This document shows positions 1 through 64,000 of a DNA stretch of 64,000 nucleotides, one piece after another. Location: positions 32,001 to 96,000 of the forward strand of contig JAVJSW010000012.1 in NCBI GenBank assembly GCA_040219255.1, written 5' to 3'. Source of the stretch: Sumerlaeia bacterium (GTDB lineage: Bacteria > Sumerlaeota > Sumerlaeia > SLMS01 > JAHLLQ01). The notes under the pieces are model-generated. The model was not told where the DNA came from and did not search any database. It saw only the letters and a program-made list of their open reading frames with translations. Position numbers and translations under genes: made by a program. Positions within the stretch are counted from its first letter, which is position 1; each line of letters starts with the position of its first letter.

Positions 1-2
1 TG

Positions 3-392
3 CGGGGCGGTTTGCTGGAATTGGCGGAGCACGGCATCGGCGCCATCGTGAGCCTGACGGAGGACCGGCTGCCGGCCGGGGCCTTGCAGGAGGCGGGAAT
101 CCGCTATCTGCACCTGCCGATTCGCGATTTCACGCCGCCCTCGCAGGAGCAGATCGACCGCTTCGTGGAGTTCGTGGAGGCGGTGGAGGAGGCCAAGGCG
201 GGCGCCGTGGTGGTGCATTGCTTCGCGGGCCAGGGCCGGACGGGGACGATGCTGGCGGCTTGGCTGGTGTACAAGGGTGCGCGGGCGGCGGAGGCGGTGG
301 AGAAGGTGCGGGAACTGCGCCCGGGCAGCATCGAAACGGAGAAGCAGGTGGCCGCGGTGGCGGAGTACGAGAAAAGGCTGCGGGGTTTTTAG
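3..392 (+). CDS. Dual-specificity/protein-tyrosine phosphatase (CDKN3-like), probably 5'-truncated by the window edge
   Basis: HCFAGQGRTG = HCX5R active-site loop; 'IRDFTPP' acid loop; 'RPGSIET' motif; frame is open back to the window start. Confidence 0.85.
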   Translation, partial: RGGLLELAEHGIGAIVSLTEDRLPAGALQEAGIRYLHLPIRDFTPPSQEQIDRFVEFVEAVEEAKAGAVVVHCFAGQGRTGTMLAAWLVYKGARAAEAVEKVRELRPGSIETEKQVAAVAEYEKRLRGF

Positions 393-442
393 GATTCGAC
401 TTGCATTGCGGAGGTGGGGTCCTCCAAAGTCCCGGGCCTTTC

Positions 443-478
443 GCGCTGGGCGTGGCCATAGGCCAGTCTGCCCAGCGC
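443..478 (+). promoter_or_regulatory. Hairpin in the rpmG 5' leader
   Basis: GCGCTGGGC...GCCCAGCGC stem with inner TGGCC-ATA-GGCCA, just upstream of the AGGAG Shine-Dalgarno. Confidence 0.35.
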
Positions 479-503
479 CTGTATTCATCAGGAGTTTCGT
501 ACC

Positions 504-686
504 ATGGCCAAGAAAGGTAACCGCATCCAGGTTATTCTCGAGTGCACCGAACAGCGTGATTCCGGCGTGCCCGGCATGTCGCGCTATGTGACGACCAAGA
601 ACCGCAAGAACACCACGCAGCGCGTTGAGCTTCGTAAGTACAATAAGTTCATGAAGAAAGTCACTCTTCACAAAGAGATCAAGTAA
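504..686 (+). CDS. rpmG: 50S ribosomal protein L33 (zinc-independent C- form)
   Basis: [16 protein letters not shown]...[34 protein letters not shown]; no CxxC pairs; AGGAG RBS. Confidence 0.97.
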
Positions 687-713
687 GCAGCTCGCTCTCT
701 TGGGACTTCTTTC

Positions 714-1670
714 ATGACTTGCTTTACCCTTCGCCGCCACCGGGTCCTCCCGGTCGCGGCGTTTTTGCGCTTCCTGAGTCTGACTCTTTGCCTGGCGACG
801 CTGGCTGTAGCCTGCCGCGCCACGCAGCCCACGGAGCCCGATTCCCAGGCCAGCGAGGACGACGACGTCTCCTTTGTCGTCACCAGCAACGGAGCGCTTT
901 CCGACTGGGCACGCATTCTCCTGCGCGGCACGCCGCAACGGGTTTCGTTGCTGCAGGCGCGCGACATTCCCCCAGAGAAGGGGCCGACGCCGGTTCAGCT
1001 CGCGCTGCTCAAGAAAGCGCAGGCCATGGCGATCTGGCCGGACCCCTCGACGGACCGGCTGGAGGACGCCTGGCGTCAGGCCCGGCCGGACGAAACCCGG
1101 CTAATTCGCATCGAACCGCAGGCCGCCGCCGCCGGGGAAGGCTGGCTCGACCCGATCGCCGCCGCGAAGGGCGTTTCCACGCTGGCGGCGGAGTTGAGGA
1201 CTCTCTTTCCCGCCGACGCCCCCACCATCACCAAGAACGAGGCGGCTTACTTGCTGACGCTGTCGGGTCTGGACGCGCGCATCCGCACGCTTCTGCCGCC
1301 GGACATGCCTCCCCTGGTGATCGAGCACGCCTGCTGGCTGCCGTTCTTCGAGCGCTACGGCCTGGAAGTGAAGGCGTCGCTGGTGCCTTGCGGCAAGGCG
1401 GACCCGAACTTCGCCGAGGCCCGTTCCTTTTCCAGCGCGCTGGAAGAGATGGCGGACGGGCTCTATGTGGGCGACCGGCGCACGGCGCGCGGGGAGTCCG
1501 AACCGCTCAAGCTTCCGGTGGCGGCGTTCGATGCCTTGGAGTACACGGAAGCGGGCGACAACTCCTACCTGGCTGCGATGGAGCGCAATGCGCTGAACCT
1601 GGCGCTGGCGTCGCGGGTGGCGGTGTTGCAGCGGGCCGAGGGTGCGGACGAGGACTCGGCTTCGAACTGA
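714..1670 (+). CDS. ZnuA/TroA-family metal ABC substrate-binding-like lipoprotein (degenerate ligands)
   Basis: Lipobox-like LAVAC; 'PTP..LALLKKA', 'WLDP', 'H..W..F..RYGL' and 'SYLAAMERN' blocks typical of cluster A-I binding proteins. Confidence 0.7.
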   Translation: MTCFTLRRHRVLPVAAFLRFLSLTLCLATLAVACRATQPTEPDSQASEDDDVSFVVTSNGALSDWARILLRGTPQRVSLLQARDIPPEKGPTPVQLALLKKAQAMAIWPDPSTDRLEDAWRQARPDETRLIRIEPQAAAAGEGWLDPIAAAKGVSTLAAELRTLFPADAPTITKNEAAYLLTLSGLDARIRTLLPPDMPPLVIEHACWLPFFERYGLEVKASLVPCGKADPNFAEARSFSSALEEMADGLYVGDRRTARGESEPLKLPVAAFDALEYTEAGDNSYLAAMERNALNLALASRVAVLQRAEGADEDSASN

Positions 1671-1747
1671 GGCTGAGTGGATCTTCTCATAGAGAAACCT
1701 GATGCGACGGATCCGCTTCGCCCGGAGGCGGGGGTGGGGCCTTGGCC

Positions 1748-4441
1748 TTATCCCAGTTCGTCGCCGGGGCCGCCTTCTTTGGCGGCTTGCGGATCGAGGA
1801 GAGCCAGCACCGCCGGCAAGATCGCCAGCGCCGCGATGAGGGTATAGACCACACCCAGAATCGACAGCACGCCCAATTCCCGGATTCCACGGAAGTCGGC
1901 AAAAACCAGCGATCCGAAACCGAAAATCGTGGTCAGGCTGGTAATCACCACGGCGCGGCCGGTGCGTTGCACGGTGGCTTTCAGGTCGCGTTCGCCCTCT
2001 TCATAGAAGCGCTGGAGCATGTGGATGCCCGAGTCCACTCCGATCCCGACGATCATGGGCAGCGCGATGATGTTGAGGTAATGCAGCTTCATGCCCGCCA
2101 AGTGCATCGTCCCCAGCGTGCAGAGCAGCGCGATGAGCACCGGCAGCATGGCGATGATCGCCCGGTCGAGACGGCGGAAGGCCCAAGTCAACACGATCAG
2201 AATCACGATGAGCACCACCAGAACGGTAAGCGCCAGGTCTTTCATCACGAGGTCCCGGAGTTCTTCCTGGATGACGGCCGTGCCGACGATTTCCGGTGGA
2301 TTGGCGAGGCCTTCGGCGAGCCGCTCCTTGAATTCGTCCGGCACGCTGGACACCCAGACGTCCTGCGGGGGATAGATTTGCGTCACGGTGCGCCACAAAC
2401 CCTTCTCGGTCTTGAACATATAGCTTTGGACGACGTCGATGAGGGCTTGGTTGTCGGTTTCGCTGAGGCTTTCGAGGCTGATGGGCGCGCCGGGCGATTG
2501 AAGGCCGCGGATGGAGGTGGCCTGAAAGTCCTCGAGCCGGCCGAGGAAGCGGTCGAAGATTTTCGGCGCGAGACGGTTTTCCACGGCCAGTTCCGCCAGG
2601 CGCTCCTCGAAGGCTACCAGGTCTAGATTGGCCATGCGCTGGAGGCTGGCTCGCTGGGTTTTCTGCGACGGGTAGAAAAATCGCAGGCTGTCCTTGGCGA
2701 TGAGGGGCTGACCGCCATAGCGCTCGTACTCGTAAATGTTACGGAAGAGGCGGTCGTTGGCTTCCAGGACCTCCTGCTCGGTTTCCGCTTCCACAATGGC
2801 GAGGACCTGGTTGCTGGGGACTTCGAAGGAGCTGACGAGACGTTCGCGCAGGTCGAGGTATTCCTTGCTCGGTTCGCGAAGCAGGCGGAAGTCGTCCTCG
2901 AAGCCGACCAGCCGGGCATGATAACCCAAGAAAACACAGATGATCAGCCCAGCCACGATGGTGGCTCGGGGATAGGCAATGGCCAGAAAGTGAAAGCGCC
3001 GCAAACCGAAGGTGGCCATGGGACGCTGGGTGAAGGCTCCCACCGGTCCGCGCCCGAAAATCGACAGCATGGGAGGCAGCACCAGAATGACCGCCAGAAG
3101 GCAGAAGACCGTGCCCATGCCGACCACCAGACCCAGCTCCTGGAATCCGACGAAGCGGGTCAGGCGCATGCCGAAGAACGCGAAGGTCGTGGTCAGGGCT
3201 CCGTAGAAGAGGCCGGGTCCGGTGGCGATGACGGCCCGCCGCAATGCGTCGTTGTTCTCGCGGCCGTTGCGGATTTCCTCCAGATAGCGATTGTAGATGT
3301 GGACCGAGAAGTCGATGCCCAATCCGATCAGGATGGCGGCGAAGGCCATGGTGACCTGGGTCAGGCGCCCCGGATAGAGGCTGACGGCGCCGAGAGTCCA
3401 GCAAACGCCGAGGGCCAACGGCATGCCAACGAAGACGAGGGCTTCGGGCCGGCGGAAGGCGAAGAAGAAGAGAGCGAGCACCGCGATGAAGGAGGCGATG
3501 GAGGTCTTGTAGAGATCCGAGCGGACGATGCGGGAGTCGACGATGGCTTCGTAGTGGGGGCCGTAGAAGCGGATGTTGAAGTATCGGCCTTCGGGGCGGT
3601 CGGGGAAGGACCACTGGGGATTGCGGAGGAAAACGCCGGCGCGGGTTTCCTCGAGGAAGTCCTGAAACTCGCGGGCAAAGGCCAGGTCGGTTGCGGGGGC
3701 TACAGGCCAGAGGAGGAGCAGAAGCGTCTTGCCATCGGCGGACATGAAGTAGTTGTCGCGCAGATTGACCTTGAGGGGGCCGCTCTTGATTTCGAGGCGC
3801 TCAATGAGGACCTGGTGGAAATTGAGCGGGTCGCGCAGGAGCTTGTCGCGCTGGTAGCGCGGGATCGGAGCGTTGAGCAGGCCGCTCAGGCGCCGGATGT
3901 CCTGCTGCAGGCTGTAGGTGGTCAGTTTGTCTTCAAGCCTTTGCCAGTCCGCTTCCGTCAGAAGGGCCACGGCGCGGGCATCGCCTTCCGGCGTGCCGAT
4001 TTCCAGGGACTCGGGTTCGAGCGTGTAGGTGACGTCGCGGATGAAGCGGCGGTCGCTCAGCGCGTAGGCCAGTTCCTCCGCCGCGTCCTTGAGCATCGCC
4101 TCCTTGCCCTCCTCGTCGGTGGCGATGACAGCGAGCATGAAATCGAAAGAGCCGAAGTCCTGGAGAACGGTGCGGGCGCGGCGGGAAACTTCAGACTCCT
4201 CGGGCAGGAGAGCCGCCACGTCCATTTCGATGTCGAGGTATTCGCGGATGGCCAGGATGGCCCCGGCGGTCATGACAGCGCCCAGGAGGAAGCAAAGAAA
4301 GGGGTGGACCGAGACGAAGCGCGCGAGGGTGCGGACCGTGATGCGGTCGGCGCGGGGCGAACCGGTGCCATGCTCGCCCGATTCCCAGCGGGCGAAGAAA
4401 TCGTCGTCTTCCGGCGGCGTGTTCTTCTGATCCGGCCTCAC
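1748..4441 (-). CDS. MMPL/RND-family membrane transporter (HpnN-like lipid exporter)
   Basis: Two TM repeats with GLGIDFSVH and GIGVDSGIH motifs; likely GTG start at 4441 overlapping the upstream TGA (GTGA). Confidence 0.88.
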   Translation of the reverse strand: MRPDQKNTPPEDDDFFARWESGEHGTGSPRADRITVRTLARFVSVHPFLCFLLGAVMTAGAILAIREYLDIEMDVAALLPEESEVSRRARTVLQDFGSFDFMLAVIATDEEGKEAMLKDAAEELAYALSDRRFIRDVTYTLEPESLEIGTPEGDARAVALLTEADWQRLEDKLTTYSLQQDIRRLSGLLNAPIPRYQRDKLLRDPLNFHQVLIERLEIKSGPLKVNLRDNYFMSADGKTLLLLLWPVAPATDLAFAREFQDFLEETRAGVFLRNPQWSFPDRPEGRYFNIRFYGPHYEAIVDSRIVRSDLYKTSIASFIAVLALFFFAFRRPEALVFVGMPLALGVCWTLGAVSLYPGRLTQVTMAFAAILIGLGIDFSVHIYNRYLEEIRNGRENNDALRRAVIATGPGLFYGALTTTFAFFGMRLTRFVGFQELGLVVGMGTVFCLLAVILVLPPMLSIFGRGPVGAFTQRPMATFGLRRFHFLAIAYPRATIVAGLIICVFLGYHARLVGFEDDFRLLREPSKEYLDLRERLVSSFEVPSNQVLAIVEAETEQEVLEANDRLFRNIYEYERYGGQPLIAKDSLRFFYPSQKTQRASLQRMANLDLVAFEERLAELAVENRLAPKIFDRFLGRLEDFQATSIRGLQSPGAPISLESLSETDNQALIDVVQSYMFKTEKGLWRTVTQIYPPQDVWVSSVPDEFKERLAEGLANPPEIVGTAVIQEELRDLVMKDLALTVLVVLIVILIVLTWAFRRLDRAIIAMLPVLIALLCTLGTMHLAGMKLHYLNIIALPMIVGIGVDSGIHMLQRFYEEGERDLKATVQRTGRAVVITSLTTIFGFGSLVFADFRGIRELGVLSILGVVYTLIAALAILPAVLALLDPQAAKEGGPGDELG

Positions 4442-5379
4442 GGAGCCGCGGGCGCCCCCTCGTCGGTGTAATTCGCATCGGGTTCGAGGGCCTGGCGATT
4501 GGCCAGTTCCTCCAGCGGATAAATCGCCTCCGCTTTCCCGTCGGGGCACTGGAACACCGCGTCCACCAGGGGCGGGTCCATGCGGTACTTGCTCAATTTC
4601 ACGCTGACCTTGGCGGCGCTCTGCGGCAACAGCACGGTCAGCTCCATGGGCATCAGTTCGCCGGCGTCGATGAATTCGTAGTCCTCGTACTCAACGACTA
4701 GGTCCGGGACGCCGTTGGGCTGTTGGATGGCGACGCTGGTGACGGCGGCGTCTTCACGGCGGATGGTCCAGGACATGACGCGCTCGCTGCCGGGGATTTC
4801 CTGGCTCAGGAGCATCGTTTCCTCGTTCACGCCGAACATCCATTCGCTGCGGACTTCGAGGCGGCGCTTGAGGTCGTGGTTGATGAGGAGGGCACTGAGC
4901 ATCTGGCGCGGCGTCAGGAGGCCCGTGACGCCGCCGAGTTCCTGCAATTCCTGCAGGGTGCCGACGAAGAGTTCCTTCTCGCGATTGAGGTACACGCAGG
5001 CCGAGTCCTGGAGCGTCAGTACTTCGAAGATGGTGCCAACGGGAACGCGGGAGCCGCGCAGACGGATGTCGTCCGGGGTGCGATGGAGCAGATTGGCGTC
5101 GAACCAGATTTTGCCGTCCATGCCCTCCTGCTCCATCACGATGCGGCCGACGGCCTGCATGGTCTGGTGCGAGCGGGTGCGCTGATCGAGGACGGCTTTC
5201 AATTCATCGAGGGTGCCTTCCGCCAGCAGGTAGTCGGGCCGGGGGGGCAGGACGCTGTCGGGGCCGGTCTCGGCGGGCTTCTTGCGGCCGAAAACCCCAC
5301 AGCCAGCCGTCAGCGCGAGCATGGCGACGAGTGCGAGGAATGGGAAGAAGCGGGAGCGGAAGGGCAACAGGGACGGCAT
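4438..5379 (-). CDS. Lipoprotein of LolA/LolB-like fold (DUF4292-like)
   Basis: Signal peptide with lipobox LTAGC; beta-rich body ending '...P.L.DAVF..P'; stop overlaps the MMPL start; ATG at 5379 chosen. Confidence 0.6.
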   Translation of the reverse strand: MPSLLPFRSRFFPFLALVAMLALTAGCGVFGRKKPAETGPDSVLPPRPDYLLAEGTLDELKAVLDQRTRSHQTMQAVGRIVMEQEGMDGKIWFDANLLHRTPDDIRLRGSRVPVGTIFEVLTLQDSACVYLNREKELFVGTLQELQELGGVTGLLTPRQMLSALLINHDLKRRLEVRSEWMFGVNEETMLLSQEIPGSERVMSWTIRREDAAVTSVAIQQPNGVPDLVVEYEDYEFIDAGELMPMELTVLLPQSAAKVSVKLSKYRMDPPLVDAVFQCPDGKAEAIYPLEELANRQALEPDANYTDEGAPAAP

Positions 5380-5496
5380 GCAAGAGAGACAGCCCCGGAG
5401 AGTCGGGGCACGGAGAATTGAGCGAGCCTGAGGCGGCGGGGCTCTTGGTGTCAATGGACGCCGCAGACCCGCCGAGAGTTTGGCCTGCAGCGAGAA

Positions 5497-8421
5497 TCAG
5501 GGTTCGCTCTTGGCCGTCAGCAACGCCACCGGCAGGTGTTCGAGCAGGAGGCCGGCCTCGGCCGTGGGTCCGGCGAGGGTGCGTTCCGAGCCGAGCAGCG
5601 CATCGGTCCAGAGCGTGGGGGCGCCCTCTGGCAGGGCGACTTCCGTGTCCGCCCAGATTTCCGGCCCGAGCGGCAACTGATCGGTGTGGACGACGCGTGT
5701 GAGGAGCCGGGGGGCGACCGCGATGGCCCACTCCGAGCCGGAGCGGCGGGCGAAGGCGACGACGCTCTTGGCGAAGCGGCCCTTGACCTCCAGCGGAATG
5801 TAGGCGCCTTCGCGAAAGAGCGAAGGCGAAGCCTTGCGCGCAAGCAGCCCGCGATGCGTCAGGAACATCTTGATGCGCCCGTCGATGCGGCTGTCGAGCA
5901 GTTCGGCGGCCAAGCCGGTGGGGCTTTCCTTCATGCGCCACTCGATGAAATCGAGGGTGTCTTTGCGGTGCTGGAAATTGACGGGCCGGCGATTGTCCGG
6001 GTCCACGAGGCTGAGGTCCCACATTTCGCAGCCCTGATAGAAGTCGGGCACGCCGGGCGAGGCGAGTTTGAGGAGCACTTGGCTCAGCGAATTGAAGAGG
6101 CCGTAGTGTTCGACCTTGGCGAGAAGGCGGCGGAACTCGGGAAGGAACTCGTTGTCCTCTCCGTCGCGCAGGATGGCCTGCACAAAGCGGTCATACTCGC
6201 GTTCGTACTCGTCGTCGGGCTTGATCCAGGCGGTGTGGATTTTGGCTTCGCGGACGGCCTTCTGGGCGTATTCGCGGATACGCTGGACAAAGGTGTCGTC
6301 GATTCTGCCGCCAAAAGGGGCGCAACCGAGTATGGTCTGATAGAGGAAGTACTCGTCGTTGCTGTCAGGGATGTCGCGGGTGAGGCTCGGGTCGCGGAGC
6401 GCATCGTTGATTTCGCGGAACGTATCGAGGTACCCCTGCCAGTCGTCGGGAATTTCCGAGAGCACGCTGATGCGGGCGCGGACGTCCTCGCCGCGCTTCG
6501 TGTCGTGCGTCGAAGTGGTCGTCATTTCGTGCGGCCAGGTTTCCGCACGGCGCTGATTGAAGGCATGGAAGGCGGGAGCGGACATCCCGAAATGACTCGG
6601 ATCGCCGCCGACTTCATTGAGCGAAATGAGCCGGTTGTAAATGTAGAACACCGTGTCCTCGACGCCCTTGGCCATCAGGGGCCCGGTGAACTGCTGGAGC
6701 TTCATGGTGAAGTGGGCGATCTGCTTGCGCTCGTCCTCGGACAACTGTTCCTCGCCCTCGCGCAGGACGAGGCGCTGGATGAAGTCCAGCTCTTTGCTGC
6801 GTTCCGGCAGCGTTTCCTTGCAGCGGTCGATCACGCTGCGGAACAGAACGACGTCCGGGCCGCTGAGGTGATGGGCGTTGAAGTAGGTGCGGTAAACGGG
6901 GAAGAGGGCGAGAATCTCGACCATGGACCGCCGCAGCGAGTACAGCGTCAGATCGTTGCCATAGCGGAATCGCCCGGCGACGCGCTTGAGGATGTGGGCC
7001 AGGTTGTCGATGTCGCCGGCCATGTGCTGGCCGATGATGAGGCGCTTTTTCTGAAGCACCAGTTCGTCGTAGGGACGCGTGAAATCGGTGAAGGCGACGT
7101 AGGCGCGGGTGAAGTCCTCGGCCTTCGAATCGTCCACCAGGACTCCCGCCACGGCGTTCAGGAAGCCGTAGCCGGTGGTGCCCTGAATGGGCCACTCGTT
7201 GGGCAGGTCCTCGTGGCCTTCGAGGATTTTCTCGACCACGATATAGGATTTCGGCGCCGCGTCGCGCAGCCGCCGCAGGTACGATGTCGGGTCGTAAAGC
7301 CCGTCGATGTGATCGAGCCGGATGCCGGAGAAGCGCCCCTCCTTGAGCAACCGCAGCGTCAACCGGTGCGTCGAACGGAAGACTTTTGGGTCCTCCATCC
7401 TCAGCGAAATCAGATCGTTGACGGTGAAGAAGCGGCGGTAGTTGAGTTCTTCGGTCCCGGCGCGCCAGTACGACAGGCGGAAAAACTGCTGGTCCAGCAG
7501 GTGGTCCAGATCGTTGAAGCTTTCGCGGTCGCCGGGCTTGCCGTTGTAGGATTCGACCGCTTCGTCGATCGCGTCGCGGATGGTGGGGTCGTTGCTGTAG
7601 AGCTCCCACAACATGGCCTTGATAAAGGCGATCAGGGCGCGGCGCTCGCTGGTGTGCTGCTCCTCGGGCAGATTGCGGATAAAGGCGATAATGCCGAGGA
7701 ACTTGACGAAGTCGGGATGTTTCGAACCCAGCGTCTGGCGCAGTTTGGGCAGTTTGCGCGAGAGCACGTCCGGGTAGGACTCGATCTTGAGCGGATAGCG
7801 ATGATCGTAGTAGGAGACGAAGAGGCCGCCCATGTTGTAGTTCAGCTTGATCTCGCCGTTTTCCAGGATATCGCCGTAGAACGAGCCGAGGAAGGGTGCG
7901 AGGAGCTTGCCCCGGATGCTCTCGTAGGGGTGGTCCCATTCGATGTCGAAGAACTGATAATAGGGCGATTCGGGGCCGTTCTCCAGAATGTCCATGAGGT
8001 AGGAATTCTGGGCATCGAAGGCCATGTGGTTGGGGACGAAGTCCTGGATCCAGCCGAGGCCGAGATCGCGGAGCTTGTCGCTGAGGACGAAGAAATCGTC
8101 TTCGCCGCCCAGTTCGCTGTTGATCGTGTTCGGATCCACCACGTCGTAGCCGTGATTGCTGCCGCGGCGGGCCTGGAAAATGGGCGAAGCGTAGAGATCC
8201 GAGACGCCGAGGCGGGCCATGTAGTCGGCGATTTCGAGCCCGGCCTTGAAGGGGAACCCGGCGTGGAACTGCACGCGATAGGTGGCGGTGGGCAGATGGA
8301 CCGGGCGTCTGCGCGAAGCCGCGCCGGGATGGCCGGCGGGCGACTGGTGGGGCCGGGAACGGCTGCCGGTATCGGTGATGATTTCATCGTCCGCGGTGGA
8401 GGGGGCGGGTACGTCCATCAT
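5497..8421 (-). CDS. treY: Malto-oligosyltrehalose synthase (GH13)
   Basis: PTATYRVQF, HGYDVVD, DFVPNHMA, NYRRFF, RLDHIDGL, TSTHDTKRGEDVRAR, LVDPDNRRPV; ATGA overlap with the upstream stop. Confidence 0.96.
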   Translation of the reverse strand: MMDVPAPSTADDEIITDTGSRSRPHQSPAGHPGAASRRRPVHLPTATYRVQFHAGFPFKAGLEIADYMARLGVSDLYASPIFQARRGSNHGYDVVDPNTINSELGGEDDFFVLSDKLRDLGLGWIQDFVPNHMAFDAQNSYLMDILENGPESPYYQFFDIEWDHPYESIRGKLLAPFLGSFYGDILENGEIKLNYNMGGLFVSYYDHRYPLKIESYPDVLSRKLPKLRQTLGSKHPDFVKFLGIIAFIRNLPEEQHTSERRALIAFIKAMLWELYSNDPTIRDAIDEAVESYNGKPGDRESFNDLDHLLDQQFFRLSYWRAGTEELNYRRFFTVNDLISLRMEDPKVFRSTHRLTLRLLKEGRFSGIRLDHIDGLYDPTSYLRRLRDAAPKSYIVVEKILEGHEDLPNEWPIQGTTGYGFLNAVAGVLVDDSKAEDFTRAYVAFTDFTRPYDELVLQKKRLIIGQHMAGDIDNLAHILKRVAGRFRYGNDLTLYSLRRSMVEILALFPVYRTYFNAHHLSGPDVVLFRSVIDRCKETLPERSKELDFIQRLVLREGEEQLSEDERKQIAHFTMKLQQFTGPLMAKGVEDTVFYIYNRLISLNEVGGDPSHFGMSAPAFHAFNQRRAETWPHEMTTTSTHDTKRGEDVRARISVLSEIPDDWQGYLDTFREINDALRDPSLTRDIPDSNDEYFLYQTILGCAPFGGRIDDTFVQRIREYAQKAVREAKIHTAWIKPDDEYEREYDRFVQAILRDGEDNEFLPEFRRLLAKVEHYGLFNSLSQVLLKLASPGVPDFYQGCEMWDLSLVDPDNRRPVNFQHRKDTLDFIEWRMKESPTGLAAELLDSRIDGRIKMFLTHRGLLARKASPSLFREGAYIPLEVKGRFAKSVVAFARRSGSEWAIAVAPRLLTRVVHTDQLPLGPEIWADTEVALPEGAPTLWTDALLGSERTLAGPTAEAGLLLEHLPVALLTAKSEP

Positions 8422-10865
8422 TGCACTTTCACTCCGAGGGATTCGCCGAGGGCGACGAGCTTCTCGCGACAACCGTCCTTGGGCTTGGGCGCGGAGGCGG
8501 CGCCGTCCGGTTTCTTGGCCAAGAGTTCCTTCGCCATGCGGAAAAAGCGGTTTTGGGAAGTCCACAAATCGAGGGTCACCTTGGCGCTGCGAGCCACGGA
8601 GAGGAGGTTGAGTGCCTGCTCGATAGCATGCAGATCGTTCGGTTTTTCTTCGAGGTGCTTCATCAGCGCCTCGACTCGATCCGTGATGACCAATAGCAAT
8701 TCCGCCTCGGAGGGCTGCACGTTCCACGCGCGCATTTCGTTGAGCAAGTTGTGGATACGGCTCATGTCCAGCTCCTCGGCTTCGAGGAGGTGCCTCAGAT
8801 CGGCGTTGAGAACGAATTCGGTGGTTGCGGCCAGGACCTTGGGAATGGGCTGGCGGGTTTGCTTGAGCACGTTGAGCATCGGGTAGGAGCGGTCGTAGAG
8901 ATGGCGCAGAGCGACTTCCGAGTCTTCGAGCGTGGGCTGGAAGACTTCCTCGATGATGCGGCGCTGCTCGTCGTGGAACAGGTGCCAAAGCGAATAGTTG
9001 TGATTTTCGTAGTGGGTGTCGATGAGGCGGATGACTTCCGGCACGGCATTGCGGCGGAAGGCCTCGCGGATCTGATCGCGCATTTCGCCAAAGGATTCTC
9101 CGCCCATGAATTCGCGCACGCCGCCGATCAGGTTCTGATCGCCCAGGTGCAGCACGGCGAAGCTGATTTCCGTTTCATCGTAGGTGATGCTGGAGCGGAT
9201 GCGGGTCCGGCCCACAACCAGGCGCGAGCGGCCCATCTCGAGGTAGTCGCGGTCGAGGGACACGCCCCGGTAACAGTACAGGTCGAAGCGCTCTCCGCAT
9301 TCATCGAAGAGCGACGTCACGGCGTGGTGGGCGCCGACGCGCAGAAGGCTGATGGCGGCGGGCTTGACGAAGTTCTCGTACACCCAGGCGCCGTTTTCGT
9401 ACTCGGCGATGTTGCTGGGGGCGTCGCGGAGTTTTTCCGTGAAGTCCGCATCCAGGTCGGGACCGCCGATTTCCTTGGCGAGTTGGATCGCCCGGGCGGC
9501 GTACTGGAGGATCTGGGTCGTTTCGATGCCCGAAATTTCGTCGAAGAACCACCCGCAACTCGTGTACATCAGGAGCGCGTGGCGCTGGATTTCCATGTGC
9601 TTGAGGATCTTCCCTCGAACGGTTGCCGGATCGGCGCCAGGGCCCGCCTTCGCGTGCTTCTTCAGGAAAGCGTCCACGCTCTCGGGCGAACGATCCATGA
9701 TGACGCTGACGTAAGCGTCGCGGGCTTTCCAGGGGTCGCGCAGCAACTTGCCGCCCTCCTTCTCGAAGAAGATGGCCAGTTCGTCGCGCAGCCAGTCGAG
9801 GGCCTCGCGCAGGGGCTGGCGCCATTCCTGGCTCCAGGAACCGTGCATGCCGCTGTTGCAGCCGCAGTTCGAGCGCCAGCGCTCGACCCCATGGACGCAG
9901 GACCAGGAGGAATTGTCCCAGATGCGGGCTTCCCATTTCGGCGGATGCTTTTCCAGGAACTCGCCGTAGATCGAGACCTTGGCGATGCCCTCGGACTCCA
10001 AATGGTGGAGGCAGTAGGAGAGGGCCATGTCGCCCTTGCCGTGGTGGTGGCCATAGGTCTCGCCGTCGGTGGCGATGTGAACCATGTGAGGCCAGTTGCC
10101 CTCCGTATCGAGGGCCCCGGCGAGGCGCCCGGCGAGGGCTTCGCCGTTGTTCAGCAACTTCTCGAAGGCGAGGGCCTGACTGATGGGGCCGTCGTAGAAG
10201 AACAGCGCGATGGATTTGCCGCTGGGCAGGCGGCAGAGGTATGGACGCCGCGGATCGACTTTGCCGTCGGAGGCGTCCTGCCAGGGTTCCTGGTCGCCGG
10301 CCTCCGTGATGGGGCGGGCCTGGGCCGCCTGGCGCGGGGCCAGGATTGTGTAGGCGATGCCGTGGTCGGCGAGCAGTTCCAGCGTGGGCGTGTCCACGGC
10401 TGTTTCGGCGAGCCAGATGCCCTCGGGCTTGCGGCCGAAGCGGGCTTCGAAGTCGGCCACCCCCCACACGATCTGGGTGACTTTATCGCGCTTGTTGGCC
10501 AGCGGCATGATGATGTGATTGTAGACTTGGGCGATGGCGCTGCCGTGACCGCCAAAGCGCTTCTGGCTCAGGGCGTCCGCCTCCAGAATGGCTTTGTACA
10601 CGGCCGGTTCGTGCTTCTCCATCCAGGAGAGCAAGGTCGGGCCGAAGTTGAAGCTGATGCGCGAGTAGTTGTTGATGATATCCACGATGTGGCCGTCGCC
10701 GTCGAGGATGCGCGAGGCCGTGTTGGGGCCGTAGCATTCGGCGGTGATGCGTTCGTTCCAGTCGTGATAGGGGAACGCGCTGCCTTGGGCTTCCACGTCT
10801 TCCAGCCACGCGTTTTCACGCGGGGGCTGGTAGAAATGGCCGTGGATGCAGATGTGTCGATTCAT
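8418..10865 (-). CDS. Glycoside hydrolase family 57 with DUF3536 domain
   Basis: IHGHFYQPPREN, WLAETAVD, ATDGETYGHH, SWSCVHGVERW, MYTSCGWFFDE. Confidence 0.93.
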   Translation of the reverse strand: MNRHICIHGHFYQPPRENAWLEDVEAQGSAFPYHDWNERITAECYGPNTASRILDGDGHIVDIINNYSRISFNFGPTLLSWMEKHEPAVYKAILEADALSQKRFGGHGSAIAQVYNHIIMPLANKRDKVTQIVWGVADFEARFGRKPEGIWLAETAVDTPTLELLADHGIAYTILAPRQAAQARPITEAGDQEPWQDASDGKVDPRRPYLCRLPSGKSIALFFYDGPISQALAFEKLLNNGEALAGRLAGALDTEGNWPHMVHIATDGETYGHHHGKGDMALSYCLHHLESEGIAKVSIYGEFLEKHPPKWEARIWDNSSWSCVHGVERWRSNCGCNSGMHGSWSQEWRQPLREALDWLRDELAIFFEKEGGKLLRDPWKARDAYVSVIMDRSPESVDAFLKKHAKAGPGADPATVRGKILKHMEIQRHALLMYTSCGWFFDEISGIETTQILQYAARAIQLAKEIGGPDLDADFTEKLRDAPSNIAEYENGAWVYENFVKPAAISLLRVGAHHAVTSLFDECGERFDLYCYRGVSLDRDYLEMGRSRLVVGRTRIRSSITYDETEISFAVLHLGDQNLIGGVREFMGGESFGEMRDQIREAFRRNAVPEVIRLIDTHYENHNYSLWHLFHDEQRRIIEEVFQPTLEDSEVALRHLYDRSYPMLNVLKQTRQPIPKVLAATTEFVLNADLRHLLEAEELDMSRIHNLLNEMRAWNVQPSEAELLLVITDRVEALMKHLEEKPNDLHAIEQALNLLSVARSAKVTLDLWTSQNRFFRMAKELLAKKPDGAASAPKPKDGCREKLVALGESLGVKVQ

Positions 10866-10896
10866 AAGGGATCCTAATTGCTTTCGGTTCGATCGG

Positions 10897-12723
10897 TCAG
10901 GGCATCACAAAGGATGCGGCCTCGGTACTGCGGGGGGCGCCGGTGCGCCGATAGAGGTGGAAGCTGCGGCGCGAGAGCCGCTGGTCGTCCTCGTCGCGGT
11001 CGCCGCCAAAGAACGGCGACGCCGAATCCAGCACCAGGTCGAATTGCATGCCGGTCAAGGCGGGCTGGTCTTCCTGGCCAATATTGAAGGCGGCGAGGAA
11101 TTCGGCCTCGCCCGCGTGGCGCGACATGAGGAAGACATCGCCGTCGCGGCGGACTTCGATGGCGGACTTCGAGGCCGGAATGCCGAGGGCCGCTTCGCCC
11201 CGGCGCAGGCTGATGAGCGCCTTGTAGAGCGCCAGCATCTGGCCGTGGCGGCCGTTTTCGCGCTTGTCCCAATCGAGCTTCGAGCGCTCGAAAGTCGCTT
11301 CGCTCTGCGGGTCCGGCACGTCGCCGCCCCAGTCGAAGCTGGCGAATTCCTCGCGCCGCCCCTTGCGCACGGCCTCGACGAGCCAGTCGTCGCCGTGGCT
11401 GGTGAAGAACTGGAACGGATTCGTTTCGCCCCATTCCTCGCCCATGAACAGCATGGGCATCCAGGGACTGAGTAGCAATAATCCCGCCGCCAGCTTCTGC
11501 GATTCGAAATCCATCAGCGCGCTCTGGCGCTCGCCCAGGCCGCGGTTGCCGACCTGGTCGTGGTTCTGGATGCAGACACACATCTGGCGCGGCGCCAGCG
11601 CCGTCGGCGGCATGCCGTGAGTGCGCTTGCGGAAGGGGCTCCAGCGCCCGTCGAAAACGTAGGCCTGCGTCAGCACCGTCTGTAACTGATCGGGAGAGCC
11701 ATAATCGCAGTAGTAGCCCTCGTTTTCGCTCGTCAACACCGTGTGCACAACGTGGTGGAAGTCATCGACCCATTGGCCGCTGAGGCCGTAGCCGCCGGCC
11801 TTGGCGGGCGAGCAGAGTTTCGGATCGTTGGCGTCGCTCTCGGCGATCAGGTGGCGCGTCCAGCCCGTCGCTTGCGACAGCTCGCGCACCGCCTCGGCCA
11901 ACTGGCGCAGGAACGGGCGGGCGCTCGTGTCGTAGATGGCGTGCGTCGCGTCGAGCCGCAGCCCGTCCACGTGGTAATCGCGCAGCCACATCAGGGCGTT
12001 CTCGATAAAGAACGTGCGAACCGGGTCGCTGTCCTCGCCGTCGAAGTTCATGGCCGCGCCCCAAGGCGTCTTGTACTTTTCCGCCGAGTAGGGGGCAAAA
12101 AGTCCGGTGTAGTTACCCTCGGGCCCGAAGTGATTGTACACCACGTCCAGATAAACCGCGATGCCGCGCCGGTGACAGGCATCCACCAGCCGCTTCAGAC
12201 CATCCGGCCCGCCATAGCTGTTCTGCGGCGCGTAGGGATAGGTGCCATCGTAACCCCAGTTGCGGGAACCGGGGAACTGGGCGACGGGCATGATCTCGAT
12301 GGCGTTCACGCCGATATCCGTCAAGTGATCGAGCTTGGCGATGGCGGCGTCGAAGGTGCCCTCCGCCGTGAAGGTCCCGATGTGGAGTTCGTAGAGCACG
12401 GTCTGCTCCATCGGCAGGCCGCTCCAGCCCGCGTCGGTCCAGTCAAAGGCGCCGTGGGCGACGACTTCGCTGGGGCCGTGGGGGCCTTCAGGCTGAAAGC
12501 GCGACGCCGGATCGGGGCGGTCGTCGCCGTCGTCGGTCTGAAAGAAATAGCGCGCGCCGGGGCCGATGCCCTCGACGGCGGCTTCCCAGTAGCCGTGGGC
12601 GGCGGGCGTCATCTCGACGATCCGATCCTCGGGTGCGACGAGGTGCAACCGGGGCCGCCGGAGTTTCGGCGCCCAGAGGAGGAAGCGGGTTTGGTGGGAA
12701 AGCGGATGGGCGCCAGGAATCAT
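10897..12723 (-). CDS. treZ: Malto-oligosyltrehalose trehalohydrolase (GH13)
   Basis: PDPASRFQPEG.HGPS, YELHIGTF, NWGYDG, DVVYNHFGPEGNY, GLRLDATH, QNHDQVGNR. Confidence 0.96.
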   Translation of the reverse strand: MIPGAHPLSHQTRFLLWAPKLRRPRLHLVAPEDRIVEMTPAAHGYWEAAVEGIGPGARYFFQTDDGDDRPDPASRFQPEGPHGPSEVVAHGAFDWTDAGWSGLPMEQTVLYELHIGTFTAEGTFDAAIAKLDHLTDIGVNAIEIMPVAQFPGSRNWGYDGTYPYAPQNSYGGPDGLKRLVDACHRRGIAVYLDVVYNHFGPEGNYTGLFAPYSAEKYKTPWGAAMNFDGEDSDPVRTFFIENALMWLRDYHVDGLRLDATHAIYDTSARPFLRQLAEAVRELSQATGWTRHLIAESDANDPKLCSPAKAGGYGLSGQWVDDFHHVVHTVLTSENEGYYCDYGSPDQLQTVLTQAYVFDGRWSPFRKRTHGMPPTALAPRQMCVCIQNHDQVGNRGLGERQSALMDFESQKLAAGLLLLSPWMPMLFMGEEWGETNPFQFFTSHGDDWLVEAVRKGRREEFASFDWGGDVPDPQSEATFERSKLDWDKRENGRHGQMLALYKALISLRRGEAALGIPASKSAIEVRRDGDVFLMSRHAGEAEFLAAFNIGQEDQPALTGMQFDLVLDSASPFFGGDRDEDDQRLSRRSFHLYRRTGAPRSTEAASFVMP

Positions 12724-12920
12724 GGACGGGACGAGGAACTCCTGAGAAGGTTGCCCGTAGTAGAGCAACGCGGAGGCCGCGCGTCGCGACTTGTCTGTGT
12801 CCTTAGCGAAAAAGACCCCCCGGAGGCCGGGCGGAGGGGCCTTGTAACGGGGAAGTAAAATGTTTTAGCAAAGATTTGGAGAAGGTGTCCAGATTTTGCG
12901 CTCATGGCGAGCGCGCTGGG

Positions 12921-14612
12921 TTATTCAGATACAGCCATGGCGATCGGTTTACCACCCTCGCTCCCCGACCACCCCGGCCCATAAACCACCCGCCCCGGCT
13001 TCGCGCCCGTCGCTTCGTCGTCCTGGACGACGATCTCGCCGTTCACGATGACCAGCTTGAACCCCGTCGAGTACGCGTGCGGCTCCACAAAGGTGGCGTT
13101 GTCGGTGACCGTTTCCGGGTCGAAAAGCACCAGGTCGGCGGCTTTGCCTTCGGCGATCACGCCCCGGTCGTGGAAGTCAAAGGCGGTGGCGGGCAGCGAG
13201 GTCATCTTGCGGATGGCGTCCTCGAGCCGCAGCGCCCCCAGTTCCCGCACGTACCGCCCCAGAACCCGGGCGTTCGAGCCGTAGCCACGCGGGTGTGGCT
13301 TGCCGGCGCCGTACTCGCGGATGCCGCTGTCCGAGCAAATCGCCACCAGCGGGTGCTGCATGATGTTGACGACTTGCTCCTCGGGCAGGGTGTGGAAAAC
13401 GCCCGACGCGCCGCCCGCCTGATAGATCCGCCGCACCGCTTCATACTGGTCCTTCATGGTCACGGTGGGCCACTCTTCGCGGGGGATGGCTTTCCAGTCC
13501 ACGTCCTCGCCGTTCGCGTCCTGAAGGGCGAAAATCTGGGCCATCTCTTGCAGGTTCAATCCCTGGTATTCCGGATTCCAGCGGCAGTAGGCCACCACCG
13601 CGAAGCTCAGGTCTTTGCGCAGGCGATTGCCCTCGTGGTGGTCCGCCATGTCCTTGTAGTACTTCACCAGCACTTCCGCGTCCTCGAGCATATCCTTGGC
13701 CTTGTCGTGGCCCTGTTCGAGGACCCACTCGGGAAAGAGCACGCTCATCGACGTGCTCGATGCCGTGTACGGGTACTGATCGATCCAGACTTCCATGCCT
13801 TCGGCGCGGGCCTGCTCGACCTTGGCCAGAGTGGTGTCGCTGCCGCCGATGCGCTCGACCATGTCGCGGGGCATTTTGAAGTGGCTGATCTGGACACGGC
13901 TGTTGGCGCCTCGGCCGACGTCGAGGGCTTCATCGATGGCGGCCAGGATTTCCAGGCTTTCGCTGCGCATGTGCGAGGCGTAGATGCCGCCATGCTGGGC
14001 CGCGACGCTCTGCATGGCGACGATTTCGTCCAGCGGGCTGTAGGTGCCGGGGGTGTAGATGAGGCCGGTGCTCATGCCCACGGCGCCGTCGCGCATGGCT
14101 TTCTCGACCATGGCTTTGGCTTCGGCGAGTTGGTCCTCGGTCAGTTCGCCGGCCACGTTGCCCTTCACGTTACGCAGGATCGTGTTGTGGCCGATCAGCG
14201 AGGCGATGTTAATCGCCATGCCCTGGGTCGTCATGTTGTCGAAGTACTCGGCCATGTCCTTCTCGGAATAGCCGCAGTTGCCGGTGACCGCGGTGGTGAC
14301 GCCATTGCGGGTGAAGTTCTCGGCCAGCGGGCGGTCGTACACGTCGCTGTCGATGTGGGTGTGGACGTCGATAAAGCCGGGGGCGAGGACGAGGGTCTTA
14401 CCGGCGTGGACCACGGTGTCGGCGGTGGCGGAATCGGGCACGTCGCCCACGGCGGCGATTGTGTCGCCGAGCACGGCCACATCGCCGTACTGCCAGGGAT
14501 TGCCGGTGCCATCGACGATCTTGGCGTCGCGAATGATCAGATCGTATTGGCCGAACGCCGCCGAAGCGGCGAGCAGCGGCAGGAACGCGAGCGGTCGCAG
14601 AGTGGAAAGCAT
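12921..14612 (-). CDS. N-acyl-D-amino-acid deacylase (D-aminoacylase, amidohydrolase_3), secreted
   Basis: PGFIDVHTH, GNCG, STGLIYTPG, HMRSE, PHPRGYG, KMTSLPA; N-terminal signal peptide. Confidence 0.9.
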   Translation of the reverse strand: MLSTLRPLAFLPLLAASAAFGQYDLIIRDAKIVDGTGNPWQYGDVAVLGDTIAAVGDVPDSATADTVVHAGKTLVLAPGFIDVHTHIDSDVYDRPLAENFTRNGVTTAVTGNCGYSEKDMAEYFDNMTTQGMAINIASLIGHNTILRNVKGNVAGELTEDQLAEAKAMVEKAMRDGAVGMSTGLIYTPGTYSPLDEIVAMQSVAAQHGGIYASHMRSESLEILAAIDEALDVGRGANSRVQISHFKMPRDMVERIGGSDTTLAKVEQARAEGMEVWIDQYPYTASSTSMSVLFPEWVLEQGHDKAKDMLEDAEVLVKYYKDMADHHEGNRLRKDLSFAVVAYCRWNPEYQGLNLQEMAQIFALQDANGEDVDWKAIPREEWPTVTMKDQYEAVRRIYQAGGASGVFHTLPEEQVVNIMQHPLVAICSDSGIREYGAGKPHPRGYGSNARVLGRYVRELGALRLEDAIRKMTSLPATAFDFHDRGVIAEGKAADLVLFDPETVTDNATFVEPHAYSTGFKLVIVNGEIVVQDDEATGAKPGRVVYGPGWSGSEGGKPIAMAVSE

Positions 14613-14691
14613 GGAAGGTCCTTTTGGATGCAACTGATTGCACGAGAGAAGCGGACGGCGGGAGATTGCGCAAGGGAAGAGGCGGGAGGTT

Positions 14692-14730
14692 TTTAACGCG
14701 GAGCAGCAAAGGAGCAGAGGCGCAAAGGAG
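14692..14730 (+). repeat. Solo arm of short tandem-unit repeat (AACGCGGAG...CAAAG type)
   Basis: TTTAACGCGGAGCAGCAAAGGAGCAGAGGCGCAAAGGAG, with purine-rich units resembling the arms at 28987 and 46540; no partner arm seen. Confidence 0.35.
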
Positions 14731-14812
14731 GGAGGCGGGCGGGGAGACTTGGGGTTTTCCCTTGGGCCGAACCACGAGGGGCTCCAAGGTGTCGGCGTTC
14801 CCTTGATGGAAA

Positions 14813-16741
14813 GTGAGCCCCCTCCCCCGCCCCATGCCCGCCAGCCTCCACCTCCTCGGCGAACCGAATCTGCCGGAATTTCGCATGGCGGAGCGTTTCG
14901 GCCATCGGCTTTGCGAAGCGCTGAACGCCCATCCGGGCTGCGCGGCGAGCGAGATCGAGGTGTATTCGGTGCCGAGCCTTCAATGCTTCGGCCAGCGGAT
15001 TCAGGACGTGGACCAATTGGTCTTGCTGAGGGCGCGGCCGGGGCTGGAGCTGACGTGGCGGGAAACGCGCCTGCGGATCGAGTCGCTGTGTTTCGCGATG
15101 GAGCACAAGGCCCATGGCGCGGGCGAGCTGGTGCTGCGCGATCAGCATCTGTTCGTGCGCTACGAGGGCCGCGAGGGCCTGCACAACGCCTCGCGCCAGG
15201 CCGAGGTGGAGGCGATGAGCGCGCGCGCGTACCTGAGGGATTTGGCGGGCGGGCGGCCTTTTGTCGGGCACGGGATTTTTCTCTCGGCGGTGGACCGCGA
15301 GGCCCTGCCCGACGGGGTTCCGCACCTGCTAGGGTCGAATTTCACGGCGGAGGATTTTCTGCGGTTCCTGACGCTGTCGCGGTGCGGACGGGATGTGATG
15401 GGGCGGCTGACCTTCCGCCAGGACTTCGATTTCGAAGAGGGCATCGCGGCCCTGGAACGCGCCCGCCGGCCAGTGGAAATCAGCGCCTTGAACAAGGTCC
15501 GCCTCGACCGCATCACTCGCCGATACCTGACATCGCAGAACTTCCAGGATCACATCGGCAACCGGCTGTTCATTTATCACGGCCGGGCGGGAACGGGGAA
15601 AACGACCTTTCTCCTGCGGATGGCGAACGATCTGGCTCTGGACGGGCACCGGCCGCTGTTCCTGACGTATAACCACGCGCTGCGGCTGGACCTGGCGACG
15701 ATGCTCCAGAGCAGCGCGGCGGCGGCGAAACGGCGCTCGGTTCAAATCCCGACCGACGGCCTGAACAGCTTCATGCACGATGTGTTCGTGGCGCTGGGCC
15801 TGCAACCGACGCGCCACATCCCGAACCCTTACGAAGCGAATTACGCGGGGCGGCTGGCCGAGTCGCTCGACACTCTGACGCCCGAGCGCGTGGCTGCCCT
15901 GCGCGCGGACCCGCAGTTCGATTTCGACTTCGTCTTCATCGATGAAGCACAGGACATCCTGGAGGTGGAGCGCCAGGTTCTGGGCCGCATTTACGGCGAG
16001 CGTAATCTGATTATCAGCAACGGCTTCGATCAGGTGATGCGCGATCAGAAGTGCGATTGGACGCGGGGGCTGGTCAAGGACCAGGACTACTACCTGCACC
16101 GCTACGGACGGTCGTTGCGGATGCGCGAACGCATTGTGACCTTTGCCAACGCGCTGGCGCAGGAACTGGGCACCGAGGAGTGGTCGGTGCAATCGAACCC
16201 GGACCTGCCCGGCGGGCGCGTGGTGGTGCGCGTCGGGCCTTACAACCCGCAGCTTCACGATGTGATTTTGGAGGACCTGAAGGCCGCCGAATGCGAGTGG
16301 GGGGATTTGCTGTTCGGATGGAATCAACCGAGGCGAACGGTGGCGGCGCTGAAGGATCAACTCGAACGCGCCGGCTACCACATCTGGGACGGCACGGATC
16401 ATCAGGCCCGCCGGAATCGGCGGACGATGCTCGAACCCGATGAAATCCGGTTCTACGACTACCAGAGCGTCCGCGGGCTGGAGTGCTGGACCTTTGTGGC
16501 GATGCTGCTGGACGAGTATTTCGACCGGGAATACAAGCGCGAGTTGGCGCACCTGAGCGGCGAGGATCTGGCGGCGTCCGTCTCCGCCTCGCAGGCGGCC
16601 GCCTACCGGATTCTGATGGCCTGCACGCGGCCGATCAATACGCTGGCGATTACGCTGAAAAACCCGGACAGCCCGCTCGGCCGCGCGATCGCGGCGGTGG
16701 CGCGGGCCAACCCGGGACTGATCGAGGGGGATGTGCCATGA
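14813..16741 (+). CDS. NERD-like PD-(D/E)xK nuclease fused to SF1 (UvrD-like) helicase
   Basis: N-terminal 'QDVDQLVL...AMEHK'; Walker A GRAGTGKT; LTYN; Walker B FIDEAQD; 'QSVRGLEC'; motif VI-like 'MACTRP'; start 14813 (GTG) or 14834 (ATG). Confidence 0.75.
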   Translation: MSPLPRPMPASLHLLGEPNLPEFRMAERFGHRLCEALNAHPGCAASEIEVYSVPSLQCFGQRIQDVDQLVLLRARPGLELTWRETRLRIESLCFAMEHKAHGAGELVLRDQHLFVRYEGREGLHNASRQAEVEAMSARAYLRDLAGGRPFVGHGIFLSAVDREALPDGVPHLLGSNFTAEDFLRFLTLSRCGRDVMGRLTFRQDFDFEEGIAALERARRPVEISALNKVRLDRITRRYLTSQNFQDHIGNRLFIYHGRAGTGKTTFLLRMANDLALDGHRPLFLTYNHALRLDLATMLQSSAAAAKRRSVQIPTDGLNSFMHDVFVALGLQPTRHIPNPYEANYAGRLAESLDTLTPERVAALRADPQFDFDFVFIDEAQDILEVERQVLGRIYGERNLIISNGFDQVMRDQKCDWTRGLVKDQDYYLHRYGRSLRMRERIVTFANALAQELGTEEWSVQSNPDLPGGRVVVRVGPYNPQLHDVILEDLKAAECEWGDLLFGWNQPRRTVAALKDQLERAGYHIWDGTDHQARRNRRTMLEPDEIRFYDYQSVRGLECWTFVAMLLDEYFDREYKRELAHLSGEDLAASVSASQAAAYRILMACTRPINTLAITLKNPDSPLGRAIAAVARANPGLIEGDVP

Positions 16742-16756
16742 GCCCGAACGGGTCCC

Positions 16757-18316
16757 TCATCCGGCGTCCAGGCTCCGGCGCACTTCGCGGACAAGGCGGC
16801 GGGGGCTGAAGGGTTTGTTGATGAGCCGCATGTTGCCCACGATCAAGCCCTGGCGCAGGAGGACGTCGTCGGTATAACCGCAGATGTAGAGGACTTTGAG
16901 ATCGGGGCGTTTTTCGCGAAGACGCTCGCCGAGAACGCGCCCGTTCATCTTGGGCAGGTTGACGTCTGAGACGAGCAGATCGAACGTCATGCTGTGAAGC
17001 TCGGCGAGTTCAAGGGCTTCCATACCGTTTCGCGCGGCGAGGACCCGATAGCCGAAGTTGTCCAGGGTGCGTTCGAGGAGGGACAGGACCGAGGGGTCGT
17101 CCTCTACGAGAAGGATGGTTTCCGAGCCATCGCCGATGGGCTCTTCGTCGGTTTCGTTGGGGGCGGGGGTGGTGCGCTCGGTGCTGGGCAGATAGACGCG
17201 GAAGAGGGCGCCATGGCCGGGCCGGCTCTCGACCTCGATCATGCCGCTCCATTGGTGGACGATGCCTTTGACGGTGGAAAGTCCGAGACCGGTGCCGGAG
17301 CCATTTTCTTTGGTGGTGAAGAAGGGGTCGAAGATTTTCTCGCGCAGTTCCTCCGCGATGCCGCAGCCGGTGTCGCGGACTTCGATGACGCCGTAGGGTC
17401 CGGGAGTGGTGGAGCGCGCGTCCGAGCGCACCGTCTCGACGGTGGTGGTGCCGATGGTCAGCGTGCCCCCCTGGGGCATGGCGTCGCGGGCGTTGACCGC
17501 CAGGTTGATGATGATCTGTTCGACGTGGTTGGGGTCGGCGAGAACGAGGGGCGTGTCTTGCAGATCGACACACAGGTCGATGTCTTCGCCGATGAGCCGG
17601 CGCAGCAGGGGCAGGAGGTTGTCGACCAGTTCTTCGAGGCGGATGGCGGAGGGCTGGAGGATTTGCTTGCGGGAGAAGGCGAGCAATTGGCCCGTGAGGG
17701 CGGTGGCGCGGTCGCTGGCGCCGATGATCTCGTCGAGGTCGGAGCAGAGGGCGGCGTTCTCCTCGTGGTCGTCGCGGACCAGGCGGGCCATACCCCCGAT
17801 GGTGGTCAGGATGTTGTTGAAGTCGTGGGCCACGCTGCCAGCGAGGGTTCCGAGGACTTCGAGGCGCTGGGCGTGGTGGAAACGCTGGTTGATTTCCTGG
17901 CGCTTGATGCGCTCCTGGACTCGTTTGTGAAGAAGCCCCAGGTGACGTTCCAATCGATCGGTTTCGTGCGGAAAGAGAAAATCGTCGGCCCCGGCGTCGA
18001 GGAACCGGTCGAGGTCTTCGGCCGCCACGCCCGCATCGGCGAAAAGCAGCACCCCGAGGCAGAGCCCCTGGCGGGGAATGGCTTCGAGGAGTTCGACCAC
18101 CGCGCCGGCGGGCCGGCCGACACCGTCGACAACGACGAGGCAGCCTTTGGTCAAGTGCTCCAGGACGACGGGAAAGTCGGAGTGGATCATGACGCCGCCG
18201 GCGCCTCCGCCCAGGGGTCGGAGCAGGCGCATGCGGTCCGGCGCGGAGAAGTGCTCGCCCAGGAGGAACAGGAGGGGAATTTGGGCGAAGATCGTCTTGG
18301 CGAGATTGATCGTCAT
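16757..18316 (-). CDS. Hybrid sensor histidine kinase/response regulator (CckA-like) with N-terminal degenerate receiver
   Basis: H-box AHDFNN, NLAVNARDAM, DTGCG, FDPFFTTK, GTGLGL; C-terminal receiver ILLVEDD...SDVNLP...KPF; 'AGADDFL' N-terminal receiver remnant. Confidence 0.9.
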   Translation of the reverse strand: MTINLAKTIFAQIPLLFLLGEHFSAPDRMRLLRPLGGGAGGVMIHSDFPVVLEHLTKGCLVVVDGVGRPAGAVVELLEAIPRQGLCLGVLLFADAGVAAEDLDRFLDAGADDFLFPHETDRLERHLGLLHKRVQERIKRQEINQRFHHAQRLEVLGTLAGSVAHDFNNILTTIGGMARLVRDDHEENAALCSDLDEIIGASDRATALTGQLLAFSRKQILQPSAIRLEELVDNLLPLLRRLIGEDIDLCVDLQDTPLVLADPNHVEQIIINLAVNARDAMPQGGTLTIGTTTVETVRSDARSTTPGPYGVIEVRDTGCGIAEELREKIFDPFFTTKENGSGTGLGLSTVKGIVHQWSGMIEVESRPGHGALFRVYLPSTERTTPAPNETDEEPIGDGSETILLVEDDPSVLSLLERTLDNFGYRVLAARNGMEALELAELHSMTFDLLVSDVNLPKMNGRVLGERLREKRPDLKVLYICGYTDDVLLRQGLIVGNMRLINKPFSPRRLVREVRRSLDAG

Positions 18317-18404
18317 GGAAAACCGCGCATGGCCGAGGGTTCGACGCCATCTGAGGGCTTGAGCCGATTCTCGAGGGGTTGACTCGGATGGAGCAAAAAC
18401 GGGG

Positions 18405-20339
18405 CTAGTGAGTCCTCTTGAAGGATCGATCCAGTTCGTGCCGGCTGAGACAAATAATTGTCGGTCTTCCATGGGGACAAGTGAAGGATAGCCGCTCCGA
18501 CCTCATTTGGAGCAGTAATTCGTCCATTTCCTCGCGTGTCAGGCGCTGTCCGGCGCGGATCGAGCTATGACACGCGGCGCGAATCATCCATTTCTCCCGC
18601 AGGGCCTCCAGGTGGTCCGGCCCCAGCCGCGACGGATCCCCCGGCAGGTCGTCGTCCTCGAGCAAGTCCTGGATGACCTCGACCGCCTGGGAGGCGCTCA
18701 GGTCCCCCGGTACGGCATTGATGGCCCAGGTGGCGCCGCCGAAGGGTTCGAGTGCGAAGCCTGCGGGGGCGAGGGCTTGCGCCAGGGCCTCCATCGCCGC
18801 CGCCCGGTCCGGCGGCACGTCCAGCGTGGCGGGCACCAGGAGCGCCTGGGCGTGGCTGTCGTGCTCGACGCGCTGGAGTTGCAGATAGCGCAGGCGCTCG
18901 TGGGCGGCGTGCTGATCGACCAGGACGAGATCGGGCCCGTAGCGGACGACGAGAAAGGTTTCGTCGATCTGGCCGAGCGGTTCGGGGGCGTAGGGCCGGT
19001 CCCAGAAGCCGGTGGCTTCGGGTTGTTCGCCGGGGGCGGCGGCGGTGGGGGCGATGCGTTCGCGGCGCTGGCGGTCCTGCTCCGCCATTTTCCATTCCGA
19101 CTTGGCCAACTCAACGGTCAGGTCCGTTTGCACATCGCGGGCGCGCTTGCGGTCGAAGGCTTTGGCCACGAGCGCTTCCGGGGACTGGAAGAAGGCGGGC
19201 TGGTAAGAAGGGCCCGGCGGCGCCGGGCGGGGCGCGGTAGAGTTCGGCGGCGGGGATTCGGGCGACTGGCCTTCGGGTTGGGGGGCGGCCGGAGCGGGGG
19301 CGGAGGCGCCGCTCCGGCCGGCCAGGTGCATTTCCGGCACGAAGCCCGCGCCCTCCAGCGCGATGCGGGCGGCGTGATAGGCGGCGCTGGCCACCGCGCG
19401 CTCGTTTCGGAAACGCACTTCTTCCTTGGTCGGATGGACGTTGATGTCCACTTCGGCAGGGTCGAGTTCGATGAAGAGGCAGAAGATCGGAAAGCGGCCG
19501 ATCATAATGAAGCCCCGGCATGCCTGCTCGATGGCGGCCGTGATGGGGCGGGACGAAAAGGGACGGCCGTTGACGAAAAGGTACTCGCAGCGGCGGTCGT
19601 GACGGCTGCTGAGGGGTTGGGCGAGATAGCCGAAGACGTGCTGACCGCCGCGGTCCCGGTCCTGAAGGTAGTCGAGTTCCAGAAGTCCGTGCTCGATGCG
19701 CGATCCCATCAGGGCGAGGAATCGATCGGCCAGCGACTGGCCGCTCGGGAAGTCCATGTCCACCCGGTCGTTGCGGAGGAATTTGATCCCCACCGGCCAG
19801 GCGGCGAGAGCCTGGCGGGTCAGCATGGTGGCGACGGCGTTGGCTTCGCCGGTGGAGGATTTGAGGAACTTCTTGCGCGCCGGGGTGTTGAAGAACAGAT
19901 CGCGGATGGCGATGCGGGTTCCGGCGGGACAGCCCACGCTCTCCATGCGGTCGATGAGGCCGCCCTCGACGGCGACAAGGCTGCCGGAGAGGTCCTCGCG
20001 GCGACGGGTGCGGATTTCCATGCGGCTGACGGCGGCGATGGAGGCCAGCGCCTCTCCGCGAAAGCCCCGCGTCATCAGGTGGAAGAGGTCGTCGGTGGTG
20101 CGGATTTTCGAGGTCGCGTGGCGCTGGAGACAGAGTTCCGCGTCCTCGCGATCCATACCGCAGCCGTCGTCGCTGACGACCAGGTCCAGGGCGTCGCCGC
20201 TCAACTCGACGGTGATGTTGCGGGCACCGGCGTCGATGGCGTTCTCGACCAATTCCTTGACGACGCTGGCCATGTTGACCACGACTTCGCCAGCGGCAAT
20301 CTGATTGATCAGCGTTTGCGGCAGGACTTGAATAGGCAT
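18405..20339 (-). CDS. mutL: DNA mismatch repair endonuclease MutL
   Basis: NQIAAGEVV, VKELVENAIDA, HATSKI, GFRGEALASI, DINVHPTK, DQHAAHER, ACH, CPHGRP. Confidence 0.97.
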   Translation of the reverse strand: MPIQVLPQTLINQIAAGEVVVNMASVVKELVENAIDAGARNITVELSGDALDLVVSDDGCGMDREDAELCLQRHATSKIRTTDDLFHLMTRGFRGEALASIAAVSRMEIRTRRREDLSGSLVAVEGGLIDRMESVGCPAGTRIAIRDLFFNTPARKKFLKSSTGEANAVATMLTRQALAAWPVGIKFLRNDRVDMDFPSGQSLADRFLALMGSRIEHGLLELDYLQDRDRGGQHVFGYLAQPLSSRHDRRCEYLFVNGRPFSSRPITAAIEQACRGFIMIGRFPIFCLFIELDPAEVDINVHPTKEEVRFRNERAVASAAYHAARIALEGAGFVPEMHLAGRSGASAPAPAAPQPEGQSPESPPPNSTAPRPAPPGPSYQPAFFQSPEALVAKAFDRKRARDVQTDLTVELAKSEWKMAEQDRQRRERIAPTAAAPGEQPEATGFWDRPYAPEPLGQIDETFLVVRYGPDLVLVDQHAAHERLRYLQLQRVEHDSHAQALLVPATLDVPPDRAAAMEALAQALAPAGFALEPFGGATWAINAVPGDLSASQAVEVIQDLLEDDDLPGDPSRLGPDHLEALREKWMIRAACHSSIRAGQRLTREEMDELLLQMRSERLSFTCPHGRPTIICLSRHELDRSFKRTH

Positions 20340-20419
20340 GGTTCTGGCGCTTTCCGCTCCGTATAGATTCCGTTCCCCGGGCGGCTGAACGTCCGACCGA
20401 TTCCCTTCGGCAGGCAAGC

Positions 20420-20953
20420 ATGAAACGCGCTCTTATCCTGTTTCTCTTCGTTCCCTTCATCCTCCTCGGTTCGTTGCCCATGGGCGGCTGCGCCGAAGGC
20501 CAGGTCATCCTTCCCGACCCGGCGGGCAGTCCCTTCGCCCCCGGCGTGGCGGCGGAGGACGCCCCCACCACGGTGGTGCTGGCAAGGAAAGCTCTGATCA
20601 CCGCCCCCGACCTTCATGAACTGATGGAGGAGGTCAACAAGGCTCACAAAGCGGCCAGCGGCAAAGACCGCTTCCGGGCGCGAGAAGCCATCGATAAACT
20701 GGAAGCCTACGCCCACGTGGCCAGCCTCGACGCCTACGTGGCCAACGCCCGGGAGTACGCCCCGGAAGGCATGAGCGAGGCCGACTTCGCCGAGCGCTAT
20801 GCCGAGCTGAACCACGCCATGCTGCGGGCAGTGGTGCGCACGCGGCAGGCCTTCGACAGCGATGCCAGCCGGCGCGACATCATGCTCGCTCTTCGCGAGC
20901 AGAACAAGACCTGCATCACGTGCCACAAGGAACTGAGGGTCGAGGAGCACTGA
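20420..20953 (+). CDS. Exported c-type cytochrome (class II, cytochrome c'-like), possible lipoprotein
   Basis: Signal peptide with GGC; helical body; single C-terminal CITCH heme-binding motif. Confidence 0.65.
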   Translation: MKRALILFLFVPFILLGSLPMGGCAEGQVILPDPAGSPFAPGVAAEDAPTTVVLARKALITAPDLHELMEEVNKAHKAASGKDRFRAREAIDKLEAYAHVASLDAYVANAREYAPEGMSEADFAERYAELNHAMLRAVVRTRQAFDSDASRRDIMLALREQNKTCITCHKELRVEEH

Positions 20954-21016
20954 AGCCCGGGTATGGCACTGAAGCCCAGCTTGACCGATTTCCCGTCCTT
21001 CACCTAAGGTTTTTCG

Positions 21017-21292
21017 ATGAAACGCATGGCCCGCGATCCCCTCATGTCCTGGAAAGGCTACCTGCTGGCCAACGCCGCCGTGTGGGTGCTGACGATCGCG
21101 GTGTATGCGATGGTCAGCCGGGGAATGCTGAGCAGCGTGGGGCCGCACATCGACCGGCTCGGTTCCCGGGGGATGCTGCTGTTCATTCCGGCGGCGTTCC
21201 TGTTCGCCTCGGTCTTCGATTACCTGTTCGACCGCCTGGCGGTGCGAAAGAAGAGCGATCCGGACAAGCCCTCCGCCGCCCATGATGGATGA
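21017..21292 (+). CDS. Small two-TM membrane protein
   Basis: Two hydrophobic segments; overlaps the downstream kinase start. Confidence 0.6.
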   Translation: MKRMARDPLMSWKGYLLANAAVWVLTIAVYAMVSRGMLSSVGPHIDRLGSRGMLLFIPAAFLFASVFDYLFDRLAVRKKSDPDKPSAAHDG

Positions 21293-22973
21293 TATTCCCC
21301 GTTTTCCCCAGGCCCCGCCCGAAGACCAGGACCGGACCACCCGGGAAGAATTGCGGCGCATCAAGCGCGTCGAGAGCCGGGAAGTCCGGCTGATCGTTTC
21401 CATCCCGGCGCTGCTGTTCTTGATGACTTTGACCGGGTCGATCGTCAGCCACATTTATTTTCTGCGCATCTCGGAGCATTTCCCTTCCGCCGAAGCGCGC
21501 GAGTTCTTCGAGCAACAGGCCACCGTGGTGCTGTTGATCGGCGGCACCTTTTCCATCATCTCGGGGATCGTGGGGGTGGCGCTGGCCTGGACGATCGTGC
21601 ATCCGCTGCGCGACATGATCCGCACCATGACGCGGGCGGCGCAGGGCGAACTGGCCCCGATCCGCAACGTTCCGCGCACGGGCGAACTGTTCGCCCTCGG
21701 CTCGACTTTCAACCGAATGATCCACCAGTTGCAGGACCTTTTCGAAGAGCGCGACCGCCAGATGCGCGAATCGGCCAAAGGCACCATCCTGTCGCTCAAC
21801 AGCACCGGTGCGGTCATGGCCGCCGATTCTTCCCTGCGGCGGGTCCTCGGCCTCGCGAGCGCCGATCTGCTGGGCAAACCGCTTGTGGAGATGCTGGAGA
21901 AGCAGTCCTCCTCGCGTCTGAACAACGTCTTTCTGCGGGAGCTTGCGAAGTGCATCACCGCCGCCCTGGACGGCCGCACCGCCACCTGTTCGTCGGAATT
22001 CTGGCGCGGCAAGGAAGACGAACCGGTGCTCCTCTCGATCAGCGCCATGCCGCTGGAGTGCAGTTCGCCGTCGGACCCGGTGTGCCTGCTGGACGTGCGG
22101 GACCTGTCGGGCATGCGCAGCTTTCATGAGCAAATGCAGCGGGCCGACCGGCTGGCGGCGGTCGGTACGCTGGCCACGGGAATCGCGCACGAAATCCGCA
22201 ATCCGCTGGCGTCCATCCGCGGCATGGCACAACTGATGGCGCTCGACATTCCGAAAGCGGAACCGGGCGAGGAAGACAAGACCCCCCCGCCCGGCAGCCC
22301 CAGCGCCGATTACCTGGATCGCATCCAGAAGGAGGTGGACCGGTTGGAGAAGCTCGTCGCGAGCATTATGGATTTCGCCCATCCAGAGGGTGTGGACCTC
22401 CATCCGGTGGACCTGAACCGCCTCCTGCGAGAGGCTTTCGAAGCAGCCTTTCATCGCGTGGCGATCCCGCACCATATCGAACTCGACATCGACTGGGACC
22501 TGGACGAGGACCTGCCCGAGTGCGTGGTGGAGGAATCGCGTCTCCATCAGGCCTTGCTGAATCTGGCGGTCAACGCGCTGGAAGCGATCCGCGACCACGG
22601 GGGCGTGATCCGGCTGTGCAGCCGGGTGGCGAAGTCGGGTACGCGGCCCGTTTGCCTGAGCATCAGCAATACCGGCTGGCCCATCCCGCGGGAAACGCGC
22701 GAGCGCCTCTTCGAACCTTTCTTCACGACCAAGCCGGAGGGCACGGGCCTCGGCCTGCCCATCGCCTATCAGATCGTCGTGGCGAACAATGGGCTTCTGG
22801 AACTGTCTTGCGAAGAGGGCATGGTGACCTTTCAAATCCGGTTTCCCATTCAAGGCCGGTTGGCCACCGGCCTCGTCGGCAGGCCTTCCTTCGACCCGCC
22901 GCCGTCCGGCCTCGCGAGGGCCTCGACGGGAGGGATCGCCCGCCCCGCACCGGGGGACCCCCCGGCCAATTAG
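21282..22973 (+). CDS. Membrane sensor histidine kinase (TM-HAMP-PAS-HisKA-HATPase, NtrB/PilS-like)
   Basis: GIAHEIRNPL H-box, NLAVNALEA, FEPFFTTK, GTGLGL; HAMP 'GEL..LG..FNRM'. Confidence 0.92.
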   Translation: MMDDIPRFPQAPPEDQDRTTREELRRIKRVESREVRLIVSIPALLFLMTLTGSIVSHIYFLRISEHFPSAEAREFFEQQATVVLLIGGTFSIISGIVGVALAWTIVHPLRDMIRTMTRAAQGELAPIRNVPRTGELFALGSTFNRMIHQLQDLFEERDRQMRESAKGTILSLNSTGAVMAADSSLRRVLGLASADLLGKPLVEMLEKQSSSRLNNVFLRELAKCITAALDGRTATCSSEFWRGKEDEPVLLSISAMPLECSSPSDPVCLLDVRDLSGMRSFHEQMQRADRLAAVGTLATGIAHEIRNPLASIRGMAQLMALDIPKAEPGEEDKTPPPGSPSADYLDRIQKEVDRLEKLVASIMDFAHPEGVDLHPVDLNRLLREAFEAAFHRVAIPHHIELDIDWDLDEDLPECVVEESRLHQALLNLAVNALEAIRDHGGVIRLCSRVAKSGTRPVCLSISNTGWPIPRETRERLFEPFFTTKPEGTGLGLPIAYQIVVANNGLLELSCEEGMVTFQIRFPIQGRLATGLVGRPSFDPPPSGLARASTGGIARPAPGDPPAN

Positions 22974-23065
22974 GATTGGACCCCACCGTTTTTCCCCCTC
23001 TTCGACGCATCATTGGTCCTTGACCTACTTCCTGGGATCTCGGCCCATGCTATTTCGATTTCTGA

Positions 23066-23857
23066 ATGGACGAGCCGGAATCCGTGTCGCCACCCGCCGA
23101 GAGCCCATCGCTGCCGCTATCGACTCGCCCGCGCCCCTGCGGCGCTGGGCGGGCTCGCGTGGCGGTGCTGGGCCGGGACGCGGGCATCGAGAAAGGCCGG
23201 CCTTTGGCTCCCCAGTTGGCCGCCGCCCTGGCCCCCGCCTGTCCAAAACACATCGCACTTCTGAAACAGGTTCACGGCACAGCGCTTCATGACGCGGCCA
23301 ACGCCCTCGCCGCGGGCGAGAAGCTCCTGGAGGGCGATGGCCTCGTGACGCGCGAAGCCGGCGCGGCGGTCTGTGTGCGCACGGCCGATTGCGTGCCGTT
23401 GATCCTGACTTCGACAAAAGCGCCCTTTCTGGCGGCGATCCATTCCGGCTGGCGCGGAACGCTGGCGGCAATTCTGCCGCGCGCCATCGCGCTGGCGGGC
23501 GCCGCCGGCCACAGCCCGTCGGACCTCCACCTCTGGATCGGGCCCTGCATCCGGGGCGATGTGTACGAAGTCTCCGAGGACCTGGCGGCCGAGTTTACGG
23601 CGCGTTTTGGCGCGGACTCGGGCGTCGTGCGCGGGCGGTTGCTCAACCTGGCGCGGGCGAATCGCCTCTGGGCCGAGCGCGGCGGCCTCCCGGCGAACCA
23701 GGTCGAGGACTGTGGGCTCTGTACCTACAAGGATCATCGGAGCTGGCCGTCGTTCCGCCGGGACGGAGCGACGGGCGAATCGATTTACACCGTGGCCTGG
23801 ATCGAGCGGCAAGCCTTCGCTTCTGGTCTTGACCGCACCCGGCGGATCGGCGGCTGA
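23066..23857 (+). CDS. pgeF: Peptidoglycan editing factor / purine nucleoside phosphorylase (YfiH family)
   Basis: QVHG, TADCVP, HSGWRG, IGPCI, CT....SFRR motifs. Confidence 0.9.
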   Translation: MDEPESVSPPAESPSLPLSTRPRPCGAGRARVAVLGRDAGIEKGRPLAPQLAAALAPACPKHIALLKQVHGTALHDAANALAAGEKLLEGDGLVTREAGAAVCVRTADCVPLILTSTKAPFLAAIHSGWRGTLAAILPRAIALAGAAGHSPSDLHLWIGPCIRGDVYEVSEDLAAEFTARFGADSGVVRGRLLNLARANRLWAERGGLPANQVEDCGLCTYKDHRSWPSFRRDGATGESIYTVAWIERQAFASGLDRTRRIGG

Positions 23858-23863
23858 TAGCTT

Positions 23864-25183
23864 ATGAATCCGGTCAGTTCCACAACGCCCGTCCAGGCCA
23901 TTGGCCGCTACGACACCAGCCAGCCGATCACGGCGGTGTCGATGGATGGCAACACGGTGGCGGCCGCGGTGGTTTCCCTGGATCAGGATGGAACGCCCCG
24001 GATCCACGCGGTGAAAATCTATGAGCACCGGCGTCTCCTCCAGAAAATCCAGCGCGTCGTCCATCCCATCTTCATGGACATTTCGGCGCTGGAATACGGG
24101 TCGGAGGAGGAAGTCGCCGACGCGCTGGGCCATGTGCTCGGCGAACCCGCCTTTCATCATCCCCTGGTGGGGGTCTTCCCGCACGAGATGGTGATGCACG
24201 TGCACTCCCGCGGCGGGGATTTCAGTAGCGGCGAAGTCAAACTCTTCGAGTCCACCGCCAAGTTTCTGGAGGGCGTCCTGCCGGGCGCCCCGCCCAATTA
24301 TCCGCGGCTCCTGTCCTACGGCAACGACCACGGGAGGCGGGGATATCCGGGGTGGCTGTGGAGCGCCAACCTGGACGATCTGCTGGATACGATGGACTGC
24401 TTCGTGCGCAATCCGATCCAGGAACCGCTCTTTGGCGTGATCACCAGCGACCGCGCCATGGCCGAGGTTTACCCCTGGATCGTCCCCGAGACTACGGATC
24501 GGATCGTGACCCTGGCGGATGTGGGCAAGTTGCGCACGATCTACTGCAGCAGCCTGACCCCAAGCCCCATGCACGCCTGGCAAAACCTGTACTGCCACAC
24601 CATCCCGGTCGGTCTGGCCCGCGATGGGGCCTACTATTACGGCACCTTCCTGCCCATCATGGAAGACCTGGAGGACCTCTCGCACCAGAGCGGGACCCTG
24701 CTTTTCCCGCCGGACGTGACGCCCTCGCCCATTTTCAACCCGACGATTTCCACACCCCAGACCGACTGCACCCGCTTCGCCATGCAGGTCTCCCGCTATG
24801 CCTGGCGCCTGATTGAGTCATCGGGCTTCGGCGAATCGGCCCCCGATTCGATCTGGATTTACCTGACCGGTCTGGCGCGCCATCTGCCGGGCCTGGCCCG
24901 CTATGTGGAGGGCAAGACAGGGGTGACGGTGCGAACGCTGGAGGAAGCCTCGGAGACAAGTCGCTTGCGGCTCGACGAGGGCGTCACCTGGCGCTCCGTC
25001 GCGGACGCCCTTCCCGCCGTGGGGGCGGGCATCGCTTTCCATCGCCGGGGAACTTCGCGCTATGGGGCTTTCCTGCGCGACATGCCGCTAAGGCGGCTGG
25101 GCTCGGTACCGATCGGAACGGCCTTCGAAACGCCGGCGGCCTACATCGTGGATCAACCGCTGGAAAGTTTGGAAGAAGCCTGA
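23864..25183 (+). CDS. Hypothetical protein, distant PilM/FtsA-like actin fold
   Basis: 'TAVSMDGNTVAAAVV' N-terminal strand and C-terminal 'IYLTGLARHLPGLARYVEGKTGVTV...AVGAG' resemble PilM. Confidence 0.5.
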   Translation: MNPVSSTTPVQAIGRYDTSQPITAVSMDGNTVAAAVVSLDQDGTPRIHAVKIYEHRRLLQKIQRVVHPIFMDISALEYGSEEEVADALGHVLGEPAFHHPLVGVFPHEMVMHVHSRGGDFSSGEVKLFESTAKFLEGVLPGAPPNYPRLLSYGNDHGRRGYPGWLWSANLDDLLDTMDCFVRNPIQEPLFGVITSDRAMAEVYPWIVPETTDRIVTLADVGKLRTIYCSSLTPSPMHAWQNLYCHTIPVGLARDGAYYYGTFLPIMEDLEDLSHQSGTLLFPPDVTPSPIFNPTISTPQTDCTRFAMQVSRYAWRLIESSGFGESAPDSIWIYLTGLARHLPGLARYVEGKTGVTVRTLEEASETSRLRLDEGVTWRSVADALPAVGAGIAFHRRGTSRYGAFLRDMPLRRLGSVPIGTAFETPAAYIVDQPLESLEEA

Positions 25184-25420
25184 CGGCCCCCACTTTCTCC
25201 GGAATTTCGCCCCGCCCTTCGCCCCTTTCACCTTGACCTAACGCGCCTAAAATCGAGAGTTGGGAGGTAGAGCACGCCTCTCCTTCGAGCCCCGGCCATG
25301 GCCGAGCGTTCCGCGCTTGTCACGGCCCTTGCTTTCCATGAGAGGCACGAGAGGGATTCGAAGCGCTCCGGCGCCTTTGCACCGCTCTCAGACTCACTGG
25401 CAACGGGACGCCTCGATCGC

Positions 25421-27472
25421 ATGAACAGTATCAAATCCATCGCCCTCTGGGTCGTCATTTTCTTGGCGTGCATCCTCCTTGCCGTTAAGATGGTGGACCG
25501 CCGCAAGCCTTTGGAAATGAACATTACAGAGTTCCTCCAGGTGGCGGCGTTGAACGCCGAACAGGGAGATGACGGGCAGATCAAGGGCAACGCCGCCTTC
25601 AAGGGCGTCGTGACCGATAAGGGCGGCAAGATTCAAGGTACCCTCGCCAAGGGCGAAGGCGTGGTCTACCCCGCCTCTGTGCAGAATCGTCTCAGCGAAT
25701 ACGCCACCAACGGTGCGGAAACGCCGGAAGGCGTCTTTTTTGAGACCGAATACCACGACCTCCAGTCCGAGTTCATCCTGCAGAGAATGGCCGCGGCGGG
25801 AGTTTTCGACTACAAGGCGTCGCGCCAGTCGACCTTCGTGACCCAATTCCTGATCTCTCTCATGCTGCCGATCCTGCTCATCGTGGCGCTCTGGCTTTTC
25901 TTCCTGCGCCAGGTGCAGAGCAGCGGCAACAAGGCCATGTCCTTCGGCAAGTCCCGCGCCAAGCTCATCAGCGAAGGCCAGGTCAAAGTGACCTTCGACG
26001 ATGTGGCCGGTGTGGAAGAGGCCAAGGACGAACTGCGGGAAATCGTCGATTTCCTCAAAGACCCGAAGAAATACAGCCGTCTCGGCGGCCGCATTCCCAA
26101 GGGCGTTCTCCTCTACGGCCCTCCCGGAACCGGCAAGACGCTGCTGGCCAAGGCCGTGGCGGGCGAGGCGAACGTGCCGTTCTACTCGATTTCCGGCTCG
26201 GACTTTGTGGAAATGTTTGTCGGCGTGGGCGCCAGCCGCGTCCGCGATCTGTTCGAGCAAGCCAAGCGCAGTAAGCCCTGCCTGATCTTCATCGATGAAA
26301 TCGACGCCGTGGGCCGGAGCCGCTTCGCCGGGATCGGCGGCGGGCACGACGAGCGCGAGCAGACGCTGAACCAACTTCTAGTGGAAATGGATGGTTTTTC
26401 GACAAACGAAGGCGTGATCCTGGTGGCGGCGACGAACCGCCCCGACGTACTGGATCAGGCGCTGCTGCGCCCCGGCCGTTTCGACCGCCAGATCGCCGTC
26501 GATTTCCCCGATGTGCAAGGCCGCGAGAAGATCCTCAAGGTCCACGCGAAGAACGTGAAGTTGGGGGGCAAAGCCGACATCGCTAGCCTCGCCAAGGGCA
26601 CGCCGGGCTTTAGCGGCGCCGACCTCGCCAATATCGTCAACGAAGCGGCCCTGCTGGCCGCCCGCGCCAACAAGTCGGAAATCGAGCAGAAAGACCTGGA
26701 AGAAGCCAAGGACCGCGTGATGATGGGGCCCGAACGCCGCAGCATGCGCATCAGCGACGATGAAAAGCGCGCCACCGCGATCCACGAAGCGGGCCACGCC
26801 ATCTGCTCGCACTTCACCGAAGGCGCCGACCCGGTCCATAAAATCACCATCATCCCGCGCGGTCGCAGCCTGGGCCTGACCAGCTTTCTGCCGGTGGAGG
26901 AAAAGCACAGCCGGACGAAGAGCGACCTGAAGGCCATGATGGTCTCGGCGCTTGGCGGCCTCGCCTCGGAACGCATCGTCTTTGGCGAGAACGGCACAGG
27001 CGTCGGCAACGACCTGCAGCGCATCACGCAAGTCGCCCGCCGCATGGTCTGCGAGTTCGGCATGAGCGACCGCCTCGGCCCCCGCACCTTTGGGGAGACC
27101 CGCAGCCAACTCTTCGTCGGCCGCGACATGAACACCGACTCGCGCGACTACAGCGAGGAAATCGCCAAGGTCATCGACGACGAAGTGAAGGAATTGATCG
27201 ACGAAGCTTACGACCGGGCCATGGCGATCCTGACGGAGCGGCGCGAGTTGCTCGACCGGGTGACGGGTGCCCTGATGGAGCGCGAGACGATCGGCCAGGA
27301 CGAGTTCGAAGCCCTCGCCCGTGGCGAGGTGCTGGAGCCGCTGTTCACCGGCGACTCGGGCGATGGCGGCACGCCTGTGGACGCGGACAAGGAAGCGGAG
27401 CCGGAAAAGAAGCGGGTACGCCCGCCCCGTATCGGCGATCTGCTGGACAACCCCAGTCCGACCCAGGCCTGA
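25421..27472 (+). CDS. ftsH: ATP-dependent zinc metalloprotease FtsH
   Basis: Two TMs, [42 protein letters not shown]; start [10 protein letters not shown]. Confidence 0.98.
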
Positions 27473-27491
27473 CCGGCCCGCGTAAGAAATC

Positions 27492-27526
27492 AAGCCCCGT
27501 CGGCCATTCGCTCTGACGGGGCTTTT
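27492..27526 (+). terminator. Rho-independent terminator after ftsH
   Basis: AAGCCCCGTC...GACGGGGCTT followed by a T-tract. Confidence 0.75.
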
Positions 27527-27588
27527 GATTTGCCCTCGAAGTTTTTCTCCCCCATCCTCCCGCGGACTTCCCCGACGAGACCTCTTCC

Positions 27589-28947
27589 ATGGCCGAGCAC
27601 CCGCCCAATGACAATGACTGGACCATCCCTCAGGGACCGATCAAGCCGTCTCAGCCAAAAGATGAGTCCAATGCGGACGCGTTGACGCCGCCCTCGGCGC
27701 GCAAATCCCGCCTGCACCTGCCCAAGGCCCAGCCCCAGACGCAGCAGGCGCCTCCGGTCCCGGCGGCCGCTCCCCACCCGGCCCAGGCCGCGCCCCGCCA
27801 GGCTCCGCCCTCCGCGCCCCCGGCCCAGCCCGCACCGCCAACCCAGCCGGCCCCGACGCAAGCCCAGCAACCGGAAGTCTCCGCTCCCCAGCCCCGGCGC
27901 ATCAGCCTCCGCCAACTCCTCCGGGAGGCGGTCGAGCGCGGCGCCAGCGACCTGCACCTGACCCGGGGCATCCCGCCGATGCTGCGGCTGGACGGCTATC
28001 TGGTGCCGCTCGACTACCCGGCGCTCCAGAAGGAGCACATCGAGAAGCTGGTGATGGGCGCGTTGACCGACATCCAAAAGGAAAAGTTCGAGAAGAATTG
28101 GGAGCTGGACCTGTCACTCGAATTTCCCGACGCCGGGCGGTTCCGCGTGAACATCCATCGCCAGCGCGGCGGCACGGAGGCGGCCTTTCGCGTGGTGAAC
28201 GAGGAAATCCAATCGATCCGGCGCCTCGGTCTGCCCGGCGTGGTCGAGGAAATCGCCCGGAAACATGTCGGTCTGAACATCGTCACGGGCCCGACCGGTT
28301 CGGGCAAGAGCACCTCCCTCGCGGCCATCGTCGATCAAATCAACAACGAGCGCCAGTGCATGGTGATCACCATCGAGGACCCGATCGAATACGTTCACAA
28401 GAACCGCCGCTCGATCATCAAGCAGCGCGAACTCAACAGCGACACCTTATCGTTCTCGAACGCGCTGCGGCACGTGCTGCGGCAAGACCCGGACGTCATC
28501 GTGGTGGGCGAAATGCGCGACCTGGAAACGATCCGCACGGCCTTGATGGCGGCTGAGACGGGGCACCTGGTCTTCACGACGCTGCACACGCCGGACGCGA
28601 CGCAGACGATGGACCGCATCATCGACGTGTTCCCGCCCAATCAGCAGGAACAAACCCGCATCCAGGTTTCGAGCACGCTGATTTCCGTGATGGCGCAACA
28701 GCTCATTCCCGTGCCGGGAAACCGCGGCCGGGTCGTGGCCTGCGAGATCCTGATCGCCAACAACGCGGTCCGCAAAATCATCCGCACGGGCAAGACCGAG
28801 CAGCTTTACACCGTGATGCAAACCTCGTGGGATCAGGGCATGATCACGATGGACAAGTCCTTGAAAACCCTCTATCAACAGGGTCTGATCAGCTACGAGG
28901 ATGCCATCACCCGCTGCAAATACCCCAGCGAGTTCGAGCAGATCTAG
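27589..28947 (+). CDS. pilT: Type IV pilus retraction ATPase PilT/PilU family, with Pro/Ala/Gln-rich N-terminus
   Basis: ASDLHL, GRFRVN, GPTGSGKST, TIEDPIEY, LRQDPDVIVVGEMRD, AETGHLV..TLHT, GMITMD. Confidence 0.92.
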   Translation: MAEHPPNDNDWTIPQGPIKPSQPKDESNADALTPPSARKSRLHLPKAQPQTQQAPPVPAAAPHPAQAAPRQAPPSAPPAQPAPPTQPAPTQAQQPEVSAPQPRRISLRQLLREAVERGASDLHLTRGIPPMLRLDGYLVPLDYPALQKEHIEKLVMGALTDIQKEKFEKNWELDLSLEFPDAGRFRVNIHRQRGGTEAAFRVVNEEIQSIRRLGLPGVVEEIARKHVGLNIVTGPTGSGKSTSLAAIVDQINNERQCMVITIEDPIEYVHKNRRSIIKQRELNSDTLSFSNALRHVLRQDPDVIVVGEMRDLETIRTALMAAETGHLVFTTLHTPDATQTMDRIIDVFPPNQQEQTRIQVSSTLISVMAQQLIPVPGNRGRVVACEILIANNAVRKIIRTGKTEQLYTVMQTSWDQGMITMDKSLKTLYQQGLISYEDAITRCKYPSEFEQI

Positions 28948-28986
28948 CCCGCACCGGCAGCGAAAGAACCTTGTCCTTCCAGAAAG

Positions 28987-29293
28987 TTCACCACGGAGAC
29001 GCGAAGGCACGGAGATGCTTGGCGGGAATGAGGTTACGCGAGATCACGATGAAAAGAAACTCCTTCTTCGGGCAACTGGGGGGAGCCGATCCCCTTCTCC
29101 AGATTGGTCAAAGAAGACCGCCAAACGCGTCACAGTTCCTCCCTTCATTTCTTCGTACCCGAGTAAAGCTGGCACACAATAACAACGCTGACTATTCGTA
29201 GATTTTTGATTTTATTGCGTCTAAACAGAAGTGGTCGACGAACTTTTATTCATTCCCTGTGAGACCTCTGTCCTCTGTGCCCTCTGCGGAGAA
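28987..29293. repeat. ~307-nt element with imperfect inverted ends built from CACGGAG/CACAGAG units (copy A)
   Basis: Left arm TTCACCACGGAGACGCGAAGGCACGGAGATG; right arm CCCTGTGAGACCTCTGTCCTCTGTGCCCTCTGCGGAGAA; homologous to 46540-46844. Confidence 0.75.
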
Positions 29294-29334
29294 GGATTAG
29301 GGTTGATCGAATCCCCGAAAGGACATCGCGAACC

Positions 29335-30066
29335 GTGACCGACCAGGGGGCCTTCGGGCCCGCGAGTGAGAAAACGGCCCTTCTGGTGAACCTGGGTCGG
29401 ATGGATTATCAGGCCGCCTGGGACGTGCAGCAGCGCATCCAGGAGCGCCAGATCGCTGGCGAGTTGGGCCACGTGGTGCTGATGGTCGAGCACCCGCCGA
29501 CGATCACGCTGGGGCGCCGGGGAAAGACCGACGATCTGGTGGCGCCCGCTTCGGTGCTCGAACGGCGCGGCATCGCGGTGACGGAGACGGACCGCGGCGG
29601 CCAAGTCACCTACCATGGTCCGGGCCAATTGGTGGTTTATCCACAGGTGAACCTGCAACGGCTGGAGCTGGATTTACACGCGTACATGCGGGCGCTGGAG
29701 GAAAGCGTGATCGTCTACCTGGCGACGGTGGGCATCACGGGAACCCGCATCAAGGACTTCGTGGGCGTCTGGGTGACGGGCGAGAAGGTCTGCGCCATGG
29801 GCGTTCGCGTGCGCAAGTGGTGGACGATGCACGGGCTGGCGCTGAACGTGGCGACGGATCTCAACCATTTCGGCATGATCGTGCCCTGCGGCATCCGGAA
29901 CAAAGGCGTGACGAGCCTGGCCAAGATCCTGGGCCCCGACGCCCCGGCGTTTGAAACGGTGCGCTGCGAATTCCCCGCCCATCTCGCGAAAGCTCTCGGC
30001 CTCGCGGTCCAGGCCGTGGACTTTCAGGACTTCGAGAAACGCATTGGGGCTTCCGGAGCCTTGTAA
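29335..30066 (+). CDS. lipB: Lipoyl(octanoyl) transferase
   Basis: EHPPTITLG, DRGGQVTYHGPGQLVVYP, GVWV, KVCAMG, HGLALNV, IVPCGI. Confidence 0.96.
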   Translation: MTDQGAFGPASEKTALLVNLGRMDYQAAWDVQQRIQERQIAGELGHVVLMVEHPPTITLGRRGKTDDLVAPASVLERRGIAVTETDRGGQVTYHGPGQLVVYPQVNLQRLELDLHAYMRALEESVIVYLATVGITGTRIKDFVGVWVTGEKVCAMGVRVRKWWTMHGLALNVATDLNHFGMIVPCGIRNKGVTSLAKILGPDAPAFETVRCEFPAHLAKALGLAVQAVDFQDFEKRIGASGAL

Positions 30067-30158
30067 GACTGGAGCAAAGGGAAAGCTCCAGACGCCTTCT
30101 TGGGCCCGGGGCTTTCCATGGAGAGGCTGGCGGAGAGGAGAGAAGTGCTCCTGCTGGA

Positions 30159-31937
30159 TCAGTACAGCGCCCAGCTCCGCACCGCCGTCGTGTTGTTGTA
30201 GGTGACCGACACGTCGGGCGACGGTGGCACGACTTCCGTGTTGCCGGCCGAATCGGTGCCGATGGTGTAGAATTCATAGGTGCCATCGCCGCCGTGCGCG
30301 GCGGTGTCGAAGGGGATGGGCGAGCTGGTGTAGGTTCCCGCGCTCTGGAAAACGACGCCCTTCGAGATGCTCTTGCTGAAGAACAGTTCCACGCTTTCCA
30401 ACTCCGAGAACACGTCGCTTCCGGCCCAGACGACGTCGATCACCGGGTCTTTCTGGTTCACCACGCCGGTGGGACTGACGACGGAGGTGACGGGGCCGCT
30501 GGTATCGAGGACGATGGTGGCGGAGGTGATATCGGACAGGGCCGAGTCTGTTCCGAGGCGGGCGTAAAGCGTCACCTGACCCTCGGCTTGCTCGGTGATG
30601 GTCGCCAGGGCGTTGGAGCAACTGGAGCAGGAGACGGTCGTCGAGGTGGCGAAGTTGTCTTCACTGACGTAAAGCGAGTCGCTGGGGCCGTCTTCCACGC
30701 CGGAGAGGGTGACTTTGACGGTGGTGCTGTTGGTGTAGGTGGTGACCTGGTCGCTCGAGTTCAGGTCCGCCAGGGTGATGCCGCCGAGAATGGGCGAGAG
30801 GTTTTCGTAGAACGAAACACGCCCGCCGCTATAGGAAGTGGAAAGGACCTCGGGATCGCCGTCACCGTCCAGGTCGGCGGCGGCGACGGATGTCACCTGG
30901 GTGCCATCGCCGGTGAAGTTGATGGTGTTGATCGGGCCGAAGTCGCCTTTGCCGTCGAGGTTCTCGAACCAGGCGACACGGTCGTCGAGGAAACTGGCGG
31001 TGACCAGGTCGAGGTCGCCGTCGTTGTCGATGTCGGCGAAGTCGAGATCTTGAGGGAACTGGGTGACGGTGGTGATGGTGATGGCGCCGGTGAAGGTTCC
31101 GTCGCCGTCGAGGTTTTCGTACCATTGGAAGCGATTGTCCGAGGCGGAGCCGGAGACGACATCCATGTCGCCGTCGCCATCGATGTCGCCGGCTCGTGCG
31201 ACCCAGGCGCCCGATGCGGTGGAGTTGAGGACTTGGGGGTTCCAGAACGAGCCGTCGCCGTTGACATTTTGGTAGATGACCACTTCATCGTCGGAGAAGC
31301 CGGTGGCGAGAACGTCGACGTCACCGTCGCCGTCGAAATCGGCCGCATCGACGTAGTTGGCGCCGCCAAGCGCGCCGTCGATCAGCGTACCTGGGGCGAA
31401 GTTACCGTTTCCGTCGGTGTTTTCGAACCACTTCACGTTGCTGTTGTCGCTCGAGGCGCCGACAATGTCCAAGTCGTTGTCTCCATCGATATCGGCGGCG
31501 GTAAATTTAAAGATCGCGTCGCCGGTCATGCCGATGGGTTTTGAAGTCGAGAAATCGGCCGCACCGGTCTGATTTTCGTACCACACGAAGAGATCGTTCA
31601 CGTCGGCGGCGGCCACAACGTCCAGGTCTCCGTCTCCGTCGATGTCGAAAGCGCCGGCCGCGTTGGCTCCCTCGGCCGTTCCGGAGATCGTCATTTTGCC
31701 GCTGAAGGTGCCCTGGCCATCCAGGTTTTCGAACCACACCACGAGGTCGTCTCCCGAGGCGGCGGACAGCACGTCGATGTCGCCGTCGCCGTCGAGATCG
31801 GCTCCCTCGACGGATCGACTGAAATCGGTGGTGGAGGAGATATCTTCACGAAGGGAGAAGGGTACGGAGGCGGTGGCGGGGAAATAGCCCGCCAGCACGG
31901 CGGCGGTGGCGGCGATGGTCAAATGGATACGATTCAT
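30159..31937 (-). CDS. Secreted FG-GAP/VCBS repeat beta-propeller protein with C-terminal Ig-like domains and TAVRSWALY tail
   Basis: Signal peptide; 7 repeats of (A)DxDGDGDxDxx...W(F/Y)EN; 'DSAGNTE' Ig-like domain. Confidence 0.9.
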   Translation of the reverse strand: MNRIHLTIAATAAVLAGYFPATASVPFSLREDISSTTDFSRSVEGADLDGDGDIDVLSAASGDDLVVWFENLDGQGTFSGKMTISGTAEGANAAGAFDIDGDGDLDVVAAADVNDLFVWYENQTGAADFSTSKPIGMTGDAIFKFTAADIDGDNDLDIVGASSDNSNVKWFENTDGNGNFAPGTLIDGALGGANYVDAADFDGDGDVDVLATGFSDDEVVIYQNVNGDGSFWNPQVLNSTASGAWVARAGDIDGDGDMDVVSGSASDNRFQWYENLDGDGTFTGAITITTVTQFPQDLDFADIDNDGDLDLVTASFLDDRVAWFENLDGKGDFGPINTINFTGDGTQVTSVAAADLDGDGDPEVLSTSYSGGRVSFYENLSPILGGITLADLNSSDQVTTYTNSTTVKVTLSGVEDGPSDSLYVSEDNFATSTTVSCSSCSNALATITEQAEGQVTLYARLGTDSALSDITSATIVLDTSGPVTSVVSPTGVVNQKDPVIDVVWAGSDVFSELESVELFFSKSISKGVVFQSAGTYTSSPIPFDTAAHGGDGTYEFYTIGTDSAGNTEVVPPSPDVSVTYNNTTAVRSWALY

Positions 31938-31943
31938 TATATT

Positions 31944-32032
31944 GCTCCTTACGGAATTTTACAGCATCAATACTGAAACTCGTAAGGAGCGAATGGCGGA
32001 CCACTAATGAGACACGATTGTCATTTGTCCGC
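31944..32032 (-). promoter_or_regulatory. Two tandem hairpins in the FG-GAP gene leader; the second sequesters the SD
   Basis: Minus strand: GCGGAC..GTCCGC stem, then GCTCCTTACG...CGTAAGGAGC, whose 3' arm contains AAGGAG 7 nt before the ATG. Confidence 0.55.
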
Positions 32033-32229
32033 TGACAAGGGATCTCGAAGGGCCCCGATTTCCGATGCGAAGACTTGTCAAAAAACGACTTGGGCTTGCG
32101 ACCCGAACAACCGGTGCAATCCTGCCCCCGTCACCCCATTATCTGTGTGCAGAGGTGGAAGTCCGAAGGGAGGGGCCAGAATATCGGCGCCTGCCACGAT
32201 TCGATTTGGGATTTCTGTAGCCGCATAAT

Positions 32230-32259
32230 AAAACCAGACCCCGATTGTCCGGGGTCTGG
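32230..32259 (-). terminator. Rho-independent terminator after secA
   Basis: Minus strand CCAGACCCCG-GACAAT-CGGGGTCTGG-TTTT. Confidence 0.8.
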
Positions 32260-32300
32260 CGAAGGAGGTTCAGGAATGGGACCGGTTTTCCGGCGCTCGC

Positions 32301-35765
<3,465 letters not shown>

Positions 35766-35818
35766 GGTGTTCTCCTGCCGGATTCGTCCGGCGCTCTTCG
35801 TCGATTGGGGTCAGGGTT

Positions 35819-36367
35819 TCAGACAGCGGGGAGAACCGTGCGGCCGGCGGCGTCGATGGCGACGCCTTCGCGTTCGAGAAGCCAGCGCTTCATTTCCAGA
35901 CCCCCGCCGTAGTTGCCCAGCGAACCGTCGCTGCGCACCACGCGGTGGCACGGAATGAGAAGCGGGAGAGGATTGCGCGCCATCACACCGCCGATGGCCC
36001 GGCTGCCCTTGGGATTGCCGACCGCTTTGGCCAGTTGCCCGTAGGAGCGGACTTCCCCGCGGGGAATGGCGGCGCAGGCTTCGGAGACTTCACGGGCGAA
36101 GGGCGTCAGCTCGGGCCACACCATTCGTTCCCGCAAGTCTTCGAAACACCCCGAGCCATCGCAAGCCTTGGCCAGCAAATCCGCCAGCTCCAGCGATTCG
36201 CGGGTTCTTACGAACCGGAAGCGCTCGCCGGGGCGGGTGGCTTTTTCCAGCGCGGCGTTGGCTTGCCCCATGGTCAGGGGTGGCAGCCAGAGGGCCACGA
36301 TGGCTCCCTCGCGGCTGGCGACCAATCCTTCTCCGAACGGCGTCTTGAAGACGCTGCCGTCCAGCAC
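35819..36367 (-). CDS. ogt: Methylated-DNA-[protein]-cysteine S-methyltransferase
   Basis: IPRGEVRSYGQLA, RAIG, NP....PCHRVV, GNYGGG...KRWLL..EG; GTG start 4 nt after the upstream stop. Confidence 0.92.
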   Translation of the reverse strand: MLDGSVFKTPFGEGLVASREGAIVALWLPPLTMGQANAALEKATRPGERFRFVRTRESLELADLLAKACDGSGCFEDLRERMVWPELTPFAREVSEACAAIPRGEVRSYGQLAKAVGNPKGSRAIGGVMARNPLPLLIPCHRVVRSDGSLGNYGGGLEMKRWLLEREGVAIDAAGRTVLPAV

Positions 36368-36371
36368 TTTG

Positions 36372-36794
36372 TCACCTGGGATTGGGCGGACCACGGCGCT
36401 TGAGGGGCAGGTGCCCGGGTTCGAGGGGACGAACGGCGCTGGCGGCGTCGGGCGAACCCTGGGCGGCGTTGGAATGGAAATTCTGAAGGGAGAACGATTT
36501 GGGCCGCGCGTGACCGCTGAAGCAGCGGGGAAAGGGCGAGGGCGTTCGCTTCTGCGTCTCTTCGCGGGACTCGGTGGCCGCCTGCACCAGAACGGCTTCC
36601 ACGATCTTGCGCTGACGCTCGCCCATGGCGGCTCGGACTTCACCCCGCGCGTAGGGCATCCACCAGTCCGCCGCCCGGCCGGGCCCGGGTGTGACGCAGG
36701 TCGCCGCCAGCGGCAACAGCATCACCAGCACCATCGGCGGAATGCGCCGGTGTGTCGCGGAGGAGAAGCTGGTGCGCTGGTCGCTCTGTGCCAT
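36372..36794 (-). CDS. Small exported protein ending ...KRRGPPNPR (candidate ribosome-arrest peptide)
   Basis: Basic residues, hydrophobic stretch and AxA-like site (HRRIPPMVLVMLLPLAATCVTPGPGRAA); C-terminal RGPP; fills the gap upstream of ogt-secA on the same strand. Confidence 0.55.
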   Translation of the reverse strand: MAQSDQRTSFSSATHRRIPPMVLVMLLPLAATCVTPGPGRAADWWMPYARGEVRAAMGERQRKIVEAVLVQAATESREETQKRTPSPFPRCFSGHARPKSFSLQNFHSNAAQGSPDAASAVRPLEPGHLPLKRRGPPNPR

Positions 36795-36962
36795 AGGGAC
36801 CCACAAGACGGTCAGAAACCGCGTGATGTCAAAGGAAAGTGCCAGTTGCGGGCCAACCGCCAAAGACCTTCGATTCAGCCATTCCAGCTTGCCCGCTCCA
36901 ACCGTCTGCGGTTCAATCGCATTTGCCTCTCGATTTTTGAAAACCCAGGAAAGGGCTCCGCT

Positions 36963-38477
36963 TTGACTGCCTCCTCCCTGACGCGACAGACCTTACTCGG
37001 ACTCATGGCCTCCGTTTTGGCGGTGCCGCTCCTGGCCCAATCGCCTCCCCGCGGCCTCGTCATCATGGCCCAGGGCGAAGGCCTGCGGAGCACCCGCGAA
37101 GTGTCCCGCCTGGTCGAAAACATCGCGCCCGTGGCTTTTGACCAGCTCATCCTGGAAGTGCGCGGCTACGACGGTACCCTCTACGATTCCGATCTGGAAC
37201 CCCGCGCCTACGCCACCAGCCCCGGCGCCCCGGAGGACCCGGTGCGGGCTTTGGAGGACGCGCTGACCGATGACGGCCGCACCTCCGCTGCGATCTGGCT
37301 CCTGATGGAAACGCTGCCGTCCTACGATGCCGAGTTCACTTCCCGCCCGCCGGAGGGCTCGACCATGGACCGCCTGAGTAGGGCCACCATGTTCCGGGCC
37401 GACGGCGAGAAGCTGACCAGCGAGCGCCTGATGCTGCTGGACCCGGGCGTGCGGGCCACTCAGGAGCACCTGCTGGCCATGATCCGCGAAGTGGCCGAAC
37501 GCTACCAGCCCCCCGGTATCGTGCTGAACGGCATCGCATTCCCGAGCGCCGAATGGGGCTACAACGCGCAAAGCATCGCCGCCTTCCGGGCGGCCGTGGG
37601 CGGCGTGGGGCCGCCGCCGCCGGACAATGGCGTCTGGATGGTCTGGCGCCGAGAGGTCCTGACCTACTTCCTGCGTCAGGTTGACGAAATGCTGGCCGAA
37701 GTGTCGCCCGACACGCGGCTCGGCGTGATTGTCAGTGCGGAAGGTCCGGCGCCCAGTTCCTGGGCCGAATGGGAAGCTTCCACCGCCTATCGCGACCGGC
37801 TGCAAGACTGGGTCGGTTGGGCCGAGGAGGGTCTGGTGGACGTGCTCTACGTGAGCCGGCCGACACGCCCAGGCCTGGAAGAGGAGTACGAATTCAACGA
37901 GTGGCTGGATTTCGCCCGGGCCCATTCCTACGGGGCGAAAGTCACGGCCTGGATCGACGCCGAATCGGCCATTCCGGCGGATCTGATCGGGCGCCTTCGT
38001 GGAGCCCGCCGGCGGGGCGCGGGCGTGGCTTTGTCCCATTACGCCAAGCCCGCTCGCCAGGTCCTCAACGATTACTTCGAGCAAATGCTGCCCGGCGCCC
38101 TCGGCGTCAGCGCCGCCGTGGTCCGCCCGGACGAACCCTTCGAACACCAGCGCCGCCGTCCAGACTTCAGCCGCGTCACGACTCCGCCACCGTCGCTCGA
38201 TCCCACACCCACGCCGACCCCCACCCCCACTCCGGAACCCCTTCGCCGCACCCCGGCGCCGACGCCAACGCCCGACCTCTTCGATGCCCCCCCACCGCCG
38301 CCGCTCCTGGAGCTGAATCGCCAGACGCAGCGCATCGTCATGAAAAACGGACAAATCATCGAAGGCGTCGTCGTCCGTCGCGATGACCTGCGCGGAACCT
38401 TCCGCGTCCGTCTCGACAACGGCACGATGCTGACCCTTGAGGACGCCCAGGTTGAATCCCTCTCCCCCCTGGAGTGA
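36963..38477 (+). CDS. Family 10-like glycosyl hydrolase (GHL10/YddW-like), probably catalytically degenerate, with PT-rich linker and small C-terminal beta domain
   Basis: 'EVRGYDGTLYDSDLEP', 'LDPG...Q.HL.AMIREVAERY', 'WGYN..SI..F', 'W..WRRE.LT', 'QDW.GW..EG.VD'; signal peptide; the ORF-track N-terminal extension is shadow. Confidence 0.7.
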   Translation: MTASSLTRQTLLGLMASVLAVPLLAQSPPRGLVIMAQGEGLRSTREVSRLVENIAPVAFDQLILEVRGYDGTLYDSDLEPRAYATSPGAPEDPVRALEDALTDDGRTSAAIWLLMETLPSYDAEFTSRPPEGSTMDRLSRATMFRADGEKLTSERLMLLDPGVRATQEHLLAMIREVAERYQPPGIVLNGIAFPSAEWGYNAQSIAAFRAAVGGVGPPPPDNGVWMVWRREVLTYFLRQVDEMLAEVSPDTRLGVIVSAEGPAPSSWAEWEASTAYRDRLQDWVGWAEEGLVDVLYVSRPTRPGLEEEYEFNEWLDFARAHSYGAKVTAWIDAESAIPADLIGRLRGARRRGAGVALSHYAKPARQVLNDYFEQMLPGALGVSAAVVRPDEPFEHQRRRPDFSRVTTPPPSLDPTPTPTPTPTPEPLRRTPAPTPTPDLFDAPPPPPLLELNRQTQRIVMKNGQIIEGVVVRRDDLRGTFRVRLDNGTMLTLEDAQVESLSPLE

Positions 38478-38961
38478 GGCCGCCACCGAGGAAGACTCCG
38501 GATGGATGGACCGGGCGCTGGGCTGGGCGCGTTTGGCCGCCCGGCGCGGCGAAGTCCCCATCGGCGCCGTGATCGTCTCCGCCGAACGGGAACTCCTAGG
38601 CGGCGCCCACGATGGCAAGGAAGTCTTCCTGGAGCCGACGGCCCACGCGGAGATCCTGGCGATTCGCCAGGCCGCCGCCGCCACTGGCGACTGGCGCCTC
38701 GATGACGCGTGCCTTTATGTGACGGCCGAGCCTTGCCCCATGTGCGCCGGAGCCATCGTCCACGCCCGTATCGCACGGGTCGTATACGCCGCGCCGAACC
38801 CGCGCTGGGGCTGCTGCTCCGGCGAACTGAATCTGCTGGCGCAGCCGCGCTTCAATCACCGCCCGATGGTCGTTTCCGGCGTTCGTCAGGAGGAATCGGC
38901 GGCGCTCCTGCGCGAGACCTTCCGGCGTTATCGCCAGGAGCGTCAGGCGGCGGAGGAATAG
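38437..38961 (+). CDS. tadA: tRNA adenosine(34) deaminase
   Basis: GEVPIGAV, PTAHAEI, WRL, LYVTAEPCPMCAGA, FNH; start uncertain (38437 TTG or 38506 ATG). Confidence 0.92.
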   Translation: MRTPRLNPSPPWSEAATEEDSGWMDRALGWARLAARRGEVPIGAVIVSAERELLGGAHDGKEVFLEPTAHAEILAIRQAAAATGDWRLDDACLYVTAEPCPMCAGAIVHARIARVVYAAPNPRWGCCSGELNLLAQPRFNHRPMVVSGVRQEESAALLRETFRRYRQERQAAEE

Positions 38962-39106
38962 CGCAGGCTTCGCCCTGGCCCTCGCCCGAGCAGCAAGGCT
39001 CCACATTGGTGCCGCAGCGGGCGCACTGCACATGGCCATGCACGGGCACCGGCGAGTAAGGCGCACCACAGAACGGGCATCGGACAAAGGCGGGCCGGAG
39101 CGTCAT
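38852..39106 (-). CDS. Small Cys/His-rich zinc-finger-like protein
   Basis: MTLRPAFVRCPFCGAPYSPVPVHGHVQCARCGTNVEPCCSGE...; the Cys core lies in the tadA-yjbQ intergenic gap. Confidence 0.55.
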   Translation of the reverse strand: MTLRPAFVRCPFCGAPYSPVPVHGHVQCARCGTNVEPCCSGEGQGEACAIPPPPDAPGDNAGRSRAGAPPIPPDERRKRPSGGD

Positions 39107-39163
39107 GGACCGCACCTTGCCCAGCCAAACCCGCCCGGCACAAGCCCCGCGAAAGGACTCGCC

Positions 39164-39586
39164 ATGGAAATTTCGACTCAATCCCTTAGCTTCGAGACAA
39201 AGGGCATGACCGACATCCTGGATATCACGCCCCAGGTGGAAGAGCTGCTGCTCGCCTCTGGCCTGCGCGAAGGCACGGCGACCCTCTTCGTACCGGGCGC
39301 GACGGCGGGGCTCTCGACCATCGAGTTCGAGCCGGGCCTGCTGAAGGACCTGCCGGAGTTTTTCGAGGAAATCGCCCCCTACGGCCGCGACTGGCACCAC
39401 CACAAAACCTGGGGCGATCGCAACGGCGCGTCGCACATCCGGGCGCCTCTGATCGGGCCTTCGCTCGTTGTGCCGTTCGTCGATGGGCGCCTGACGCTGG
39501 GAACGTGGCAGCAGATCGTACTCTTCGATTTCGACGACCGCCCGCGCCAGCGCCGGGTGGTCTGTCAGTTGGCGGGCGTGAAGTAG
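39164..39586 (+). CDS. yjbQ: YjbQ/UPF0047 family (secondary thiamine-phosphate synthase-like)
   Basis: DIT, F.PGATAG..TIEFEPGL, H...GD.NG.SHIR, LGTWQQI..FDFD.RPR.R. Confidence 0.88.
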   Translation: MEISTQSLSFETKGMTDILDITPQVEELLLASGLREGTATLFVPGATAGLSTIEFEPGLLKDLPEFFEEIAPYGRDWHHHKTWGDRNGASHIRAPLIGPSLVVPFVDGRLTLGTWQQIVLFDFDDRPRQRRVVCQLAGVK

Positions 39587-39587
39587 C

Positions 39588-40745
39588 GTGCGGTGGCTTT
39601 GGGCGCTGGGGCTGTTGGCGACGGTGCTCTGCGCGGGTTGCCGGGCGGGGCGGGAAACGTTCGTCTATGAAGCGAACCCGGAGCGCGCCGGCTTCTCGCG
39701 CGACGCCTGGACCCAAATCGCCCTGCCCATCGAAGACGCGGTGCGCCAGGGCCAGATGCCCGGCGCCGTGATTTCCGTCGGGCGCGACGGCCGCATTGTC
39801 TTCGAGCGCGCTTTCGGCACTCGCGATCCGATGGCCAAAGGCCGCCCCCCCATGACCCGCGACACCCTGTTCGATGTGGCGTCACTGACCAAGCCGGTGG
39901 CGACGGCGGCGGCGGTGGGGGCGCTGGTCTGCGAAGGCCTGCTCGCGGCGGACGGCGGAATTCCCGGCGAGGAACTGTCGCTCGACGCTCTTCTGACCCA
40001 TTCGGCGGGTTTGCCTGAGTACATCGACCCACGGCGCCTGGCGAGTGTCCCCGGCGGCCCTGGCCGTCCCGGATCGACGGCGCTGGCCCTCGCCCGGGCG
40101 GAGAACGTTCTGAGTCCGGGCGGCCAATACCGCTACGGGAACCTGGGTTATCTGCTGCTGTCGCAGTTCGTGGAGGACCAGACCGGCGAAGCGCTCGGCG
40201 ATTTCGCCGCGGACGAGGTGTGGCGGCCGCTGGGCATGACGCGGACGACGTTTCATCCGGCGGCGGTCGAAGAACGCCTGGCGCGGTCGGCGGGCGATGT
40301 GCCGCTGGGCCGGCCGTTCGATCCGCTGGCGCATTGGGTGCTGCTGAACGCGCCGGGGCGGGACCCGGGCCACAGCGGGTTGTTCTCGACAGCGACGGAC
40401 CTGACGCGATTTGCGCAGTCGGTGCTGGCGCCGGCCGGCCAGCGCTGGCAGTGTCTGTCGGCCTTTCTTCTCGGAGGCGGCCGGGAAATCCCCCACTGGC
40501 CCGGGCCGGAGGGCGTGGCCCTGGCGGGCGCCGCCCGCCGCACCCGCGCCTTCGCCCTCGCTGACGACGGCAGCCTGAGCCACACCGGCTACACGGGGGC
40601 GGTGCTCTATCTGGACCCTGAGACCGGGCTTTCAATTGTGCTGCTGACGAACGCTTCCTATGGCAATGCGGCAGAGTTTGAAGACCTCTGGGCGGCAGTG
40701 CTCCGCACCACCCGCCGCAGCCTGAAAGAAGATCGCTCGCCATGA
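39588..40745 (+). CDS. Serine hydrolase, beta-lactamase/AmpC-like family lipoprotein
   Basis: FDVASLTK (SxxK), LLTHSAGL, YRYGN, GHSGLFST, HTGYTG, LLTN; lipobox CAGC. Confidence 0.88.
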   Translation: MRWLWALGLLATVLCAGCRAGRETFVYEANPERAGFSRDAWTQIALPIEDAVRQGQMPGAVISVGRDGRIVFERAFGTRDPMAKGRPPMTRDTLFDVASLTKPVATAAAVGALVCEGLLAADGGIPGEELSLDALLTHSAGLPEYIDPRRLASVPGGPGRPGSTALALARAENVLSPGGQYRYGNLGYLLLSQFVEDQTGEALGDFAADEVWRPLGMTRTTFHPAAVEERLARSAGDVPLGRPFDPLAHWVLLNAPGRDPGHSGLFSTATDLTRFAQSVLAPAGQRWQCLSAFLLGGGREIPHWPGPEGVALAGAARRTRAFALADDGSLSHTGYTGAVLYLDPETGLSIVLLTNASYGNAAEFEDLWAAVLRTTRRSLKEDRSP

Positions 40746-41242
40746 CCGAACCCCAAGACCCGACGCACCAAGACCTGACCCACCTGAACGCCAAGGGCGA
40801 AGCCCACATGGTCGATGTGGGCGCGAAAGCCACCACCGGCCGCGAAGCCATCGCGGAGGGCGAACTGCTCGCCCGGGCCGAGGTGCTCGACGCGCTCTTC
40901 GGCGGAAAGCTGGCCAAGGGCGATGCGCTCGCCGTGGCGCGGGTCGCGGGGATTCAGGCGGCGAAACGCACCGCCGAACTGATTCCGCTCTGCCATCCCA
41001 TCGCCACGACCTACGTGGCCGTCGACATCGACCGTGCCGCCGGCCGCGACGCCGCCGTTGTGCGCGCCACGGTGCGCGTGACGGAGAAAACCGGCGCCGA
41101 AATGGAAGCCATGACGGCCGTCGGCGTGGCGCTCTTGACGCTCTACGACATGGGCAAAGCCCTGCAGAAAGACATGAAAATCACCGCTCTCCGCCTGCGC
41201 AAGAAGACCGGCGGGAAGAGCGGTGACGTGGAGTTTGACTGA
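40742..41242 (+). CDS. moaC: Cyclic pyranopterin monophosphate synthase MoaC
   Basis: LTH..KGEAHMVDV..K..T.R.A, KGD, AAKRT.ELIPLCHP, TG.EMEA, YDM.KA, K.GGKSG. Confidence 0.96.
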   Translation: MTEPQDPTHQDLTHLNAKGEAHMVDVGAKATTGREAIAEGELLARAEVLDALFGGKLAKGDALAVARVAGIQAAKRTAELIPLCHPIATTYVAVDIDRAAGRDAAVVRATVRVTEKTGAEMEAMTAVGVALLTLYDMGKALQKDMKITALRLRKKTGGKSGDVEFD

Positions 41243-41253
41243 TTGGCCGGGGG

Positions 41254-41418
41254 TTACTTCCCGAAGATCAGGTACAAGGCGTGCAGGAAGCCGAGGATCC
41301 AGAAGCCGATGATGGTCAGGACCAGGTTGATCCAGAAGTCGGCGTTGATGCCGCTGCGGAGAAAAACCGCCAGCGGCGGCAGGAAGAAGGCGATGATGGC
41401 GAGGATCGGTTTGCTCAT
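41254..41418 (-). CDS. YqaE/Pmp3 family small membrane protein (54 aa, not in ORF track)
   Basis: Hand translation MSKPILAIIAFFLPPLAVFLRSGINADFWINLVLTIIGFWILGFLHALYLIFGK; AAGGA RBS upstream. Confidence 0.88.
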   Translation of the reverse strand: MSKPILAIIAFFLPPLAVFLRSGINADFWINLVLTIIGFWILGFLHALYLIFGK

Positions 41419-41505
41419 GAGTATGATGTTCCTTGAGTTGGTTATGCAGGAAAGGATCGGAGAACCCTTCCGTGGTTCAATCCCTCAAGCAACATCAGGT
41501 CCGGG

Positions 41506-42249
41506 TCAGACTTTTTGCGCCACCAGAACCATCTCCGTGCTTTGACGGGGATCGAACTCTTCGTCATCAAAGTCCTCCGACACGCTTTTTAGGGCAAGCC
41601 CCACCTTCGTCATGGCCCGTTCGATTTCCGTTTTCGTATAAAGCCGCAGGGCGAATTGCCAGGCCTGCTCCTCGCCGGTGCCCAGATGGCGCCAGACGCC
41701 GCCGCCGATCAAGGACTTGCTGTCCTTGTCCACGCGGTACTGCTCGGTCAGTTCGTGATCGCCGCTGATCATCATGCGCGGTGCCGTCTCGCGGATCAGC
41801 GACGCCATACCGGTGCGATTGGGAATCTGCATGACGAAGGGAGCACCGGGCGAGAGCACCCGCGCCCACTCGGCCAGCATCGCCAGGTTGTCCTCGTGCG
41901 GAAAATAGCCGAAGGTGTTGAATACGCAATAGAGCCCGGAGAAGGCCCCGCCAGCGAAAGGCAGTGCCCGCATATCGCCCTGCACGGCGCGGCGGCCGCG
42001 CTTGGGATGGCGGTCCAGCAGATGGCGGAAGCGGTCGATCCCGACGACATCGATCTTCTGTTTGCGCAGGCGCTTCAGATGGCGGCCAAAGCCACAGCCC
42101 ACATCGAGCACCAGACCGCCAGCGGGGGCGAAGACTTCGGCCAGGAAATCGGCTTCGATCTCCGTCTGGTCCTCATCCAGGAGAGGACCTTCGTACATGG
42201 AACGGTAGAGCGGCGAGAAGTAGGTCCGCCACCAATCAACTGGCAGCAC
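41506..42249 (-). CDS. Class I SAM-dependent methyltransferase
   Basis: VLDVGCGFGRH, GDMRALPF, FNTFGYF, L.PG, LRLY. Confidence 0.88.
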   Translation of the reverse strand: MLPVDWWRTYFSPLYRSMYEGPLLDEDQTEIEADFLAEVFAPAGGLVLDVGCGFGRHLKRLRKQKIDVVGIDRFRHLLDRHPKRGRRAVQGDMRALPFAGGAFSGLYCVFNTFGYFPHEDNLAMLAEWARVLSPGAPFVMQIPNRTGMASLIRETAPRMMISGDHELTEQYRVDKDSKSLIGGGVWRHLGTGEEQAWQFALRLYTKTEIERAMTKVGLALKSVSEDFDDEEFDPRQSTEMVLVAQKV

Positions 42250-43360
42250 CGGCGGTCTCCCGGCAGTCGCGGATCACGGCGCGAACTTCGTCGTCCGTCA
42301 CGTCTCGGACGATGTCCACGTGGCCCAGGCGGGTGGGCAGGACGTAGTTGACCTTGCCGTTGCGGGTTTTCTTGTCGATGCGAGTGCGGCGGAGAAGCTG
42401 CTCCTCGCCCAGGGTGGCGGGAATACGGGTTGGCAGGTTGGCCTTCTCGATCAGCGCCACCAGGCGCTCGTGCTCTCTCTCGGTCCAGCCCTCGATGCCG
42501 CGCCTCACGGTCAGCAGCGAGGCCGCCACCATACCGATAGCGACACATTCGCCGTGGCGCAGGCCGCCGTAGTCGGCTTCCGCCTCGACGGCGTGGCCCA
42601 GCGTGTGGCCAAAGTTCAGAATCGCCCGCAGGCCCGACTCGCGCTCGTCCTGAGACACCACGTCGGCCTTGATTTCGACACTGCGCTGAATTGTGTGGAC
42701 GAGGTGCGAGACGTCGGCGGGATCGAAGAGAACCTCGATGTGCCCTTCAAGAAAGGCGAAGAACTCGGCGTCGTAAATCACACCGTACTTGATGACTTCG
42801 GCGAGGCCCGAAGCCCGTTCTTCAGCGGGCAGAGTTTGCAGCAGATCCAGATCGGCGACCACGAGGCGGGGCTGATGAAAGGCGCCGACGAGGTTCTTGC
42901 CTTGCGGAAGATTGATGCCCGTCTTGCCGCCGACGCTGCTATCGACCATGGCGAGAAGAGTCGTCGGGACCTGGACAAAGGAGACGCCGCGCAGGTAGCT
43001 GGCCGCCGCGAACCCGGCGAGATCGCCGACCATGCCGCCGCCCAGGGCAACAACGCTGGACCCGCGATCAAAGTTGCCGTCGGCCAAGACGCCCCAAATG
43101 CGGGCCACTTCGTCCGCGTTCTTGCTGGCTTCGCCGCTGGGCACCTGATGGATGGCACAGTCGAAACCGGCGTCTGCGAGCTTGCGGAAAATCAACTTTC
43201 CCGCGGGCGAGGCGACCGCTTCATCGCAGACGATGAGCGTCTGATTGCCAGCGACGGCGGCACGCAGCGTTTCGCCCAGCGTGTCGATCAGGCGCCGGCC
43301 GATCAGAATGTCATAGGAGCGGTCGCCCAAGGCGACGGAGACTCGAGCCTGAGGAGCCAT
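42236..43360 (-). CDS. aroB: 3-dehydroquinate synthase
   Basis: GGGMVGDLAGF, VPTTLLAMVDSSVGGKTGIN, KNLVGAFHQP, LNFGHTLGHA, HGECV. Confidence 0.97.
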   Translation of the reverse strand: MAPQARVSVALGDRSYDILIGRRLIDTLGETLRAAVAGNQTLIVCDEAVASPAGKLIFRKLADAGFDCAIHQVPSGEASKNADEVARIWGVLADGNFDRGSSVVALGGGMVGDLAGFAAASYLRGVSFVQVPTTLLAMVDSSVGGKTGINLPQGKNLVGAFHQPRLVVADLDLLQTLPAEERASGLAEVIKYGVIYDAEFFAFLEGHIEVLFDPADVSHLVHTIQRSVEIKADVVSQDERESGLRAILNFGHTLGHAVEAEADYGGLRHGECVAIGMVAASLLTVRRGIEGWTEREHERLVALIEKANLPTRIPATLGEEQLLRRTRIDKKTRNGKVNYVLPTRLGHVDIVRDVTDDEVRAVIRDCRETAGAAS

Positions 43361-43393
43361 AAGCTGGGCCGGAAGGGAAGCGGAGAGAGTGGA

Positions 43394-43765
43394 TTATTCG
43401 GAGACAGGGGCGGCTTCGCCACCGGCGTCCGGCGCCGCGGCGGCCGGAGCGGCGGAGGGGACGGTCTGGACGCTGGCCGGCGCGGGCTGATCGTCGGCCA
43501 AAGTGCCCAACGGCGAGGCGCCGCGGGAATTGCCCATGAACGTCAGCAGGAAGCAGAGAACGAAAAAGGCGCCCATCGTAATGCCGGTGATGTTGGCGAG
43601 TTTCCTTTCGGCGTCGGTGGCGCCGAAGGATTCAGTAATCGCCGTGCCGGCGGCGCCACCGCCAAGACCGCCCATGCCGCCGGATTTCGACGGCTGGATC
43701 AGCACCACCAGGATGATGAAGAGGCAGAGGATGACGAAAACGAGACCGAGAAGAAAAAGAAGCAT
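43394..43765 (-). CDS. secG: Preprotein translocase subunit SecG
   Basis: TM, then 'VLIQPSKSGGMGGLGGG...FG', a second TM and a low-complexity tail. Confidence 0.88.
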   Translation of the reverse strand: MLLFLLGLVFVILCLFIILVVLIQPSKSGGMGGLGGGAAGTAITESFGATDAERKLANITGITMGAFFVLCFLLTFMGNSRGASPLGTLADDQPAPASVQTVPSAAPAAAAPDAGGEAAPVSE

Positions 43766-43862
43766 GATGACGTTGGCTGCCGTTGAGGACACGGGATTGG
43801 AGCGCGCGAACATAGCGCTCGCACGAAAGGGGCCGAAGCGTGGGCGCGGGGCGGGCGGGCTG

Positions 43863-44429
43863 TCAAGGGCAGAAGGCTGCCGGGCCCGCCTTCGCGTATT
43901 TCTCGCGGTACAGTTCGAGGGCGAGTTCGATCTGGCGCTTGGCGTTCTTCGCGCCCTTCCATCCGAGGCCGCGGACGCTGGTGCCTTCCAGGTCCTTGTA
44001 GGTCGCGAAGAAGTGGGCGATTTCGTCCTGGGCGTGCTCCGACATGTCGTCGATGTCCTGCCAGTGGCGGAACCGGGGGTTCGTGGCGGGGACGCACAGA
44101 ATCTTGTCGTCGTGCTGACTTTGGTCCAGCATGCGGAAGATGCCGATGGGGCGGGCGTGGATCACACAGCCGACGCGGGTCGGTTCGTCGAGGATCACAA
44201 GGACGTCGAGAGGGTCGTCGTCGAGGTAGTGGGTCTGGGGTATGAAGCCGTAGTCGCCCGGGTAGATCATGGGCGAGTAAAGCGTGCGCGAGAGTTTGAA
44301 CATCCCCGTCTCTTTGTGCAGTTCGTACTTATTGCGCGAGCCCTTGGGGATCTCGACCACCACATTGATAATGTCGGGGGGGTTCTCGCCCGGAGAAAGT
44401 TCGTGTAGAGGATGCATCGGCGCGTCCAT
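43863..44429 (-). CDS. ppa: Inorganic pyrophosphatase (family I)
   Basis: EIPKGSRNKYE, YPGDYGFIPQT, DDDPLDVLV, DDKILCVP, HFF.TYK.LE. Confidence 0.95.
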   Translation of the reverse strand: MDAPMHPLHELSPGENPPDIINVVVEIPKGSRNKYELHKETGMFKLSRTLYSPMIYPGDYGFIPQTHYLDDDPLDVLVILDEPTRVGCVIHARPIGIFRMLDQSQHDDKILCVPATNPRFRHWQDIDDMSEHAQDEIAHFFATYKDLEGTSVRGLGWKGAKNAKRQIELALELYREKYAKAGPAAFCP

Positions 44430-44499
44430 ATCGGATAGGTATGACCCATTGCCACGCGGCGGGCGGGGTGGTGTCAAGGCCGGGGGGCGCCCCAGCCCA

Positions 44500-45138
44500 T
44501 CAAGGCAGCCCAACGACCTTGTGCAACTGAAGGCTCAGGGACCATTGGGGATGCTCCAGACAATAGCGCATCGCCGCCCGCAGATTGGCGTCCTGATCCG
44601 GGCCGTCCATCGGTTGCAGGTAGAAGCGGTCGAAATCCAAATGGGCGACATCTTCGGGCCGCAGCGCCGTCTGCGGATAGACGAGCTTGAGTTCGTTGCC
44701 GCGCCTCAGGACCAGTTTGGCGTTGGCTTTCGGGCTGACGCAGACCCAGTCCACGCCGCCGGGCACGGGGCGGGTGCCGTTGGTTTCGACGGCGACCTCG
44801 AAGCCGCGGGCGTGCAGGGCCTCGACCAGCGCCGTGGTCAGTTGAAGGAGCGGCTCTCCTCCGGTACAGACCACGTAGGGACGGGCGTGGGCGGCCTCCG
44901 CTGGCCAGAGGGCGGCAATGGCCTCAGCAAGGCTTTCGGCGTCCGGAAAGTGCCCGCCGCCGGGCCCATCGACGCCCAGGAATTCGGTGTCGCAGAACTG
45001 GCAAATGGCGCGGGCGCGGCCTTCCTCGCGGCCCGACCACAGATTGCAGCCCGTGAAGCGGCAGAAGACGGCGGGCCGGCCGGCGTGGGCGCCTTCGCCC
45101 TGCATGGTGTAGAAGATGGATTTGACGGCGAAACTCAC
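44500..45138 (-). CDS. queE: 7-carboxy-7-deazaguanine synthase (radical SAM, CX14CX2C type)
   Basis: QGEG..AG..AVFCRF.GCNLWSG.......ICQFCDT, TGGEPLLQL, ETNGT, VSPK, LQLHK. Confidence 0.95.
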   Translation of the reverse strand: MSFAVKSIFYTMQGEGAHAGRPAVFCRFTGCNLWSGREEGRARAICQFCDTEFLGVDGPGGGHFPDAESLAEAIAALWPAEAAHARPYVVCTGGEPLLQLTTALVEALHARGFEVAVETNGTRPVPGGVDWVCVSPKANAKLVLRRGNELKLVYPQTALRPEDVAHLDFDRFYLQPMDGPDQDANLRAAMRYCLEHPQWSLSLQLHKVVGLP

Positions 45139-45141
45139 GGG

Positions 45142-45837
45142 TTATCGGTTCGGTTGGTACTCCACGGGATCGGTCAGGCCGGCTTCGGCGAAGCCTTTCA
45201 GCCGCAACTGGCACGAGTCGCAAAGGCCGCACGGGCGCCCCTGATCGTCTGGATCGTAGCAGGAATGGGTCAGGCCATAATCCACGCCCAGGTCCGTGCC
45301 ACGGCGAATGATCTCGGCCTTGGTCAGGTGGATCAGCGGCGTGTGGATTTGGATGCTCTGGCCGCCGCCTTCGACGCCGGCCTTGGTGGCGAGGTTGGCC
45401 ATTTTCTGAAAGGCCGAAATGAACTCGGGCCGGCAATCGGGATAGCCGCTGTAATCGAGGGCGTTCACGCCGATGAAGATGTCGAACGCGCCAAGGACTT
45501 CGGCGTAGGCCAGCGCATAGGACAGGAAAATCGTGTTCCGCGCGGGGACATAGGTAACCGGAATGTCGGCCGCCATGGCGTCGGCGCCGCGGGATTTCGG
45601 TACGGCGATGTCGCTGGTCAGGGCGCTGCCGCCAAAGGCGCGGAGGTCGATGTGGACTTCGCGGTAATCGGCCACGGCGAAGGCCTGGGCCACGCGGCGC
45701 GCGGCCTGCATTTCGACGTGGTGGCGCTGCTGGTAATCGACGGCGAGCGCGCTCGGTTCGAAGCCCTCGGCTTTGGCGATGGCGAGGCAGGTGGTCGAAT
45801 CGAGGCCTCCGCTGAGGAGGACGGCGGCTTTTTTCAT
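45142..45837 (-). CDS. queC: 7-cyano-7-deazaguanine synthase
   Basis: [35 protein letters not shown]. Confidence 0.97.
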
Positions 45838-45847
45838 CGCGGTGGCA

Positions 45848-45897
45848 ACGCCCCTGTGGTCAAAGTTTCACGGCCCGGCGGCGCCCGCCGCGGCCCC
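45848..45897 (-). promoter_or_regulatory. Candidate H-type pseudoknot (riboswitch-like) in the queC-queE leader
   Basis: Minus strand GCGGC-GGGCGCCGCCGG-GCCGU-GAAACUUUGACCACA-GGGGCGU; loop GCGCC can pair with GGCGU overlapping the SD-like region. Confidence 0.4.
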
Positions 45898-45958
45898 AAA
45901 GCGAACCCTAACAACGGCAACGCCCCCCGCCTGTCAATGGCGGAGGCCTCGTCATTCC

Positions 45959-46077
45959 TTTTTTGGCCGCGGATGAATGGGATAAATGGGATCATTATTT
46001 TTGGGCCATGAGCCGGCCATTGAGAAACTTCACTTAAGAAAATCCCATTCATCTGCATTTATCCGCGGCTAAAAAAA
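45959..46077. repeat. ~119-nt imperfect inverted repeat with ~10-nt tandem units between divergent queC and queF
   Basis: TTTTTGGCCGCGGATGAATGGGATAAATGGGAT ... ATCCCATTCATCTGCATTTATCCGCGGCTAAAAAA. Confidence 0.75.
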
Positions 46078-46097
46078 TCAAAGGACCACCACCCCCC

Positions 46098-46520
46098 ATG
46101 ACCCATCAGGCCCCCCTTTCCGATACCACCGGCGTGACGATGCTGGGCTCGAACGAGCGCCAGCCCTCACCGCGGCTCGAGAGCTTTCCCTTCAAGGACC
46201 GTGGCCGATACACCACGGTGATTTTCCGCTGCACCGAATTCACCTGCGTCTGCCCCGTCACGGGCCAGCCCGATTTCGCCAAGCTCGACATCGAATACAT
46301 CCCCGCCGCCCGGGCGCTGGAGAGCAAGTCGCTGAAGAATTACCTGTGGAGTTTCCGCGACACCCCCGGTTTCCACGAGGACGTGGTGAACAAGATCCTC
46401 GACGACATCCGCGGCTTCCTCGATCCGGTCTGGATCCGCGTGACTGGCTACTTCAACATCCGGGGCGGCATTGCCATCGACGTGGTGGCCGAGACGGGGC
46501 CGAAGCCGGAGCAGCCGTAA
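46098..46520 (+). CDS. queF: NADPH-dependent preQ0 reductase (unimodular QueF)
   Basis: EFTCVCPVTGQPDFA, ESKSLKNYL.SFR, FHE..VN.I, F..RGGI. Confidence 0.95.
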   Translation: MTHQAPLSDTTGVTMLGSNERQPSPRLESFPFKDRGRYTTVIFRCTEFTCVCPVTGQPDFAKLDIEYIPAARALESKSLKNYLWSFRDTPGFHEDVVNKILDDIRGFLDPVWIRVTGYFNIRGGIAIDVVAETGPKPEQP

Positions 46521-46539
46521 GAGGGCAACTTCAGAAGAA

Positions 46540-46844
46540 TTCACCACGGAGACACGGAGGCACGGAGATGGTTGTTGCAAGGGAGGTTACGTGCAGCAGA
46601 TAGGAGATTCCATGCTTTGTGGGATGGCGAGGAAGGGCGATTTGCTGCATTCAAGGAAGTCTACGAAGCTCCTGCAAATCGACAGATTCCCTCGCTACTT
46701 TCTGCGCGAACGGACAAAAACAAGCGAACAGCGCTCTGCGCCCCAGATTATGAGTCATTGAGAAAACTGAGTCTGCCAATTCATCAAGCCGCCCCTCTAT
46801 CACTCCTCTGTGAAACCTCCACCCTCTGTGATCTCCGTGGTTTA
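46540..46844. repeat. ~305-nt element with imperfect inverted ends (copy B)
   Basis: Left arm TTCACCACGGAGACACGGAGGCACGGAGATG (29/31 identical to copy A); right arm CTCTGTGAAACCTCCACCCTCTGTGATCTCCGTGGTTTA. Confidence 0.75.
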
Positions 46845-47023
46845 ATGATCGAAAAACGACTCGTGTGGTCCAAGATTCCCCTTGCCCCGCACGAGCCCAG
46901 GGAGCGACCCGTCTCCGTTTGTTGAGAGGTCCTCCCCTATTTCTTCACTGTTCGTGTAACGATTCGAAATTGCCTTTAGTAAAGATTGATCTTTAGATTT
47001 TTCTGCTTCGATGGTGGAATACT

Positions 47024-48445
47024 TTGCTCTTTAACTCCCTAACCTTCGTTGTCTTCTTCGCCGTTGTGTTGATTTTGCACAACATGCCGTTTTCCTGGAA
47101 GACGAAAAAGCTGAACCTGCTGCTGGCCAGCTATCTGTTCTACGCCGCGTGGAACCCGCCGCTGATTGTGCTGCTGTGGATTTCCACGATGGCGGACTGG
47201 TACTGCGGCAAGGCGCTGGCCCGCGCCGAAGGCTCCGCCAAGCGCCGCCTGCTTCTCGCCGTCAGCCTCGTCGCCAACCTGGGGATGCTCGGCATCTTCA
47301 AGTACGGCAATTTCCTGCTCGACAATTTCGTGTTCCTGACCGGCAAGCTCGGCATGACCTACTCGCCGCCGGAATGGAGCATCATTCTTCCCGTCGGCAT
47401 TTCATTTTATACGTTCCAAACGTTGACCTATACGTTCGATATTTATCGCAAGCGCCTGGAACCGGTGAAGTCCTTCCTGGACTACGCCCTCTATGTGACC
47501 TTCTTCCCCCAGCTCGTCGCCGGCCCCATCGTCCGCGCGGCCGAGTTTCTGCCCCAATGCGTCGAGCCCCCCAAGATCACCCGCAACCAATTCGTCTGGG
47601 GTCTCTACCTGATCACGCTCGGCCTGTTCCAGAAGGTCGTCCTCGCCGACGGCTTCCTGTCCGATCCGGCGGAGGCGGTCTTCAGCCATGCGGGATTCGT
47701 GGTGCCGCTGGATGCCTGGGCGGGAGTGATGGCGTTCTCGGGCCAGATTTTCTGCGACTTCGCCGGCTACACGACCTGCGCCATCGGCACGGCGCTGTGC
47801 CTGGGGTTCATGCTGCCCGACAACTTCCGCTTTCCCTATGCGGCGCTTGGATTCTCCGACTTCTGGCGCCGGTGGCATATCACGCTGTCCACGTGGCTTC
47901 GCGATTACGTTTACATCTCCTTTGGCGGCAACCGGCGCGGCACGATCCGCACGCTGATCAACCTGATGGTGACGATGTTTCTCGGCGGGCTTTGGCACGG
48001 CGCGGCCTGGACCTTTGTGGTTTGGGGTGTGCTCCATGGGCTCTACTTGGTCGGGGAACGCCTCCTCAAGGCCGCCTTCGGCGGTGCCGCGTGGGTCAAG
48101 ACCCTCGGCGCCGAGATCGGTCTGGTGCTGCTGACCAACGCCCTGGTGTGCGTGGCGTGGGTGTTTTTCCGCGCGACGACCTTCGAGGGCGCCGGCCGCG
48201 TTCTCCAGTCCATGTTCGCCCTCATGCCCGAAGCCGCCCCCGTCCTGACGACGTTCGACCTGCTGGCGGCGCTGGCGATTTACGCGGGGATTTTGCTGAC
48301 CCATTGGTTCCTGCGCCATTCGCGGACGGAAAACTTCGTATCCCGCGCGCCCGGCTGGGCCGTGGCCATCGTGTGGGCCGCCATGCTGGTGGCGCTGATT
48401 CTGACGCAAGGAGGCGGCGATGCCTTTATCTACTTCCAGTTCTGA
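47024..48445 (+). CDS. MBOAT family O-acyltransferase (AlgI/PatA/DltB-like)
   Basis: MLFNS..F, LPVGISFYTFQ, FFPQLVAGPI, DFAGY, FWRRWHITLS.WLRDY.Y, GLWHGA, FIYFQF. Confidence 0.95.
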   Translation: MLFNSLTFVVFFAVVLILHNMPFSWKTKKLNLLLASYLFYAAWNPPLIVLLWISTMADWYCGKALARAEGSAKRRLLLAVSLVANLGMLGIFKYGNFLLDNFVFLTGKLGMTYSPPEWSIILPVGISFYTFQTLTYTFDIYRKRLEPVKSFLDYALYVTFFPQLVAGPIVRAAEFLPQCVEPPKITRNQFVWGLYLITLGLFQKVVLADGFLSDPAEAVFSHAGFVVPLDAWAGVMAFSGQIFCDFAGYTTCAIGTALCLGFMLPDNFRFPYAALGFSDFWRRWHITLSTWLRDYVYISFGGNRRGTIRTLINLMVTMFLGGLWHGAAWTFVVWGVLHGLYLVGERLLKAAFGGAAWVKTLGAEIGLVLLTNALVCVAWVFFRATTFEGAGRVLQSMFALMPEAAPVLTTFDLLAALAIYAGILLTHWFLRHSRTENFVSRAPGWAVAIVWAAMLVALILTQGGGDAFIYFQF

Positions 48446-49478
48446 TCGGCCCGTTCCCGATCAAGCCTGGGGCCGTGTCGGCCTCGGTATGGTGGCCCTC
48501 GCCGCCGCGGCACTCCTCACGTGGGAGATCATCGTCCGCTCCGCCCTCGGCTATGGCCAGAGCTACACCGACGGCCCGCTGCTCTGGGGCTTCTGTCGCG
48601 ACCGGCTCAAGGGCTGGGACGACAACGCCGTGGCCATCGTCGGGTCCTCGCGCATCCGCTTCGACCTCGTCCACGATCAGGTCTCCGAAGCCTTTGGCGA
48701 TGCGCCCATCGCGCACCTCGCCATCAACGGCAGCGTCCCACGCCCGGTCCTCCACGACCTGGCCCAGGACCCGTCCTTCCGCGGCACGGTCCTGGTCGGT
48801 TACACGCCGGGGCTGTTCTGGGTTCCCGGCGGCCCCAACATGACCATGACGACCGAGGTGACCGACAAGTACCCGCGCCGGACGCCGTCGGAGAAGGCGA
48901 GCCAATACATCGCGTTTCTGCCCCAATCGGTTTTCGCCTTTCTGAACAAGGAAGACTTGGCGCTGCCCAAGCTGCTGCGCGAGACCCTTGCCCTGCCGAA
49001 CCGCGAAGGCGTCATGGTGCCGCCGCGCATGCCCCCTTACCTGGCCAAGGTGGAGGCCGACCGAGGCGAGCGCATGTGGGAGAAACTGGAAACCGACCCG
49101 GAATTCCAGGCCGAAGTGCAGGGCATTTGGAAAACGCTCTTTCAGCTCGCGCCGCCCCTGCCGCCAGAATTGATCGCCAAGGAGCGGGCCGAAGTCGCCG
49201 CCGACGTCGCCGCCATCCGCGCCCGAGGAGGCGACGTGATCTTCATCCGCTTCCCATCGAGCGGCTGGATCCGCGAACACGAACGCGAGAACAACCCCCG
49301 CGAAGCCCTTTGGGACCCGCTCATTGAAGAAACCGGCGCCGTCGGCATCCACTTCGAGGACTACCCCGAACTCTCGGGCTACACCTGCCCCGAATGGTCC
49401 CACCTGACACGCGCCGATTCGGAAACGTTCACGCGGGATTTGCTGCGGATTCTGAAGGAGCAGGGGGCGATTCGGTAG
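48420..49478 (+). CDS. Membrane-anchored SGNH-like partner of MBOAT (AlgJ/DltD-like)
   Basis: N-terminal TM, 'IVGSSR' nucleophile block, C-terminal 'EWSHL'; overlaps the MBOAT stop. Confidence 0.7.
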   Translation: MPLSTSSSDRPVPDQAWGRVGLGMVALAAAALLTWEIIVRSALGYGQSYTDGPLLWGFCRDRLKGWDDNAVAIVGSSRIRFDLVHDQVSEAFGDAPIAHLAINGSVPRPVLHDLAQDPSFRGTVLVGYTPGLFWVPGGPNMTMTTEVTDKYPRRTPSEKASQYIAFLPQSVFAFLNKEDLALPKLLRETLALPNREGVMVPPRMPPYLAKVEADRGERMWEKLETDPEFQAEVQGIWKTLFQLAPPLPPELIAKERAEVAADVAAIRARGGDVIFIRFPSSGWIREHERENNPREALWDPLIEETGAVGIHFEDYPELSGYTCPEWSHLTRADSETFTRDLLRILKEQGAIR

Positions 49479-49483
49479 GGTGT

Positions 49484-50110
49484 TCAGGTGGCCAGGATCG
49501 GACCCTGCTCGCCAAAGCGCGCCCTCAGCTCGCGCAGGAGCCGCTTCTTGCCCTTGATGGAATCGCTCAAGGCGACCTCGAGAGTCTGATCCGGCAGCGG
49601 AATCCGCAGAGATAGATTGTTCAGCAAGTCATCCATAGCGACGTCCGACTTGTCGAGACTGGCGCGGAAGCGCTGAGTTTCCAGCAGGACTCGGTTTCCC
49701 CGGAAGGCGAGAGCACCGAAGCATTGCCCGGACTCGCCGCTTCCGAATTCAACAGCGACCTCAATCAGATCCTCCTCTGGATTGAGTAGCGGCTCACCAA
49801 AGCCGAAGATACCGAGGCGCGGCAGGTGCCGGCTGGCCCAGCGCATCGTGAGTTCCAAGAGAACGCCGCACGGCAGGAGCAGGCCGAACGCAATCGCCTC
49901 GCGAAACAAGTCGGCTTCGATAAAGCCGAACCACGCCCTGAAGCTGTTCCAGAGGAAAACTCCCAAGAATGCGAAAAACAGACCGGTGAACGGTTTCACA
50001 ACCGCTCCAGTGCCAAGAAGAGCGGGGATAAGTCCCTGTGCCGGCGGCTTCCACTGAAACCATGAGCGGCCGCTGGGGAGTGTTTGACGTTCGGTGGTTA
50101 GCTGAGCCAT
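49484..50110 (-). CDS. Hypothetical membrane protein
   Basis: Open frame with 2 TM segments; visibly less GC-biased codons than neighbours; start uncertain. Confidence 0.5.
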   Translation of the reverse strand: MAQLTTERQTLPSGRSWFQWKPPAQGLIPALLGTGAVVKPFTGLFFAFLGVFLWNSFRAWFGFIEADLFREAIAFGLLLPCGVLLELTMRWASRHLPRLGIFGFGEPLLNPEEDLIEVAVEFGSGESGQCFGALAFRGNRVLLETQRFRASLDKSDVAMDDLLNNLSLRIPLPDQTLEVALSDSIKGKKRLLRELRARFGEQGPILAT

Positions 50111-50428
50111 CGGACCGGCATTCCCATTAATTTCAAACCTTTCTCTAGTACGAGAGACGCTCCTTGTGGGCAATCGGAATTCGATTTCCAACAACGAGTT
50201 GTTCGCTTGCCCTGGCGAATGCGGCCCCCGCGAGCCTGTTCCTTCAAGAATTCAACACCGAGCACCTCCGACTACCAGGGATCATTGCACCGCCAAAGAG
50301 TCGATGCTGGGTGCAAACACTCCGTCCCCCGCGGCGCAGCGTGGTGCAGGGATGAGGCCCGCGCAAAATCCCAAACTTCCCTCTTGACCAGCGGTGCTTC
50401 CTTCCGTTTCATCTCGGTCCGCGTTTGA

Positions 50429-50504
50429 GCTGGTGTAGCTCAATTGGCAGAGCACCTGATTTGTAATCAGGCGGTTGCGGGTTCGAGTCCCATCACCAGC
50501 TCCA
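50429..50504 (+). tRNA. tRNA-Thr(TGT)
   Basis: GCTGGTG acceptor, CCTGA-TTTGTAA-TCAGG anticodon arm, GGTTCGAGTCC T-loop, encoded CCA. Confidence 0.97.
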
Positions 50505-50546
50505 TCACTTCAGCAAGGCTGGCGAGGCGCGGAAGACAAACATTGT

Positions 50547-50633
50547 GGTCGGGTGGCAGAGCGGTCAAATGCAGCGGACTGTAAATCCGCCGAGGTAATC
50601 TCTACGTTGGTTCGAATCCAACCCCGACCACCA
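50547..50633 (+). tRNA. tRNA-Tyr(GTA)
   Basis: GGTCGGG acceptor, GCGGA-CTGTAAA-TCCGC anticodon arm, long variable arm, GGTTCGAATCC, CCA. Confidence 0.97.
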
Positions 50634-50647
50634 CTGATTTGAAACGA

Positions 50648-50688
50648 AAGCCCCGCGGATGTCTCGTCCGCGGGGCTTCTTTGTTTTT
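50648..50688 (+). terminator. Rho-independent terminator after the tRNA pair (possibly bidirectional)
   Basis: AAGCCCCGCGGA-TGTCTCG-TCCGCGGGGCTT followed by CTTTGTTTTT. Confidence 0.85.
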
Positions 50689-50694
50689 CCGGCG

Positions 50695-51723
50695 TCATCC
50701 GGCGTGTGCCCCTTGGCCCTGCTGGGCGGCGGCCGGCGGGGCGGAACCGCTTTTGAGCCAGTGCAGCACGGCGGCCAGGAACGGCTGGATGATGACTTCC
50801 CAGGAATCGAGGAAGTAGGACCCGAAGGCCACGCCATAGGCCGCGTCGGCCTTGGCCCGATCGTCCGCCGCATCCCACGCCAGCGCGGCCAGGATGTGCG
50901 CGTACCAGTCGTCGGGCCCCATCGGCTCGACAGTGCTCAGGAGCGCGAGGGCGGGTTTGGCTTCACCGCTGTCCAGCAGCCCCCACGCCAGCAGCGCCGC
51001 CACCACCGGATGGGGAAAATCGTCCGCGTCCCGTTCGCGGTCGTAGACATCCAGCGCTCCGGCGATCACTCCGTCCAGAAAGGCCCGGGCGTCGGCCGTG
51101 CGGCCGCTGTGCAGCAGGCACAGAGAATAGAGCCGCGCGGCGTCGTTGTCGGGATGGGGAAAGACCTCGGCCGCGGGGAGCAGGATCTGGGCGGCGAGGG
51201 CGAAATCGCCGAGGGCGACGGACTTGGCGGCGAGGGCGTAGAGGCGGGAACTGGCTCGCTGGGCGGCGCCGCTCAGGGCCTGTTTGCGGGCCGATTCCGC
51301 GTCCGCCGCCGCGCGCTTCTCCATGAGGCGGGACGCCTCGCCAAGGGCTTTTCGCTCCGACGCGTTGGGTGGCCGCTTGGGCTCGGCATAGACCGCCAGC
51401 ATGTCCGGCTCGGCGATGCGCAGGGGCCAGAAGAGCCGCAGGAATCGCTTGAGAAAATCGTGATGGGGAAAGAGGGGGCCGCCATCGAGGGCGCTCGCGG
51501 AGGCGGAGCGGTTCCCGAGCTGGAATTCCGCCAGGCCGAGATGCAGCCGCGCCACCGGGTTTTCCGGCTGGGCCGCGATCACGCCGACCAGCGCCTCGCG
51601 GGCCCCCGCGAAATCGCCAGCGTCGTACAACTCCAACCCGCGCAAAGTCCTTCGCGCCGCGTTTTCGTCCCCCTGGGACGCACCATTTCGGGGGGCGTCT
51701 GTCGGATTTTCCGTCGAGTTCAT
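50695..51723 (-). CDS. Tetratricopeptide repeat protein
   Basis: 'GLELYDAGDFAGA....QPENPVARLHLGLAEFQLG' and further TPR-like helices. Confidence 0.7.
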   Translation of the reverse strand: MNSTENPTDAPRNGASQGDENAARRTLRGLELYDAGDFAGAREALVGVIAAQPENPVARLHLGLAEFQLGNRSASASALDGGPLFPHHDFLKRFLRLFWPLRIAEPDMLAVYAEPKRPPNASERKALGEASRLMEKRAAADAESARKQALSGAAQRASSRLYALAAKSVALGDFALAAQILLPAAEVFPHPDNDAARLYSLCLLHSGRTADARAFLDGVIAGALDVYDRERDADDFPHPVVAALLAWGLLDSGEAKPALALLSTVEPMGPDDWYAHILAALAWDAADDRAKADAAYGVAFGSYFLDSWEVIIQPFLAAVLHWLKSGSAPPAAAQQGQGAHAG

Positions 51724-51836
51724 GCGGGTTAGCCTTGCGTCACGCTCAATTAATGCCTGAAGTGCATCATCAGAGATGCATTGGAACGAGAGACCCAACC
51801 CATCCCTGGTCCATACCTTTGAAGGAGACTTCTCCC

Positions 51837-52154
51837 ATGACGAGCGTCAGTGACAAGGACGTTCTCTTGCCAAACCAGGTTGAGGATGCCCTGACCGAAC
51901 TGCCCGGTTGGGAGTACAAAAACGGCCACCTTTGCAAGCAGTACCTGATGAAGACCTTTCAGGACTCCATCGACTTTTTCAACGAGGCCGCTGAACTCGC
52001 CCAGTCCATCAATCACCACCCCGATATTCTTGTCAGTTACAAGAAGGTGAAATTCATGCTCTGGACCCACAAGTTCGACGCGATCACAACGGTCGATGTC
52101 GAGCTTGCCAAGAAAGTGGAAGAGCTTTCAGTCACTCAAGGCCTCGCTCTCTAG
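51837..52154 (+). CDS. phhB: Pterin-4-alpha-carbinolamine dehydratase
   Basis: LPGW, F..SIDFFN...LA..INHHPDI..SY..V....WTH....IT..D..LA. Confidence 0.9.
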   Translation: MTSVSDKDVLLPNQVEDALTELPGWEYKNGHLCKQYLMKTFQDSIDFFNEAAELAQSINHHPDILVSYKKVKFMLWTHKFDAITTVDVELAKKVEELSVTQGLAL

Positions 52155-52173
52155 AGCCGGCCCGGCGAGCGTC

Positions 52174-52854
52174 CTAGACGCCCGCTTTCGCCTTGGCCAT
52201 TTCCACGATCTTCAACACCAGCTTCTCAATGCCCGCCCCCACTTCGCTGGGGCGGGCTTCGCCGTACATATAGGCCGGGGCGGAGACCACCCGCTGCGCT
52301 TTGTCCACGCAGATCTCGGTCACCGGCCGGTCCCGGTGCTTGGCGCCGAGTTTCTCGATGCCCTGCGCCGTGCCCGCGTCGTTGCCGATGGTCAGTTCCA
52401 CGCCGTTGCCCAGCGCCTTGGCCGCCACTGCCGGAGCGATGCACATGAATCCGAGGGGTTTACCGCGCTCGTGCATGGCGCGAATCAGGGACGCTACGTC
52501 TTCATCGATGCCACAGTCCGGGCCATTGACCCCGAAGTCGCACAGGTTCTTCGCCGCGCCATAGCCGCCCGGCAGCACCAGCGCGTCCAAAGCGTCCGGG
52601 TCCGCCGTCTTCACATCGGAGATTCTTCCGCGGGCGATGCGGGCCGATTCCGCCAGCACGTTGCGCGTCTCGCCCTCCGCCGGTTCACCCTTCAGGTGAT
52701 TCACCACATGCATCTGAGGGATATCGGGGGCGAAGAAATGCAGTTCCGCGCCCTCGCGGTCCAGGAAGTAAATCGTCAGCACCGCTTCCGTGATTTCCGC
52801 GCCATCCAGGAATCCGCACCCGGACAAAACGACGCCTACCTTGGGTCCAGCCAT
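52174..52854 (-). CDS. elbB: ElbB/ES1 family glyoxalase (DJ-1/PfpI superfamily)
   Basis: VVLSGCGFLDGAEI.EAV, RNVLAESARIARG, PGGYGAAKNL, CIAP, TIG.D, PAYM. Confidence 0.93.
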   Translation of the reverse strand: MAGPKVGVVLSGCGFLDGAEITEAVLTIYFLDREGAELHFFAPDIPQMHVVNHLKGEPAEGETRNVLAESARIARGRISDVKTADPDALDALVLPGGYGAAKNLCDFGVNGPDCGIDEDVASLIRAMHERGKPLGFMCIAPAVAAKALGNGVELTIGNDAGTAQGIEKLGAKHRDRPVTEICVDKAQRVVSAPAYMYGEARPSEVGAGIEKLVLKIVEMAKAKAGV

Positions 52855-52936
52855 TGTCGTGTCTCCTTCAAATCAGAGGGGTTGTATTCATTGGTGCGTT
52901 TTGCGCACGCGCGAGGAATGCCAAGGGCGCTCTCGA

Positions 52937-55900
52937 TCAGTCTTCCGCCGCGGGTTCGCCGTGGCCGACCGCTTCCAGCGCCGCCTTGAGCAACGCCGCC
53001 TGCGCGCCGACGGGCTGCACGGTTTCCAGCGGGAAACCGAACAGCACGACCCGGTCGCCAGCCGCCGCCGCGACGCGGTTCGTGTCCGCGTAGGTCAGCG
53101 CCGCCTGCAACTGGCCCTCGACGGGTTCCAGACTTTCCGGCGATTCCACTTCGTAGATGGTCGGCAACATGTTGACCGGCTGCTCGAGATCGCGGCCAAA
53201 GCGGAACGGCGCGATGGGTTCGAACGCCGCCGCGCCGCCCTCGGCGGGGACCGCCGTGTTGATCCGGGTGGCATCGCGGCCGTAGCCGCCGAGCCCAAGC
53301 TGCTCCCGGGCAAAGGCCGCGCTGGCCTCGTCCGCAGCGACGCCGTCGAACAGGTCCTCTCCGATGTAGGCGCCGCTCAGGATCAGGTTGCCGCCGCCGC
53401 GCAGGAACTTCGTCAGCAGCTTGCGGCTTGCCGATGGCAGGACCTCGTAGCGCGTCCCCATCCGATCCGGTGCCCCCGGCGCCGTGATGCCGGCCGGCGG
53501 AGGCGTCGCCCGCTGCTCGCCCGCGATCCAGTCGATGGTGGCGTATTCCTGCCAGGGAAAGCCGCCGTGCTTCTCATAGGCCTGGCGCGTCGCGCTGTCG
53601 AACGGCACGCCGTTGGCCGCCAGGGCCTCGCCATGATCCACCACGTGATCGAAGGTATTGCCGCGTTCGAGCCGCGCCGTCATGTCGTCACCCGAGCCGC
53701 CGATCCCCGGCGTTTCCAGGTCGTTGGCCCATTCCGATTGAGTCACGAAATCGTACTGCTCGCCCACCAGGCCGTAGTTGTAGTGATCGCCCACGCCCTG
53801 GTCCTGGCTCCGGTCGAACCCCCGGACGAACTGGGCCAGCACCGGTGTCGCGACGCTGACGCGGTCGAAGCCATCGACGATCAGCACCGGGCGGTCGCCC
53901 TTACGGTCGCTGAACATGGCTCCCACGGTGCGGCTGCGTAGGGACTCGCCGCCGGCGTTGGCGGCGGTGATCTGAAAGTACACGCTCTCGCCCGCCGGCA
54001 CATCGTCCACGATGAGGTACTGCTGCGTCGTGTAGGTCCCATTGTCGTACGCCACGCCGTCCAGGCTCCGGTAGACGACATAGCCATCGGGTGCGGCGGT
54101 CGGCTCCAGCGGGTCTTCCGTCGGATGCCAAGTCACCTGGATGCGCCCATCGTCGAGCGCCCGCGAGCGGGGGGCGTGCGGGGCCAGGGGTTGAATCACC
54201 GGCTCGTAGCCATTGGCGGCGGCCACGAAGCGCGTGATGGCCTTGTAGAGCGCCCGCGCCACGTCCTTCTGGTATTCCGGGTTCAGGCCGTATTGCTGAT
54301 CGTGGAAGTTCTGATGCGACAGCAGTTCGAGGAGCATGACCGGCACGTCGGGGCGTCGCGCCTCGCCGTAGTTGCGCTCCCAGAGTTGGCGCATTTTCCA
54401 ATCGCTCGAGTAGTGTTCGTTGATGGTGCGCTGGATTTCCTGGTGCACCGAAGCCGCCAGATCGCGGTTCAGCCATCGCGAGCGCCCGTCGCTGAAGGTG
54501 TCGCCGCCATCGTGGCCCTCTACGCGGTAGATGGACAGCGTGCCGATGATGCCGTCGTTGTTGATGCCGGCGTCGGTGTGAAAGCTCAGGTACAGTTCGA
54601 TCGGCACGCCGAGCTTCCGCAATTCGTTGGCCCACTGGGCCCGCGCCACGATGTCGCGCCAGTAGTCGGGGCCAAAGTGCTCCTGGCCGCTGAAGTCCAT
54701 CGACTGATAGTTGCGCGGCAGGCCGCTGTAATTCAAGTAGTAGAGGGCGGCCTCGGCATAGCGCGGCTGGCCGCTGATCTGGCCGCCTTCGGGCGCCACG
54801 TTGCCCATGCCGCCGCCAAACCGCACCGCGTCGGCGCTGACGGTGACGGCTTCGCCGCCCGGGTGCGAGATCACGACGGAGGCGTCCGTGCCCTGTTCGA
54901 ATTCAAAGAAGCCCAGGAACACCCAGATGCCCCCGGCGACCTGCTGGTTCACCGTCAGGCTGGTGCTGCCGCCGCGATGGTTCACGGTCACAGGGACTTC
55001 CGCGCCGCGCGACTCGTCCGCGTTCCAGCTCATGTAAACGCCATAGCGCGCCGTCCGCGGGATGTAAGGCGTGTAGGTCGCTTTGGCTTTCGGATCGCTC
55101 GTTTCGATGGACGTGCCTTCCTGGAAAGGCTCGGAGCCCTGCGGAATCACCGCCGCGCGGGGGCCGTTCCAGCCCTCGCCCGCCACCGACCAGTCGCCCG
55201 TCGCCTCGAAGTCCGAGCGCGCGCTGGTCCCGTCGTTGTCGACGATCACCTCGTTGGTGTTGTAGTCGCGCTCGCGGACGCTGAAGACGTTCGCCCCGGC
55301 GTTTTCCAGCATCGGAAGCAGGAACGGGTTGATATAAGCCAGCGGCCCCAAATCCTCGATCGTGGTGAAAAGGCGGGCGCGCTGGAACTGCCAGCGGTTT
55401 TCCTTGTGCCAAGTGATGCCGTGGCTCGGGCCGGCGACCAGGGACTTGCCGAGCAGGCCTTGCTCCGGCGCGGGGCCAGGATAATCCGCCCGGCGCACGA
55501 GCGGCGCCTCCAGCGGCTTCATGCGGCTGTCGCTTTGCGCCCGCTTCGCGATGTTCTCCGCGCTCAGCGCCAGATCGCGCAGAGCCATCTTCTCCGACTC
55601 GCGCGAGGCGTCGAACGTCACCTCGACCACCACCGGCAACCTCTGCGCGAAAAACGGTTCGAGGGCGTCCGCCAGCATCCATTCCAGTTTCCCGATTTCC
55701 TCCGGCGTCCAGACCCGCTCGCTCATCGGCTGCGACAGCACCACGGTGGCGCGCTTGCCATCGGAGGAAACCTCCAGCACCTTGGTGCGGGCCGGAAAGG
55801 GTGCCTCGTAGGGGCGCGACGTTTCCAGATATTCGCGCTGCGTTTCGCGGATCAGGGCCTGCACCGCCGCCTCGGGGGTTTTCGGGTCCTCCTGGGCGGT

Positions 55901-55957
55901 CACGCTCAGCCCGGCGCAGAAGACAATGGAGAAAATCAGAGTGAAAAACCGGCGCAT
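52937..55957 (-). CDS. Secreted multidomain protein: N-acetylmuramoyl-L-alanine amidase-like domain with golvesin/'xanthan lyase' C-terminal-like insert and FN3
   Basis: Signal peptide; PSHG, TIED, MLENAGA.V...RER, IVDND, ADAVRFGGG, SFHTDA, LLELLSH; FN3 'W.PT.DPLEP..P.GY.VY...AANAGGES'. Confidence 0.75.
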   Translation of the reverse strand: MRRFFTLIFSIVFCAGLSVTAQEDPKTPEAAVQALIRETQREYLETSRPYEAPFPARTKVLEVSSDGKRATVVLSQPMSERVWTPEEIGKLEWMLADALEPFFAQRLPVVVEVTFDASRESEKMALRDLALSAENIAKRAQSDSRMKPLEAPLVRRADYPGPAPEQGLLGKSLVAGPSHGITWHKENRWQFQRARLFTTIEDLGPLAYINPFLLPMLENAGANVFSVRERDYNTNEVIVDNDGTSARSDFEATGDWSVAGEGWNGPRAAVIPQGSEPFQEGTSIETSDPKAKATYTPYIPRTARYGVYMSWNADESRGAEVPVTVNHRGGSTSLTVNQQVAGGIWVFLGFFEFEQGTDASVVISHPGGEAVTVSADAVRFGGGMGNVAPEGGQISGQPRYAEAALYYLNYSGLPRNYQSMDFSGQEHFGPDYWRDIVARAQWANELRKLGVPIELYLSFHTDAGINNDGIIGTLSIYRVEGHDGGDTFSDGRSRWLNRDLAASVHQEIQRTINEHYSSDWKMRQLWERNYGEARRPDVPVMLLELLSHQNFHDQQYGLNPEYQKDVARALYKAITRFVAAANGYEPVIQPLAPHAPRSRALDDGRIQVTWHPTEDPLEPTAAPDGYVVYRSLDGVAYDNGTYTTQQYLIVDDVPAGESVYFQITAANAGGESLRSRTVGAMFSDRKGDRPVLIVDGFDRVSVATPVLAQFVRGFDRSQDQGVGDHYNYGLVGEQYDFVTQSEWANDLETPGIGGSGDDMTARLERGNTFDHVVDHGEALAANGVPFDSATRQAYEKHGGFPWQEYATIDWIAGEQRATPPPAGITAPGAPDRMGTRYEVLPSASRKLLTKFLRGGGNLILSGAYIGEDLFDGVAADEASAAFAREQLGLGGYGRDATRINTAVPAEGGAAAFEPIAPFRFGRDLEQPVNMLPTIYEVESPESLEPVEGQLQAALTYADTNRVAAAAGDRVVLFGFPLETVQPVGAQAALLKAALEAVGHGEPAAED

Positions 55958-56023
55958 GAATCGGTTCCTTTTCCGCAAAAATACAGTCTATGACAAACCC
56001 GGTCCAGCCCCGGGCGGCAAGTC

Positions 56024-59000
56024 TTAATCCGGTTCGTCCAGCCCCGGCGCCGGGCCCTCGCCCAGCAGATAGGCGATGTCCTCGAACCCGAGCCGCCGGT
56101 GGAACTGCCCTTCGTCCATCAGCCCCTCCACCAGCGAGCGTTTGTGCTCTTGCAGTTCCGCGATGCGCTCCTCAATGGTGCCCTGCGCCACCAGCCGCAG
56201 CGCCACCACAGGCTTCTGCTGCCCGATGCGGTGGGCGCGGTCGATGGCCTGGGCCTCCACCGCCGGATTCCACCACGGGTCGAAGAGGATGACGTGCGAC
56301 GCGCTCGTCAGCGTCAGCCCCGTCCCGCCGGCTTTCAGCGAAATCAGGAACACCGATGGCTTCGTCTCCGCCTCGAAGGCCTCGATCAGTTCCTGGCGAT
56401 TCTTCGTATCTCCGGTCAGCATGCGGTAAGGAATACCGGCGCGATTGAGGTGCGGTTCGAGGCGCTGGAGCATCTTCACGAACTGCGAGAACACGAGGAC
56501 CTTTTCGCCCGAATCGATCAAGTCCGCCACCAGCGACTCGAATTCCTTGACCTTGCCCGACGCCATGTCGCCCAAACCGGCCAGCGCCGGATCGCAGCAA
56601 ATCTGGCGCAACCGCGTCAGGTCCGCCAGCAACGTCATGCGCGCCTTGCCCTGGCCCGGGCCCTTGGGCGCTTTCTTCGCTGCCGCCAGGGCCTCCTTCG
56701 TCCGTTTCACCTGCGCCAGGTAGGCGCGCCGCTGGGGCGTGGTCAGTTCGCAATCGACGCGTTCCTCGATGCGCGGAGGCAATTCCGGCGCGACGCGGGT
56801 TTTCTCGCGCCGCAGCAGCACGGGCCGCAGCCGCGCCCGCAGAGCCACCCACGCCGAGTCGCTCGAATCGCCCTTCGGCAGCCGGTCCACAGGCCCCAGG
56901 TATCCCGGCACGGCAAAGGCCAGAATGGACCACAAATCCTCGAGCCGGTTCTCCACCGGCGTGCCCGTCAGCGCGAACCGGTAGTGCGCCGTCAGCGAGC
57001 GAAGAGCCTTCGCCGTGGCCGTGTTGGCGTTTTTCAACGCCTGCGCTTCGTCGGCGACGATGGCCAGGAACGGTTGCTTTTCCAGCACCGCCTGATCGCG
57101 CCGCGCGAGGGCGTAATTCATAATGACGAGGTCGTGGTTCGCCAAGTCCTTCAGCACCTCCTTGCGCCCGGCGCCGCTTTCCAGCACCACCACCTTCTTC
57201 AGCGACGGCACGAAGCGCTCGGCCTCGCGGCGCCATGCGTGGGCGACGCTCGCGGGGCAGACCACGAGCGCCGGCAGCACCGCCTTCTTCCGCTTGCCCT
57301 TGCCCGCCAGATGCGTCCTCAGCGCCGTCAGCGCCGCCAGCATCTGCAGCGTCTTGCCCAACCCCATGTCGTCCGACAGCACCGCGCCGCCGAAGGTCTG
57401 ACCAGCCCACACCAGAAAGTCGGCGCCCTCGCGCTGATAGACGCGCAGAGGGGCGTCCGTTTCCTTGGCGATGGGGGCGGCGGGAACGCCGCGGAAATTC
57501 TCCAGGCTGCTGCGCGCCGCCTTGGCCAGTTCGTTCAGCCGCACCGACCCATGGCCGTGCTTGAGCAACCCCTCGGAGCCGCGTCCGAGCATCTGCATGA
57601 TATGGACGCGGTGGTTGCTTTCCTGGGCGTCGATGCCCATTTCCGCCAGCCATTCGATTTCGCGCCGCGCCTCTTCGAGGGCGTCTCGCCGGAACACCAT
57701 CGACCCCTTGAGTACCACCAACCCGCCGGTCTGCTGCGTCAGCGCTTCCTGGATTTCCGGCGCCCGCAGCGATTTGTATTCGTCTCGCCAATCCAGGCGC
57801 ACGTCCAGCCACGTCCCCCCCAGGTTCGCCGAAACGGACGCCGACGCCGTGGGGGAAGGCGTTCCCCGCAGCGTCAACAAGTCGCGGAAGGCCTCGTTCG
57901 CCAGATGCGTCACGGTGCGCGGCCGGTCCTCCCAGACCACGGCCAAGCCGATGATGGCTTCCGTGGTGGCTTTCCACTTCCAGACGATTTCGCCCGATTC
58001 CAGCGCCTCGGGCTTGGCGCGCTCCGGGATGATACGGGTCAGCCAATCCTCCGTCGGCGCCAGATCCTTGCGCGCCGGAAAGACCGCCAGCGCCTCCCCG
58101 CCCGCATCCGCGATGACCCGGTCGTCCTCCGCCAGGTCGCTCGCGCTCGTCGGCTCCAGTTCCGCCCCCACCGGCAGCGGCCCGCTCGACGACAGCCAGG
58201 ACCAGGGCGCTGACCGCTCGAAGGACCGCGTGCCCGCGCCCTCCGCCATGGCGGAGACCAGGAAATGCCCGCCAAGCAACCGGTAATGAATTTGGGTGCG
58301 CACCGGCACCTCGCGCAGGAGCGCGCCGTTGGACCCCGCCGCCTCGCCCCGCGCCGCCTCGGGCAGGAGGCGCCGCACCAGGACTTCGCCGAGGCCGCTC
58401 TGGCGCAAGGCCGCCAGACTCGTTTCGCCGGCTGCGCTCAGGGCCGCCAGAATCCGGCGCGGCATTCCCCCCGTGAAGATCGGCCGCAGCGTCGCCCCAT
58501 CCCGCCAGAACGCCCGCCCGCCGCCATCGAGCACCAACCGATCCGGGTCCAGCGGCTCCGGATCCTCGCGCCCCGGCAGGCGCACAACCCATTGAAACCC
58601 CGAGCCCTCGGTGCCCACCAGGCTCAAGTTCGCCTCCTCCGACTCGAACACCAACGGTTCGCTCAGGTCCTCCCAGAGGGCGGCCGCATCGCCAGACCAT
58701 CGGGAAAACCAATGGATCGCCTCCTCCAGAGGCCACAGATCCTCGCGGCGCATGAAGGTGGTGTTGAGCGCCTCGGCGTCCCGCACCGCCCAGGCGAGCA
58801 GCGCCCGGCTTTGCCGATCGAGCTCCCGCGTTCCCCCCGCTACTTCCTTCTGCAAGCGCAGAATCGCGTCCGGCTTGCGGGGTGAGGCCACCAACGTGCC
58901 AGAGGTCAGCAGCAACTGCACGTTCATGTCCCACAGACCGTCGGCGTCCGCCTCTGGCACCCAGCGCAATTCCAGCTTGCCCAGCGGCGCCCCCGGGCCG

Positions 59001-59863
59001 TCGCCGGCGCGCTGCGTGGTCAGCCAGTCGGTCAGCGCGCGCTCGCTTTCCTGGCGCGCGAAGTCGCGGAAAAGGGAGTGGGCCTCGGGCGAAGCCAGGA
59101 ATTGGCGCAAATCCTCGCACCCTTCGCCGGTTCTGCCGTACCCATGGCCGAGAGGCTCGGTCAACTGAACGAACTGCCTCAGGGCTTGGATTGGGTTGGC
59201 GATCGCCGTCAGCGACCGAATCTTCCAGTACGATCCCCAATGCCGGTTCGACTGGCCGACTGTCCGGCGAAAGCCCTTGTCGATCCACCGCTCCCGCTGG
59301 GCCGGTGTCTTCGCCCTCAGATAAGTCCGCCACCACGGCTCCGCCTCGTCCTCCCGCGCCGACTCGCCCGCTTCGATCACCAGCCGGTGGCAACCCTGAT
59401 ACGGCGAAATGGGCGGTGTCGATTTGCCCAGCAGCCACGCCCCGGGAAGCAAATCGTCGAACCTTTGCAGCCCATCGCATCCCCGCGCCAGAGCGTAGCC
59501 GATCACCCCCAGCGCCACCGCGTAGGTGTGTTTGCAATCGAAGGCCACGGGGCAGTCGCATTGCGTTTCGATCCCTTCCGCGCGGGTCAGGATCAACCGC
59601 GTCCGATAGGGCCGCGTGGCCGATCCGTCCACCGATGCGGTGATTTCATCGGGCAACGCGTCCGCCCGCAGGACCCGCCCTTCCAGAGCGTACTTGCGCC
59701 CCCTCTGGGCCGCGCCGGAACCGTCGAGCAAATCCAGGAATTCGAACAGTTGATCGCCCCAGGCGGGATCGAAGATCAGCTCGGACCCGGAAACGGGCCT
59801 GTTCTTGCGGTCGGTTTTTCGGCTCGGAGACAAACAGCCCGGCCCCCCTCGAAAAGATTGCAT
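56024..59863 (-). CDS. SWIM zinc finger-SNF2 family helicase
   Basis: CDCPVAFDCKH SWIM motif; LRVYQ, DDMGLGKTLQ, DEAQ.LKN, LTGTPVEN, FSQF, SLKAGG.GL, DPWWNP, DRAHRIGQ; start uncertain (59863/59881/59884). Confidence 0.92.
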   Translation of the reverse strand: MQSFRGGPGCLSPSRKTDRKNRPVSGSELIFDPAWGDQLFEFLDLLDGSGAAQRGRKYALEGRVLRADALPDEITASVDGSATRPYRTRLILTRAEGIETQCDCPVAFDCKHTYAVALGVIGYALARGCDGLQRFDDLLPGAWLLGKSTPPISPYQGCHRLVIEAGESAREDEAEPWWRTYLRAKTPAQRERWIDKGFRRTVGQSNRHWGSYWKIRSLTAIANPIQALRQFVQLTEPLGHGYGRTGEGCEDLRQFLASPEAHSLFRDFARQESERALTDWLTTQRAGDGPGAPLGKLELRWVPEADADGLWDMNVQLLLTSGTLVASPRKPDAILRLQKEVAGGTRELDRQSRALLAWAVRDAEALNTTFMRREDLWPLEEAIHWFSRWSGDAAALWEDLSEPLVFESEEANLSLVGTEGSGFQWVVRLPGREDPEPLDPDRLVLDGGGRAFWRDGATLRPIFTGGMPRRILAALSAAGETSLAALRQSGLGEVLVRRLLPEAARGEAAGSNGALLREVPVRTQIHYRLLGGHFLVSAMAEGAGTRSFERSAPWSWLSSSGPLPVGAELEPTSASDLAEDDRVIADAGGEALAVFPARKDLAPTEDWLTRIIPERAKPEALESGEIVWKWKATTEAIIGLAVVWEDRPRTVTHLANEAFRDLLTLRGTPSPTASASVSANLGGTWLDVRLDWRDEYKSLRAPEIQEALTQQTGGLVVLKGSMVFRRDALEEARREIEWLAEMGIDAQESNHRVHIMQMLGRGSEGLLKHGHGSVRLNELAKAARSSLENFRGVPAAPIAKETDAPLRVYQREGADFLVWAGQTFGGAVLSDDMGLGKTLQMLAALTALRTHLAGKGKRKKAVLPALVVCPASVAHAWRREAERFVPSLKKVVVLESGAGRKEVLKDLANHDLVIMNYALARRDQAVLEKQPFLAIVADEAQALKNANTATAKALRSLTAHYRFALTGTPVENRLEDLWSILAFAVPGYLGPVDRLPKGDSSDSAWVALRARLRPVLLRREKTRVAPELPPRIEERVDCELTTPQRRAYLAQVKRTKEALAAAKKAPKGPGQGKARMTLLADLTRLRQICCDPALAGLGDMASGKVKEFESLVADLIDSGEKVLVFSQFVKMLQRLEPHLNRAGIPYRMLTGDTKNRQELIEAFEAETKPSVFLISLKAGGTGLTLTSASHVILFDPWWNPAVEAQAIDRAHRIGQQKPVVALRLVAQGTIEERIAELQEHKRSLVEGLMDEGQFHRRLGFEDIAYLLGEGPAPGLDEPD

Positions 59864-59920
59864 CCCCAAGGACACTCCCATCATGTTACGCCTAAATTTC
59901 GTGTGCGCAAGGGAGCAATT

Positions 59921-60673
59921 GTGCGGCTCAGAGGAGTAACCATCACCGGACTGGAAGGCAAGCCCGAGGCGATTCTCTCCGCCGCCTTGGGCGAAGCATC
60001 TCTGCCCGGGCCGCTCCGCGTCTGGGGCAATCCGGAAATCCTCCTCGCGCCCCGCGCCGCCATCGCCGGCAGCCGCCAGGCCAGCCCCCGCTCCCTCGCC
60101 GCCATCGAAGGTCTCGCCGTCGCCCTCGCCCAGCGCGGCCTTTGCCTGGTCAGCGGCGGCGCCCACGGCACCGATTGCGCCGCCCACGCGGCCTGCCTCG
60201 GCGCCGGGGGCCGCACCGTCGTGGTGCTGCCTTGCGCCCTCGAGGACATCGACCTCGCCACCTGGCGCCCGAGGCTGGCGGGGCTGTGGAACGAGGAGCG
60301 GACGCTGTTCGTTTCGCCCTTCGCGCCCGGGTACCGCCCGACGCGCTCCAGCCCGGTCCTGCGCAATCGGCTGATTGCCTCCCTGGCGCAGGCCGCCGTC
60401 GCGGGCGAGACGGGATTGCAGGGCGGCACCAACCACTTTCTGACCTTCGCCCACGAGCGCCGGCTGCCGATTTTTCTCCTCGATGTGTACGGCGAAGACC
60501 CCGCCATGGCGCAGGCCCTCGCGCTGTTTCGCCAGCAGGGCGCCCGCACGTTCACGCCGGACGACGCCTTTTCCGGCGGGTTCGCCGACCATATCGCCCG
60601 CGCCGCCACCGTCTGGCGCCCGGCCCCGAGGCCCGGCGGCCAATTGGCTCTCTTTGGCGAGGACGCGCCATGA
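59921..60673 (+). CDS. dprA: DNA-processing protein DprA (Rossmann core only)
   Basis: AIAGSR.AS, VSGGAHGTD..AH, T..VLP, RNRLIASL, GGT; GGGAG RBS before GTG. Confidence 0.8.
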   Translation: MRLRGVTITGLEGKPEAILSAALGEASLPGPLRVWGNPEILLAPRAAIAGSRQASPRSLAAIEGLAVALAQRGLCLVSGGAHGTDCAAHAACLGAGGRTVVVLPCALEDIDLATWRPRLAGLWNEERTLFVSPFAPGYRPTRSSPVLRNRLIASLAQAAVAGETGLQGGTNHFLTFAHERRLPIFLLDVYGEDPAMAQALALFRQQGARTFTPDDAFSGGFADHIARAATVWRPAPRPGGQLALFGEDAP

Positions 60674-62964
60674 CATCCGCCTCCCGCTTTGCCCGCGTCG
60701 CCCTCAATCGCCCCATGCCGCCCTATACCTACGCGGTGCCGGAGTTCCTCGCCGGGAAGATCGCCCCCGGCGGACTTGTGAAGGTGCCCCTCGGAAAGAA
60801 AGCCGAAGTCGGTTTCGTGGTCGAAATGACCGATCACGACGAAGGCCTCGGGAAGAAGGTGAAAGCCATCGCCGACGTGGCGTCGCCGGAATACGCGATG
60901 ACGCCGGAGTTGATGGCGCTGGCGCAATTTGTCGCCTCGTATTACTTTTGTAGCATCGGCGAAGCCCTTGCCACCGTGTCCGTCGTGGGCTTTCGCGATG
61001 TGCAGACCCAGCGCGCCGCGACGTTCCGGCTGAGGCCCGATTGGGAAGCCCTCGCCCGGGGCCTGACCATGAAGCAGCGGGCGGCCTGCGAAGCCCTGGC
61101 CGTCATGGGATTCCCCGCCGCCACCCGCCCCGCCCTGGGCGAGAGCGCCGGCGTCAGCACGGCCATCATCGGCAAGCTGGGCGAGGCCGGGCTGCTGGAA
61201 GCCGCCGACCCGGATTTGCCGCCTCCCGCGCCGGTGGAAACCGCCGCCGACGCCGATCTCGCCCTCCTGCCCGATCAGCGCAAAGCCCTCGACGCCATCA
61301 CGGGCGCCATCGACGCCGGGGAGTTCGCCGCCTTTCTGCTCTTTGGCGTCACCGGCAGCGGCAAGACCGAGGTTTATCTGCAAGCCATGAAGCGCGTCCT
61401 CGAGCGCGGGGGGACGGCGCTGTGCCTGGTGCCGGAAATCAGCCTGACGCCGCAGACGCTGGCGCGCTTCGAAGCCCGCTTCGGGCCGCTGGGCGCGGAA
61501 ATCGGAGTCTTCCACAGCCAGCAGACGCGCCGCGAAAAACTCGTCCTCTACCGCCGCATCCAGGCCGGCCGCGTCCGCATCGTCATCGGGGCGCGGTCGG
61601 CGGTGTTTTCGCCCCTGCCCCGGCTCGGCCTGATCGTGGTCGATGAGGAGCACGACGGCTCCTACAAGCAGGGCGAGACGCCTCGCTATCACGCCCGCGA
61701 TATCGCCGTGCTGCGGGCCAATCGGCTCAAAATCCCCGTCGTTCTCGGCAGCGCCACGCCCAGCCTCGAGTCCTATCACAACGCGGAAATGGGCAAGTAC
61801 CGGCTGCTGACCCTGACCGAGCGCGCGTCGGGCGAAGCGCTGCCCCCGGTGCGCGTCGTGGACATGGCCGAGCAGGTCGTCGCCCAGGGCAACATGAGCC
61901 TGTTCAGCGTCGAGCTGCGCGCAGCCATCGCCGAGCGCCTCAAACGCGGCGAGCAAACGCTGCTGTTCCTGAACCGGCGCGGATTCAGCAATTTCCTCTT
62001 CTGCCCGTCCTGCAAGTGGGTCGCGCGATGCGACGACGACGACATCGCGATGACGGTGCATCGCCACGGCGGCGCGCGGAACGATGAAAACGCCGAGCTG
62101 GACCTGTTCGTGCCCGACGCCGATGTGGGCGGCAAGGCGGTGCTGAAATGCCACTTCTGTGGCGTGAAAGCCGACGCGCCCAAGGTCTGTCCCGAGTGCC
62201 AGTACGAAGAGCTGATGTCCGTCGGCAGCGGCACCCAGCGCGTCGAGCGCGAGCTGGCCACCCTCTTTCCCGACGCCCGCGTGCTGCGCCTGGACCAGGA
62301 CACGACGCGCGGCCGCCAGGCCTTTATTGACGCCTGGGAGCAGATGACGCGCGGCGACGCCGACATCATCCTCGGCACGCAGATGATCGCGAAGGGTCTG
62401 CACCTGGAAAAGGTCACCTTGGTGGGCGTGATGCTGGCCGATGTGGGGCTCTTCCAGCCCGATTTCCGCGCCGAAGAACGCACCTTCAGCGTCCTGACCC
62501 AGGTGGCTGGCCGCGCGGGCCGCAGCAGCGCCGGTCAGGTGATTCTGCAAACCTACCTGCCGCGCCACCACACGATCCGCTTCGCCTGCAACCACGACTA
62601 CACCGGCTACTACCGGGCGGCCGCGCCCAAACGCCGCCAGATCGGGTTTCCGCCCTTTGGCAAGCTGATCGCCCTGACGCTGAGCGACCCCGACCGCGAC
62701 AAGGCCTGGGCCGCGGGCAAGACCCTGGGGAACATCCTCTACCGCCTGAAATACCACACGAACGCCCGCGACGTGGTCATCAATGGCCCGCTGGTGGCGC
62801 CGATTTCGAGGCTGGCGGGGCGGTTTCGCTACCGCCTGATGCTGCGCGGAGAAAGCCCCAGCCGCGTCGCCGGGCTGCTGCGCAGCGCCCTCGCCGACCG
62901 CGAGTACAAACTCCCCGCCACCACCCGCGTCGCCATCGACGTGGACCCGATGGATTTGCTGTAG
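60670..62964 (+). CDS. priA: Primosomal protein N' (replication restart helicase)
   Basis: GVTGSGKTEVY, LVPEISLTPQ, GARSA.F, DEEHD.SYKQ, GSATPSLES, LNRRG, Cys cluster, GTQMIAKG, DFRA.ER, QVAGRAGR. Confidence 0.97.
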   Translation: MTSASRFARVALNRPMPPYTYAVPEFLAGKIAPGGLVKVPLGKKAEVGFVVEMTDHDEGLGKKVKAIADVASPEYAMTPELMALAQFVASYYFCSIGEALATVSVVGFRDVQTQRAATFRLRPDWEALARGLTMKQRAACEALAVMGFPAATRPALGESAGVSTAIIGKLGEAGLLEAADPDLPPPAPVETAADADLALLPDQRKALDAITGAIDAGEFAAFLLFGVTGSGKTEVYLQAMKRVLERGGTALCLVPEISLTPQTLARFEARFGPLGAEIGVFHSQQTRREKLVLYRRIQAGRVRIVIGARSAVFSPLPRLGLIVVDEEHDGSYKQGETPRYHARDIAVLRANRLKIPVVLGSATPSLESYHNAEMGKYRLLTLTERASGEALPPVRVVDMAEQVVAQGNMSLFSVELRAAIAERLKRGEQTLLFLNRRGFSNFLFCPSCKWVARCDDDDIAMTVHRHGGARNDENAELDLFVPDADVGGKAVLKCHFCGVKADAPKVCPECQYEELMSVGSGTQRVERELATLFPDARVLRLDQDTTRGRQAFIDAWEQMTRGDADIILGTQMIAKGLHLEKVTLVGVMLADVGLFQPDFRAEERTFSVLTQVAGRAGRSSAGQVILQTYLPRHHTIRFACNHDYTGYYRAAAPKRRQIGFPPFGKLIALTLSDPDRDKAWAAGKTLGNILYRLKYHTNARDVVINGPLVAPISRLAGRFRYRLMLRGESPSRVAGLLRSALADREYKLPATTRVAIDVDPMDLL

Positions 62965-63212
62965 GGAAGGGGTGTGGCGGGGGATATTGAGGGATTGGGA
63001 AAGGTTCGTCATGGCGAGGCGCCTCCTGGGATTCGAGATCGAACAGGAAGGAGGGTCTCACAGGCCGGACGGTTTGTCCCCTCATGTGGCGCTTGTGGAG
63101 CAAGATAGACAAAATAGACTTACTGCACTTATCAGACACCAGGAGCTTACGAAGGGTAAGTTGAGGGAACGGAGGGATTGAGAGCCGCGAGATGGGCACG
63201 AATGGAGATTGT

Positions 63213-63345
63213 TCGTAGTCCCGCCTTCAGGCGGAATGGGGGGGAGGCCGAGGTAGTCAACAGCCCGCACGATGGGGGGCGAGGCAGGTGGCTGGCGCAG
63301 AAGCAAGGTGGATGTTCGGCTTGCCGCCTGAAGGCGGAACTACGA
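63213..63345. repeat. GTAG-family REP doublet (REPIN-like inverted pair)
   Basis: TCGTAGTCCCGCCTTCAGGCGG (63213-63234) and inverted CCGCCTGAAGGCGGAACTACGA (63324-63345), 21/22 match, each with palindrome CCGCCT-NN-AGGCGG and a GTAG foot. Confidence 0.8.
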
Positions 63346-63351
63346 GCGGCG

Positions 63352-63519
63352 GGCAACCACACCTTCCGGGCGACTGGCATCACAGCGTTTATGGACAACG
63401 GAGGGCGCCTCGAAGACGCGGCCGCCATCGCGGCCCACGAATCGACCCGCACGACGATGCTCTACGACCGCACGGGGGAGAAGGTGACCTTGGATAAGAT
63501 CGAGCGGGTGCGGATATAA
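63352..63519 (+). pseudogene. C-terminal remnant of a tyrosine recombinase/integrase
   Basis: GNHTFRATGITAFMDNGGRLEDAAAIAAHESTRTTMLYDR = H-x-x-R ... H ... Y catalytic box II; no N-terminal part upstream. Confidence 0.8.
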
Positions 63520-63771
63520 CGTCCGTCAAGGCGACAGGGATCCCGCCCGGCGACCCGGCGGGCCGAATCGGGCTGAGGCCGCGCAGCGTCATGGTCAGAA
63601 GTTCGTCGTCCGCCAGGTCTTCTGCCAAGAGCATGACACTTCCAGCCAAGCCATGCCCGATGCCAGATTGATCGTTGCTCAGGCGTAAAATGCCAGTGCG
63701 AAATTCGGGGGCGACTCCGCTGACGAGGGGTAATTCATCGGGGCGGTCGTCGACGACTCAGCCTCCTTGAT

Positions 63772-63999
63772 TTAGCTATCCCCGTCTATTCGAGGCAACT
63801 CGTAGACCAGCAGTTCCTTGTCGGCTGTAGGGACAACGAAGTGATGCTGGAGGAAGATCGCCGGGGCCACAATATGCTTTTCCTCCCTCCAGCAAGAAAC
63901 GAGTTTTCCACTGCGTCTCTCGAAGAGAGCCAACTCCGATCCGATTTCTGCCCCTAGGAGGAAGTCGTCATTGGCGCTGATACAGTGATATACCCTCTG
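63772..63999 (-). CDS. 3' end of a gene running off the window, possibly a PQQ/BamB-like beta-propeller
   Basis: Open frame from the window edge: ...LALFERRSGKLVSCW...APAI....FVVPTADKELLVYELPRIDGDS*. Confidence 0.4.
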   Translation of the reverse strand, partial: QRVYHCISANDDFLLGAEIGSELALFERRSGKLVSCWREEKHIVAPAIFLQHHFVVPTADKELLVYELPRIDGDS

Positions 64000-64000
64000 A

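Follow-up and report, generated by a model that had tools for sequence, protein, structure and literature searches.

The window, meaning the whole 64,000-nucleotide stretch of Sumerlaeia DNA analysed here, carries on its reverse strand a small leader ORF followed by ogt and secA. The leader (36372..36794 (-), 140 aa) is a candidate RGPP arrest peptide that ends in PGHLPLKRRGPPNPR, the last letters of the translation of 36372-36794 being RRGPPNPR. Its layout comprises a hydrophobic PLAA(S/T)C helix, an ERxRR helix, a variable spacer, RGPP, three residues and the stop. In an AlphaFold2 model the hydrophobic helix spans residues 20-34 (36693..36737 (-)) and could act as a signal peptide or a signal anchor. 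The sequence ERQRK (36606..36620 (-)), the local form of the conserved family element (E/D)RxRR, lies in a second helix of residues 47-82, approximately 74 residues ahead of the arrest site and modelled with a pLDDT of 78-91 over residues 51-80, and the RGPP codons 134-137 (36384..36395 (-)) are the predicted stall site. The original prediction of an ORF of about 140 residues on the secA strand with a C-terminal RGPP is borne out by these coordinates. Of the signal-like N-terminal segment that it described, the hydrophobic helix stands, but a cleavable signal is not distinguishable from a membrane anchor; the ERxRR helix, a second conserved element, had not been part of it. The leader has a GC3 of 0.82, and its frame obtains the top codon score of all six in four of six 120-nt segments (36420 to 36839) and the second-best score in the other two. 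Profile scans gave neither a Pfam match at cut-off nor an NCBIfam match, Rfam returned five weak matches with none at the family threshold, the best Atlas scores are 0.82 and below and count as leads only, and structural TM scores are all under 0.5.

The second gene, ogt (35819..36367 (-)), belongs to the O6-methylguanine-DNA methyltransferase family (PF01035, E 1.6e-33; TIGR00589) and possesses the PCHR active site. At its junction with the leader (36365..36377 (-), AGG-TGA-CAAA-GTG, 7-19 nt past the last RGPP base) the leader stop is embedded in AGGTGA, the putative ogt Shine-Dalgarno (SD) sequence, 4 nt ahead of the ogt GTG at 36367; the pairing energy of AGGTGA is -8.2 kcal/mol against a generic 12-mer anti-SD. 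A spacer of 53 nt (35766..35818 (-)), with a GCCGGA-CGAA-TCCGGC hairpin and the SD AGGAG, separates ogt from secA (32301..35765 (-), 1154 aa, identified by profile matches). Both the position of the leader stop and the 53-nt distance agree with what had been proposed. An intrinsic-terminator-like hairpin past secA, a 12-pair stem followed by a T run (32233..32260 (-)), is the probable end of the transcript.

SecA itself contains a clade-specific insert of approximately 130 aa (residues ~52-184, window positions 35211-35609 (-)) before the Walker A motif. From an N-terminal motif to Walker A there are 238-262 residues in the leader-bearing clade, compared with 109 in most other Sumerlaeota. The insert is modelled with a pLDDT of 93, resembles the small C-terminal domain of acyl-CoA synthetases (PF13193; Foldseek E 1e-7), contains an invariant HPD and RRD, and is found in all 16 leader-bearing loci described below, the SecA proteins of these genomes being only ~54-65% identical; a literature search found no report of an acyl-CoA-synthetase-like insert in SecA. 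Just past the secA terminator lies the gene for a 592-aa FG-GAP repeat protein (30159-31937 (-)) with the tail TAVRSWALY, which we take to be a possible sorting signal.

Conservation of the leader

A single-sequence homologue search with the leader returned only the leader itself (one of 38 candidates), and relatives were therefore sought through secA-anchored loci. GTDB genomes were scanned for a SecA motif written as a DNA pattern, which matched 44 of 53 in-group and none of 67 out-group SecA proteins, and this yielded 64 secA loci picked independently of the leader. In a FastTree phylogeny of SecA, from which L002, L039, L049 and L057 were omitted as too short, the window SecA falls inside a 43-row clade with nearly all rows labelled Sumerlaeota, its nearest taxon-named relatives being Candidatus Sumerlaeota, and belongs to a single clade of 19 rows with a support of 100. 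Three rows of the latter (L007, L017 and L034) come without upstream DNA, leaving 16 assessable loci including the window. Two genomes contribute two secA loci each (L016 and L042, L039 and L058), where binning or sequencing artefacts are possible, and the secA frame of L039 is interrupted.

In all 16 loci, 15 of them with ogt and one without, there is an ORF, 128-148 aa long, whose product closes with R[GA]PP and 1-7 further residues (RGPP in 14, RAPP in two), so that the conservation upstream of secA that the original prediction proposed to look for is complete within this clade. When the 64 loci were searched in all frames with a profile built from the 16 leaders, no additional member emerged (next E-value 0.36), and this holds for the 19 other Sumerlaeota loci among them whose sequence extends 600 nt or more upstream of secA. 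R[GA]PP occurs within the last 11 residues in 19 of the 982 open frames of at least 120 aa in the window and the 15 other clade loci, and 16 of these 19 are the leader and its orthologues, against a background of three in 966. The motif is not due to chance.

A profile search of 1.84 billion representatives extended the family to 55 homologues at E<=0.001, every one of which ends in R[GA]PP plus 1-7 residues; R, P and P are invariant, and the second position is G in 43 and A in 12. Since the search profile had contained the motif, the 47 representatives not identical to a query were stripped of their last 20 residues and rescored with an N-terminal-only profile, and 40 of them still scored at E<=0.001. 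Conservation in the N-terminal half centres on P28 (55 of 55), L29 (51), A30 (54) and C33 (42), and on R60 (51) and R62 (49). Outside PLAA(S/T)C, (E/D)RxRR and the arrest motif the proteins are unalignable and predicted to be disordered, in line with the low-complexity spacer described earlier for the window leader, and 87-109 residues (median 98, 63 proteins) separate the localisation segment from the motif. The codons used for R, G and P in the motif all differ from locus to locus, which places its conservation at the protein level, and dN (0.38-0.67) is lower than dS (1.08-1.42, near saturation) in four of four pairs of relatives. Judging from the freely varying motif codons and dN below dS, the leader is a translated protein under selection.

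The N-terminal segment is hydrophobic throughout the clade, with a 15-residue Kyte-Doolittle maximum of 2.1-2.7 in 16 of 16 loci and an uncharged stretch of median length 26 residues, and patterns of a cleavage site hardly exceed the background (34 of 63 leader proteins compared with 82 of 189). Two more specific signals were considered and set aside on the basis of general consensus sequences: a lipoprotein signal, given that the cysteine is present in only 42 of 55 and is followed by more hydrophobic residues, and a Tat signal, given that no conserved twin-arginine precedes the helix.

With a localisation segment, a long variable spacer and a near-terminal motif, the leader resembles the RAPP/RGPP (RQH) arrest peptides, and by analogy with them it very probably stalls its own ribosome in order to sense protein export. 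The same features could belong to a small protein, exported or membrane-bound, that works through its PLAA and ERxRR helices and keeps RGPP for reasons other than stalling. Its N-terminal half is conserved beyond that of most arrest peptides, and published work records that RAPP-like motifs by themselves are often insufficient for stalling and that most RAPP-like sequences of ordinary E. coli and B. subtilis proteins failed to stall in vitro. An invariant R-x-P-P placed 1-7 residues from the stop, behind an unalignable spacer and before secA, is nevertheless the pattern of proven arrest peptides, and the restriction of the second position to G or A also speaks against a protein that does not stall, which we regard as very improbable. 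The peptide and its conservation are firm; its regulatory output is the less settled part.

A conserved promoter element and a probably leaderless transcript

A -35-like TTGACA element lies 38 nt ahead of the leader ATG in the window (36827..36832 (-)) and is conserved in the clade: TTGAC is found 37-41 nt before an in-frame leader start in 16 of 16 loci (TTGACA in 14, TTGACT in two), while the control, 535 candidate ATGs of long ORFs, gave three occurrences at 34-42 nt. Between TTGAC and the leader start, neither an SD nor a conserved -10 was found in the 16 loci, which suggests that the transcript is probably leaderless or nearly so; a standard sigma-70 scan does not call the element in the window. 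Such a perfect -35 hexamer, set at a constant distance from the start codon and lacking a recognisable -10, may represent an unusual Sumerlaeota promoter type. Because the element is conserved while the genes farther upstream differ among loci, the leader-ogt-secA unit appears to start here. A second promoter before secA was considered and rejected, no TTGAC being present in any ogt-secA spacer; TTGAC does occur deep within ogt in two of 16 loci.

The ogt gene and its start site

The domain and active site expected of Ogt/MGMT (PF01035 and PCHR) are both present in the second gene, and PCHR is retained in 19 of 19 secA-adjacent Ogt copies examined. The gene sits between leader and secA in 15 of 16 clade loci and is absent from L021, which is nested in an eight-row SecA subclade (support 100) whose six other complete loci have ogt; this nesting indicates that ogt was lost in L021. 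L014 and L044, from another Sumerlaeota group, carry the ogt-secA pair behind an unrelated gene that immediately precedes it, and they lack a leader; L054 has ogt-secA at a point where the sequence ends shortly upstream. Different genes precede secA in the remaining Sumerlaeota groups, among them most of the Sumerlaeales-type loci (L003, L008, L011, L013, L016, L018, L024, L041 and L048), which have no leader upstream of secA and where we take the upstream genes, by eye, to be rpmF and plsX-like. The ogt tree is poorly resolved (two of 17 inner branches starred). The original prediction had offered a later insertion of ogt as one explanation of its position; this is contradicted by its presence in 15 of 16 leader loci, the nested position of the ogt-less L021 and the leaderless ogt-secA pairs of another group, from which we conclude that ogt is not a recent insertion within the leader clade. 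In L021 a RAPP leader (L021:6517-6912 (+)) has been kept 121 nt before secA, across a structured spacer, after the loss of ogt, and on this evidence the leader is tied to secA.

The start of ogt is crowded against the arrest site in every locus that has the gene. The conserved FGxG near the Ogt N-terminus lies 40-59 nt past the last RGPP base in 15 of 15 loci, and all candidate starts (ATG, GTG or TTG at or after the motif and before FGxG) have offsets of -11 to +25 nt relative to the arrest codons, again in 15 of 15. The leader stop and ogt start overlap as ATGA in five loci, the ogt SD resides in the R-G codons or in the leader tail codons, and in L027 and L045 an ATG at -1 or +1 is the sole candidate start and the R-G codons form the SD. 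A programmed frameshift or a leader-ogt fusion was rejected, the frame offset being +1 in six and +2 in nine of the 15 loci. A ribosome covers approximately 10 nt past its A-site codon, and an initiating ribosome needs approximately 20 nt ahead of the start codon. Given these sizes, the footprint of a stalled ribosome would overlap the ogt start, so initiation would be excluded during arrest and arrest should silence ogt.

This arrangement also underlies the suggestion, likewise made in the original prediction, that ogt may be the gene directly regulated. The stalled ribosome would indeed sit on the ogt start, but the gene would be blocked rather than induced. Taken as a negative switch, in which ogt is translated only on release of the stall and secA is a constitutive passenger, the idea accounts for the start at -11 to +25 nt and the SD within R-G or tail codons; the active site of Ogt is intact, and RAPP/RGPP leaders precede many non-Sec genes. 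It fits poorly with L021, which has the leader without ogt, with L014 and L044, which have ogt-secA without the leader, and with the lack of any evident reason why an exported sensor should control a DNA-repair enzyme, and we consider it decidedly unlikely that ogt is the real target.

Action of the arrest on secA

Between the arrest site and secA there are 550-695 nt in the loci with ogt, and 618 nt in the window. The label 'SecM-like' given to the leader originally therefore suits the peptide but not the switch: a ribosome stalled on the ogt start would stand 618 nt from secA, and a textbook switch cannot reach secA because ogt intervenes and would itself be blocked by that ribosome. Opening of a local hairpin at secA is impossible except in L021, the secA SD being 550-695 nt from the arrest site elsewhere, and no consistent folding relay bridges the gap in the manner of the SecM-type monitors (SecM, MifM and VemP), whose stalled ribosome opens a hairpin over the target SD.

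The reading that we favour, at a probability of roughly 0.5, is that a Sec-monitoring arrest peptide heads a leader-ogt-secA operon and acts on secA at the mRNA level, unlike SecM. One promoter, to judge from the position of TTGAC, would start the mRNA at or just before the leader start codon, and following the precedent of the family the ribosome very likely stalls at RGP/P, with the first proline predicted to be in the P-site. It is likely that the hydrophobic N-terminus engages Sec and that pull across the 87-109-residue spacer frees the stall. The stalled ribosome would hide the SD and start of ogt, keeping it off, as the geometry indicates, and once released it would read 1-7 more codons and stop at the ogt start, so that ogt is translated by coupling; if stalling occurs, this block and the coupled release are together highly probable. 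The weakest step, for which the chances are about even, is that secA escapes the ogt block and that prolonged arrest raises SecA via the whole transcript. Escape is plausible because secA has its own SD behind a spacer of 36-147 nt (16 ogt-bearing clade loci, sequence not conserved), a purine-rich SD-like stretch preceding secA in the leader-bearing loci. Three loci in which no leader was found have ogt-secA spacers of -8, 10 and 5 nt, a contrast that involves two clades only; the longer spacers fit an uncoupling of secA from ogt, since arrest would block ogt.

As to how a parked ribosome could raise secA expression, it might bar the way to Rho, as in CruR, or protect the mRNA from decay, as in ermC, and the sequence evidence selects neither. 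Operon-wide action of a stalled ribosome has precedents in both systems, as described in PMC9426467 (CruR) and PMC7509114 (ermC). With respect to Rho, approximately 550 nt of untranslated ogt could invite polarity and lower secA expression, which would be the wrong sign. A C>G bubble is located just ahead of RGPP in 15 of 16 loci and is also reported for cruR (PMC9426467); in the leader its median z against the amino-acid expectation is 0.06 for the last 35 codons and 0.84 for the last 20. A rut site was rejected, the bubble matching an Ala/Pro/Ser-rich spacer with ordinary codon use.

A second possibility gives ogt a part in the circuit. In such a double-negative relay, arrest silences ogt, and either the lost ogt translation, through RNA refolding, or the lost Ogt, as a repressor, turns secA on. 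The feedback has the right sign, and the retention of ogt in the middle of the unit (15 of 16 loci) would be accounted for. Equilibrium folding offers little encouragement: with the whole of ogt folded as untranslated, the secA ribosome-binding site (RBS) becomes more closed in six of 15 loci (by 4.2 kcal/mol in the window) and more open in two, and in a shorter folding version more open in four of 16 and more closed in three. Since neither version opens the site consistently, a relay through RNA folding between ogt and the secA RBS is unsupported, and no conserved RNA structure or intrinsic terminator was found in ogt among the clade loci. A repressor is opposed by the ordinary alkyltransferase appearance of Ogt and by the finding of no conserved operator near the promoter other than TTGAC. 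The relay is quite improbable, and the same holds for its more elaborate form, in which the acyl-CoA-synthetase-like domain of SecA would perhaps read the ERxRR helix of the leader.

A third possibility dispenses with dosage altogether. The stalled, membrane-targeted chain may hold the mRNA at the translocon, such that SecA is made beside SecYEG; any distance would then work, no switch would be needed, and ogt would be throttled as a side effect. Tethering of mRNA at the membrane by a stalled chain is a property of SecM. The uncharged stretch, at a median of 26 residues, is enough for an anchor, and the secA RBS shows no conserved regulatory structure. The ogt-less L021 points the other way in that it folds like a SecM-type switch, opening of its secA RBS costing 14.9 kcal/mol on the free RNA and 10.3 kcal/mol with the ribosome stalled, although 7 of 40 shuffles do equally well. 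In addition, characterised Sec monitors alter the level of expression, which renders tethering without dosage control unlikely. Control of secA dosage at the mRNA level is ranked first on two grounds, the link between leader and secA seen in L021 and the changes of expression brought about by characterised Sec monitors. All of the loci come from one clade, and the correlations consequently rest on one or two evolutionary events.

Relation to known arrest peptides

The closest known systems are the RQH arrest peptides (Fujiwara et al. 2024, PMC10987492), defined by a survey of co-oriented genes ahead of secA. According to that paper, the uA_RQH candidates have in common with the leader a small function-unassigned ORF, an N-terminal localisation segment, a long variable spacer and RGPP/RAPP near the stop, sequence similarity between groups is not expected, and in stalled members the P-site holds the third residue of the motif. 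Measured against the uA_RQH screen, the leader is below 300 aa and without annotated function (140 aa), carries an N-terminal secretion signal or transmembrane segment (hydrophobic maxima in 16 of 16 loci, helix 20-34) and a conserved C-terminal RAPP-like motif (16 of 16 loci, 55 of 55 representatives), and has a spacer of more than 30 residues (87-109), a length that fits the long spacers reported for secA and secDF leaders. The screen considered the gene immediately preceding secA, a position that the leader occupies only in L021, ogt intervening in the window and altogether in 15 of 16 loci. In two uA_RQH rows examined, the next start is 61-84 nt past the stop, whereas here it would be under the stalled ribosome. 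With four of five sequence characteristics, the leader may be seen as a variant of the RQH/RAPP arrest peptides that departs from them in adjacency and in the local hairpin. PMC12992588 describes RGPP as giving the most robust arrest across contexts and as the most avoided tetrapeptide in ten bacterial groups.

Other arrest peptides share less with the leader. E. coli SecM (PF06558) has in common a localisation segment with a long N-region, a near-C-terminal arrest motif and an operon with secA, and among named Atlas neighbours a SecM cluster comes closest to the leader (0.80, a lead only), but the leader matches neither the SecM profile nor FxxxxWIxxxxGIRAGP. ApdA and ApdP (RAPP) and ApcA (RAPG) have the core C-terminal motif class and layout in common with the leader (PMC7897499 and PMC10987492); they directly precede secDF2 or yidC2 in Actinobacteria and Alphaproteobacteria, and homology to the leader is not established. 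CruR (DUF2946) is similar to the leader in its ~140 aa, in a RAPP three residues from the end and in being the first of a three-gene operon, and its stalled ribosome governs the whole downstream transcript through Rho (PMC9426467). In CruR a 162-nt spacer rules out coupling, whereas the leader stop overlaps or abuts ogt. The conserved CXXC and metal-uptake genes of CruR have no counterpart, there being no conserved CXXC in the 55-member leader alignment and no Pfam match, nor does the leader show a rut signal beyond its amino-acid composition.

The original prediction had placed the leader in a lineage without a known secretion monitor, and the literature is in keeping with this. The secA candidate table of PMC10987492 (474 uA_RQH mentions) has no Sumerlaeota row, 'Sumerlae' occurs in its supplement in the genome list only (at least five genomes), and PLAASC, PLAATC and ERQRR are not among the candidates listed there. 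The text sections and a supplement term search of PMC12992588 gave no Sumerlaeota, family-motif or methyltransferase match among the listed entries. Full-text searches, in which subscription papers are thinly covered, found no report of Sumerlaeota secA or of a Sumerlaeota arrest peptide, and none that combines an arrest peptide, a leaderless transcript, secA and a methyltransferase.

The range of RAPP/RGPP leaders hence gains a phylum. According to the LudP preprint, characterised Sec/YidC monitors directly precede the gene that they regulate; they act by opening a nearby hairpin, but here the motif is kept despite an intervening ogt of 550 nt; either arrest reaches secA at a distance or the leader has another job. 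If the former is true, screens of the genes adjacent to secA, secDF and yidC would miss systems that act across an intervening gene. The loss of ogt makes L021 a natural SecM-like revertant and a control. Two of the background motif matches found among the loci, a 303-aa frame of L063 (+) ending in RRAPPASG and a 141-aa frame of L031 (+) ending in RAPPYRG, may be products of chance or further leaders.
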